The position numbers and the translations under genes are program-made. From an uncultured Thermodesulfovibrio sp. (GTDB lineage: Bacteria > Nitrospirota > Thermodesulfovibrionia > Thermodesulfovibrionales > JdFR-85): DNA of 46,646 nucleotides. The stretch lies in contig CAYMML010000003.1 in NCBI GenBank assembly GCA_964391515.1, forward strand, positions 1 to 46,646. The letters run 5' to 3'. Under the pieces are notes generated by a model. That model was not told the origin of the DNA and ran no database searches. It was given only the letters and a program-made list of their open reading frames with translations. Shown one piece after another: positions 1 through 46,646 of this stretch (position 1 is its first letter; each line of letters starts with the position of its first letter).

Positions 1-107
1 TATCCTCACAAAGCCTTCATATTTTCTTCAAAAGTTTCAATTATTATATCACCATATAACCAAGGCTGTATTTTACAGCCTCAAGAGATACCCTTAGGAG
101 GTGTTGT

Positions 108-557
108 ATGAAGAAAAAGGTTTTGGCAATCGGTATTGTTGGGCTTCTCTCACTTGCCACCCTTGCCTTTGCGCATGGGCCAGGCTGGTGGGGAGGCGGC
201 ATGATGGGTGGAGGTTTCGGCCCTGGTTACTGTCAGGGACCTGCAGGTGGCTACGGTCCTGGTTACATGAGAGGTTTTGGACCTGGTGCCTGTGGTGGGC
301 CATATGGTGTTGACCAGAAGTTCTTTGAGGAGACAAAAGACCTGAGAAAACAACTCCACGAAAAGAGGTTTGAGTACTTTGAGACACTGAGAGACCCCAA
401 TGCCGACAGGGAAAAGGTTGCAAAACTTGAAAAGGAGATTGAGGAACTGCAGGAAAAGATCTACGAAAAATCACCCAGAAGGGGTTTTCGTGGTGGCTTT
501 TATGGTGGGATGAACGGCGGAGGGTGGAACTGCCCGGGCCCTGGAGGCTGGAGATAA
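108..557 (+). CDS. Secreted Spy/CpxP/ZraP-family periplasmic protein with Gly/aromatic-rich flanks
   Basis: 149-aa ORF with AGGAGG at 96-101, 6 nt before the ATG. Signal peptide MKKKVLAIGIVGLLSLATLAFA. The charged helical core (DQKFFEETKDLRKQLHEKRFEYFETLRDPNADREKVAKLEKEIEELQEKIYE) is typical of CpxP/Spy/ZraP periplasmic stress proteins. A strong terminator follows. Confidence 0.8.
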   Translation: MKKKVLAIGIVGLLSLATLAFAHGPGWWGGGMMGGGFGPGYCQGPAGGYGPGYMRGFGPGACGGPYGVDQKFFEETKDLRKQLHEKRFEYFETLRDPNADREKVAKLEKEIEELQEKIYEKSPRRGFRGGFYGGMNGGGWNCPGPGGWR

Positions 558-576
558 GCCGTTATACATCAAAAAA

Positions 577-607
577 GGCAGGTTCAACCTTGAACCTGCC
601 TTTTTAT
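577..607 (+). terminator. Rho-independent terminator of the Spy-like gene
   Basis: Perfect 10-bp stem GGCAGGTTCA (577-586) / TGAACCTGCC (591-600) with a 4-nt loop, followed by TTTTT (601-605). It starts 20 nt after the TAA stop. Confidence 0.85.
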
Positions 608-636
608 TATTTGCCCACCATTTTTACACCGAATTT

Positions 637-662
637 AAAAACCTTACCCATTTTTAGGGTAA
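637..662 (-). terminator. Possible weak terminator downstream of tRNA-Pro
   Basis: On the minus strand, TTACCC-TAAAAAT-GGGTAA forms a 6-bp AT-rich stem (662-644), followed by GG and TTTTT (641-637), directly after the tRNA 3' end. Confidence 0.35.
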
Positions 663-665
663 AAA

Positions 666-743
666 TGGTCGGGGCGAGTGGATTCGAACCACCGACCCCC
701 TGCTCCCAAGGCAGGTGCGCTAACCAGGCTGCGCTACGCCCCG
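666..743 (-). tRNA. tRNA-Pro (anticodon TGG)
   Basis: The reverse complement folds as a cloverleaf: CGGGGCG acceptor stem, GCGC D-stem, CCTGC/GCAGG anticodon stem with loop CTTGGGA (anticodon UGG), and GGTGG-TTCGAAT-CCACT T-arm. CCA is encoded. Confidence 0.95.
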
Positions 744-825
744 AATTCTGACTTCACAGAACAATATTTTACCATAAATTCACTACTTGATTCAGACACC
801 ATCTGGGCATGAATACCACCACAAA

Positions 826-1494
826 CTATATCTGTTTCAATACCCCATCTACCATCATCAGTTGTCTTGAGCACTTAAGTGCCAGTGCCTCATTGTGCGT
901 CACTATCACAAAGGTGGTTTCCTTTTCACGGTTCATCTTCACTATCACCTCAAACATCGCCTCACCCGTCTTTGTATCCAGGTTACCCGTGGGTTCATCG
1001 GCAAGCACCACAAGGGGTTTCATAAGCATTGCCCGTGCCACCGCCACCCTCTGCTGCTCACCTCCGGAGAGTTCCCCCGGCCGGTGGTAAAGCCGCTGAC
1101 TAAGGCCAAGTTCAGCAAGCAAGCCTACAGCCCTTTCTCTTGCCTCCTCCCTATTAAGCCCATTTATAAGCCCTGGCATCATCACATTTTCAAGGGCGGT
1201 AAACTCCGGAAGCAGGTGGTGAAACTGAAACACAAAGCCGATTTTCCTGTTTCTGAAAGATGCAAGTTTCTGCTCATCCATACCAAAAACATCCTCCCCC
1301 TCATAGAAGAGCCTCCCCTCTGTGGGTCTATCTATGGTTCCCAGAATATGAAGGAGGGTGCTCTTACCAACCCCTGATGCACCGAGGATGGCTATCATCT
1401 CACCGGGCTTCACCTCAAGGTCTATCCCCTTGAGGACATCTATCCTCCCTGCCTCGGTCTGAAAGGACTTCTTTATACCCTCTGCCCTTATCAT
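826..1494 (-). CDS. lolD: Lipoprotein-releasing ABC transporter ATP-binding protein LolD
   Basis: 222 aa with Walker A GASGVGKST, signature LSGGEQQRVAVARA and Walker B VVLADEPTGNLD. It sits in an operon with a LolC/E-type permease, and its start overlaps the upstream ORF stop as ATGA. Confidence 0.85.
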   Translation of the reverse strand: MIRAEGIKKSFQTEAGRIDVLKGIDLEVKPGEMIAILGASGVGKSTLLHILGTIDRPTEGRLFYEGEDVFGMDEQKLASFRNRKIGFVFQFHHLLPEFTALENVMMPGLINGLNREEARERAVGLLAELGLSQRLYHRPGELSGGEQQRVAVARAMLMKPLVVLADEPTGNLDTKTGEAMFEVIVKMNREKETTFVIVTHNEALALKCSRQLMMVDGVLKQI

Positions 1495-1751
1495 TTTACC
1501 TTCTTGATCAACTCCTGAGAACGCTTCTTTACCTCATTTACATCCCTCTTTAACTCACGAGATGTCCTGTTTATCCTGTCTGCCTCGTCGGCAAGTTCCT
1601 CAGACTTTTTCCTTATAACCTTTCCGGTCTCCTCGGTCTTCTTCCCAAACCATCTAAGCGGCTCCCCACCCCTCAGCACAGCAATAACGAAAAACACTAC
1701 AACAAAGAGAAAAACCAGACAGACTATTCGACGGATCGCCTTACACATCAC
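1491..1751 (-). CDS. Small membrane-anchored charged-helix protein (YtxH-like?) embedded in the lol operon
   Basis: 86-aa ORF with an N-terminal TM helix (IVCLVFLFVVVFFVIAVL) and a K/E-rich helical tail. Its start overlaps the lolC/E stop (GTGATG context) and its stop overlaps the lolD start (ATGA). Confidence 0.55.
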   Translation of the reverse strand: MMCKAIRRIVCLVFLFVVVFFVIAVLRGGEPLRWFGKKTEETGKVIRKKSEELADEADRINRTSRELKRDVNEVKKRSQELIKKVK

Positions 1752-2974
1752 TCATACCTCAGTGGCTCCACAGGATCGAGTTTTGCGGCCTGGTAGGCAG
1801 GGTAAAGGGTTGCAAGGAAACTTATTGATATGGCCGAGAGAGAAACCACGATGAAATCCGATAGTTTCATCTTCACCGGAAGGTGGCTCAGGTAATAAAC
1901 ATCAGCAGGGAGTTTTACAATCTCGTAAGTATTGAGAAGATACCCCAGGAGATACCCACCTATAACACCGATAACCGTGCCTACCACCCCGATCATCAAA
2001 CCCTGAAACATAAATATCCGCATTATGCCCCTCCTGGTTGCCCCCATCGTCATGAGTATGGCAATCTCCCGCTCCTTCTCTATCACATTCATAATAAGGG
2101 TGCTTACTATATTGAACGACGCAACCAGGATTATCAACGTAAGGATTACGAACATGGTGAACTTCTCAAGTTTCAGGGCGGAAAAGAGGTTCCGGTTCAT
2201 CTGCATCCAGTCCTTTCCGTAAAAGGTCTGCCCAATCAGCCGGGGGACTTCCCTGCGCAACTCAGATGCCCTGTAAATATCATTTACGGTAACCTCAATA
2301 CCGGTCACATCCCCTCCCATCCCGAAGAAATCCTGTGCCGCAGAAAGGGAGGTAAGCACGAGGTTGGCATCGTACTCAAACATCCCCACCTCAAAGACAC
2401 CCACCACCCTGAATCTCCTCACCTTTGGTATCACACCCATTGGGCCGATCTCGCCACGGGGTGATATGATATTCACCTCATCACCCCTGTAGACACCGAG
2501 CATTGAGGCAAGTTCATTCCCGATAATAACGCCAGGAATGTCATCCGTCTTTTCAAGTGCCTCAAGGCTTCCGCTTTTAATGTGCTCTTTGATTGTGGTA
2601 GTGGTGGTCTCGTAAGAGGGATCAATCCCGCGCATATACACCCCGTGCGCCCTCTCGCCACGGGAGATCATCACCTGACCAAGCACAAAGGGAGAGGTGT
2701 GCTTTACGAGTTTGTGCCCTGAGAGTTTATCCATCACCTCACGATGATTGCTGATACTTCCACGGTAGTTGAGGACTATGAGGTGGGCATTTACACCGAG
2801 TATCTTCCTTCTCAGGTCTTCGTGAAAACCGCTCATCACAGAAAGCACAACAAGGAGTGCCATAACCCCCAGTGCCACCCCCCCTGTGGAGATAAATGTG
2901 TTAAACGAAATCCCCCGGTGTTTCTTCTTAGACCGGAGATACCTTAATGCTATGAAGAGAGAGTAGTTTTTCAT
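1748..2974 (-). CDS. Lipoprotein-releasing ABC transporter permease, LolC/LolE family
   Basis: 408 aa. The N-terminus MKNYSLFIALRYLRSKKKHRGISF is characteristic of LolC/E, and there is a periplasmic domain between TM1 and TM2 plus a C-terminal FtsX-type 3-TM bundle. Confidence 0.85.
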   Translation of the reverse strand: MKNYSLFIALRYLRSKKKHRGISFNTFISTGGVALGVMALLVVLSVMSGFHEDLRRKILGVNAHLIVLNYRGSISNHREVMDKLSGHKLVKHTSPFVLGQVMISRGERAHGVYMRGIDPSYETTTTTIKEHIKSGSLEALEKTDDIPGVIIGNELASMLGVYRGDEVNIISPRGEIGPMGVIPKVRRFRVVGVFEVGMFEYDANLVLTSLSAAQDFFGMGGDVTGIEVTVNDIYRASELRREVPRLIGQTFYGKDWMQMNRNLFSALKLEKFTMFVILTLIILVASFNIVSTLIMNVIEKEREIAILMTMGATRRGIMRIFMFQGLMIGVVGTVIGVIGGYLLGYLLNTYEIVKLPADVYYLSHLPVKMKLSDFIVVSLSAISISFLATLYPAYQAAKLDPVEPLRYE

Positions 2975-3086
2975 TTACACTTTTCGGTCTCATCGTATAA
3001 TTCAGTGCTCACTACAGGATGTGAGATAGCCACCACTTTCTTCCTTCTCTTCCCGGGGCTAAGCCGTCCAGAACAGAGAAGGTTTC

Positions 3087-4565
3087 TTATTGCTTTTCCG
3101 GCTTCATCTGTGGAAAGAGTATCACATCCCTGATGGACTGTGAGTTTGTAAGCAGCATAACCAGCCTGTCTATCCCGATCCCCTCACCTGCGGCAGGAGG
3201 CATCCCGTATTCAAGTGCCCTTATAAAGTCTGTATCCATCCAGTGTGCCTCCTCATCACCCTTTTCTTTCGCCTCCACCTGCCTTTGAAACCTCTCTCTC
3301 TGATCGTCAGGGTCGTTCAGTTCCGTAAAGGCGTTTGCGATCTCTCGTGAGGCGATAAAGAGTTCAAACCTCTCTACAAGTTCGGGGTTATCCTTTTTCC
3401 TCCTTGCAAGGGGGGAGAGTTCTACCGGATAGTCTGTGATAAACACCGGCCCCGTAAGCCCGGGCTCCACCTTCTCCTTGAATATCTCATCAAGCACCTT
3501 TGCAAGGCTTACCGCATCATTCACATCAATACCGTTTCTCATTGCCCAGTCTTTAGCCTTCTCATAGTCGGCAAATATCTCCTCCGGCACACCTGCCTCA
3601 AGCAGGGCATCGTACATGGTCACCCTCTTCCACGGGGGGGTGAAGTCGATCTCCGTATCACCGTAACGGATCTTCATGCCGCCACAGATATTCTTTAGGA
3701 GTTCTGAAAACATCCTCTCGGTAAAGTCCATAAGGAAGTTGTAATCTTTATATGCCACATAGAACTCAAGCATTGTGAATTCCGGGTTGTGCCTGGTGGA
3801 GATACCCTCGTTTCGGAAGTTTTTGTTTATCTCAAACACCCTTTCATACCCACCCACGAGGAGCCTTTTCAGGTAGAGTTCAGGTGCAATCCTTAAGTAG
3901 AGGTCAATGCCAAGGGCGTTGTGATGAGTCTTAAATGGCCTTGCCGTGGCCCCACCGGGTATCTGGTGCATCATGGGGGTCTCCACCTCGATAAACCCCT
4001 CCCTTTCGAGAAAGTCTCTTATAAACTTGATTATCCTGCTTCTGGTCTCGAAGGTCTTTCGCACCTCGGGGTTTACGATCAGATCCAGATACCGCTGTCT
4101 GTACCTTATCTCCACATCCTTAAGGCCATGCCACTTTTCAGGAAGGGGTCTCAGTGCCTTGGTAAGTAATTTAAACTCCCTCACCATAACGGTGAGTTCA
4201 CCCGTCTTTGTCCTGAAGAGTTCGCCCTTTACCCCGACGATATCTCCGATGTCGAGTTTCTTTACTACCTTATAGTCCTCCCCAAGAATGTCCTTACGGA
4301 AATATACCTGTATCCTGCCGGAACTGTCCTGAAGGTGCGAAAACGCCGCCTTGCCAAAACTCCTGAGCGCTATCATCCTTCCGGCAACGGAGACCTCTAC
4401 AGGATCACTCTCAAGGGCATCTGCCCCCCTTTCACCAAACTCCTCATGCACCTCCTGTGCAAGGTGTGTAACCTCATAGGGCATCCCGTAGGGGTCAATG
4501 CCCATCGTCCTCAACTCGTCACGCTTCTTTATCCGCTGTGCTATCAGTTCGTTTATATCTTCCAA
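3087..4565 (-). CDS. lysS: Lysine--tRNA ligase (class II)
   Basis: Strong LysRS-like sequence (OB-fold N-domain, class II motifs, ...TELNDPDDQRERF...GIGIDRLVMLLT). The track ORF extends to 4601 (TTG). I prefer the TTG at 4565, which has AGGAGG (4577-4572) 6 nt upstream and removes the 26-nt overlap with proA. Confidence 0.9.
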   Translation of the reverse strand: MEDINELIAQRIKKRDELRTMGIDPYGMPYEVTHLAQEVHEEFGERGADALESDPVEVSVAGRMIALRSFGKAAFSHLQDSSGRIQVYFRKDILGEDYKVVKKLDIGDIVGVKGELFRTKTGELTVMVREFKLLTKALRPLPEKWHGLKDVEIRYRQRYLDLIVNPEVRKTFETRSRIIKFIRDFLEREGFIEVETPMMHQIPGGATARPFKTHHNALGIDLYLRIAPELYLKRLLVGGYERVFEINKNFRNEGISTRHNPEFTMLEFYVAYKDYNFLMDFTERMFSELLKNICGGMKIRYGDTEIDFTPPWKRVTMYDALLEAGVPEEIFADYEKAKDWAMRNGIDVNDAVSLAKVLDEIFKEKVEPGLTGPVFITDYPVELSPLARRKKDNPELVERFELFIASREIANAFTELNDPDDQRERFQRQVEAKEKGDEEAHWMDTDFIRALEYGMPPAAGEGIGIDRLVMLLTNSQSIRDVILFPQMKPEKQ

Positions 4566-4575
4566 ACCATACCTC

Positions 4576-5832
4576 CTATTGCCTGATCTGTCCCGTACCA
4601 AGGACGATGAACTTCATACAGGTAAGTTCCTCAAGCCCCATCGAGCCACGGGCATGAATCTTATCTGTTGAAATACCTATCTCGGCACCAAGCCCGAACT
4701 GGCCTCCGTCGTGGAGCCTTGTGGAGGCATTCACCATCACCGAAGCGGAGTCAACCTCACGAAGGAACCTCATCGCCCGGTGGTAGTTTTCAGTAACTAT
4801 CGACTCCGTATGGAAAGAACTGTACCTGGCTATATGATCCATCGCCTCATCAATACCCTGAACCACCTTCACATTGAGAATGAGATCAAGATACTCGTTA
4901 TAAAAGTCATCCTCTCCTGCCTCCTCCAGACCTGCGACAATCTGGCGTGTCCTTCCACAGCCCTTTATCCTCACACCGGCATCCTGTAACCGTTTACATA
5001 TAACCGGGAGGAACTCCCCGGCAATGGGTTCATCAACGAGCATGGTCTCCATGGCATTACAGGTGCCCGGTCTCTGTACCTTTGCATTAAAGCATATCTC
5101 CTCTGCCATTTTGAGGTCGGCATCCCTGTCCACAAATACATGGCAGACCCCTTTGTAGTGCTTTAGAACGGGTATCCTGGAGTTTTCCGTAACAGTCCTG
5201 ATAAGCCCTTCTCCGCCACGGGGGATGATGAGATCAATTAGCCCCTCCAGTTTGAGCATCTCCATCACCGCCTCCCGGTCGGTCTTATCTATAAACGAGA
5301 CCACGCCCTCAGGCATCCCCTCATCTTTAAGCACACCCTTCAGAATCTCCACGATCGACCTGTTAGAGTTCACAGCCTCAGAGCCCCCCCTCAGGAGTAC
5401 GGCGTTTCCGGCCTTCATACACAGACTCGTTGCCTCCACGGTCACATTTGGACGAGACTCGTAGATAATCCCTATCACCCCTATGGGAACCCTCATCCTC
5501 CCCACGGTCATCCCGTTTGGCCTCTGCCACATCTTTACCACCTCACCCACCGGATCAGGGAGTGCCGCCACCTCCCTGAGCCCCTGTGCCATCTCATCAA
5601 TCCTCTTATCTGTGAGGGTAAGCCTGTCTATAAGGGCATTGCTCAACCCCTTTTTACGGGCATAATCTATATCCAGGGCGTTTGCCTGCTTCAGTGCCTG
5701 GCGGTTATTGAGTATCTCCTCGGCCATCCTGAGGAGTATCCCGTTTTTCTTCTCAGAGGTCACCCTGAGTAGTGCCCTTGCCCCTTTACGGGCATCCATT
5801 GCCCGTTCTTTCACATACTCATTTATCTCCAT
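4576..5832 (-). CDS. proA: Gamma-glutamyl phosphate reductase
   Basis: 418 aa of the aldehyde dehydrogenase-fold ProA family (…IYESRPNVT…, …VNASTRLHDGGQFGLGAEIGISTDKIHARG…). GGAGG lies 7 nt before the ATG. Confidence 0.9.
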   Translation of the reverse strand: MEINEYVKERAMDARKGARALLRVTSEKKNGILLRMAEEILNNRQALKQANALDIDYARKKGLSNALIDRLTLTDKRIDEMAQGLREVAALPDPVGEVVKMWQRPNGMTVGRMRVPIGVIGIIYESRPNVTVEATSLCMKAGNAVLLRGGSEAVNSNRSIVEILKGVLKDEGMPEGVVSFIDKTDREAVMEMLKLEGLIDLIIPRGGEGLIRTVTENSRIPVLKHYKGVCHVFVDRDADLKMAEEICFNAKVQRPGTCNAMETMLVDEPIAGEFLPVICKRLQDAGVRIKGCGRTRQIVAGLEEAGEDDFYNEYLDLILNVKVVQGIDEAMDHIARYSSFHTESIVTENYHRAMRFLREVDSASVMVNASTRLHDGGQFGLGAEIGISTDKIHARGSMGLEELTCMKFIVLGTGQIRQ

Positions 5833-6006
5833 ACATCCACCTCCATATAACTATTTTGCACCTCCTTCTAATTATTTTGACCATTTCCTTAAATAATCAG
5901 GTGTTTTGAACAGAAAAGAATTTAATTATAACCTATCCGGTCTAAAAATTTATAAAAACCCGGGCTCCGGTTTGAGATTGGAGGCGGTTAAAGGGTAAAA
6001 TTACCT

Positions 6007-7677
6007 ATGAATAAGATCAGGATACTTCCCCAGGGGCTCCGAAACCGCATTGCAGCCGGTGAGGTGATAGAAAGACCTGCCTCAGTGGTAAAGGAACTCA
6101 TTGAAAACTCCATTGATGCACAGGCGAAGAGGATCGAGATACAGATAGAGGGTGGCGGTAAGCGGCTGATCGTTGTATCTGACGATGGTATCGGGATACC
6201 TTCCGATGAACTCCACCTTGCCGTAGAACCTCACGCAACAAGTAAGATTGAAAGTGAGGAAGACCTTTTCAATATAAGGACACGCGGCTTCAGAGGTGAG
6301 GCGCTTGCTTCCATTGCCTCCGTCTCACGACTCAGGATAACCTCTCAAACTGAAGGAGAGGCGGTGGGGAGGAGCATATACATGGAGGGTGGGAGGCTAT
6401 TGGAGGATACACCATCTCCACACAGGGGAACCACCGTGGAGGTAAAAGACCTCTTTTTTAACACGCCTGCACGAAGGAAGTTTCTCAAGTCAGACCGCAC
6501 CGAGATAAGACATATCATTGACACCGTTACGGAGACGGCACTTTCAGAATACAACCGGGGGTTCAGGCTTTCGGTAAACAACACCGAGACACTCCACTGC
6601 CCTCAGGCAGGCAACCTGAGAGAGAGGCTCCTTCAGGTATATGGTGAAGAGTTTATCTCAGGACTCCACTTAATCGAACTTCCACATTTGCAGGCATTTT
6701 TTTCCAGGGAGGATAACTTCAGGATAAACCGCTCCCATCAGTATATCTTCATAAATGGAAGACCCATCAGGGATGCCTCCTTGAGGCATGCCGTATATTC
6801 GGCATACGAGCGCATACTCCCCCACGACCGACACCCCATCTTCTTTCTCTTTCTTCAGGTACCACCCTCTTCGGTTGACTTTAATGTCCACCCTGCAAAG
6901 AGGGAGGTGAGGTTTTCTGACAAAGAGGGCGTCTACAGGATGGTAAGGGATTCTCTAAGGGAGGTTCTCCTTCCTTCATCACATGAACATGTTAAACCCC
7001 TCACCCCTACTACTTCAACTGCAATAAAGACCGGTGCAGGTGTTTTCGGTGATTACCAACAGGATCCCCCTTCAGCCCCTCCTTCTATGATAGAAGAGCC
7101 GGTTTCAGGATATGGCCATATAGAGCATATCTACCTCGGGGATGTCTTTCTTGCATACTCCGATGGAGAGGGTCTCACACTGCTTGACCACCATGCGGCA
7201 CATGAGAGGGTCATTTATGAAAAACTCCTGAAGGGAATGGATATCGGACGGGCAGAGTTCCTCTTTCCAAGACAGATAACACTTTCACCTTCTGATTACA
7301 CCACCATAATCCAGAACATCCCAACCCTTGAGGCGGTGGGTTTTTCGGTTGAAGACTTTGGGAGTAACTCCGTCCTTGTCCGGTCTATCCCGGCCTTTGT
7401 TTCAGAGGATGCACTACAGGGCATCCTTGAGGATCTGGCGGAGTCTATAAGGGATATCTCTGCAAACTCTCCTGTTGAGGAGTTGAGGAAACGCCTTGCC
7501 ATGACTATTGCATGCCACAGATCTGTGCGTGGAAAGAAAAGACTGACCGGAGATGAACTGAGGGCATTGCTTGAGGATATGGAGAAACTGGATGACCCTG
7601 AACACTGCCCACACGGCAGACCTACAAGGCTCAGGATAGGGATAGATGAACTAAAAAGGATGTTTAAAAGGACTTAA
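6007..7677 (+). CDS. mutL: DNA mismatch repair endonuclease MutL
   Basis: 556 aa with an N-terminal GHKL ATPase (RIAAGEVIERPASVVKELIENSIDA). The C-terminal endonuclease motifs DHHAAHERVIYEKL and CPHGRP indicate the MutH-independent type. Confidence 0.92.
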   Translation: MNKIRILPQGLRNRIAAGEVIERPASVVKELIENSIDAQAKRIEIQIEGGGKRLIVVSDDGIGIPSDELHLAVEPHATSKIESEEDLFNIRTRGFRGEALASIASVSRLRITSQTEGEAVGRSIYMEGGRLLEDTPSPHRGTTVEVKDLFFNTPARRKFLKSDRTEIRHIIDTVTETALSEYNRGFRLSVNNTETLHCPQAGNLRERLLQVYGEEFISGLHLIELPHLQAFFSREDNFRINRSHQYIFINGRPIRDASLRHAVYSAYERILPHDRHPIFFLFLQVPPSSVDFNVHPAKREVRFSDKEGVYRMVRDSLREVLLPSSHEHVKPLTPTTSTAIKTGAGVFGDYQQDPPSAPPSMIEEPVSGYGHIEHIYLGDVFLAYSDGEGLTLLDHHAAHERVIYEKLLKGMDIGRAEFLFPRQITLSPSDYTTIIQNIPTLEAVGFSVEDFGSNSVLVRSIPAFVSEDALQGILEDLAESIRDISANSPVEELRKRLAMTIACHRSVRGKKRLTGDELRALLEDMEKLDDPEHCPHGRPTRLRIGIDELKRMFKRT

Positions 7678-7688
7678 GGAGGTGTGAG

Positions 7689-8396
7689 ATGGAAACAACT
7701 GTCAGATGGCTTGGACATGCCTTTGTGGAGGTAGCCACAAAGGAGGAGAAGGTGATCCTCTTTGACCCATGGACAAAGGACGACGGCAACCCATCCTGTC
7801 CGCTTGGAAATGAGGAAATCACAAGGGCGGATCTGATACTCGTTAGCCATGACCACCACGACCACATTGGCTCTGCCGCCACAGTGTCAAACAAAACGGG
7901 TGCACTCGTGGGAGGACCGGTACAGACCATCAGGAGGCTCATCGATGAGTCGCTCATCACCGAAGAAAAGGGTGTTAACTTCGGCTACGGATACATGGTG
8001 GGTGGTGGCACAGACCTTGGCTGGGTGAAGGTGGTTGCTACCCCTGCCTTCCACTCCTCTGACTCTGCCTGTGCACTTGGAAATATAGCCATTTTGAAAG
8101 ACGGCCCCACCATATACCATGCAGGGGACACCGCTATCTTTGCAGAGATGGAGATATACGGAAGACTCTACCCAATAGACCTTGCCATCCTCCCCATAGG
8201 AGGCACATTTACCATGGATGCAAGGCAGGCGGCAGAGGCGGTAAGGCTCCTGAACCCCAAAAAGGTGATGCCCATCCATTATGCATCATTCCCCATAGTT
8301 GCAGAGACGGCCGATGAGTTTATCGGTTACTGTAAGGAATATACGCCGGAGGTTGAGGTCATTGCACCACAGGTGGGAGATATTGTAACCATCTGA
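7689..8396 (+). CDS. Metal-dependent hydrolase, MBL fold (UPF0173-like)
   Basis: 235 aa with the VSHDHHDH motif. The overall sequence resembles the small UPF0173 beta-lactamase-fold hydrolases. Confidence 0.75.
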   Translation: METTVRWLGHAFVEVATKEEKVILFDPWTKDDGNPSCPLGNEEITRADLILVSHDHHDHIGSAATVSNKTGALVGGPVQTIRRLIDESLITEEKGVNFGYGYMVGGGTDLGWVKVVATPAFHSSDSACALGNIAILKDGPTIYHAGDTAIFAEMEIYGRLYPIDLAILPIGGTFTMDARQAAEAVRLLNPKKVMPIHYASFPIVAETADEFIGYCKEYTPEVEVIAPQVGDIVTI

Positions 8397-8408
8397 GGAC
8401 GGAGGGGG

Positions 8409-10166
8409 TCACCAACTCCCTCCTCCTCCCCCACCAAAGCCACCACCTGAAAAACCACCCCCACCAAAACCACCGCTACCGGTTCCGCTGCTTCTTGGTG
8501 AGGAGGCCATGGCCTTCCCAATGTCTGAGAGGCTTGAATTCAATGCGGAGTTGAAGAGCACAGGGTTGAACCCCCTGAAGCCGGTGGGTGAGACATACCA
8601 CCTGGGGGGCTCCTGGTCTATCCCCTCAAATGCCTCCGCCCACCGGTCAGATACATCGAGGGCGATTGCATAGGGCAGGAACCTCTCAAAGAGGTTTTTA
8701 TCGGCCATCCTCTCAAGCCTGTCCCTCTCTGCACGGGATAGAAACTCCTCAAACCCCCTGATTTCTGTATAAACCTTTACCCCCCTCCTGGTCTTTGCAG
8801 GCATAAACCGCCCGAAGACAACTACGATAAGGGCAGATGCAATAAATGAAATGATGATCTTAAAAGGCGGCACCCCAAAAACCGGAAACATGAACATGGA
8901 AGCCCAGACACCGATGAAACCACCCACCACACCAATAAGGGTGTATCTCCTCCTTACCCGGTAAGGGGGTGTGTTGAACACTCCAAGCCTTACAAGTTCA
9001 TTATTCAAACTCTCCCGGAGTCTCTTTATCTCCCTGTAAAAACTGTTTTTCATCTCCGATACCATCCTTCCCTTGCTTCCACCAGGGAAAAGGGCAACAA
9101 GGAGATCACGCTCAAACTGAGGAAGAGTGTCATCAGGCTCTTTAACGAGTTTCAGGTAGTAGTCCTTCTTGCTAAATATAAGCCCCTTTTCCTCCTGTTC
9201 CTCGATCTGGATGAACCCCTTTACGGCAAGGCTTACAATGGCGGCGGTTATGTCCCGGAGGTCCATCTTCTCATCCGTAATTGTGCCGACCTCAGCAGGT
9301 GAGAGAACCCTGCCCCTCACCTCCGGAGGATTATACTGAACCGAAACGGAAACCGGCGGGGAGGGGTCTCTGCCCTTCTGCCGCCACCAGAAATACATAA
9401 GACCAAAAACAACGACCGGGATCAGGAATACCCCGTTCTCCCTCAGATTGAGCCTCCACAGTAGTGCCTTTATCCCCGACGGTGGGGTCACAACCCCCTT
9501 TTTCCAGCCAAAGGCGATGGTAAACCCCTCACCAGGGCTCAGTTGTCTGCTTACAACAAAACTACCCACTCCGTTAGTCACCTCACTGGTACAGGACTTT
9601 TCCCTTGAGCCATACCTTCCGGTAAAGCAGTCTGCCCAGAAACTATCCGTACCCTTCACCCCATCTACAAACACCCGGGCAGAGGCGTTTTTTATTACCG
9701 TCTTCCAGGCATCACCTGTAACATTCCAGTAAATCTCGTCATGGTCATCGAAGAACAACACGGCATTATCCACCCTGTAGGTAATCTTATAGACCTGTCT
9801 TCCCCTTACATACCTCCTGGGGCTTCCTATCCTGATCCTCAAATCACTTCCGTACCTGATCACCTTGTATTTCCTCGGCCTACCGTCACCATCAGTAACG
9901 GAAATGACCTCAATGGGGGTGGTCACCCTGTTTCCAAGGTCATCTACGAACCTGAAGGGGATATCCCTGTATATACCGTGCCTTGGTCTCTGAAACAGGG
10001 TCTCTATCTCCTCGGTTACCAGGACTGAGGAGTCACGATTTACGGTAATATCCGATCGAAAGGACTGGATGGTGAAGTATTCTGCACAGGCCAGAGATGG
10101 AATGACCAAGACAAACAGGAGTGTACAGACCGGCAAAATTCGTTTAAAATGCCTTGTCAGTTTCAT
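8409..10166 (-). CDS. DUF2207-family membrane protein with Gly-rich C-terminus
   Basis: 585 aa with a signal/TM at the N-terminus, a large extracytoplasmic domain, central TM helices and the tail SGTGSGGFGGGGFSGGGFGGGGGGSW typical of DUF2207. It lies directly downstream of lemA. Confidence 0.75.
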   Translation of the reverse strand: MKLTRHFKRILPVCTLLFVLVIPSLACAEYFTIQSFRSDITVNRDSSVLVTEEIETLFQRPRHGIYRDIPFRFVDDLGNRVTTPIEVISVTDGDGRPRKYKVIRYGSDLRIRIGSPRRYVRGRQVYKITYRVDNAVLFFDDHDEIYWNVTGDAWKTVIKNASARVFVDGVKGTDSFWADCFTGRYGSREKSCTSEVTNGVGSFVVSRQLSPGEGFTIAFGWKKGVVTPPSGIKALLWRLNLRENGVFLIPVVVFGLMYFWWRQKGRDPSPPVSVSVQYNPPEVRGRVLSPAEVGTITDEKMDLRDITAAIVSLAVKGFIQIEEQEEKGLIFSKKDYYLKLVKEPDDTLPQFERDLLVALFPGGSKGRMVSEMKNSFYREIKRLRESLNNELVRLGVFNTPPYRVRRRYTLIGVVGGFIGVWASMFMFPVFGVPPFKIIISFIASALIVVVFGRFMPAKTRRGVKVYTEIRGFEEFLSRAERDRLERMADKNLFERFLPYAIALDVSDRWAEAFEGIDQEPPRWYVSPTGFRGFNPVLFNSALNSSLSDIGKAMASSPRSSGTGSGGFGGGGFSGGGFGGGGGGSW

Positions 10167-10190
10167 CTTGTCAGGGGGTTTGAAAATACC

Positions 10191-10748
10191 TTAAGAGAAA
10201 TCCACCTTTACCCTCTCCCTTGCCTCGGGGGTGGTGAGTTCAAAAAATTCCGCCTTCTGAAACCCGAAGGAGGATGCGATCATGTTTGATGGGAATGCCT
10301 CGGTCATGGTGTTATAGTCCCTCACTACGGCGTTATAGTACCTCCTTGCGTACTCTATGTTGTCCTCAATCTCCACTAACTGTTTCTGGAGTGCAAGGAA
10401 GTTCTGGTTAGCCTTCAGATCAGGATATGCCTCAGAAAGTGCAAAGAGCGACTTCAATGTGGATGTGAACATATTCTCAGCCTCTGCCTTTTTGGCAGGC
10501 CCCTCTGCCTGCATCGCCTTTGCCCTTGCCTGCGTTACCCCCTCCAGGGTCTTCTTCTCGTGAGAGGCATAACCCTTTACGGTCTCAACCAGGTTATCAA
10601 CCAGGTTGTACCTCTTTTTGAGCAGTACATCTATATCACTCCATGAAGACTGGACGGTGTTCTTCAGTTTCACAAGTCTGTTATAAATAACAATACCTGC
10701 TACAAATACCGCAAGGACAATAAGTACAAGTACCCCTAAAAAAACCAT
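10191..10748 (-). CDS. lemA: LemA family protein
   Basis: 185 aa with an N-terminal TM helix and conserved LemA-type sequence (…YNRLV.L.N…W..IDV.LKRR.DL..NLV..VKGYA.HE…). Confidence 0.85.
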   Translation of the reverse strand: MVFLGVLVLIVLAVFVAGIVIYNRLVKLKNTVQSSWSDIDVLLKKRYNLVDNLVETVKGYASHEKKTLEGVTQARAKAMQAEGPAKKAEAENMFTSTLKSLFALSEAYPDLKANQNFLALQKQLVEIEDNIEYARRYYNAVVRDYNTMTEAFPSNMIASSFGFQKAEFFELTTPEARERVKVDFS

Positions 10749-10880
10749 CTCACCTCCCGTGGTCTTTTATACCATATCTTTGAAAAACTTTGTCAACCAG
10801 AAAATCTGTTTTTGCCTCACTTCAACCATCACCGGGTTTTTCTTTGCCCACGGACTGAACTTTTATGTATAATTCTATAC

Positions 10881-11516
10881 ATGTTCAGGATAGCACCTGA
10901 GGGATGGCCCTTCATATCTGTTACGGCCGGGATAAGCCTTATCTTCCTCGGCCTCTTTCGCCCATGGGTTGCAATACTCCCACTCATTCTGACCATGTTT
11001 GTGGTATTTTTCTTCCGTGATCCGGAAAGGGTGATACCTGAAGGTAAAAACCTAATCGTCTCTCCTGCGGACGGAAAGATAATCTCCATAGAAAGAGATG
11101 CTCATGACAGTTTTCTCGATACCCCTTCTCTCAGGATAAGCATCTTTATGTCTCCTCTCAATGTCCATGTAAACAGGGCACCTGCAGACGGTGAGGTATT
11201 GCTGGTGGAACACCATGAGGGGAGTTTCAGGCCTGCCTACACGGACGAGGCGGCGATTGAAAACGAAAACATAACCATGATACTAAACACCTCCTGGGGC
11301 AGGATACTGGTTCGGCAGATAGCAGGGCTTGTGGCAAGACGCGCTGTCTGCCGGGTAAAGGTGGGAGACCGCCTGAAGAAAGGCCAGCGGTATGGACTGA
11401 TAAAGTTCGGCTCAAGGGTTGACATTTTCCTCCCTTCCCATGCAGAATGCCTCGTAAGTATTGGAGATACCGTAAGGGGAGGTTCAAGTATTCTGGCAAG
11501 GATGAAGGAACAATGA
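10881..11516 (+). CDS. psd: Phosphatidylserine decarboxylase proenzyme (short type)
   Basis: Short Psd family, with the self-cleavage region ...IKFGSRVDIFLP containing the GS(R/T) site. The track ORF starts at a TTG (10812). I prefer the ATG at 10881 (MFRIAPEGWPF...), which lies 7 nt after a TATAAT box. Confidence 0.85.
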   Translation: MFRIAPEGWPFISVTAGISLIFLGLFRPWVAILPLILTMFVVFFFRDPERVIPEGKNLIVSPADGKIISIERDAHDSFLDTPSLRISIFMSPLNVHVNRAPADGEVLLVEHHEGSFRPAYTDEAAIENENITMILNTSWGRILVRQIAGLVARRAVCRVKVGDRLKKGQRYGLIKFGSRVDIFLPSHAECLVSIGDTVRGGSSILARMKEQ

Positions 11517-12238
11517 AGAGGGGCGTATACCTGCTGCCTAACAGCCTCACACTCTGTGGGATGTTTTTCGGTTTCTATGCGGTTATATCCTCACTAAATG
11601 GTGACTTTAAGAGGGCAGCATGGTCTATACTAATAGCAATAGTATTTGACGGACTTGATGGGTGGGTGGCAAGGCTTACAAGCACCACCACCAAGTTCGG
11701 CCTTGAACTTGACTCATTGAGCGACCTTGTAGCCTTCGGTATTGCACCATCTGTTCTGGTATATACCTGGGCACTTGCCCCCCTTGGTAGAATAGGTGCA
11801 GGGGCTTCGTTTTTGTATGTGGCATGCGGTGCACTACGGCTTGCAAGGTATAACATCCAGATGGTCTCCACCGAAAAACTCTCTTTTACCGGAATGCCCA
11901 TACCCGCAGCAGCCAGTATTGTGGCAACACTGGTAATCTTTTACCATAGCATCGACAAGTCACCACCTTCAGGAAGCATAGGGGTTCTTCTGCTTACCTT
12001 AACGATATCAATACTAATGATAAGCACCCTCCGTTTTCATGGCGCAAAGGAGATCGATCTGAAAAAGAGAAAGCCCTTCTGGGTGCTCGTCTTCTTTGTT
12101 TTGTTAATATTTCTTATCCTGCTTCACCCACCCACATCCCTGTTTTTCTTTGCAATGGCATACCTTTTTTGGGGTATAATAGAAAATACCTATCTTTTTT
12201 ACAGAAAAAAGAGGCTTAAAGGCTCAGAAAAAGAATAA
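11513..12238 (+). CDS. pssA: CDP-diacylglycerol--serine O-phosphatidyltransferase
   Basis: CDP-alcohol phosphatidyltransferase motif DGLDGWVARLTSTTTKFGLELDSLSD in a multi-TM protein. The ATG at 11513 overlaps the psd stop (ATGA); the longer track ORF (11447) is unlikely. Confidence 0.88.
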   Translation: MKRGVYLLPNSLTLCGMFFGFYAVISSLNGDFKRAAWSILIAIVFDGLDGWVARLTSTTTKFGLELDSLSDLVAFGIAPSVLVYTWALAPLGRIGAGASFLYVACGALRLARYNIQMVSTEKLSFTGMPIPAAASIVATLVIFYHSIDKSPPSGSIGVLLLTLTISILMISTLRFHGAKEIDLKKRKPFWVLVFFVLLIFLILLHPPTSLFFFAMAYLFWGIIENTYLFYRKKRLKGSEKE

Positions 12239-12325
12239 AGGCGAGGAGAGAAGGGGATTTCATTTCCGGGTATTCCTTTTCTCTGCCCCTCTATACTAAC
12301 TCTACAACTTAAAAGAAGGTGCACT

Positions 12326-13852
12326 ATGAGAAGGATTAAGATATTTGATACAACCCTCAGAGACGGTGAACAGTCACCAGGTGCCTCAATGAATGTGGAG
12401 GAAAAACTCCACGTGGCAAGGCAACTTGCACGGCTTAAAGTGGACATCATTGAGGCAGGCTTTCCTATAGCCTCCGCCGGTGACTTTGAGGCGGTAAACA
12501 GGATTGCAAAGGAGATCAAGGGTGTAACCGTTTGTGGTCTTGCAAGGGCAAAAGAGGTTGATATTGAGCGTGCAGGTGAAGCGGTAAAGCCTGCAGAGAG
12601 GCCGAGGATACACACATTTATCGCCACATCGGATATACACCTCAAGTTCAAACTCCGCATGTCCAGAGAGGAGACACTCGAGGCGGCCATAAAGGCTGTA
12701 AAACTCGCAAGGAGGTTCACCGACGATGTGGAGTTTTCCGCAGAAGATGCCACAAGGAGCGACTGGGATTACCTCTGCAAGGTTACCGAGGAGGTGATCA
12801 AGGCCGGTGCAAAAACGGTCAATATCCCTGACACAGTGGGATACGCCATCCCTCAGGAGTTCGGTGAACTTATAGAATACATTATGAACAATGTGCCTAA
12901 CATCGACAGGGCGGTTATCTCTGTACACTGCCACAACGACCTCGGGCTTGCTGTGGCCAACTCACTTACGGCAATCATGAAGGGTGCAGGTCAGGTGGAG
13001 TGTACTATAAACGGGATCGGTGAGCGTGCCGGCAATGCCGCCATGGAGGAGATAGCCATGGCACTAAAGACCAGACCCAAGTACTTCCTTGCAGACACCG
13101 GGCTCGTAACCGAGGAGTTTTACAAAACGAGCAGGCTTGTCTCCAAGATCACCGGTATGGTTGTGCAGCCAAACAAGGCAATCGTTGGTGCCAACGCCTT
13201 TGCCCACGAATCGGGCATACACCAGGACGGGTTTCTCAAGGAGCGTTCCACCTACGAGATCATGAAACCCGAGGATGTGGGTATCCCCCAGTCCAAACTA
13301 ATCCTTGGAAAGCACTCTGGCAGACATGCCTTTAAAGAACGGCTCAAAGAACTTGGCTACGAACTCAACGATGAGGAACTAAACACCGCATTTGAGAGGT
13401 TTAAGCACCTGTGCGACCAGAAGAAGTACATCTTCGATGAGGACATAGAGGCACTCGTATCAGAAGAGGTAAGAAAGGTACCAGAGGTATTCAGCCTCGT
13501 TGATCTTAAGGTCGAAAGCGGTACCGGCACCACCCCGACGGCTACCATCAAACTCCTCGTCCGTGGTGAGGAAAAGGAGATAAAAGAGACTGGCGACGGC
13601 CCTGTGGATGCCACATACAGGGCTATCACACGGGGCACGGGAACCTTGAGCCATCTTGAGAAGTTCGAGATAAAGGGGATAACCGGAGGAACCGATGCCC
13701 TCGGGGAGGTGATGGTAACCCTTGAGGAGGACGGAAAGACCGTCAGGGGTTACGGCTCTGATACAGACATAATAGTTGCCTCTGCCAAGGCATTTCTTAA
13801 TGCACTGAACAAGATAGAGGCACTCAAAGGCAAGCCTCAAAAGGGAATATAG
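12326..13852 (+). CDS. leuA: 2-isopropylmalate synthase
   Basis: 508 aa with [25 protein letters not shown] and a C-terminal LeuA regulatory domain. A citramalate synthase paralogue cannot be fully excluded. Confidence 0.88.
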
Positions 13853-13870
13853 AGGAGGACGACAAAAACA

Positions 13871-15130
13871 ATGACGATAACCGAGAAGATACTTGCAGCC
13901 CATGCAGACAAGGAGGAGGTTCATCCTGGAGAACTGATAAAGGCAAGGGTGGACATAATACTTGCAAACGATATAACCGCCCCAATAGCGATAAAGGAAT
14001 TTGAGAAGATCGGTGCACCCGATGTGTTTGACCGTTCAAGGGTCGCCTTTATACCGGATCATTTTGCACCGCAGAAGGACATAAAGGCTGCTGAGCAGTG
14101 CAAGATGCTCAGGGATTTCTCAAAGGAGCATCAACTTGACCTCTACTTCGAGGTGGGCCGGATGGGTGTGGAGCACGCCCTGCTTCCGGAACAGGGGATA
14201 GTGCTTCCCGGCGACCTGGTAATAGGTGCAGACAGCCACACCTGCACATACGGTGCCCTCGGCGCCTTTGCAACCGGGGTGGGCTCCACTGATGTGGCAG
14301 CCGCCATGGCAACCGGAGAGTGCTGGTTCAAGGTGCCGGAGAGTATGAAATTTATCTATTACGGAAAATTGAAAAAGTGGGTGGGAGGAAAAGATATTAT
14401 TCTCAGAACCATTGGGGATATAGGCGTGGATGGTGCCCTTTACAGGGCGATGGAGTTTACAGGGGAGACTATTCAGAACCTTCCCATGCACGGAAGGCTC
14501 ACCATCTGCAACATGGCGATAGAGGCAGGAGGGAAAAACGGGATAATTGCACCTGATGAGACGACAGAGGAGTATATAAAACAGAGGGCCCGTCGGGAGT
14601 ACAGGTTTTTCAGTTCCGATTCCGATGCAGACTATGTGGAGATAAGGGAGTATGATTGCTCCACACTTGAACCCCTCGTGGCCTGTCCCCACCTGCCTTC
14701 CAATGTTGAGCAGGCAAAGGAACTTACCCATATCCGTATTGACCAGGTGGTTATAGGCTCATGCACTAACGGCCGGTACGAGGACATAAGGGAGGCCGCC
14801 ATGGTCATAAAGGGCAAAAAGGTTCATCCAGATGTGAGGATGATTGTAATACCCGCCACACAGGAGATCTACAAAAGGGCGATGAAGGATGGACTTTTAG
14901 AGATTTTCATAGACGCAAATGCGGTGGTATCCACGCCGACCTGCGGCCCCTGCCTTGGTGGACATATGGGAATACTTGCAAAGGGTGAACGCGCCGTTGC
15001 CACCACAAACAGGAACTTCGTAGGAAGAATGGGACACCCTGAAAGTGAGGTCTATCTCTCCGGCCCTGCCGTTGCTGCTGCAACGGCGGTGCTTGGAAGG
15101 ATTGGTCTTCCAGAAGAACTTGGATTATAA
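13871..15130 (+). CDS. leuC: 3-isopropylmalate dehydratase large subunit (aconitase-family, ~420-aa type)
   Basis: 419 aa with the aconitase-family Fe-S ligand motifs (…[13 protein letters not shown]…, …GSCTNGR…, …CGPCLGG…). No small-subunit (leuD) gene follows. Confidence 0.85.
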
Positions 15131-15156
15131 ATATACTATATAAGGATGATTTCATC

Positions 15157-16533
15157 TTGAGTGAGAACATCTCCATAGAGATATGCAACCTCATAAACGA
15201 GCCCTTCCTGATAACAGACTCATTCGGGCTCATCCTCGCCGCTAACCAATCTACTCAAAAACTCCTCGGAAAAGGTGGAAGTCTCATAGGGAAAAACCTG
15301 AGGGATATTCAGGAGTTAAGCAGCCTCTGGCCCATAATCGTAAGGAGTAAGGGTAAAGGCGAGGAGGTGAAAGAGAGGGTACTGATAGGTGGAAGGGAAT
15401 ACGAGGCAAGCATACACCATGAGGGCAGAATCGGAGGGTTTGTTTACACAGGCATACTCCTTTACGAGGTCTCACAGTACCTTTCTATCGAAAAGGAACT
15501 ACTCAAGAGAAACAGGGAACTGATGATCATAAACACACTTTCAGGGACATTTATCGCCTCATCTGAAAATGAGAAAATCTTCACCGACCTGCTGGAAAAG
15601 GTTCTACTAATAACTGATTTCAGTATCGGGTTGATCCTTGTAAAGGAGAACACCGGTTTCGTACTGAAGGGACACAAGGGGGTTTCACTTGAGATGATCA
15701 GGGAGATAGAGGAGGGTAAACTCGAGGCATTCCTTGAGGAACAACTCCAAAGTGATGAGCCCTTGTATATATTTGAAAGGGATGATATTGCCAGGTACCC
15801 CATACTCCTGAGGGAAAGGCTCTCTTTTCTCGGACTGATCCCCCTTCTTGTGGGAAAGGAGTTCATAGGATTTTTGGTACTCGGAAGCAGGTCTGACAGG
15901 TCATTTGATTTTGATCTTGCCTCAATGATGTCACTTGTAGGTAATCAGGTCTCTCTTATACTGGAAAAGATACAACTATTCGAAAAAACCCTGCATCTTT
16001 CCATCACTGACGCCCTTACTGAGTTATACAATGTAAGATACTTCTACCGTGCCCTTACAAACGAGATAGAGCGATCAAAGAGGTATGGTGAAACCTTTTC
16101 CCTCATCATCTTTGACCTCGATGACTTCAAGGTGGTAAACGACACATACGGCCACCAGATAGGTGATGATGTCCTCAAGGAGTTTGCCTCTATTCTGGTT
16201 CAGCACTCCAGGAAGTCGGATATCATAGCCCGTTACGGGGGTGAAGAGTTCGTCCTGATCCTCCCCAAAACGGATAAGGAGGAGGCACTCCAGTTAGCAG
16301 ACAGGATATGTAAGGTGGTCAGGAAGAGGGAGTTTCAGGCGGGAGGATCAAGGAGGATCAATATGACTGTAAGCGGTGGTGTTTCCACCTTTCCTGAAGA
16401 TGGAGATACCCCCAAGGAACTCCTTTATGTTGCGGATATGGCACTTTATGAGGCAAAATCCTCAGGGAAAAACCAGGTAAAATGCTTAAGGAAAGGGCTG
16501 GGAAGTCTTTTCGAAAACGAGGTGAACAGATGA
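15157..16533 (+). CDS. PAS-GAF-GGDEF diguanylate cyclase
   Basis: 458 aa with a TTG start, an N-terminal PAS-like segment and a central GAF-like segment. The C-terminal GGDEF domain has active site RYGGEEF and an RxxD I-site (RKSD) 5 residues upstream. Confidence 0.85.
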   Translation: MSENISIEICNLINEPFLITDSFGLILAANQSTQKLLGKGGSLIGKNLRDIQELSSLWPIIVRSKGKGEEVKERVLIGGREYEASIHHEGRIGGFVYTGILLYEVSQYLSIEKELLKRNRELMIINTLSGTFIASSENEKIFTDLLEKVLLITDFSIGLILVKENTGFVLKGHKGVSLEMIREIEEGKLEAFLEEQLQSDEPLYIFERDDIARYPILLRERLSFLGLIPLLVGKEFIGFLVLGSRSDRSFDFDLASMMSLVGNQVSLILEKIQLFEKTLHLSITDALTELYNVRYFYRALTNEIERSKRYGETFSLIIFDLDDFKVVNDTYGHQIGDDVLKEFASILVQHSRKSDIIARYGGEEFVLILPKTDKEEALQLADRICKVVRKREFQAGGSRRINMTVSGGVSTFPEDGDTPKELLYVADMALYEAKSSGKNQVKCLRKGLGSLFENEVNR

Positions 16534-17291
16534 AAAAGGTGTTTCAGAGGCCAGAGAGCCTGAAAGAGGCATCATTCCGGTTCTGTCCCGGCTGTGGACA
16601 CAGTATTGTTCACAGGCAGATAGCCGAGATAATCGATAAACTCGGCATAAGGGAAAAGACCATCGGGATTGCACCGGTAGGCTGTGCAGTCTTTGCTTAC
16701 GATTATTTCAACTTTGATGTAATTGAATGTCCTCACGGAAGGCCACCTGCTATTGCCACCGCCCTCAAGCGTGTGATGCCCGACAGGGTGGTGTTTTCCT
16801 ACCAGGGAGATGGTGACCTTGCATCGATTGGTATGGCCGAGATTATCCACGCAGCAAACAGGGGAGAGAACCTGTCTGTATTTTTTATAAACAATGCCAA
16901 TTATGGCATGACAGGGGGGCAGATGGCTCCCACAACACTTGTGGGGCAGAAGACCACAACAACTCCATCCGGTAGAGACCCCCAGACCGAGGGCTATCCA
17001 CTGAGGATAGCCGAGATGCTTGCCACCATTGATGGTGTCACCTTTTCGGCAAGGACCGCCATAGACAGCCCCCAGGGGATAAAGAAGACAAAACGCCTGG
17101 TAGAAAAGGTCTTTCGGTACCAGATTGAAAATGCTGGGTTTTCTCTCCTGGAGATTCTTTCCCCATGCCCCACCGACTGGGGAATGAACCCCCCTGAGTC
17201 TCTCAACTGGATAAGGGAAACCATGGAGGGTGTCTTTCCTCTTGGGGTATTCAAAGACACCCGTGCTGAAGTGGAGGGTCAGGTACAATGA
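16530..17291 (+). CDS. 2-oxoacid:ferredoxin oxidoreductase beta (TPP-binding) subunit
   Basis: The N-terminus has the typical FCPGCGH motif, plus the TPP-binding GDG...NN region (YQGDGDLASIG…FINNANYGMTGGQ). The start at ATG 16530 has GAGGTGA 5 nt upstream and overlaps the GGDEF stop (ATGA). The track ORF from 16482 is too long. Confidence 0.85.
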   Translation: MKKVFQRPESLKEASFRFCPGCGHSIVHRQIAEIIDKLGIREKTIGIAPVGCAVFAYDYFNFDVIECPHGRPPAIATALKRVMPDRVVFSYQGDGDLASIGMAEIIHAANRGENLSVFFINNANYGMTGGQMAPTTLVGQKTTTTPSGRDPQTEGYPLRIAEMLATIDGVTFSARTAIDSPQGIKKTKRLVEKVFRYQIENAGFSLLEILSPCPTDWGMNPPESLNWIRETMEGVFPLGVFKDTRAEVEGQVQ

Positions 17292-17866
17292 GTATGGTTG
17301 AAGAAAAAGGCATCCTCGTTGCCGGCTCAGGCGGCCAGGGGATACTTCTGCTTGGCCAGATGATAGCATACAGCGCTCTTCAGGCCGGTCTTGAGGTCAC
17401 CTGGTTTCCCTCCTACGGGGCAGAGATGAGGGGAGGAACCGCCAACTGTACGGTGGTGGTTGGTTCAGAACCGATAGGCTCCCCTATTGTAAAAAACCCG
17501 GATATACTTATCGTTATGAACCTCCCATCTTACGAGAGGTTCATCCCAAATCTCAAGGATGATGGTATACTCTTTTACGACTCAACCTTTGTTGACAGGA
17601 CTTCTCTTCCCTGCTCTCTCTCATCAACAGAAGGTAATGGTTGCTCCTCTTACGGTATTGCCTCAACCGCCATTGCAAAAGAGATCGGGGCTGTAAGGTA
17701 TGCAAACATGGTGATGTACGGGGCGTTTTTGAGACACTCCAATCTATTTGGAGATATATCGCCTGAAGAGGTTCTGAAAAGGGTTCTCCCTCCAAGACAC
17801 CACCATCTGATAGAACAGAACCTTGAGGCCATAAGAAGGGGCTATGAGCACAATCAGGATTCGTAA
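17288..17866 (+). CDS. 2-oxoacid:ferredoxin oxidoreductase gamma subunit
   Basis: 192 aa with [11 protein letters not shown]…[13 protein letters not shown], typical of the POR/KOR/VOR gamma subunit. Its start overlaps the beta subunit stop (ATGA). Confidence 0.85.
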
Positions 17867-18305
17867 GGCACGCATTCCTGACTGTCAACAGATGCAGACC
17901 CTGATTAATGCCTTTGCCGGAAAGGGGATAATGCTCCCACGCTCTCTGAACGATATCTACGAAACTCTGAGGGATCACTTCGTTGCAGAGATGGACGGAA
18001 AGATCATAGGGGTATGCGGGATACATATCCTATGGGAGGACCTTGCAGAGATACGCTCACTTGCAGTTAAGAAGAGTTTCCAGAACAGGGGGGTTGCAAA
18101 GAGGCTCGTTAATCGGTGTATAAAGGATGCAAGGGCACTTGGACTCAAGAGAATCTTTGTGCTTACCTATGTTCCGGAGTTTTTCAAAAAAATGGGGTTT
18201 AAAGAAATAGACAAGTCAGGACTCCCACAAAAGATCTGGGGTGACTGTCTTAGATGTCCGAAGTTCCCCAACTGCGATGAAACGGCCCTTATCAGGGCTC
18301 TTTGA
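17844..18305 (+). CDS. GNAT-family N-acetyltransferase (ArgA C-terminal-domain-like)
   Basis: 153 aa with an acetyl-CoA binding segment (AVKKSFQNRGVAKRLV) and overall resemblance to short amino-acid N-acetyltransferases. It overlaps the gamma-subunit gene by 23 nt. Confidence 0.75.
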   Translation: MSTIRIRKARIPDCQQMQTLINAFAGKGIMLPRSLNDIYETLRDHFVAEMDGKIIGVCGIHILWEDLAEIRSLAVKKSFQNRGVAKRLVNRCIKDARALGLKRIFVLTYVPEFFKKMGFKEIDKSGLPQKIWGDCLRCPKFPNCDETALIRAL

Positions 18306-18888
18306 GGTTGATTTTTATATATGCAGAGTTCCTCAGTTCTTCTAAGTGCCTCCTGAGCCTCCTGTTTACCTCTGTTTCCAGAAGCAGTTTCTCGATCCGG
18401 TCATAAACGGCATCTAATCCAACCCCCTCAAACCTGTCTCTGTTTTCGTTGTAGTACCTCCTCACATCCTCTCTACCGATCTTGACAAAAGACCTGACCT
18501 TGACACTTATGTACCGCTGGATCGTCTCATCATCATCCTGCATAACAATGTTCATCCTCCTTGCATCACGGAGGATCAGGTGCCTGTTAATCAGGGTTTC
18601 AAGCGCCTCGGTCTTCGTAACATCGGGTGTTATTGCCCTGAGTGACTGGTAGTAAAGTTCAAACTCTCTGAGTGTTATCGCATCATCATCAACCGATGCC
18701 ACCACCCTATCTATAACCATGACGGTTGCCGTGAGGTGGTTGGATAGCAGGAAAAGAAACATAATAAGAGATACCATAAACACAAAGGCCTTTTTTGACT
18801 TCACAAACCACTTTTTAGAAGGCATGGCCGATACTGAAGTGTATTTCACCAGCACTCTCCTTTCTCTCCCTGTCGAGTTTATAGCCAT
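18292..18888 (-). CDS. SurA N-terminal-domain-like periplasmic chaperone (no PPIase domain)
   Basis: Signal/TM segment (FVFMVSLIMFLFLL) followed by VVASVDDDAITLREFELYY…LINRHLILRDARR, resembling the SurA_N chaperone module. The start is uncertain: candidates are ATG 18888, GTG 18849 (AGGAG 7 nt upstream) and ATG 18825. It lies immediately downstream of bamA. Confidence 0.6.
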   Translation of the reverse strand: MAINSTGRERRVLVKYTSVSAMPSKKWFVKSKKAFVFMVSLIMFLFLLSNHLTATVMVIDRVVASVDDDAITLREFELYYQSLRAITPDVTKTEALETLINRHLILRDARRMNIVMQDDDETIQRYISVKVRSFVKIGREDVRRYYNENRDRFEGVGLDAVYDRIEKLLLETEVNRRLRRHLEELRNSAYIKINLKEP

Positions 18889-21496
18889 AATCTATCCTGA
18901 TAGGTCCGACAGGGGTATTGTATCTGAGCCCTACCCCTGCCGTCTCTCTAAGCCGGAAATTCATACCCTTTAGTCTTCTCCAGACGTTACCAGCATCAAT
19001 AAACACGACAGCCCCAAGGCTTTTCCAGATCGGCATCCGCAACTCCAGACTACCCATTAAAAAGGCGTTGCCACCCTTGGGGTCACCATCCTCCGTCTTC
19101 GGCCCAAGTTCATCCTGTGGAAAGCCCCGCACAGAGTTTCTTCCACCAAGGAAAAACCTCTCCACAAGTGGAAGGTCCTTTGTGTCATTAAACCCCTGCG
19201 CAACTCCACCTTTTATCTGAACCGCAAGGACCGTACCCTTCCAGAGTTCTCTGAAGATGCTACCCTGGGCGGTTAGTTTCACAAAGTCCGTCTCTCCAAG
19301 GAGATATGTACTTGCCACCTTTAGTGAAACACCCACCAGCATCCCCTTATGGGGCTCAAATAGATTATCCCTCGTATCATACAAAAGGGCAGGCTTTATG
19401 GCACTTATTGCAAGAGTGCCTCTGTCTTCCTTTGAAAGCACAACCCCCTTGCTAACATCAAAGGTGTCAACCAGAGAGAAACTGTAGGTAAGTTCACCCT
19501 TGAGATGCGATGATATCTCCCTTGACAGGGATAACTCCGCCGAGTACCTCCTTAACTTGTATCTTGTCTTACCTGTATCTATGCTTATCTCTTTTTTATA
19601 ACTTCCGAGAAGGAGTGCATTAAACCTGACCTTTCTTCCAAACAGGTAGGGTTCATTGTAGTTTACACTCAGTAGTTGCCTCAGTTTACTCAGCCTTAAA
19701 AGCGTTGTAACCCTCCTGTTCATCCCCCAGAGGTTACGGTAACTCAAACTTACAAAACCACGCATCTTTTCGTATTCACCATAGCCAAAACCAAATTCAA
19801 ATATACCGGGTTTTCTCTCTTTCAGATCAATTATCACATCCCTCTTACCGCCCGGTCTATCCCCAAGTCTTATATTTACCCTTTCAAAGAGGCCTGTCTG
19901 GTAGAGTCTTTTTGAAAGTGAAGGAAAGAGCCTGTAGTCCGCCCTGTCGCCCTCTTTATAGTTTAACTCCCTGAGAATCACCCTGGAGTTTGTATCAAGA
20001 TTTCCCCTGATGATGGTCTTCCCGATGTATGAAGGTTCACCCTCATCAACATTTATGGTGACATTGACCACCTTTCCCTCCTCACCGGTCTTTATCCTGA
20101 GTCTTGCATCAAGATACCCCTTCTCTCTGTACCGGTTGATAACCCTTCTTCTTGCTTCATAAAGGTCAGCGGGGTTAAAAGGGGCATTGGGGCTTAAAGA
20201 TAGGATCTTTTTCAGTTCCTCATCTCCTATCACACTGTTTCCAACGAGCCTTAACTCACCAATAGTGTATACCTCACCTGGATCTATTTTCAGTTTTAGT
20301 GAAACCTCTTTATCCTGCTCATTGTATGAAAGTTCCCTCTCCACCACCCTCACATCCCTGTAACCAAGGGCGGACAGAAAGTCCTTCAGCCTCTCTTCGT
20401 CAGACACTGTATTGTCTGGGTTGAAGGGTTCACCTTCCCTGTTTTTCATGATCCCCTTCAGGCGCTCTAATAGTTCCCCTCCGATCGCTTGTGTGGTAAC
20501 ACCGATATCTACCTTACCCACCCTGTATCTGTCTCCTTCATGGATAAAGAAATCCACCTCTTTAGAATCATCCGTCTCTGTTATTACCGGTGCCACCTGC
20601 GCCTTGGGGAACCCCCTTTTATGGTATTCTTTCAGTATCTTCGAGGCATTTTCATCCACCGCCTCCTCATCTACCCCCCTGTACTGGCTGAAATCCACGA
20701 TATCCGAAAGGTCATCGTCACTGATCATGTCGTTGCCGGTAAACCTCACTATCAGCCTCTTGCCGGTCTTGATGGATATGGTCAGGACACCCTGCTCATA
20801 GGTGTAGGGGCCTACAGAGGCAAACTCATACCCCTTGGCTCTGAAGTGCTCCTGGAGTCTTTTCAACTCCTCCTGGATCACACTCTGATCGTAAACATCC
20901 CCTACGGAAAACCCTATATCGGCCTTTATCCACTGGGGGTAGCCTTCAATCACAATGGATTCTATCACCTCTGGCCTTCCTTCGGATATATTTATTGAAA
21001 GGTCAACATACGGAGAGTTGGGTCTTTCACTTACATCAATCAGCACCTGCGCTTCTGGATAACCCCTTAAGCGGTAATAATCAATAACTGCATCCCTTGC
21101 CCTTCCTACCATCTCATATCTCAGGACATCCCTCTCTTTAAAGGGAAGTGTATTAATGATCTCCTTATCGGAAAAGGAATCATTTCCCGTCACATCAATA
21201 CTCCCGATAAACCTCCTCTCCTTTACTCTTATTATCAGGTCCCCATCCTCCCGGTAGACAACTATGTCGTCAAAAAGCCCCTTTTTGAAAACCCTCTTAA
21301 TGCCTTCTGTAACGATATCAGGGCTAACTCCCACCTCATCAATGCCCATGAGGTAAAGAAACTCATCTCTGCCCATAAGATGAAGCCCCTCAACCCTTAC
21401 CGACCCTGTACTTTTCTTCCCCTCAGGACCGGCATAGACATTAACAGGCATAGTGATAGAAATTATCAGTACTATTATGGCGGTTATCCTTCTCAT
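18815..21496 (-). CDS. bamA: Outer membrane protein assembly factor BamA (Omp85 family)
   Basis: 893 aa with a signal peptide, multiple POTRA-like repeats and a C-terminal Omp85 barrel ending …GEIHFSIGHAF (aromatic terminal residue). Confidence 0.9.
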   Translation of the reverse strand: MRRITAIIVLIISITMPVNVYAGPEGKKSTGSVRVEGLHLMGRDEFLYLMGIDEVGVSPDIVTEGIKRVFKKGLFDDIVVYREDGDLIIRVKERRFIGSIDVTGNDSFSDKEIINTLPFKERDVLRYEMVGRARDAVIDYYRLRGYPEAQVLIDVSERPNSPYVDLSINISEGRPEVIESIVIEGYPQWIKADIGFSVGDVYDQSVIQEELKRLQEHFRAKGYEFASVGPYTYEQGVLTISIKTGKRLIVRFTGNDMISDDDLSDIVDFSQYRGVDEEAVDENASKILKEYHKRGFPKAQVAPVITETDDSKEVDFFIHEGDRYRVGKVDIGVTTQAIGGELLERLKGIMKNREGEPFNPDNTVSDEERLKDFLSALGYRDVRVVERELSYNEQDKEVSLKLKIDPGEVYTIGELRLVGNSVIGDEELKKILSLSPNAPFNPADLYEARRRVINRYREKGYLDARLRIKTGEEGKVVNVTINVDEGEPSYIGKTIIRGNLDTNSRVILRELNYKEGDRADYRLFPSLSKRLYQTGLFERVNIRLGDRPGGKRDVIIDLKERKPGIFEFGFGYGEYEKMRGFVSLSYRNLWGMNRRVTTLLRLSKLRQLLSVNYNEPYLFGRKVRFNALLLGSYKKEISIDTGKTRYKLRRYSAELSLSREISSHLKGELTYSFSLVDTFDVSKGVVLSKEDRGTLAISAIKPALLYDTRDNLFEPHKGMLVGVSLKVASTYLLGETDFVKLTAQGSIFRELWKGTVLAVQIKGGVAQGFNDTKDLPLVERFFLGGRNSVRGFPQDELGPKTEDGDPKGGNAFLMGSLELRMPIWKSLGAVVFIDAGNVWRRLKGMNFRLRETAGVGLRYNTPVGPIRIDYGYKLDRERKESAGEIHFSIGHAF

Positions 21497-24400
21497 CTGA
21501 ACTCAAATCTGAACTTTATATCTGCACCGACCGCCCCATTTTCATCCCTCTCTCCGGTTAGAGAGGTGGACCGGTTCAGTACAAACTCGAGTTTCAGTAT
21601 CTGCTCTGCCTCCTCATCTATGGTGGTGGTGTAGGTAACATAAAGTTTGTCTGACAAAAGCCGCTTTGAAACGGTCACCTTTGGGCCTATCTTCCCGGTG
21701 GTCTCCGACACATAGGGCTCCACCAGTATCCGGTCAAAACCTGTAAGAGAACGCACGCGTTCCTCAAGCACATCCTGCAACCCCCCCGTAAGGAACTGTG
21801 TCGCCTCGGAAACTCCCACCCCACCCTCAATGCCCTTAACCTCAGCCCCCAGTTTTCCGATGGTAAGCAGGCTGATGATATCCACCTCGTCCAGAATGGG
21901 GTCAGAAGAAAGAGACATATCAAACTGATCGGGATACCCCTTAAGGGTAAGCATAATATCGTAATCCCTTATCCTGGTCGTTGCGGTTACGGTTATATAG
22001 GGGTTTATCCTTGTCGGGTCAGTAAAGTCTGCACTTGCGCTCAGAATCTGAAACTCGTTGTTTCTGAAAAACATCTTACCTGAGCCGAGTTCAAGCCTAC
22101 CAAGCAATCCTGGGTTTTCAGGGGTACCGGTAAGGACGAGATCAAGGCTAACGGGGGCATTTATTATATTGTTAATTATACTAATCCCTTCACCACCTAC
22201 CAGATTCAGATTAAGAGATATATTCTTTAGAGGTAGCGGTAGATCAACCCCCCGGTACTCTTTCCTTCCGGGGAGAAATATGCCTGTCCACCCCAGATCC
22301 TTCCTGTAAACACCTTCAAGCACCCTGACCTCCCCAATCAGATCTGCGGTCTTTCCCCTTCTTATCAACGATGCCGACCCATCAAGCAGGAAGTCGAACT
22401 CCCCCGGTCTTTTGAACCTCAACCTCCTTATGCGAGACTCGAACCTGAAATCCCTGAGACTGAAACCCGACACATCACCTGTGCCGGTTACATCAACATC
22501 CCCTCCACCGTACTTAAAGGAGAGGTCATCAAGTATAAGACGGTTGTGGTATATGTAGGCATAGGCATTGAAAGCCCTTATTCTTCCCGGTAGCCCCTGT
22601 AGGGCACAGGCAACCCTCTCAAGAATAACCCCCCCGTTAAGCTCCGGTGTATCCCATCCACCTGTGATGGAGAGGACAAACTCCGCCCTCCCCTTCAGAT
22701 ACTCAACTCCCGGCAAAAACCACTTGAGCGGCCCAAGTTCCGTATCACCCGATACAGAAATATTGTAACCATCCCTGATCCCTACCCCACCGGTTACAGT
22801 AAACTCCGCAGGCCCTGCCTTTAACTTCATCTGCTTTATACCAACCCCTCCATCATCCATAATCAACACAACCTCCCCAACATTTGTGATAACCGCCTCA
22901 TCAAGCGTAAACTGTAACCTCACCAGGTTAAGCCCACCTTCGAGCCTACCTTTTTTCCCTTCTACATGTGCCTCTCCACTAAGAGAAAAAAGGGCTGTAT
23001 CCGGCACCCCTGGAAAGAGGTATCTGAGATACCTGCCATAATCACCATCCTTTATCCTGAGGCGCCCCCCCCATTCAATACCCTCTCCAAGACGGGCATA
23101 GCCCTCTAAAACCCCAAGGTCATCAAAAAACAACCCGTCAACCTTTACATCCCCTTTTTTAAAGTATATGTTCAATTTGCCAAGTCTGCCCATTCCCCCC
23201 TCTTCAGGCCAGAGGAGTTCACCCCTGAAGATACCCATCCCCGGCAACCCGCCTTCACCAACACTCCCGTTACCTCTTATCACCAGAGAGTCTGGAAGGA
23301 TGGGATAAATATCACCTATATAGACCTCATAGTTGAGTCTCCCCTCTCTAACCCCCACATCCTTATCCATTGAGACCTCACCCCTTACATATGACCTTCC
23401 GAAAAGGAGATCAAGGTTTTCTAACTTTACACCCTTTTCTCCTACTCTGAAGGCAGCATGCATATGGCCGGTGATATCTATTCCTGGCCTTCTCAGGTCT
23501 CCAACCTCAATACTTCCTGATATCGTCAGGGCTTCCGGGGTTCCGTTTATTTCCAGCCTGCCATCAGATAGCCCTTCAAAGCCGGTGCTGATATCCGCCA
23601 GAGACGACACCGTCTCAAGGGGAAGGTTTGAAAATACACCCTTCAGCATGATATCCGGCCGATCGAATCTGAGTATCTCCATCTCAGGCTCCTTTATCAG
23701 GGCTTTAAAACTGAACTTCCACTTATCCCTTCCCAGAACTGCATCGCTCAGACGAAGGATGCCCGGCTCATGGTGTATTTTCATACTTGAGCAACCGAGA
23801 TCGGTTTTACCATACCTCACTTTGCAGAGTTCCGCAGTACCGTTTATCTCAGGCCGCCTGAGCGAGCCACCAATCTTCCCCCTGAAAACCCCAACACCAT
23901 CAAGGTCATGTATTTTTACCACCTCCTCAACCCTCGTTGTGGAAAGCACCGCAGACATCCCAATCTCCTCACTATCCAAGTCAACCACCCCTTTGAGGCT
24001 CAGATGAGAAAAGGGGGAAAAGACCTCAAGCGTCTCAAACCTGATCCTCTCACCCCTTTTTCTGAACCTCCCCTTTATGCTCTCTATAATACTCAGTGCA
24101 TCACCTGATAATTTGTTTGCCAAATCCGATTCCCTCTCAAAAAAGAACTCCCCCTCCGGCTGGAAGTTTTCCCCCTCAGAGTGTAGCCACCCCTTTACCC
24201 TTCCATCGGGGATACCGGGGTTCCACCCTATCAGATTCAAAAGGTCCCTCCCCCTGAGGTTTCTCCCCTTTACATCAAGGGAGTACCAGTCAACCACAGG
24301 CAGGCGGATCACCACCTCAACATCCGCACCACCCCCATAGGCACTGACACTGCCGTCTTTGAAGTACATCCTCCCGTCTTCATAATGTATTGTGCATCTC

Positions 24401-25467
24401 ACTGAATCAGTATCAACACCGTAAAGGTGCCCCTTTTGCATACTGGCATCCAGATCGGAAACGGGTTTAGCCCCCTCTCCCGATATTTTGCCTTCAAAGG
24501 ATACCCTCCCCCTGAGGGGCTCTGTTTCACCAAGTATACTCATAAGGTCCTCAAGGTAAATGCTGCCCTTCGCTGTGAGGTTATACTTCATCTCTTTCAG
24601 GATGTTCTCAATGCCGGTTTCTTTATTAACAGGTAGTTCCAGATCCCCTGAGATATTAACCTCCTGATCTGCCATCAGCCCCTTTCCACTTACCGCCGTG
24701 AAGAACCTCTCACCCGCCATCAGATTAACCTTCCCTTTAAAGACACCCCTTCGCTCCCTTCCAGTTATATCAAACCTCAAGTCCTCCCCCCTTAATCTCA
24801 GTGATCTGACCTCAACCCCCTCATCAGCACTCCTCAAAACGACCTCACCATGCCCCCGATATACAGTCTGCCCCCCTCTTACAATAATCACCTCAGGGGT
24901 AAGCACCCTGATCCTACCTGCCTGGAGATCAAGATCAAGGCTCACCGCTTGAGCCCCCACCATGAGGCCGGTATCCGCAACCCGGTAAGATACCACTCCC
25001 TGAAGGGCGTAAATATGTCCAACACTCACAGTCCACTTACCACCTCCCGGAACACCTCCCCCTTCCCTGAGTAACCGGATGAGGCCAAGAACCCTTTCAT
25101 CAACCCTGAAACCATTAACCTCTACCACCTGTATATTAAGCCTCTTTCTTATAAGAGGAAATAGATCAGGATAGATCAAGACCCGTTTTGCAACCATCAC
25201 CTTCCTTCCCCCCTCATACACACTCAAGCCCTCTAAACTCAGGTATGTAGGAAAGGGGTTAAACTCCACCCTTTCTACCTTTAGCCTAACACCAACCATC
25301 TCTGAGAGTGAGGGCAAGAACTCTCCTGTAAAATAGGCAGGAATAACCCTTTTTGAGAGCATCCAGGTAGACCAGATAAGCAGTGATACCATGAGGAGGA
25401 AGACCATCAAAAGTAGTCTTCCCCTCACACCACCCTTTTTTGATCTGCTTTTCCGCTCTCTATTCAT
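21493..25467 (-). CDS. tamB: Translocation and assembly module protein TamB (AsmA-like, DUF490 C-terminus)
   Basis: 1324 aa with an N-terminal TM anchor (LLLMVFLLMVSLLIWSTWML), a long beta-rich repetitive body and a TamB-type C-terminal domain ending …GADIKFRFEFR. Its stop overlaps the bamA start (ATGA). Confidence 0.85.
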   Translation of the reverse strand: MNRERKSRSKKGGVRGRLLLMVFLLMVSLLIWSTWMLSKRVIPAYFTGEFLPSLSEMVGVRLKVERVEFNPFPTYLSLEGLSVYEGGRKVMVAKRVLIYPDLFPLIRKRLNIQVVEVNGFRVDERVLGLIRLLREGGGVPGGGKWTVSVGHIYALQGVVSYRVADTGLMVGAQAVSLDLDLQAGRIRVLTPEVIIVRGGQTVYRGHGEVVLRSADEGVEVRSLRLRGEDLRFDITGRERRGVFKGKVNLMAGERFFTAVSGKGLMADQEVNISGDLELPVNKETGIENILKEMKYNLTAKGSIYLEDLMSILGETEPLRGRVSFEGKISGEGAKPVSDLDASMQKGHLYGVDTDSVRCTIHYEDGRMYFKDGSVSAYGGGADVEVVIRLPVVDWYSLDVKGRNLRGRDLLNLIGWNPGIPDGRVKGWLHSEGENFQPEGEFFFERESDLANKLSGDALSIIESIKGRFRKRGERIRFETLEVFSPFSHLSLKGVVDLDSEEIGMSAVLSTTRVEEVVKIHDLDGVGVFRGKIGGSLRRPEINGTAELCKVRYGKTDLGCSSMKIHHEPGILRLSDAVLGRDKWKFSFKALIKEPEMEILRFDRPDIMLKGVFSNLPLETVSSLADISTGFEGLSDGRLEINGTPEALTISGSIEVGDLRRPGIDITGHMHAAFRVGEKGVKLENLDLLFGRSYVRGEVSMDKDVGVREGRLNYEVYIGDIYPILPDSLVIRGNGSVGEGGLPGMGIFRGELLWPEEGGMGRLGKLNIYFKKGDVKVDGLFFDDLGVLEGYARLGEGIEWGGRLRIKDGDYGRYLRYLFPGVPDTALFSLSGEAHVEGKKGRLEGGLNLVRLQFTLDEAVITNVGEVVLIMDDGGVGIKQMKLKAGPAEFTVTGGVGIRDGYNISVSGDTELGPLKWFLPGVEYLKGRAEFVLSITGGWDTPELNGGVILERVACALQGLPGRIRAFNAYAYIYHNRLILDDLSFKYGGGDVDVTGTGDVSGFSLRDFRFESRIRRLRFKRPGEFDFLLDGSASLIRRGKTADLIGEVRVLEGVYRKDLGWTGIFLPGRKEYRGVDLPLPLKNISLNLNLVGGEGISIINNIINAPVSLDLVLTGTPENPGLLGRLELGSGKMFFRNNEFQILSASADFTDPTRINPYITVTATTRIRDYDIMLTLKGYPDQFDMSLSSDPILDEVDIISLLTIGKLGAEVKGIEGGVGVSEATQFLTGGLQDVLEERVRSLTGFDRILVEPYVSETTGKIGPKVTVSKRLLSDKLYVTYTTTIDEEAEQILKLEFVLNRSTSLTGERDENGAVGADIKFRFEFR

Positions 25468-26665
25468 ACCTCAGAGCCACTATCGGATCGTACTCCGCCG
25501 CCTTTTTTGCAGGATAGACACCGAAGAATATCCCCACAAACGCCGAAAAGACAAAGGCAAGCAATATACTCCACCAGGCTATCTCAGCCGGCAGAAAGGT
25601 TATAAACCGTGGAATGAGCCAGGAGACAACAGCACCTATCAGCACTCCTGCCATCCCGCCCGTCAGGCTAAGGAGGGTTGACTCTGTAAGAAACTGGATC
25701 ATTATGTCCATGCGCCTTGCCCCAATGGCCTTTCTTATACCTATCTCCCGGGTGCGCTCCCTGACGGATACGAGCATTATATTCATTATCCCAATCCCCC
25801 CCACAAGGAGTGATATTGCCGCAATCCCTGAAAGTACGGCGGTCATAATGTTGAGTATCTTTCCCATAACATCAAGCATCTCATCCTGACTCATTATTGT
25901 GAAGTCCTCTCTCCCGGCATGCCTCCTCCGGAGGACATCTCTGATCTCTCTCTTTGCATCCTGCACAAGGGACTCCTTCTTTGCCCTCACCGTTATGTTG
26001 AGAAGGGCATCGGTGTCAAACAACTCCTTTGCTACCGTGGTAGGTATAAACACCACATCGTCAAGATCATACCCAAGGGTAACGCCCTTTTTTTCCATTA
26101 TCCCAACAACCCTGAATCTTGCATCTCCTATCCTGATGCTTGCCCCAAGGGGGTTTTTCTCTCCAAACAGATCGTGTCTTACCGTTCTTCCAAGGACGCA
26201 TACACGCCTCTTTAGTTGTACATCCTCGGGTCTGAATGCCCTTCCAAAGGCGATATTCAGATTCCTTGCCGGGAAATACTCATCCGTAACCCCAACGATG
26301 TATGTGTCACGTTTGCGCTCAGAGAACTTCACCCAGGATGTACCCACCATCACCGGCACCGCATACTCTATGCTCCTGCTCCTCCTCTTTATTAGAAGGG
26401 CATCGTCATAAACCAGTTTTCTCACCGATGAAGTTCCCATATGCATCCCACCCTCTTTTGCGGTCTTTCCGGGAACCACAATGAGTATATTAGTGCCCAG
26501 TTCCCCCAGTGAACGCCTTATATACTTCCTTGCACCCTCACCTATGGAGACAAGCAGTATCACCGCCGCAACACCTATCACCACCCCGAGCATGGTGAGT
26601 AAAGACCTCATCCTGTTTGCCCGCAACGACTCTAAAGAAACCCTTGCCGTTTCAATTATATCCAT
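25460..26665 (-). CDS. MacB-type (FtsX family) ABC transporter permease with periplasmic core domain
   Basis: 401 aa. The N-terminus …SLESLRANRMRSLLTMLGVVIGVAAVI is followed by a ~220-aa periplasmic domain and a C-terminal FtsX 3-TM bundle with REIGIRKAIGA. It ends …VALRYE. Confidence 0.85.
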   Translation of the reverse strand: MDIIETARVSLESLRANRMRSLLTMLGVVIGVAAVILLVSIGEGARKYIRRSLGELGTNILIVVPGKTAKEGGMHMGTSSVRKLVYDDALLIKRRSRSIEYAVPVMVGTSWVKFSERKRDTYIVGVTDEYFPARNLNIAFGRAFRPEDVQLKRRVCVLGRTVRHDLFGEKNPLGASIRIGDARFRVVGIMEKKGVTLGYDLDDVVFIPTTVAKELFDTDALLNITVRAKKESLVQDAKREIRDVLRRRHAGREDFTIMSQDEMLDVMGKILNIMTAVLSGIAAISLLVGGIGIMNIMLVSVRERTREIGIRKAIGARRMDIMIQFLTESTLLSLTGGMAGVLIGAVVSWLIPRFITFLPAEIAWWSILLAFVFSAFVGIFFGVYPAKKAAEYDPIVALRYE

Positions 26666-26826
26666 ACCATCACACCCTGGGACTGATTCACTTACAGTTG
26701 TATAAAATCCTTAACCTTTTGCCTCAAATATCAATAACCCCCAATACCCCCTTTAAAAAAGGGGGTTCAAGGTCTCGCCACAGCAGAGACTGTGGAGTAT
26801 TCCAATTTTTAATAAAAATCACTTCC

Positions 26827-27510
26827 CTATACCAGGCAACCCTCTGAGCATATACCATCCCTTATCGTTACCACCCGCTGGGAATACCTTGCAACCTCCA
26901 TCTCATGTGTAACAAGGAGAATCGTGGTTCCATCCTCATGCAAGGCCTTGAAAATCTCCATTATCCCCCTGCCTGCCGCACTGTCTAAATTTCCTGTGGG
27001 CTCATCTGCAAGCAGCAGTATAGGAGAATTGATGAGTGCCCTTGCTATGGCAACCCTCTGCTGTTCTCCTCCAGAGAGTTCAGTCGGATGATGTTCCGCC
27101 CTGTCAAGGAGCCCCACCTTCTCAAGCATCTCAAATGCCCGTTCCTTTCTCCTTTTTCTCTCAACACCTGAATAAATAAGAGGCAATTCCACATTCTTCC
27201 ATGCAGGAAGTCTGGGAAGGAGATTGAAGTTCTGGAAGACAAACCCGATCTTTTCATTCCTCAGCCTTGCAAGGGCATCATCAGGGAGACCTTCCACCTC
27301 ATCATCTCCTATCCAGTACCGTCCCGAGGATGGTCTGTCAAGGCAGCCTATAATGTTAAGCAGCGTTGATTTCCCCGAACCTGAAGGGCCCATGATGGCA
27401 ATAAATTCACCCTCCTCCACTTCCATGTTGATCCCCTTCAGGACATCCACCACCCTGCTTCCAAGGGGGTAACTCTTTCTCACCTCCTCAAGTCTCAGAA
27501 GATAACCCAT
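26827..27510 (-). CDS. ABC transporter ATP-binding protein (MacB/LolD-like)
   Basis: 227 aa with Walker A GPSGSGKST, signature LSGGEQQRVAIARA and Walker B ILLADEPTGNLD. Confidence 0.88.
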   Translation of the reverse strand: MGYLLRLEEVRKSYPLGSRVVDVLKGINMEVEEGEFIAIMGPSGSGKSTLLNIIGCLDRPSSGRYWIGDDEVEGLPDDALARLRNEKIGFVFQNFNLLPRLPAWKNVELPLIYSGVERKRRKERAFEMLEKVGLLDRAEHHPTELSGGEQQRVAIARALINSPILLLADEPTGNLDSAAGRGIMEIFKALHEDGTTILLVTHEMEVARYSQRVVTIRDGICSEGCLV

Positions 27511-27616
27511 AGGTTTTTATTATCACATTTTCCTGTAAATGTTTGCAGAAGCCGGAATTCACATCTACAAGATATCAATTTCAAAGGTGGAACAAAATGA
27601 TAACCCTTCTTTATTC

Positions 27617-27646
27617 TTGACTTTTTCTCCTCAGGTGAAATAGGAT
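27617..27646 (+). promoter_or_regulatory. Candidate sigma70 promoter of aroC-aroK-transporter
   Basis: TTGACT (27617-27622), an 18-nt spacer, then TAGGAT (27641-27646), about 40 nt upstream of the aroC ATG. Confidence 0.35.
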
Positions 27647-27687
27647 TTACAAACACATTTTCCTTAGTTGAGATAGAAAATCCTTAA

Positions 27688-28878
27688 ATGTTCAAGATGC
27701 TTTCCATAAGTGCCGGGGAGTCTCATGGAAGAGGCCTTCTTGGAATAATCGAGGGGATTCCGGCAAACCTGCCCCTGTCTGAGCAGTACATAAACCACCA
27801 ACTCAGGCGCAGACAGAAGGGGTTTGGCCGCGGTGGAAGGATGAAGATAGAGTCTGACACCGTGGAGATCATCTCCGGAATAAGGTGGGGCAAAACCCTT
27901 GGCTCTCCCATCGGGCTCCTCATCTGGAACCGTGACTGGGAAAACTGGAAGGAGGGGATGTCACATTCTGAAGTTCACTCAGGAAGCATCCCTCCCGTCA
28001 CCCGTCCACGCCCCGGGCATGCCGATCTCTCAGGGATAATGAAGTACTCCCAGAGGGATATAAGAAACATCCTTGAGCGGTCATCTGCCCGTGAGACCGC
28101 CATGAGGGTTGCCCTTGGTACTGTGGCAAGGAGTTTCCTTGAATACTTCGGGATCAGGATCGGTAGTTTTGTGACCTCCATTGGGGGTGCATCAATAGGG
28201 CTTGATCTATCCGGTCTGAAGACCGAAACCCTCCTTGATCTTTCAAAGGAGGCGGATGCCTCCGATCTCCACCTACCCCGGCCTGAGGAGTACGAACGTT
28301 TTAAAGACGAGGTTACAAAAGCAATGGAACAGGGCTACTCCCTTGGGGGTGTGTTTACGGTATTTGCAACCGGTGTTCCTCCGGGGCTTGGCTCTCACAC
28401 CCAGTGGTACCGGAGGATTGATGGTCTGATTGCACACGCCTTCATGGGGATACAGGCAATAAAGGGGGTTGAGATAGGTGATGGGTTCTCAATGGCAGCA
28501 AGGCCAGGGTTTGAGGTGCTCGATGAGATACTGCTTGATGGTGGAAGGCTGAAACGACCTACCAACCACGCTGGTGGGGTTGAAGGAGGGATCACAAACG
28601 GGATGCCCTTGATTGTTACCGCCGCAATGAAGCCCATCCCCACACAGAGAAGACCCCTTCGTTCCATAGACATTGACACCCATGAGGAGGTGGAGGCCGC
28701 CTACGAACGCTCCGATGTATGCGCCGTTCCGGCTGCCGCAGTTATAGGTGAGGCGGTACTTTCACTGCTCCTTGCCGAGGCGTTCCTTGAGAAGTTTGGT
28801 GGAGACAGTATGGAAGAAACGGAGAGGAATTACAGGGGCTTTATGAATGGCCTCAGCCTGAGCCCACCTGAAGCCTGA
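27688..28878 (+). CDS. aroC: Chorismate synthase
   Basis: 396 aa with GESHG near the N-terminus, …RPGHADL… and …RSDVCAVPAA… motifs. Confidence 0.9.
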   Translation: MFKMLSISAGESHGRGLLGIIEGIPANLPLSEQYINHQLRRRQKGFGRGGRMKIESDTVEIISGIRWGKTLGSPIGLLIWNRDWENWKEGMSHSEVHSGSIPPVTRPRPGHADLSGIMKYSQRDIRNILERSSARETAMRVALGTVARSFLEYFGIRIGSFVTSIGGASIGLDLSGLKTETLLDLSKEADASDLHLPRPEEYERFKDEVTKAMEQGYSLGGVFTVFATGVPPGLGSHTQWYRRIDGLIAHAFMGIQAIKGVEIGDGFSMAARPGFEVLDEILLDGGRLKRPTNHAGGVEGGITNGMPLIVTAAMKPIPTQRRPLRSIDIDTHEEVEAAYERSDVCAVPAAAVIGEAVLSLLLAEAFLEKFGGDSMEETERNYRGFMNGLSLSPPEA

Positions 28879-28885
28879 GATATAG

Positions 28886-29404
28886 ATGAAAAACATAGTG
28901 CTTACAGGATTCATGGGTACAGGCAAGACCGCCGTGGGCAGGGAACTCTCAAAGTTGCTCGGCTTAAAACTCGTTGAGATAGATTCAGAGATTGAAAGAC
29001 GCACAGGTAAGAGTATTAAGGAGATATTCCGAGATGACGGAGAGGCAAAGTTCAGAGACCTTGAAACAGAGGTGATAAAGGAGTTTTCGGACAGAGAAAA
29101 CCTGATCATCTCCACCGGAGGCGGGGCGGTGATGAGAGAGGAAAATATCAGGGCATTGAAAAAAAAGGGGATACTCTTCTGCCTCACGGCAGAGCCCGAA
29201 AGCATCCTTCAAAGGACATCACGGAGTGACGAGCGGCCTCTTCTAAATGTTGATGACCCGCTAAAAAGGATAAAGGAACTCCTTGAAGCAAGGCGTCCCC
29301 AGTATATGAAGGCGGATCGAATGATCAACACCGAGGGGAAGACACCCTCTCAGGTGGCAAGAGAGATCATCGCCACTTTAAGAAAGGAGTTTGGTAATAA
29401 TTAA
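28886..29404 (+). CDS. aroK: Shikimate kinase
   Basis: 172 aa with P-loop GFMGTGKTAVG and the typical IISTGGGAV segment. It starts 7 nt after aroC. Confidence 0.9.
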   Translation: MKNIVLTGFMGTGKTAVGRELSKLLGLKLVEIDSEIERRTGKSIKEIFRDDGEAKFRDLETEVIKEFSDRENLIISTGGGAVMREENIRALKKKGILFCLTAEPESILQRTSRSDERPLLNVDDPLKRIKELLEARRPQYMKADRMINTEGKTPSQVAREIIATLRKEFGNN

Positions 29405-29422
29405 GGGCAGGAGGTATGGAGC

Positions 29423-30919
29423 ATGAAAAGAGAACAGTGGAAATCACAGTTAGGCTTTTTGCTTGCCGCCGTTGGTTCTGCCATCGGGCTTGGAAACATC
29501 TGGCGGTTCAGTTACATGGCCTACTCATACGGTGGGGGTGCCTTTTTGATCCCCTATCTCACGGCACTCTTTACTGCAGGCATACCGCTCATGATACTTG
29601 AGTTTGCTATCGGGCATGAGAGGATCGGTTCTGCACCGCTTGCCTATGCAAAGATAAGGAAAAACTGGGAGTGGCTCGGCTGGTGGGCGGTTATCTTTGT
29701 GATGTTCGGTATCGTCCTCTACTATACGGTGGTGATTGCATGGTGTCTTAACTACTTCCTCCTTGCCTTCAATCTGGGATGGGGAACTGACCCGAATGCC
29801 TTTTTCTTCCAGAAGTTTCTTGCCATGTCCAAATCCGCCGGTGCCATCGGCGAGATAAGGAGCCCCATCCTCTTTGCCCTGATTATCATCTGGCTTATAA
29901 ACTGGGCTATCGTCTTTCGTGGAGTACAGCGGGGGCTTGAACTTGCAAACAAGATATTCATGCCTCTTCTCTTCCTGCTCACCGCCGTTCTCGTCTTCTG
30001 GTCTCTCAGCCTCGATGGTGCAGGAGACGGTATAAAGGCATACCTGAGCCCCGACTTCAGCAAACTCTCAAACCCCAAGGTCTGGATAGACGCCTTCAGC
30101 CAGATATTCTTCACCCTGAGCCTTGGGTTTGGCATCATGATCGCCTACGCAAGTTACCTCCCTGCAAAATCCAACATTACGAAAAACGCCTACCTTACCG
30201 CCTTTATAAACTGCGGTTACTCACTATTTGCAGGGTTTGCGGTCTTTTCAGTTCTGGGGTTTATGGCAAACGCACAGGGCAAACCAATATCCGAGGTGGT
30301 ATCACAGAGTATCGGTCTTGCCTTTGTTGCTTACCCGAAGGCACTCAGCATGATGCCCGGGGGCAACATGTTTGGTGCAATCTTCTTTTTCTGTCTGGTA
30401 GTTGCAGGTATCTCATCATCTGTTTCCATAATAGAGGCATTTACCTCTGCACTCATCGATAAATTCGGTATAAACAGGAAGGTTCTGGTGAGTATCCTGT
30501 CTGTCCTGGGTTTCCTTGGCTCCATCATATTTACCACTCAGGCAGGTCTTATCTGGCTGGACATAGTAGATCACTTCCTTACCAATTACGGGCTGGTGGT
30601 GGTGGGCATTGCTGAGTGCATACTCGCCGGATGGCTCTTTGACATTACGATCCTTCAAAGGCATATCAACAAGGTCTCAAGCATCAAACTCGGCAAGACC
30701 TGGATCACCCTTATAAGATACTTTGTTCCGTTAATACTTGCAATCATGCTTGCAGGTGCGATCAAGAACGAGGTGGCAAAGCCCTACGGCGGATATGGCT
30801 GGGCGGCGGTTGCCTTAATAGGGATAAACTGGATCGTACTTACGGTGCTTGCCGCAGTGGTTATTGCATCCAGAAACTGGCGGACAGATCAAAACAAACA
30901 CAGTGGGAGGGCGGGCTAA
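29423..30919 (+). CDS. Sodium-dependent transporter, neurotransmitter:sodium symporter (SNF/NSS) family
   Basis: 498 aa with about 11-12 TM helices. The N-terminal NSS signature is W.S..GF.LAAVGSAIGLGNIWRFSY…GGGAFLIPY. GGAGG lies 8 nt before the ATG. Confidence 0.88.
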   Translation: MKREQWKSQLGFLLAAVGSAIGLGNIWRFSYMAYSYGGGAFLIPYLTALFTAGIPLMILEFAIGHERIGSAPLAYAKIRKNWEWLGWWAVIFVMFGIVLYYTVVIAWCLNYFLLAFNLGWGTDPNAFFFQKFLAMSKSAGAIGEIRSPILFALIIIWLINWAIVFRGVQRGLELANKIFMPLLFLLTAVLVFWSLSLDGAGDGIKAYLSPDFSKLSNPKVWIDAFSQIFFTLSLGFGIMIAYASYLPAKSNITKNAYLTAFINCGYSLFAGFAVFSVLGFMANAQGKPISEVVSQSIGLAFVAYPKALSMMPGGNMFGAIFFFCLVVAGISSSVSIIEAFTSALIDKFGINRKVLVSILSVLGFLGSIIFTTQAGLIWLDIVDHFLTNYGLVVVGIAECILAGWLFDITILQRHINKVSSIKLGKTWITLIRYFVPLILAIMLAGAIKNEVAKPYGGYGWAAVALIGINWIVLTVLAAVVIASRNWRTDQNKHSGRAG

Positions 30920-31806
30920 CCGCCCTTACCCACGGCAAACCTCATAAACCGCTCTGTCTGGACAGGAAGAGTCCTCCTGCTATGTGTCAGGAAATAAAAC
31001 CTCCTCCTTATCTTCAGACCCTTGACCCTGATCTCCCTCAGACTCCCCCTCCTCAACTCCTCTTTCACAGAGAGTCGGGAAAGAAAGGAAATACCAAGCC
31101 CCTGTAATAACGACTCCTTGACCGCGTCGGTAGAGCCGAACATGGCCACCACCCTTAGATTGCCGGGTTCAAACCCGACCTTCTGAAGCGCATCCTCTAT
31201 TGCCTTTCTTGTCCCTGAGCCCTCCTCCCTGATCACAAAGGGGATGTTGGTCAGTTCATCAAGCCGGATCTCTTTACCCACAGACTGTTCAGAGCCTGCA
31301 ACCAGGATTATCTCGTCCTCCCTGAAGGGCCTGTAACTGAGCCTGTCATCTCCGTTTCTCTTTGAACCCACTATACCACAGGTAAGGTCATGGCGTAGAA
31401 CCATATCCGTTATTTCTGATGAGTCACCTATAATGACCCTGAACGAGACATCAGGATACTTACCGACAAAGGTCTTTATAAGTGGCGGCATCAGATACGT
31501 GCCGGGAATGGTGCTTGCCCCAATCTCGATGGTGCCAGATATCCTTGACCTATCAGTCTCGAGGTATGAGGGAATCCTCTCAATCTCTTCCACCACCTCC
31601 TCCGCCTTAGGGAACAGGATATCCGCCTCTGAAGTAGGGATTATTGATCTTCCAAGTCTGTCAAACAGCCTCTTACCCAACTCCTCCTCAAGAGACATTA
31701 TGTGTTCACTAACGGTGGGCTGGCTGAGACCCAGTTCTTCCGCAGCCCGGGAAAAACTCCTGTTCTTATACACCGCCATGAATACCCTTAACTGATGAAC
31801 ATCCAT
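30916..31806 (-). CDS. LysR-family transcriptional regulator
   Basis: 296 aa with an N-terminal wHTH (LRVFMAVYKNRSFSRAAEELGLSQPTVSEHIMSLEEELG) and a C-terminal LysR substrate-binding domain. GGAAGGTGG acts as the SD. Confidence 0.9.
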   Translation of the reverse strand: MDVHQLRVFMAVYKNRSFSRAAEELGLSQPTVSEHIMSLEEELGKRLFDRLGRSIIPTSEADILFPKAEEVVEEIERIPSYLETDRSRISGTIEIGASTIPGTYLMPPLIKTFVGKYPDVSFRVIIGDSSEITDMVLRHDLTCGIVGSKRNGDDRLSYRPFREDEIILVAGSEQSVGKEIRLDELTNIPFVIREEGSGTRKAIEDALQKVGFEPGNLRVVAMFGSTDAVKESLLQGLGISFLSRLSVKEELRRGSLREIRVKGLKIRRRFYFLTHSRRTLPVQTERFMRFAVGKGG

Positions 31807-31842
31807 AAGCCACCTTCCCGTCAGATTTGGTTTCTGGGAATT

Positions 31843-31871
31843 AGTATATCCAAACCCTCCAATTTATACAA
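31843..31871 (-). promoter_or_regulatory. Candidate sigma70 promoter of the LysR gene
   Basis: On the minus strand: TTGTAT (31871-31866), a 17-nt spacer, then TATACT (31848-31843), about 37 nt upstream of the ATG. Confidence 0.5.
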
Positions 31872-31894
31872 CTGTTTTCCCTCGGATGTGTTTA

Positions 31895-31930
31895 TTTGCA
31901 GAAGTGCAAAATTGTTTGCAGATGTGCAAA
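31895..31930. promoter_or_regulatory. Two tandem 16-bp perfect dyads TTTGCA-N4-TGCAAA (operator / LTTR-box-like)
   Basis: TTTGCAGAAGTGCAAA (31895-31910) and TTTGCAGATGTGCAAA (31915-31930) lie 20 bp apart centre to centre. Each contains a T-N11-A core, and they sit in the divergent lysR / two-CW intergenic region. Confidence 0.7.
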
Positions 31931-31966
31931 TTTTTGGTTCAGCATTTATTCGGCAGTTCAAATACT

Positions 31967-31982
31967 TGGTGCTTAGTATGCA
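31967..31982 (+). promoter_or_regulatory. Sigma54-like -24/-12 element (alternatively part of a third dyad, 31975-31993)
   Basis: TGGTGC-TTAGT-ATGCA has the GG and GC at the canonical 12-nt register of TGGCAC-N5-TTGCA. It lies about 90 nt upstream of the two-CW ORF. The same bases form the imperfect palindrome AGTATGCAA-T-TTGCTTACT. Confidence 0.35.
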
Positions 31983-32070
31983 ATTTGCTTACTCCATCTA
32001 ACCTGAAACAGGCCATTTGCACTTGATTTTTTACTAATCCGGGCTAAAAAATAAACCTTAAGGGGGATTT

Positions 32071-32400
32071 ATGAAAAAGATCAACTGCTGGGAGTTCAAG
32101 AAGTGTGGGCGGGAACCGGGTGGGGAACTATCCAAATCTCTTGGGGTCTGTCCGGCAACTGTCAGTAGATCGATGGACGGTCTTAACGGTGGTAAAAACG
32201 GTGGAAGGATCTGCTGGCTCGTTGCAGGCACCTTCGGTAAGGCACGCGCCTCCTATGCAGACTGTGTTGAGGCTGAAAGACTAAACTCCTGCCTTGAATG
32301 CGAGTTCCATAACCTCGTCCTGAAAGAGGAGGGGTATGAGTTAAACGAAACACTTCCTTCTGCACTTTCACTGAAGGCACAAACAGGGTCTTTGCCTTGA
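32071..32400 (+). CDS. Small Cys-rich 'two-CW' domain protein, function unknown
   Basis: 109 aa with AAGGGGGA as the SD. The N-terminus is MKKINCWEFKKCGREPGG, and a second CW occurs at GGRICWLVAGT. There are seven Cys (6, 12, 27, 48, 65, 74, 77), including CLEC. From memory this matches the two-CW domain seen alone or at the N-termini of signalling proteins in anaerobes. Confidence 0.7.
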   Translation: MKKINCWEFKKCGREPGGELSKSLGVCPATVSRSMDGLNGGKNGGRICWLVAGTFGKARASYADCVEAERLNSCLECEFHNLVLKEEGYELNETLPSALSLKAQTGSLP

Positions 32401-32523
32401 TGTCGTAGCCTTCTCGAGTTTTCTGTTTTTTGTTTTTCATCACTTAGACCTGTACATCTATGCCGTGCCACACACCCATAGATTTTATAAATAATTGTTT
32501 TCATATTTATAGATTTTTTCTAT

Positions 32524-32553
32524 TTGACATATTACAACTGCCTTTAATATGAT
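32524..32553 (+). promoter_or_regulatory. Sigma70 promoter of yedF
   Basis: Consensus TTGACA (32524-32529) is followed by TAATAT at 15 nt or TATGAT at 18 nt (32548-32553). The region immediately upstream is AT-rich and contains repeats. Confidence 0.6.
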
Positions 32554-32632
32554 AGGTTATACAAATAAGTTTGTATGGAAGAATGTTTAACAGATTTCAC
32601 AACAATAATCTTCACTAACGAAAGGCACTATT

Positions 32633-33226
32633 ATGGTAAAGATTGATGCAAGGGGGCTTGGTTGCCCCAAGCCTGTAGTAATGGCGGACGATGCACTCCA
32701 GAAAATAAATGAAGGCACTGTGGAAGTGCTGGTGGACAACGAGGCATCTGTAAAGAACCTGGAGAAGTTTGCAAAAAAGTCTGGCTTTACACCAGAGGTT
32801 ATCCCAAGCGATGGCTATTGGGCGGTAAGGATAACCAAGGGTTATACCTGTGAGATAATCAAAGAAGATGCCTCAACTGAACCGAACGAACAAAAGGGAC
32901 TACTCATGGTGATCGGAACCGATACCCTTGGCAAGGATGAAGCACTGGGGGGCATCCTCATGAAGGGGTTCCTCGAGACCATGAAGGTAACGGGTGAGTT
33001 GCCAGATATGATCTTCTTTTTGAATGCGGGAGTAAAACTCACCACCACCAACGAGGAAACGGTCACCGTCCTCAAGGAGATGGAATCAAAAGGGGTGGAG
33101 ATATTCTCCTGTGGAACCTGTCTGAAACACTACGGTCTTGAGGATAGCCTGAGGGTTGGATACAGGGGGACAACCAACCACATAGTTGAGGGGATGCAGG
33201 AGTTTAAAAAGGTTGTCTGGATCTGA
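32633..33226 (+). CDS. yedF: YedF-type sulfurtransferase-like selenium metabolism protein (TusA-like + DsrE-like domains)
   Basis: 197 aa with an N-terminal TusA/SirA module carrying the CPxP motif (DARGLGCPKP). The C-terminal DsrE/F-like module has …IFFLNAGVKL… and …SCGTCL…. Confidence 0.8.
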   Translation: MVKIDARGLGCPKPVVMADDALQKINEGTVEVLVDNEASVKNLEKFAKKSGFTPEVIPSDGYWAVRITKGYTCEIIKEDASTEPNEQKGLLMVIGTDTLGKDEALGGILMKGFLETMKVTGELPDMIFFLNAGVKLTTTNEETVTVLKEMESKGVEIFSCGTCLKHYGLEDSLRVGYRGTTNHIVEGMQEFKKVVWI

Positions 33227-35150
33227 GGCCAAGCAGTTCTGAATATATGAGGTAACTCTTCAGTACCCGCATCACATAGTATCTCGTCTCCCTGAAGGGG
33301 ATGTCTTCTATAAACTCATCAATAGAACCGTAGTGGTAGTTTCTCAACCACTCCTCCACCCTATCCTCACCGGCATTATACGCAGCCACGGCCGTGGCAA
33401 GTTCACCAAACTCATCAATCAGGTCTCCAAGATAGGCTGTCCCGACAAAGATGTTCAGTGCGGGGTCTGTAAGGTTATCCGGGTTCATTTCATAGAAGAG
33501 TCCCTTAGACCTTAAAATCCTCTCTGCCGTGCCGGGCATGAGTTGCATAAGCCCTACAGCACCTGCTGGAGATACTGCATCCTCCATAAACCTGCTCTCC
33601 TCTCGCATCACCGCAAGTACCAGAGCAGGGCTTACGCCAACTCTCATGGAACTCTCAAGCACAATATCCCTGTATGCCACCGGGTATAACAGTTCCAGAT
33701 GTCCGCTGCCATCAGACAATCCATCTGCACACCTAACGACCTCGTCGTATGCACCTGCCTTGAGAAAGGCCCTGCAAAGGAATATCCTTTCTCCATCATC
33801 CTCTGCATTTACAGTCCTGACCTCCCGTGATGCAAAGTATCCAAGTCCCATCTCCGAAAGGAGTTTCACCCTCTGGAAGGTCTTTTCAAGTTCTGCCGGC
33901 ATGCCCTGAAGGTCTTTCTCTTCTGATCTGACCACCGGCAGGGATACCATCCTCATGGCTGTAAAGGGCTTTCTAAACTGATAGAGCGCTGCATAAAAGG
34001 ACTCATGAACGGGTATCCCCCCAAGGAGAAATGCCCTTACATCATCTCCCCTTCCGAGTTTCTCACTTGCCCTGTCAAGCCAGTAAAGATACCTGGTTCT
34101 GCCGGATATACTATAAAGGCTCTTCAGGTCCTTATAGGCGATCTGGAGGCTGCCTGACAGATACTCAGCCCATGCCCTCTGCCATAGGGCATCCTCTTTA
34201 CAGAGACGGTTCGACCGGTAAATCTTTCCAAACCTATCTATTGCATCAGCAAACTCTCCGGATCTTCTCCTGTAAAGCCCCCTTAAGAGCCCAATCCTGC
34301 AACCCTCCTCTGACTCTTCATGCACCAGTCTCCGGGCGATTTCTTCGAACCTTCCGTAGTCCCCTGCCCTATAAAAAGACACGGCCGTCCTGTACAGTTC
34401 TCCTCCCCTTAAGAGGTATCTCGTCGCCCTCTGGTAATCCTTCTTACTGAATGCTATATCCCCAAGGAGTCTGTAGATATCACGCACATAATAGGGGGGT
34501 TTCCTCTGAAGGAGACCAAAAAGTATCCCTTCGGCCTCATCAAAGTATCTCCCCTTAATGAGGTTCTCGGAAAGCCTTAGCAACTCCGTCACCTTAAGGG
34601 GTATCTCCTTCAGATGCCTCCTCAGTTTAAAGTAGTATCTGTCACCGTCGAGTATGAGGCGTTTATAGATCCGTAATGCCCTCCCCTTATGGCCTGTCTG
34701 TTCAAGAACCCTCCCGTAAAGGAACACCACTCTCCTGTCCTCAGGAAAGGCAGACCTGTACCGGTCGTAATACCTCTTAAACTCCCCAACCAGATCAGCC
34801 CTCAAGGAACTTCCGGAGTTCTCTATCTCCTGTTCAAGCAGTGTGAGTCTATAAAGAATTAGATCATATAGGAGAGAGAGTGATCTGCCATGGATGCTCT
34901 CAAACCAGTCAAGGGCATCAGTACATGCATCAAATGTGGATGTCCGGCATATCTGTACGGTGCGAAAGTAGGAAAGGTAATCTGAAAGGAGGCCGGAGTG
35001 GTCTTTAGAGAGATGCTCTATGGCACCTTCTATATCAAACCTTTCAATATCTGAAGGAGAAAGGGGGAGTCTTTCCGGGAGGGCATAGGCGGGCAGATAG
35101 AGAATAACGAGCAGAAAAAGCCCTGCCAGAAGCCCCCTTATTAGCAACAC
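33204..35150 (-). CDS. Soluble lytic murein transglycosylase (Slt70-like)
   Basis: The C-terminal SLT domain (MREESRFMEDAVSPAGAVGLMQLMPGTA…AYNAG) follows a long superhelical repeat region. I prefer the GTG start at 35150 (GGAG 6 nt upstream, 4 nt after the upstream stop), giving the signal peptide VLLIRGLLAGLFLLVILYLPAYA. The track ORF runs to 35255. Confidence 0.85.
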   Translation of the reverse strand: MLLIRGLLAGLFLLVILYLPAYALPERLPLSPSDIERFDIEGAIEHLSKDHSGLLSDYLSYFRTVQICRTSTFDACTDALDWFESIHGRSLSLLYDLILYRLTLLEQEIENSGSSLRADLVGEFKRYYDRYRSAFPEDRRVVFLYGRVLEQTGHKGRALRIYKRLILDGDRYYFKLRRHLKEIPLKVTELLRLSENLIKGRYFDEAEGILFGLLQRKPPYYVRDIYRLLGDIAFSKKDYQRATRYLLRGGELYRTAVSFYRAGDYGRFEEIARRLVHEESEEGCRIGLLRGLYRRRSGEFADAIDRFGKIYRSNRLCKEDALWQRAWAEYLSGSLQIAYKDLKSLYSISGRTRYLYWLDRASEKLGRGDDVRAFLLGGIPVHESFYAALYQFRKPFTAMRMVSLPVVRSEEKDLQGMPAELEKTFQRVKLLSEMGLGYFASREVRTVNAEDDGERIFLCRAFLKAGAYDEVVRCADGLSDGSGHLELLYPVAYRDIVLESSMRVGVSPALVLAVMREESRFMEDAVSPAGAVGLMQLMPGTAERILRSKGLFYEMNPDNLTDPALNIFVGTAYLGDLIDEFGELATAVAAYNAGEDRVEEWLRNYHYGSIDEFIEDIPFRETRYYVMRVLKSYLIYSELLGLRSRQPF

Positions 35151-35154
35151 CGGA

Positions 35155-36117
35155 TCACTCCGTTTTCTTTTTTGCCCAGTCGTACTTTCTCCTCTTTCTC
35201 TTGTGAACATACTTATCCGCAGAAAGTGCCGCAACGCAACCATTTGCAGCGGCAATAACCACCTGCCTTACCTCGGTACAGGTCACATCACCGGCTGCAA
35301 ACACGCCCGGTATGTTTGTCTCCATCATCCTGTTTGTGATTATGCACTCCTCATCACTGAGGTCAACCGCAAAGTTAAGAAAATCCACCACAGGCCTGCT
35401 GCCGTGCAGATAGACAAACACCCCATCTACGGGGAGTTCTCCCTCATCGCCGGATTCCAGTTCCTTCAGTTTTATACTCTCCACCACCTCGTTTCCCTCT
35501 ATGGAACTCACTATAAACCCCGGGAGGAGTTCAAAATTTTCCTTTGACTTCACCTCTTCAAGTCTATCACTCTTTATATTACGGGATGGTGAGACAAGAT
35601 AGACCTTGCCGGCAAACCGGGTAAGCAGGTCTGCCTCCTTTACAGCCTCTTCAGACTCACCGATCACCGAGACCGTCTTACCCCTGAAAAATGCCGCATC
35701 ACAGATAGCACAGTAACTCACGCCCCTGCCAAGGAACTCCTTCTCCCCCTTTATAGTTGGCTTTCTGCCCATCGCCCCGGTGGCGATGATAACAGCCCTG
35801 CCCTTGAAATTCTTGTCCATCGTAAAGACCTCTTTCGGGTCTGTCTGGAGTGTTACCCCGATCACCTGCGCCTCCAGGTACTCTGCCCCAAACTCTACCG
35901 CCTGCTCACGGAAGATATTGAGAAGTTCCTTCCCCGATATGGGCTCCTTGAGCCCGGGATAGTTTTCGATCCTCTCCGTATAGGCAAGCGCCCCTGCGGT
36001 GGGGGATTTGTCTATCACAAGGGTCTTCAGGTTAGACCTTGCCGCATACTGTGCTGCAGAGAGCCCTGCCGGGCCGCCACCGATAATCAGTACATCGTAG
36101 ATCTCACTTTCCGTCAT
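35155..36117 (-). CDS. Thioredoxin-reductase-like flavoprotein with degenerate NADPH motifs
   Basis: 320 aa with FAD motifs IIGGGPAGLSAA and GVFAAGD and a redox CxxC (CAIC). The second dinucleotide motif reads VIGESEEA (E. coli TrxB GGGNTA), and HRR is replaced by SPS. The C-terminal tail is basic (KRKRRKYDWAKKKTE). Confidence 0.8.
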   Translation of the reverse strand: MTESEIYDVLIIGGGPAGLSAAQYAARSNLKTLVIDKSPTAGALAYTERIENYPGLKEPISGKELLNIFREQAVEFGAEYLEAQVIGVTLQTDPKEVFTMDKNFKGRAVIIATGAMGRKPTIKGEKEFLGRGVSYCAICDAAFFRGKTVSVIGESEEAVKEADLLTRFAGKVYLVSPSRNIKSDRLEEVKSKENFELLPGFIVSSIEGNEVVESIKLKELESGDEGELPVDGVFVYLHGSRPVVDFLNFAVDLSDEECIITNRMMETNIPGVFAAGDVTCTEVRQVVIAAANGCVAALSADKYVHKRKRRKYDWAKKKTE

Positions 36118-36130
36118 TATCCGAACCTCC

Positions 36131-37180
36131 TTAAAAGTATCTCAGTATGTTGTATCTGGTATCGCGCTGGGCAGGTCTGAAACCGGCCAACCTTATAGAG
36201 TTTATTATATCATCCTTTGTCACCCTGTATGAAACACCGGCCGCCCGCACCACATTCTCCTCAAGCATTGTGGAGCCGAAATCGTTTGCGCCAAACCTTA
36301 GTGCCACCTCAGCCATCTTGAGCCCCTGCGTAACCCATGAGGCCTGTATGTTAGGTATATTGTCCAAGTAGATTCTTGAAAGGGAAAGCACCCTGAGATA
36401 ATCAACACCGGTCATGGGACCTTCATACTCGGGGGTCCTCCTTGTGTATAACTCGGTATTTCCGGGCTGGAAACTCCAGGGGATAAAGGCGGTAAACCCA
36501 CCTGTTCTGTCCTGAAGTGACCGTATCCTTTCAAGATGCTCAACTATATCCTCAGCCGATTCGACCGTCCCGAACATCATGGTGGCAGTGGTCTTCATCC
36601 CGAGTTTGTGTGCCTCTTCCATCACCTCCAGCCACTGAGAAGAGGTTATCTTCCTGGGGCTTATCTTCTTTCTCACCCTGTCAGACAGCACCTCTGCACC
36701 GCCCCCTGGAATGGAGTCAAGCCCGGCATTGATGAGCCTCTTTAGAGTCTCCCTCAGACCAAGACCGGCTCTTTCAGCAATGTACCATATCTCAGGTGGT
36801 GAAAATCCGTGCAGGTTGATCTGGAAGTTCTCTTTTATATCCCTGATAAGGTTCAAATAGTAGTCAAGATCAAGGTCGGGGTGAAGCCCGCCCTGAAGCA
36901 GCACCTGTGTGCCCCCCTGCAAGATGGTCTCCTCTATCTTTTTGAAGAGTTCCTCTCTGCTTATCACATATGCATCGGGTGCATCTATGTCTCTGTAAAA
37001 GGCACAAAAACTGCACCGGTTTATGCAGACATTCGTGTAGTTGATGTTTCTGTCAACTATAAAGGTAACCACCCCCTCAGGGTGGTTTTTCTTCCTGACC
37101 GCATCGGCCATCTCACCAAGGACGAGGAGGTCTTCGGCATTGTAGAGATAAACCGCCTCTTCAGGGCTTATCCTGCTCAT
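36131..37180 (-). CDS. mqnC: Radical SAM menaquinone (futalosine pathway) enzyme, probably cyclic dehypoxanthinyl futalosine synthase MqnC
   Basis: 349 aa of the CofH/MqnC/MqnE family with the cluster motif CINRCSFCAF preceded by FIVDRNINYTNVC. The MqnC versus MqnE assignment is from remembered sequence patterns only. Confidence 0.6.
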   Translation of the reverse strand: MSRISPEEAVYLYNAEDLLVLGEMADAVRKKNHPEGVVTFIVDRNINYTNVCINRCSFCAFYRDIDAPDAYVISREELFKKIEETILQGGTQVLLQGGLHPDLDLDYYLNLIRDIKENFQINLHGFSPPEIWYIAERAGLGLRETLKRLINAGLDSIPGGGAEVLSDRVRKKISPRKITSSQWLEVMEEAHKLGMKTTATMMFGTVESAEDIVEHLERIRSLQDRTGGFTAFIPWSFQPGNTELYTRRTPEYEGPMTGVDYLRVLSLSRIYLDNIPNIQASWVTQGLKMAEVALRFGANDFGSTMLEENVVRAAGVSYRVTKDDIINSIRLAGFRPAQRDTRYNILRYF

Positions 37181-38256
37181 GCCCGTACCTCCCCATAATA
37201 CCTGACCTGGTTGTAAAGTGAGTCCCTCTCAACAGGTATCCTGCCTGCCCTCCTGATCAACCGGATTATCTCTTTAGGTGTAAGCCCCTCAGAGGATCTT
37301 GCACCTGCGGCATGAGTGATCCGCTCCTCAAGAACCGTCCCCTCCAGATCATCCGCCCCGAAAAGGAGTGATACCTGTGCAAGTTTCTCCCCCAGCATGA
37401 TCCAGTAAGCCTTTATGTGCGGGATGTTATCAAGAAATATCCGGCTAATGCCGATGGTCTTCAGGTCTTCAATGCCCGATGCCCCTGTTCCTCCTATCTC
37501 AGTGTTTTGGGGGTGATATGAAAGGGGTATGAAGGCCTGAAACCCGCCGGTCTCGTCCTGTAACTCCCTCAGTCTCAAGAGGTGATCCACCCGATCCTCA
37601 TAGGACTCAAGGTGTCCGTAGAGCATGGTTGCATTGGTAGGTATCCCAAGCAGGTGAGCGCTTCGGTGTATCTCAAGCCACCGGTTTCCGGAAATCTTCT
37701 CCGGACAGAGTTTGGAGCGGACACCTGCACTGAAAATCTCCGCCCCACCCCCTGGCATTGCATCAAGCCCTGCATCTTTGAGCCTCTGTAGGGTATCTTT
37801 AACCGTAAGGCCAGACTTCTTCGAGAGGTAGTCCACCTCTACGGCAGTAAACCCCTTTATATGTATTGTGGGAAACCTCCCTTTGATCCCCTTAAGTATG
37901 TCTTCGTAGTACTCAAGCCCCCATTCAGGATGTAGCCCCCCCACTAAATGAACCTCCCTTAACTCCTCCCCGCCGGTTTCAATCTTCTCAATAATTTCCT
38001 CAGGCGAGAGTTCATATGCACCGTCCTCCTGAGGGGATCTGCTGAAGGCGCAAAACCTGCATCGGTTAACACATATGTTGGTGGGGTTAATGTGACGGTT
38101 TCTTACGAAAAATACCCTCTTATGGTGGAGGTTCTCGGCAACCAGGGAAGCAAGTCTGCCTATGCGGTGAACCTCTTTAGACTCAAAGAGATGGAGCGCC
38201 TCATCAGGGGTTATCCTTTCACCCTGCTTGACCTTCTCCTCTATCCTTGAAAACAT
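37177..38256 (-). CDS. mqnE: Radical SAM menaquinone (futalosine pathway) enzyme, probably aminofutalosine synthase MqnE
   Basis: 359 aa, paralogous to the downstream gene, with CVNRCRFCAF preceded by FVRNRHINPTNIC. Its stop overlaps the next start by 4 nt. Confidence 0.6.
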   Translation of the reverse strand: MFSRIEEKVKQGERITPDEALHLFESKEVHRIGRLASLVAENLHHKRVFFVRNRHINPTNICVNRCRFCAFSRSPQEDGAYELSPEEIIEKIETGGEELREVHLVGGLHPEWGLEYYEDILKGIKGRFPTIHIKGFTAVEVDYLSKKSGLTVKDTLQRLKDAGLDAMPGGGAEIFSAGVRSKLCPEKISGNRWLEIHRSAHLLGIPTNATMLYGHLESYEDRVDHLLRLRELQDETGGFQAFIPLSYHPQNTEIGGTGASGIEDLKTIGISRIFLDNIPHIKAYWIMLGEKLAQVSLLFGADDLEGTVLEERITHAAGARSSEGLTPKEIIRLIRRAGRIPVERDSLYNQVRYYGEVRA

Positions 38257-38277
38257 CTACTATTATAACCCAAATGC

Positions 38278-39390
38278 TCACGTTACCTGCTCCCTGAACC
38301 CGCAGACCCGGTTTCTACCCGTCCGCTTTGCAAGGTATAGCGCCTTATCTGCAGCATTAAGGAGGTCGTCCTTGGTAAGTGCATCATCAGGAAATGATGC
38401 CACCCCGATGCTCAGAGTTACCACCGCCTGCTCCCCGTTTAGTTTTAACTCATGTGACTCAGAGGCAAGCCTTATCCTTTCCGCCACAATCACAGCCCCA
38501 TCAAAACTCACCTGTGGAAGGATAACAGAAAACTCCTCACCCCCGTACCGGGCAGCAAAGTCTATGCTCCTTATATTTTCCTGAATTATGCACGCCACAC
38601 GCTTGAGAACCTCATCCCCCTTCAGGTGCCCGTAGGTATCGTTAAACTTCTTGAAGTGGTCGATGTCTATCATCAGTAGCGATAGCCTCTGTTTGAACCT
38701 CCGTGCCCTCTCCACCTCTTCACGAAGCCGCTCCTGGAAAGTCCGGTGGTTATTGAGCCCTGTAAGCCCGTCTGTGCTCGCCATCATCTTAATCTCCTCG
38801 TGAAACCTCACCTTCTCGATGGCTAAGGCGGCATGAAAGGAAAGTGAGAGCAACAGGTCTTCATCCTCCGCACTGAACTCCGGGGCATCCTTCTTGTCCG
38901 TGGCAATGAGTGCACCGATAACATCACCCCTCAGTATTATCGGCACCATCAAAATGCTACCGATCTCGGGATGGTTCGGGGGAAAGCCCATAAACAACTC
39001 GGAACTCTTCAGGTCTTTCAGCCTGATGCTCTCATAGCCGTTTATGACCCTGTCAAGCGTGCCGGTAAGTTCACACTTACAGTCACCCGTGGGGCCAAGA
39101 GAGGTGTAAAACTCCGATACCTTCTTGTACTTGTCAGTAAGAATCACCGCCGATTTTTCCGCCTTCAGCAGTTCCCTTATCCTGTCAACTATCAGTTCAA
39201 GTACATTCTCCATGTTGAGAGACTCATGAAGGGCGGCCGAAAACTCATTAAGGATATTCAACTCCCTGATGGTCTTCATATACCCGGCAACCTCGATGCG
39301 TTGCCTCTCAAGTGAGCGTTTTTGAGCTACCGCTGCAAGGATCAGAAAAATGCCAAAAACTGTCAATACTATGACAAAAATCAGGTTCAT
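38278..39390 (-). CDS. Membrane-anchored GAF-GGDEF diguanylate cyclase
   Basis: 370 aa with an N-terminal TM helix (LIFVIVLTVFGIFLILAAVA) and a GAF-like central domain. The GGDEF domain has RYGGEEF and an RxxD I-site (RSID) 5 residues upstream. Confidence 0.85.
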   Translation of the reverse strand: MNLIFVIVLTVFGIFLILAAVAQKRSLERQRIEVAGYMKTIRELNILNEFSAALHESLNMENVLELIVDRIRELLKAEKSAVILTDKYKKVSEFYTSLGPTGDCKCELTGTLDRVINGYESIRLKDLKSSELFMGFPPNHPEIGSILMVPIILRGDVIGALIATDKKDAPEFSAEDEDLLLSLSFHAALAIEKVRFHEEIKMMASTDGLTGLNNHRTFQERLREEVERARRFKQRLSLLMIDIDHFKKFNDTYGHLKGDEVLKRVACIIQENIRSIDFAARYGGEEFSVILPQVSFDGAVIVAERIRLASESHELKLNGEQAVVTLSIGVASFPDDALTKDDLLNAADKALYLAKRTGRNRVCGFREQVT

Positions 39391-40373
39391 CCGTTCTCCT
39401 CAACAAACCTCTTTATAACCCTTCTCACCCCTTCATCATAAACGAGTCTGAGATGGTTGAGATAAAATGTCTCCCTGTAAGGAGCACCTAAACAATGGGC
39501 ACTCTCCACACTTACAAGCCCATCCCCTTTCAGGTCTCTCCATTCATCCGGCAGAAGCCTCTCAGGCAGTATCCGCCCTATAATGTCCGGAAAGGAAAAC
39601 ACCTCTTTATAATATATTAAACAACTTTCATTTTTGCTTAAGCAATTTTTATGCCACTTATACACAGTAAAGAGTGTTGGTTCTGTTCCCCCTATGGTAA
39701 GAAGCGGGATACCCTTTAGTGCCTCACTGTTCAGGGAATTGAGAAATTCAGAGTCCGGCAGTAGTTCCTTCATAGCCTTACTCGTTACCAGTTGTATCAC
39801 CCGTCTGATGGCATCTCTAACGGTACCCTCCTCGGTCTTTCCCAGAAGTTTGAGAAAATGTTCACCAAGGCCATAGAGTGTGTCTCCAACCCTCGCTATC
39901 CTGCTTCCGGCATGGGGTGTGCCTATGGTTATCAGGCCTGATACCCTGAACCTGCCTGACTGTATAGCCCCTCTTGCAATCAGGCCGCCCCTGCTATGCC
40001 CGATGAAAAGGATTCTCTTTCTTCCCACCCCTATGCTATCAAGAATACCAATGAGTTCATCGATGAGTACCTCCGCCTCTGCAAGGGGTCTTTTTTGTGA
40101 ATAGACAACCACCGGATAACCCTCATCCTCAAGTTCCCTTACCGACGTATAAAGCCTTTCCGGGGGTCTTCCGGTAGAAAATCTACCTTCAGGGGGTTCG
40201 GTGTTTGGATCTGGCGGGTCAGAAAGGAAAACCGTTAATGGGTAACTTCCTCCAATGACTCTGCAGTTTTCCGGCCTGAGCCAGAAATCGCCGCTCATAC
40301 CAAGGCCGTGTATGAATACAAGGAGGGGCTCGTCTTTGCTTCCCTCCCTGAAATACAAAGGGAGGTCATTCAA
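39387..40373 (-). CDS. Alpha/beta-fold hydrolase (lipase/esterase-like)
   Basis: 328 aa with the oxyanion-region sequence LVFIHGLGMSGDFW, nucleophile elbow GHSRGG, and candidate Asp/His in …DGLVSVESAH…. Its stop overlaps the GGDEF start by 4 nt. Confidence 0.75.
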   Translation of the reverse strand: MNDLPLYFREGSKDEPLLVFIHGLGMSGDFWLRPENCRVIGGSYPLTVFLSDPPDPNTEPPEGRFSTGRPPERLYTSVRELEDEGYPVVVYSQKRPLAEAEVLIDELIGILDSIGVGRKRILFIGHSRGGLIARGAIQSGRFRVSGLITIGTPHAGSRIARVGDTLYGLGEHFLKLLGKTEEGTVRDAIRRVIQLVTSKAMKELLPDSEFLNSLNSEALKGIPLLTIGGTEPTLFTVYKWHKNCLSKNESCLIYYKEVFSFPDIIGRILPERLLPDEWRDLKGDGLVSVESAHCLGAPYRETFYLNHLRLVYDEGVRRVIKRFVEENG

Positions 40374-40598
40374 CTATGCCTCCCGGGAGTTCTCCTTTAT
40401 CTTCTTCAGTATCTCCGGAAGTTCGCTCTTACATTCGGGGTACTTTCTGCTGAGAAACACCTTTATTGCCCGCATCTCAAGCCGTATCTCACTCAGGGAG
40501 TCTAACCTTTCAGAGAGTTTCTGTATCTCTGCAGTAAGGGTCTGTATCTCCTTCTCAAGGAGTCTTATTCTCTCTTCCATTATCTTTTCCTCTCGCAT
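40374..40598 (-). CDS. Small coiled-coil protein, unknown function
   Basis: 74-aa ORF rich in heptad-like E/K/L/I (EERIRLLEKEIQTLTAEIQKLSERLDSL). It abuts the hydrolase start with no gap. I recognise no family. Confidence 0.5.
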   Translation of the reverse strand: MREEKIMEERIRLLEKEIQTLTAEIQKLSERLDSLSEIRLEMRAIKVFLSRKYPECKSELPEILKKIKENSREA

Positions 40599-40626
40599 TT
40601 ATTAACCCTTCAAAGAAGCACCACGA

Positions 40627-40713
40627 TTATCTCTTGTGCTTCATTCTCCTTCTGAGTTTTTTGTGTTTGTGCTTGTTGATCTTCCGCTTCCTCCACTTTT
40701 TAACACTCCCCAT
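40627..40713 (-). CDS. Unannotated 28-aa ultra-basic ORF, bS22 (AURKAIP1/COX24-like) ribosomal-protein-like
   Basis: Not in the supplied track because it is too short. The ATG at 40713 is preceded by AGGAGG 7 nt upstream (inside the end of the 1402-aa gene). It translates as MGSVKKWRKRKINKHKHKKLRRRMKHKR (18 of 28 residues K/R, plus 3 His) with TAA at 40629-40627. The N-terminal MGSV.KK.RKR…KH.KL.RR pattern matches my memory of actinobacterial bS22. Confidence 0.6.
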   Translation of the reverse strand: MGSVKKWRKRKINKHKHKKLRRRMKHKR

Positions 40714-40717
40714 TCCA

Positions 40718-43700
40718 TCACCTCCTTCCGTCTTGGTTTTTCATGTCTCTTACCCTTCTTGCCTGCTCCATGAAAGCCTCCATCTGAAGGCTCACCGTGG
40801 GGGACTCTGTCCCATCATAGGGGATGCTTATAAAGGGAACCCCGTAGGTCTCTGATATACCATTCATTATAGCCGTTACAACAGTTCCCGGCATACACCC
40901 GAAGGGCATGGCGTTTATTATACCTGAAGCACCCCTTTCGATCATATCAATCGCCTTGCCGATGCTCAAAACCGCCTCACCCTCGAACGAGTCGTCCAGA
41001 TAGGGAGAGGCCTTCTTCAGCACCACAGGGGTATCAGGCTCATGCGCCGTCCGTAGAAAGCCCTCAACCTCTTTTTCGTATCTTCTGGATACCCTTTTCT
41101 GGTAAAACTTTTTCAAAAAGAACTGTATAATACCAGAACGGTCAAATTTTCGCAAGGCCTTCCTGAGTGACATGTGGTTAATGTAGTAAATCCACTCATC
41201 CACAGGTGATAGCCATGCCTCACCGCCGAGTGCCTCTATCTTTCTTACGAGATCCTCATTGGAAAACCTGTTAGACCTTACAAATATCTCCCCCACTATG
41301 CCGATGACTGGTCTCCTTTCATCCCCTCCCTTAAGTGCATTAAACTCCACCGCCGCCTCTTTAAGTAACTTCTCCACATCACCGTTTGACCGGCTTCGTA
41401 GCATGGTCTTTAGTCTTTCCAGATAATGCTCATACACCCTCTGGGTCTCACCGTCCTGCCTCTCGTACGGACGGGTCTCATGGAGAAGTTTGGTAAGCAG
41501 GTCTATTGCAACTATCCCCTGCCATGACCTCTTTATAAAATCATTTCCCACCACCCCGAGGTCTGTATAGAAACTCACATCCTGAACCGGGGAGAAGATT
41601 GGAACGTCTTTAAAGCCAAGATCGGCAAGTATCATCCGCTGAAACAGGTTATACTGCCCGAAACGACAGGGCCCTGTCCCGGAGGGCATAAAAAAGGCGG
41701 ACTCATCGGGGTTGAAATCACTGGAAAGGACCTTTTTGAGCATGTCACCCGTGGTGACCGCACAGGGGTAACACTCCTTACCGGAGACATACCTCCTTCC
41801 GATGGCTATCGCCTCGGCATCGGTCCTGGGAAGGACCTCGGCAGGCACACCCACATACTCAAAGGCTGCCTCAATTGCGTAGGCGTGGTCGGACATGGGG
41901 GGGATATATATCCTCCTTCTCCTTCCGTTACCCTTTCCATTTAACTCCACCTGTGTCCTCTTCGGAATCAGGACCTTTGGTTTCTTCTTCCTTCCAGACT
42001 CCCTCTGTGCCATAAGACTGTCAAGAAACGCCTCACACCTGGTTATGGCACCGGCATCGGCGGAGTGCTCGTCTATCTCTATATGAAGGAGAGGCTTTGA
42101 ACCAAGTTCACGCTCAAGGTATTTGATAATGAAAGAATCCGGTCCACAGGAGAAGTTGCCAATGAGGATCGGGTAGAGGTCATCACGCCCCTTTATATAC
42201 CTTGCTGCAGAAAGTATCCTCTGCCCAGACCGCCAGTACATGTCTGGCCAGTCATCGTATATGTCAGGGGTGGGCAGAAAGTCCATAGGGATAGCAAGGA
42301 CATCAAGGGTTGCAAGTTTCCTCGGGATATCAAGATTTACACCCCTGTCAAAGGCATTGTAGGGCCTGCCAAAGACCACCACCTTTACCCGCTCGGCCTC
42401 TGAAAGCACATCCCCTGCCTTTCTGCTTATCTTTTCATAAAACTCCCTCTGTGCAGATAATGCCTTTTTAAATGCCCTCTCAATAGTGGAGGTTTCCACA
42501 TCCTCCCTCTTAAAAACCCTTTTCAGTTCACGGCAGAGGGCCTTCTCACCGCTCTTTACATTCACAACAGGAGCAATCACCCTCGCCTCCGGGAAGGCAA
42601 CCCTTATCTGGTATGGAAAACTCTGTGTAAGTGGGCATGCATGGCCACGCTCATACCTGCTCTCAGGGGGTGCCATGTTTATAAAACTGGGTATCAGGAG
42701 TTGGTCTATCCCCCTTTCAAGTAGGTCTCTTACATGGCCATAGCCTACCTTTACGGGAAAACATGTGTCGGCAAGCACCTTCTCAACCCCCAACTCTACC
42801 ACCCGGGCATTAGTCTCTGAAGAGACAACCGGTTCATACCCCAGTTCCCACATAAGTGTGCTCCAGAATGGCAGAAAGTCATGGAAAAAGAACACAAAGG
42901 GTATCCCGATCCTTCCCCTGGTAGGGCTTATCCCACCCTCCTGAAGCATCTTCTGGTAGTGCCTGTGTGGCTCAAGGAGTGCATCCATTCTGTATCTGAA
43001 CAGATCGGGTAGGTTCTCTCCACGCCTCCTCCTGATATCGTATTTTTCACACCTACCGCCGTAGAAGAGATACCCGCTTTCACCCTCTATCTTCACCCTG
43101 TTTATCTCACAGTGGTTCTCACACCCCTTACACTCAAAAGAACTCACCTCGTATGGTCTGTTTGCAAGGTCAAACCCCTTAAAGGTTGAACTGCCGGGGT
43201 TTTTGTCCCTGAACTCCTTTGCTATTAGTGCCATACCGATTGCACCGGTCACATCATGGTTAGGGGGAACGGTGATCTCCCTTCCAAGGAACTTCTCAAA
43301 GGCGGCCACAACCGCCTTGTTGAAGGCGGTGCCTCCCTGGAAGAATATCCTTTCCCCGATGTTACGGCCTGCCACAACCCGGTTTATATAGTTTTCCACT
43401 ATGGAGTACGAAAGCCCGGCAAGGAGATCCTCTCTGGATGCCCCCCTCTGGAGGTTTGACATGAGGGAGTTTTCCATAAAAACGGTGCACCGCTCACCAA
43501 GCCTGCAGGGCGATGAAGACCTGAAGGCGGTTTCGGCAAACTCCCCCTTTATGGAGACATCGAGTTTCTCAGCCTGCTCCTCAAGAAAAGAGCCTGTGCC
43601 TGCTGCACATGCCTTGTTCATCTCAAAGTCAACTATGATCCCATCCTTGAGAGATATGTACTTCGAGTCCTGCCCGCCTATCTCGAAGATGGTATCCACC

Positions 43701-44926
43701 TGAGGGTCTATAAAGGCCGCCGCCTTAGCCTGTGCGGTGATCTCATTCTTCACTATATCGGCACCAACAAAGTCCGCTATCATATACCTGCCTGAACCCG
43801 TCGTTCCAACCCCCCTTATGGAAACCCTGTCTCCCACCTCCTCCCATATCTCCCTGAGTCCCCTCCTTACCGCCTCGATGGGCCTTCCCGCGGTCATGAG
43901 GTACCTCTTTGAGATCAATCTTCCCTCTTCGTCTATCAGGGCAAGGTTTGTGCTGATTGAGCCAATGTCTATACCAAGATAGGCGGGTATCTCTTTACCG
44001 TCATCCTCAGAAAGGGTGACTGCCTCCACAGCAGTAACTGAAAGATGCCGTTTCTCAAAATTATCACCATCCTCAATTAGAGGTGGCTGGCCAGGGGTTG
44101 CAACCTCCGATTTCAGTGAAAGTGCCGAGAGGTCATCCCTGTGAATCTTCACGAGATCTCCCTCCTTTTCCGCCCTGATAACTGCCCCCACCGCACCGGT
44201 CAGATGGGGCATGGCAGGCACAACGAGTTCCTTCAGGCCAAACACCTCCCTGAATGCCCTGACAACACCCCTGTTCAGGGCCACACCCCCCTGAAATGCC
44301 ACCTTTGGCACCAACTTTCTCCCCCTCACTATGGAGCCCTTGAAGTTCCTTGCCACTGCAAAGCATAAACCACCTATTATGTCCTCAACGGGGGTGGCTA
44401 TCTGCTGAAGGTGGATCATGTCAGACTTGGCAAACACACTGCATCTACCTGCTATGCGGGGTGGTTTACTTGATTTAAGGGCGATCTCGCTGAACTCCTC
44501 AATACTGAAACCAAGCCTTTCTGCCTGCTGATCAAGGAAAGAGCCCGTCCCGGCTGCACATACCGAGTTAAGGGAAAAGTCCTTGATATTCTCACCGTCA
44601 AGGATTATGAGTTTTGAGTCCTCACCGCCCATCTCCATCACGGTATTTACAGAGGGCTCAAAGTGGCGTACCCCCTCTATCTGGGCTATTAGTTCATTAA
44701 TGATCGGGGTACCAAGGCGTTCACCGATTTTCTTACCGGTAGAACCTGTAAAGGCTATATAAAAATCCTGAAATTCTTCAAAGACCGGAGAGATAAGTTC
44801 TGTGAATGTCTCAACAGGACGGCCATAATGCCTTTTATAGAAGTGCCTTTGTAGTTTAAGATCGGCATCTAAGACAACGAGTTTTATGCTTACCGATCCC
44901 CCATCAACCCCTACCATGTACTGCAT
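40718..44926 (-). CDS. Fused double BcrAD/BadFG/HgdC-type activase ATPase plus dehydratase-like (DUF2229-type) domains
   Basis: 1402 aa with AAGGAGGTGA as the SD. Two tandem acetate/sugar-kinase-fold ATPase modules each carry the cluster-ligand context (NSVCAAGTGSFLDQQAERL…RCSVFAKSD and NKACAAGTGSFLEEQAEKL…RCTVFMENS). A Cys motif follows (FECKGCENHCEINRV…GGRCEKYD), then about 750 aa resembling the uncharacterised 'CoA-substrate-specific enzyme activase' C-terminal region. Confidence 0.85.
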   Translation of the reverse strand: MQYMVGVDGGSVSIKLVVLDADLKLQRHFYKRHYGRPVETFTELISPVFEEFQDFYIAFTGSTGKKIGERLGTPIINELIAQIEGVRHFEPSVNTVMEMGGEDSKLIILDGENIKDFSLNSVCAAGTGSFLDQQAERLGFSIEEFSEIALKSSKPPRIAGRCSVFAKSDMIHLQQIATPVEDIIGGLCFAVARNFKGSIVRGRKLVPKVAFQGGVALNRGVVRAFREVFGLKELVVPAMPHLTGAVGAVIRAEKEGDLVKIHRDDLSALSLKSEVATPGQPPLIEDGDNFEKRHLSVTAVEAVTLSEDDGKEIPAYLGIDIGSISTNLALIDEEGRLISKRYLMTAGRPIEAVRRGLREIWEEVGDRVSIRGVGTTGSGRYMIADFVGADIVKNEITAQAKAAAFIDPQVDTIFEIGGQDSKYISLKDGIIVDFEMNKACAAGTGSFLEEQAEKLDVSIKGEFAETAFRSSSPCRLGERCTVFMENSLMSNLQRGASREDLLAGLSYSIVENYINRVVAGRNIGERIFFQGGTAFNKAVVAAFEKFLGREITVPPNHDVTGAIGMALIAKEFRDKNPGSSTFKGFDLANRPYEVSSFECKGCENHCEINRVKIEGESGYLFYGGRCEKYDIRRRRGENLPDLFRYRMDALLEPHRHYQKMLQEGGISPTRGRIGIPFVFFFHDFLPFWSTLMWELGYEPVVSSETNARVVELGVEKVLADTCFPVKVGYGHVRDLLERGIDQLLIPSFINMAPPESRYERGHACPLTQSFPYQIRVAFPEARVIAPVVNVKSGEKALCRELKRVFKREDVETSTIERAFKKALSAQREFYEKISRKAGDVLSEAERVKVVVFGRPYNAFDRGVNLDIPRKLATLDVLAIPMDFLPTPDIYDDWPDMYWRSGQRILSAARYIKGRDDLYPILIGNFSCGPDSFIIKYLERELGSKPLLHIEIDEHSADAGAITRCEAFLDSLMAQRESGRKKKPKVLIPKRTQVELNGKGNGRRRRIYIPPMSDHAYAIEAAFEYVGVPAEVLPRTDAEAIAIGRRYVSGKECYPCAVTTGDMLKKVLSSDFNPDESAFFMPSGTGPCRFGQYNLFQRMILADLGFKDVPIFSPVQDVSFYTDLGVVGNDFIKRSWQGIVAIDLLTKLLHETRPYERQDGETQRVYEHYLERLKTMLRSRSNGDVEKLLKEAAVEFNALKGGDERRPVIGIVGEIFVRSNRFSNEDLVRKIEALGGEAWLSPVDEWIYYINHMSLRKALRKFDRSGIIQFFLKKFYQKRVSRRYEKEVEGFLRTAHEPDTPVVLKKASPYLDDSFEGEAVLSIGKAIDMIERGASGIINAMPFGCMPGTVVTAIMNGISETYGVPFISIPYDGTESPTVSLQMEAFMEQARRVRDMKNQDGRR

Positions 44927-44984
44927 CCTATCACCTCCTTATGGATATTATACCCAAGAAGAACCCTTTTATGAGCAAACCATT

Positions 44985-45725
44985 TTATACCTCAAGACTC
45001 ATCAAGTCATACGCAATAAGAACCTCTCCCCCGAAACTCTCCCTTACCTCAGAAAGTGCCCTTTTCTCATCAAAAAAGGGGTATATGTGAGAAAGCAAAA
45101 GCCTTCCGGCACCTCCTTTTGCGGCAAGCCTTCCCGCCTCACGGCTACTCATATGCCCCTTCATCTTCCCCTCTGAAGTGGTAGAGGAGTCTGCCACTAT
45201 AAGATCGGCACCCGAGGCAAACCTTACAAGTGCATCATCTAAGTCAGCATCGCCTGTTATTACTACCGACCTTTCGCCCTCAGTTATCCTGTAAGCCCTG
45301 CTTCCGTCTGCATGGTTTGTCTCAACTGAAGAGACCTCTACACCACACAGCAAAGTTCTCTGCTCAGTCCTGTAAACTATCTCAAAACCGGGCTTCTTAG
45401 CGATGAACAACTCGAGGTTTTTCTTTAAAAGCCCAGTTGTATGCCCGCTACCAAAGACAAAAAGGGGTTTTCCCCTCTTGAATCCCGGTGTAGCCATCAG
45501 TGAATGTATCAGGGGAACAAAATCAGAGGCGTGATCGGGATGATGGTGGGTAAGCAAAACTGCATCAATCTCTTTATATGAATAACCGGCCTTTACGGCC
45601 TGTCTTAAAACACCCGGACCTGCATCCACAAGCAGCAGGCACTCATCAGCCTCAACGAGATACCCGGGAGACCCCCTCACCGGATCAGGTACACAGGTCC
45701 CACTGCCAAGAACGATAACCCTCAT
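44985..45725 (-). CDS. MBL-fold metallo-hydrolase (RNase Z/ElaC-like short form)
   Basis: 246 aa with N-terminus MRVIVLGSGTCVP, metal motif LTHHHPDHASD and C-terminal …LLLSHI…. Confidence 0.8.
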   Translation of the reverse strand: MRVIVLGSGTCVPDPVRGSPGYLVEADECLLLVDAGPGVLRQAVKAGYSYKEIDAVLLTHHHPDHASDFVPLIHSLMATPGFKRGKPLFVFGSGHTTGLLKKNLELFIAKKPGFEIVYRTEQRTLLCGVEVSSVETNHADGSRAYRITEGERSVVITGDADLDDALVRFASGADLIVADSSTTSEGKMKGHMSSREAGRLAAKGGAGRLLLSHIYPFFDEKRALSEVRESFGGEVLIAYDLMSLEV

Positions 45726-45732
45726 CTAAAAG

Positions 45733-45741
45733 ATTATACCA
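45733..45741 (-). promoter_or_regulatory. Extended -10 promoter element (TGgTATAAT) directly upstream of the MBL-hydrolase ATG
   Basis: The minus strand reads CTGGTATAAT-CTTTTAG-ATG, so TATAAT (45738-45733) lies 7 nt before the start codon. There is no Shine-Dalgarno sequence. Confidence 0.5.
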
Positions 45742-45750
45742 GAAAAGGGA

Positions 45751-45819
45751 TGGTTGGTTATTGGTGTATTGGTATATTGGTGTATTGGTTTATTGGTTTA
45801 TTGGTGGGGTGGTGGGGTG
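45751..45819. repeat. Tandem octamer repeat (TGGTNTAT units ending in TGGTGGGG x2)
   Basis: Head-to-tail units are TGGT, TGGTTAT, TGGTGTAT, TGGTATAT, TGGTGTAT, TGGTTTAT, TGGTTTAT, TGGTGGGG, TGGTGGGG, TG. The array lies 26-94 nt upstream of the MBL-hydrolase start. Confidence 0.9.
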
Positions 45820-46096
45820 TAATGTGGCGTTGATTCAAGGGGTCTGCTTGTCCATTGCATCGAAGGTTGTAAGGGGATGGCTTTTGCATCCTTTAGGAAA
45901 AGTAAAACGAAAGTTGAACAACCAATTGAGCCAAAAAATTGTGAAACAATATGGCGATAGGGCATCAAAACTGTTTTCTCAAGCCTTTTCTGTACCCCAA
46001 AGGACATTATAAGAGATAAAGAAATCTTTCTAAACTCTATGCCTTCTGTGTTCTATGAGCGCTCAGTGGTTGGTTTTTTGCTAAATAGAGGTGTTC

Positions 46097-46172
46097 TGGA
46101 GGCGGCGGCCGGATTCGAACCGGCGCATAAAGGTTTTGCAGACCTCTCCCTTAGCCACTTGGGTACGCCGCC
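46097..46172 (-). tRNA. tRNA-Cys (anticodon GCA)
   Basis: The reverse complement has GGCGGCG acceptor stem, anticodon stem GAGGT/ACCTT with loop CTGCAAA (anticodon GCA), GCCGG-TTCGAAT-CCGGC T-arm and discriminator U. CCA is encoded. Confidence 0.92.
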
Positions 46173-46198
46173 GTAAACGGAGAGTTTCACAAATATTC

Positions 46199-46234
46199 AA
46201 AAAGGGGGCAGATCCCTTATCCAAATCTGCACCC
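46199..46234 (-). terminator. Hairpin plus T-run between tRNA-Gly and tRNA-Cys
   Basis: On the minus strand, GGGTGCAGAT-(11-nt loop)-ATCTGCCCCC pairs at 9 of 10 positions and is followed by TTTTT. It could be a terminator or a processing structure. Confidence 0.5.
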
Positions 46235-46246
46235 TTTAGCCGTCAA

Positions 46247-46322
46247 TGGAGCGGGCGACGAGATTCGAACTCGCGACCCCAACCTTGGCAAGGTTGTGCT
46301 CTACCAGCTGAGCTACGCCCGC
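46247..46322 (-). tRNA. tRNA-Gly (anticodon GCC)
   Basis: The reverse complement has GCGGGCG acceptor stem, GCTC/GAGC D-stem, CAACC/GGTTG anticodon stem with loop TTGCCAA (anticodon GCC), GCGAG-TTCGAAT-CTCGT T-arm and discriminator U. CCA is encoded. Confidence 0.95.
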
Positions 46323-46339
46323 ATCAGAAAGGAGGGTAA

Positions 46340-46621
46340 TCAGTTCTTCCTCTGCCCTGGCTCAAGGGAGTCAACAACACGGATTATACCCTCGGTTTTC
46401 TCCCTGTAATTCTCAAGAAAGGCGACCCTCATCTCCAGTTCCCTTACCTTTGCTTCGTAATCACTCTCCATCGCCTTGATCTTTGCATTAACAAAGGACT
46501 GGAGCGCCTTAAACTCTTTTTTCAGGGCATTGTATCTCTTTTTGTAAAAGAACCTTTCCTTCCTATCGTTTATATTATCAAGGAAACGAGATACAATTTT
46601 CATAACATTCAAAGATAACAT
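46340..46621 (-). CDS. Small coiled-coil protein, unknown function
   Basis: 93-aa ORF with charged heptad-like sequence (KKEFKALQSFVNAKIKAMESDYEAKVRELEMRVAFLENY). I recognise no family. It lies directly upstream of the tRNA-Gly/Cys pair. Confidence 0.45.
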   Translation of the reverse strand: MLSLNVMKIVSRFLDNINDRKERFFYKKRYNALKKEFKALQSFVNAKIKAMESDYEAKVRELEMRVAFLENYREKTEGIIRVVDSLEPGQRKN

Positions 46622-46646
46622 AATGCCCCCGGTTGCGTCAATCCTC

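Follow-up and report, generated by a model that had tools for sequence, protein, structure and literature searches.

Does the short gap behind a 1402-aa gene of a hot-spring Thermodesulfovibrionales bacterium (Nitrospirota) hold a gene of its own, and if so, what is its strongly basic product of only 28 residues? We addressed this question in a stretch of 46,646 nt, hereafter called the window, for which a preliminary description had proposed a hidden micro-protein resembling ribosomal protein bS22. Re-reading of the minus strand reproduced the proposed ORF in all its details, namely its location (40627..40713, -), its length of 28 codons, and its ATG and TAA (40629-40627) as start and stop; the coding codons span 40713 to 40630 (-). 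The gap of 119 nt that had been described after the 1402-aa gene was also correct, as measured from the end of that gene (TGA 40718-40720) to the start of a 74-aa ORF (40598). Likewise, the Shine-Dalgarno (SD) sequence had been called perfect, and AGGAGG indeed stands 7 nt ahead of the ATG; this core occupies 40726-40721 (-) within an extended SD of 11 nt, AAGGAGGTGAT, and the minus strand at the start reads ...GAAGGAGGTGATGGA-ATG. The translation is MGSVKKWRKRKINKHKHKKLRRRMKHKR, in which 16 of the 28 residues are Lys or Arg and 3 are His, with a calculated pI of 12.0. The features needed for the argument are as follows.

40627..40713, minus strand: CDS of very probable bS22 (AURKAIP1/COX24_C family), assigned from the Pfam match, conservation, pN/pS, and profile matches in the PDB
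40717..40727, minus strand: extended SD AAGGAGGTGAT, which includes the TGA of the upstream gene (40718-40720)
40718..44926, minus strand: 1402-aa activase fusion, the upstream neighbor, assigned from domain matches; a synteny partner kept within the class Thermodesulfovibrionia
40374..40598, minus strand: 74-aa coiled-coil protein, the downstream neighbor; a synteny partner kept within the order

The window peptide matched the Pfam family PF08213 (COX24_C, also known as AURKAIP1/COX24 or DUF1713; gathering cut-off 23 bits) with a score of 29.5 bits and an E-value of 6.6e-7, its residues 1-28 lying on profile positions 1-28 of 33; such a match far exceeds what chance would give. The same profile found a match in 39/41 genomes of the order, representing 25/25 genera, with 34/41 above the cut-off, and scored above the cut-off in 202/251 of the Nitrospirota genomes sampled. 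There was one main match per genome, and three genomes had a second, weaker or duplicate match. In 30 orthologous loci of the order, the peptide was conserved from its first residue, the start codon being GTG in 26/30 and ATG in 4/30, and the start, SD, and stop all held fixed positions; the SD GGAGGTGA lay at a constant distance from the start codon in nearly all of these loci. Among the twelve forms of 28 aa, nucleotide identity was 83% in the ORF, 66% in the SD region, and 30-38% in the flanks. Third codon positions varied in 21/22 columns, versus 8/22 for first and second positions, and pN/pS was 0.13 in the bS22 frame versus 1.0-2.6 in four other frames. The conserved reading frame with synonymous-biased substitution, for which the preliminary description had looked to relatives, was thus found there.

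One antisense frame was stop-free and gave a pN/pS of 0.19, so that pN/pS alone cannot separate it from the bS22 frame. This low value is an expected artefact, because Lys and Arg codons are purine-rich, and the antisense frame has neither a conserved start or SD nor a family match. In the window, this frame is a 73-aa antisense ORF at 40634-40855 (+), which runs across both the bS22 gene and the last part of the activase gene; the sole reason for its being open is that the complements of Lys and Arg codons contain no stops, and it is very likely spurious. We considered on this basis whether there might be no gene here at all, with the 28-codon ORF arising by chance in purine-rich intergenic DNA or with the antisense ORF as the real gene. 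The short length and simple composition of the ORF would suit such an explanation, as would an open antisense frame with a pN/pS that is also low, but it is contradicted by a Pfam match exceeding the gathering cut-off, by the fixed positions of start, SD, and stop in the 30 loci, by the much higher identity of the ORF than of its flanks, and by the antisense ORF, which continues on the strand opposite the activase gene. The conservation data already refute this explanation, and we consider its probability practically nil. The 28-codon ORF is a real gene under purifying selection, a single-copy member of the COX24_C family with conserved synteny.

Is this family member bS22 itself? A six-frame search of the source genome with PF08213 recovered the site at 28.2 bits, and six-frame searches with PF08213 and with the NCBIfam model NF047430 (ribo_bS22, an equivalog) detected no second candidate in the assembly (2.2 Mb, 95% complete). 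A separate bona fide bS22 gene elsewhere, which the preliminary description had named as a possible refutation, was therefore not found in this 95%-complete genome. The comparison with bS22 family models that it had suggested gave a divided outcome: the peptide passed PF08213 (29.5 versus 23 bits) and fell short of NF047430 (21.4 bits against a cut-off of 34). Its family-level relatives also remained below the latter cut-off, at 22.6-24.9 bits, whereas among 7 orthologues that were scored from sister families within the order, 6 passed it with 40.5-59.8 bits and the seventh (L016) reached 31.7. Most of the tested sister-family orthologues sit between the same two neighbors, the activase gene and the 74-aa ORF. 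Compared with the sister families, the window-family form has 28 aa, lacks the last 2-4 residues, and carries I12-N13 in place of M-S. Because the positional orthologues in the sister families pass the model, the NF047430 miss points to a derived, shortened form rather than to a different gene. The model's cut-off therefore misses the 28-aa sub-lineage, which is given only the generic AURKAIP1/COX24 name.

An alignment of 13 Nitrospirota peptides was then used as a profile against the PDB, and the only matches were ribosomal small-subunit chains of bS22 or mS38. The best were bS22 of Mycobacterium smegmatis (E 9e-10) and of Cutibacterium (E 1.7e-9), and the profile also matched mS38/AURKAIP1/Cox24 of mammalian, plant, and yeast mitoribosomes (E 1e-6 to 1e-3). 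Across the 13 sequences, K14, H15, K16, K19, and L20 were invariant. In a pairwise alignment with M. smegmatis bS22, residues 1-27 of the window peptide aligned without gaps, with K16 opposite K16, and the KxKH.KL core around Lys16 was present; the peptide also aligned with plant mS38, in the C-terminal domain of the latter. It is a stand-alone peptide that matches bS22 in its tiny size (about 28-33 aa for that protein) and its extreme basicity, and its gene is single-copy, vertically conserved in the lineage, and under purifying selection. The window gene thus very probably encodes bS22, the small-subunit ribosomal protein that in bacteria corresponds to mitochondrial mS38/AURKAIP1/Cox24. The bS22-type (AURKAIP1/COX24) reading first offered from the letters is borne out by the Pfam score, the gap-free mycobacterial alignment including Lys16, the orthologues that pass the equivalog, and the lack of a second candidate. 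We infer the ribosomal location of the Nitrospirota protein by homology only.

Among known systems, the window peptide most resembles bS22 of M. smegmatis and M. tuberculosis (MSMEG_0945; PDB 5O5J, 5O61, 5XYU, and others). The two share the N-terminal MGSV start, a 27-residue gap-free alignment in which K14, K16, H17, K19, and L20 are conserved, an extremely basic composition, a length of about 30 aa, and a single gene copy. Unlike the 33-aa mycobacterial protein, the window peptide has 28 aa and no C-terminal tail, and it carries Trp7 and His15 where actinobacterial bS22 has Lys at both positions. The bS22 proteins of Borrelia burgdorferi (bb0822) and Flavobacterium johnsoniae (Fjoh_1533) are likewise about 30 aa long and highly basic, and the Borrelia gene has a GUG start, as do most Thermodesulfovibrionales orthologues. 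These two are more divergent, however, and neither was retrieved in the PDB by the Nitrospirota profile at E<=1; they were identified from cryo-EM density, whereas the window bS22 was identified from sequence alone. Mitochondrial mS38 (AURKAIP1 or yeast Cox24, PF08213) shares the conserved basic domain, which it carries at its C-terminus (SVKKKRKKKMNKHKYRKLRK in the plant protein, for instance), but is a protein of 70-200 aa with N-terminal extensions and targeting sequences, whereas in bacteria the domain makes up the whole protein.

These structurally characterized homologues indicate what the window peptide may do. By cryo-EM, bS22 has been seen in a pocket of 16S rRNA formed by h2/h27/h44/h45 in Mycobacterium, Cutibacterium, Flavobacterium, and Borrelia, and it contacts 23S rRNA at H68 in Borrelia (PMC10618245) and at H70 in Flavobacterium (PMC7797042). 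In M. smegmatis, Lys16 of bS22 contacts h44 near the aminoglycoside site, and strains without the protein, which is dispensable, are more sensitive to aminoglycosides (PMC10081302). By analogy, the polycationic peptide of 28 residues would form a short bent helix that inserts into the h2/h27/h44/h45 pocket adjoining the decoding center, touches 23S rRNA at the subunit interface, and neutralizes and stabilizes the rRNA there. The Borrelia work anticipated that other bacteria would prove to carry short bS22 genes too, often with a GUG start (PMC10618245), and the window gene is one such case.

We next considered how widely the gene is distributed. A pattern scan with one genome per species placed close relatives of the peptide in Syntrophorhabdaceae, Syntrophus, Desulfobacteraceae, Myxococcales, and Actinomycetota. 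Within Nitrospirota, bS22/COX24_C was found in 0/48 high-quality genomes of four families (f20, f22, f23, and f24; for example G042, G044, G045, G053, and G091), and a second search of five of these 48 genomes, using a profile built from the lineage itself, brought up nothing credible. This pattern suggests lineage-specific loss in the four families. The protein is otherwise nearly universal in Nitrospirota, and it is also present in Desulfobacterota and Myxococcota.

The 0/48 result implies that ribosomes in the phylum can work without bS22, and it bears on whether the peptide, even as a bS22 homologue, is a stoichiometric ribosome component; it might instead be a free polycationic nucleic-acid-binding peptide that, in a thermophile, could have a condensing function or serve as a chaperone for RNA or DNA. 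The dispensability of bS22 in M. smegmatis (PMC10081302) and the shortened window-family form, which stays under the NF047430 equivalog cut-off, are compatible with such a role. On the other hand, its 27 N-terminal residues match structurally defined bS22 without gaps, with K16, H17, and L20 kept, all PDB matches of the profile are ribosomal small-subunit proteins, and the gene is single-copy, so that the genome would have no other source of ribosomal bS22. We therefore regard a free peptide as improbable and favor the assignment to ribosomal bS22.

The genomic setting of the gene had been called odd in the preliminary description, since the ORF is embedded among non-ribosomal genes. The 1402-aa upstream protein is a fusion of a double BcrAD/BadFG activase, a DUF2229 domain, and an HGD-D-like region. 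Within the order Thermodesulfovibrionales, the peptide gene lies behind the C-terminus of such an activase fusion in 27/30 loci, and additionally at a weak match (L010). The 74-aa coiled-coil ORF comes next after the peptide gene in 22/30 loci and is also present in L046, L065, and L079; it matched no Pfam or NCBIfam family, and in the Atlas it fell only into unnamed clusters, with Nitrospirota as the commonest phylum. The activase link extended to other orders within the class, where 6/8 tested loci had it (in families f15, f16, and f18, and not in f14 and f17), and it is also present in named MAGs. Outside the class, the link was not seen in the Nitrospira-like families, the Leptospirillum-like families, or the other phyla sampled. 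The activase-bS22 gene order is thus an old synteny at the class level, shared by most sampled Thermodesulfovibrionia lineages.

Elsewhere, in other Nitrospirota and in Desulfobacterota, the neighbors of bS22 include SecA, ABC transporters, a SpoU methylase/UPF0047 pair, a sigma-54 activator, and others. Because the peptide family stands amid unrelated genes in these lineages, a non-ribosomal setting is the rule for bS22; the mycobacterial gene, too, lies outside ribosomal-protein operons, as does the window gene. The oddity first attributed to the context therefore did not hold, as most lineages sampled within the class keep this setting, and non-ribosomal neighbors are usual in other lineages as well.

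The conserved order of activase, peptide, and usually the 74-aa ORF in most sampled Thermodesulfovibrionia lineages raises the alternative that the peptide is functionally tied to the activase fusion or to the 74-aa protein, either as an accessory subunit or as a coupling ORF that controls downstream genes. The SD of the peptide gene in the window, which overlaps the TGA stop codon of the activase gene, would fit such a tie. Across relatives, however, the distance between activase and peptide ranges from about 5 to over 1000 nt, and because this spacing varies so widely, tight translational coupling is not conserved. The family also occurs without these neighbors in Nitrospira-like and Leptospirillum-like families, Desulfobacterota, Myxococcota, and Actinomycetota, and the amino-acid sequence is strongly selected and matches a ribosomal family. 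A functional tie to the neighbors is accordingly very improbable, and the assignment to bS22 is preferred here as well. There is only a slim chance that the class-wide activase linkage is functional, with the supply of bS22 translationally coupled, or that the truncated 28-aa bS22 gives these thermophiles a differently tuned decoding-center pocket.

In one relative from the same class (G260:C31:5342-5434 (-), corresponding to L066 4046-4138), the bS22 frame joins the upstream 1228-aa activase frame with a single TAG between them. This arrangement is probably a coincidence of frame, since both an SD and a GTG start occur there. We also examined whether the peptide could be a C-terminal extension of the activase made by readthrough or frameshifting, and rejected this, as the two lie in different frames in the window and their separation varies in relatives.

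We then compared these results with public annotation. The exact window peptide is already present in NCBI nr. Near-identical NCBI peptides from Nitrospirota and Thermodesulfovibrionales bacteria are named 'AURKAIP1/COX24 domain-containing protein', and one near-identical entry is named '30S ribosomal protein bS22 [Thermodesulfovibrionales bacterium]'. The expectation that annotation would easily miss the gene was thus mistaken, as the NCBI pipeline does list the peptide; the ORF was hidden in that it is below the length cut-off of the ORF track, and is visible in the public annotation in nr. Other bS22 genes had fared less well, the Borrelia gene having been unannotated (PMC10618245) and the Flavobacterium gene having been listed as a hypothetical protein (PMC7797042). 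In the paper library that was searched, none of the papers paired bS22 with Nitrospira-type names. The bS22 gene described here is already known and adds nothing new on mechanism. Under the bS22 assignment, the ORF of fewer than 30 codons that a length cut-off had passed over genuinely encodes a ribosomal protein, and the residual points of interest are the 28-aa sub-lineage that fails the equivalog, the class-level activase synteny, and the Nitrospirota families that appear to have lost bS22.

Finally, we examined the expression signals of the gene. Promoter and terminator counts around the bS22 gene were at the level of shuffled sequence, and nothing in the scan was particular to the peptide. 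The assembly of this genome lacks the 16S rRNA 3' end. Among sequencing runs, the window DNA was listed in one hot-springs metagenome DNA run, which may have yielded the assembly, and in no RNA run. The 11-mer AAGGAGGTGAT occurs in 14 copies in the 2.2-Mb genome, 6 of them ahead of ORFs, and it precedes both the activase fusion (44930-44940, -) and the bS22 gene (40717-40727, -). Its presence before bS22 fits strong translation initiation. The bS22 gene probably shares a transcript with the 1402-aa activase gene that lies upstream, and its translation would start from one of the strongest SDs of the genome, at the overlap with the activase stop codon. The same perfect 11-nt SD was also observed in contig C257 of G000 (828-935, +), where it stands ahead of a 35-aa ORF with four Cys residues (CxxC...CxxC), possibly a small zinc-ribbon protein.
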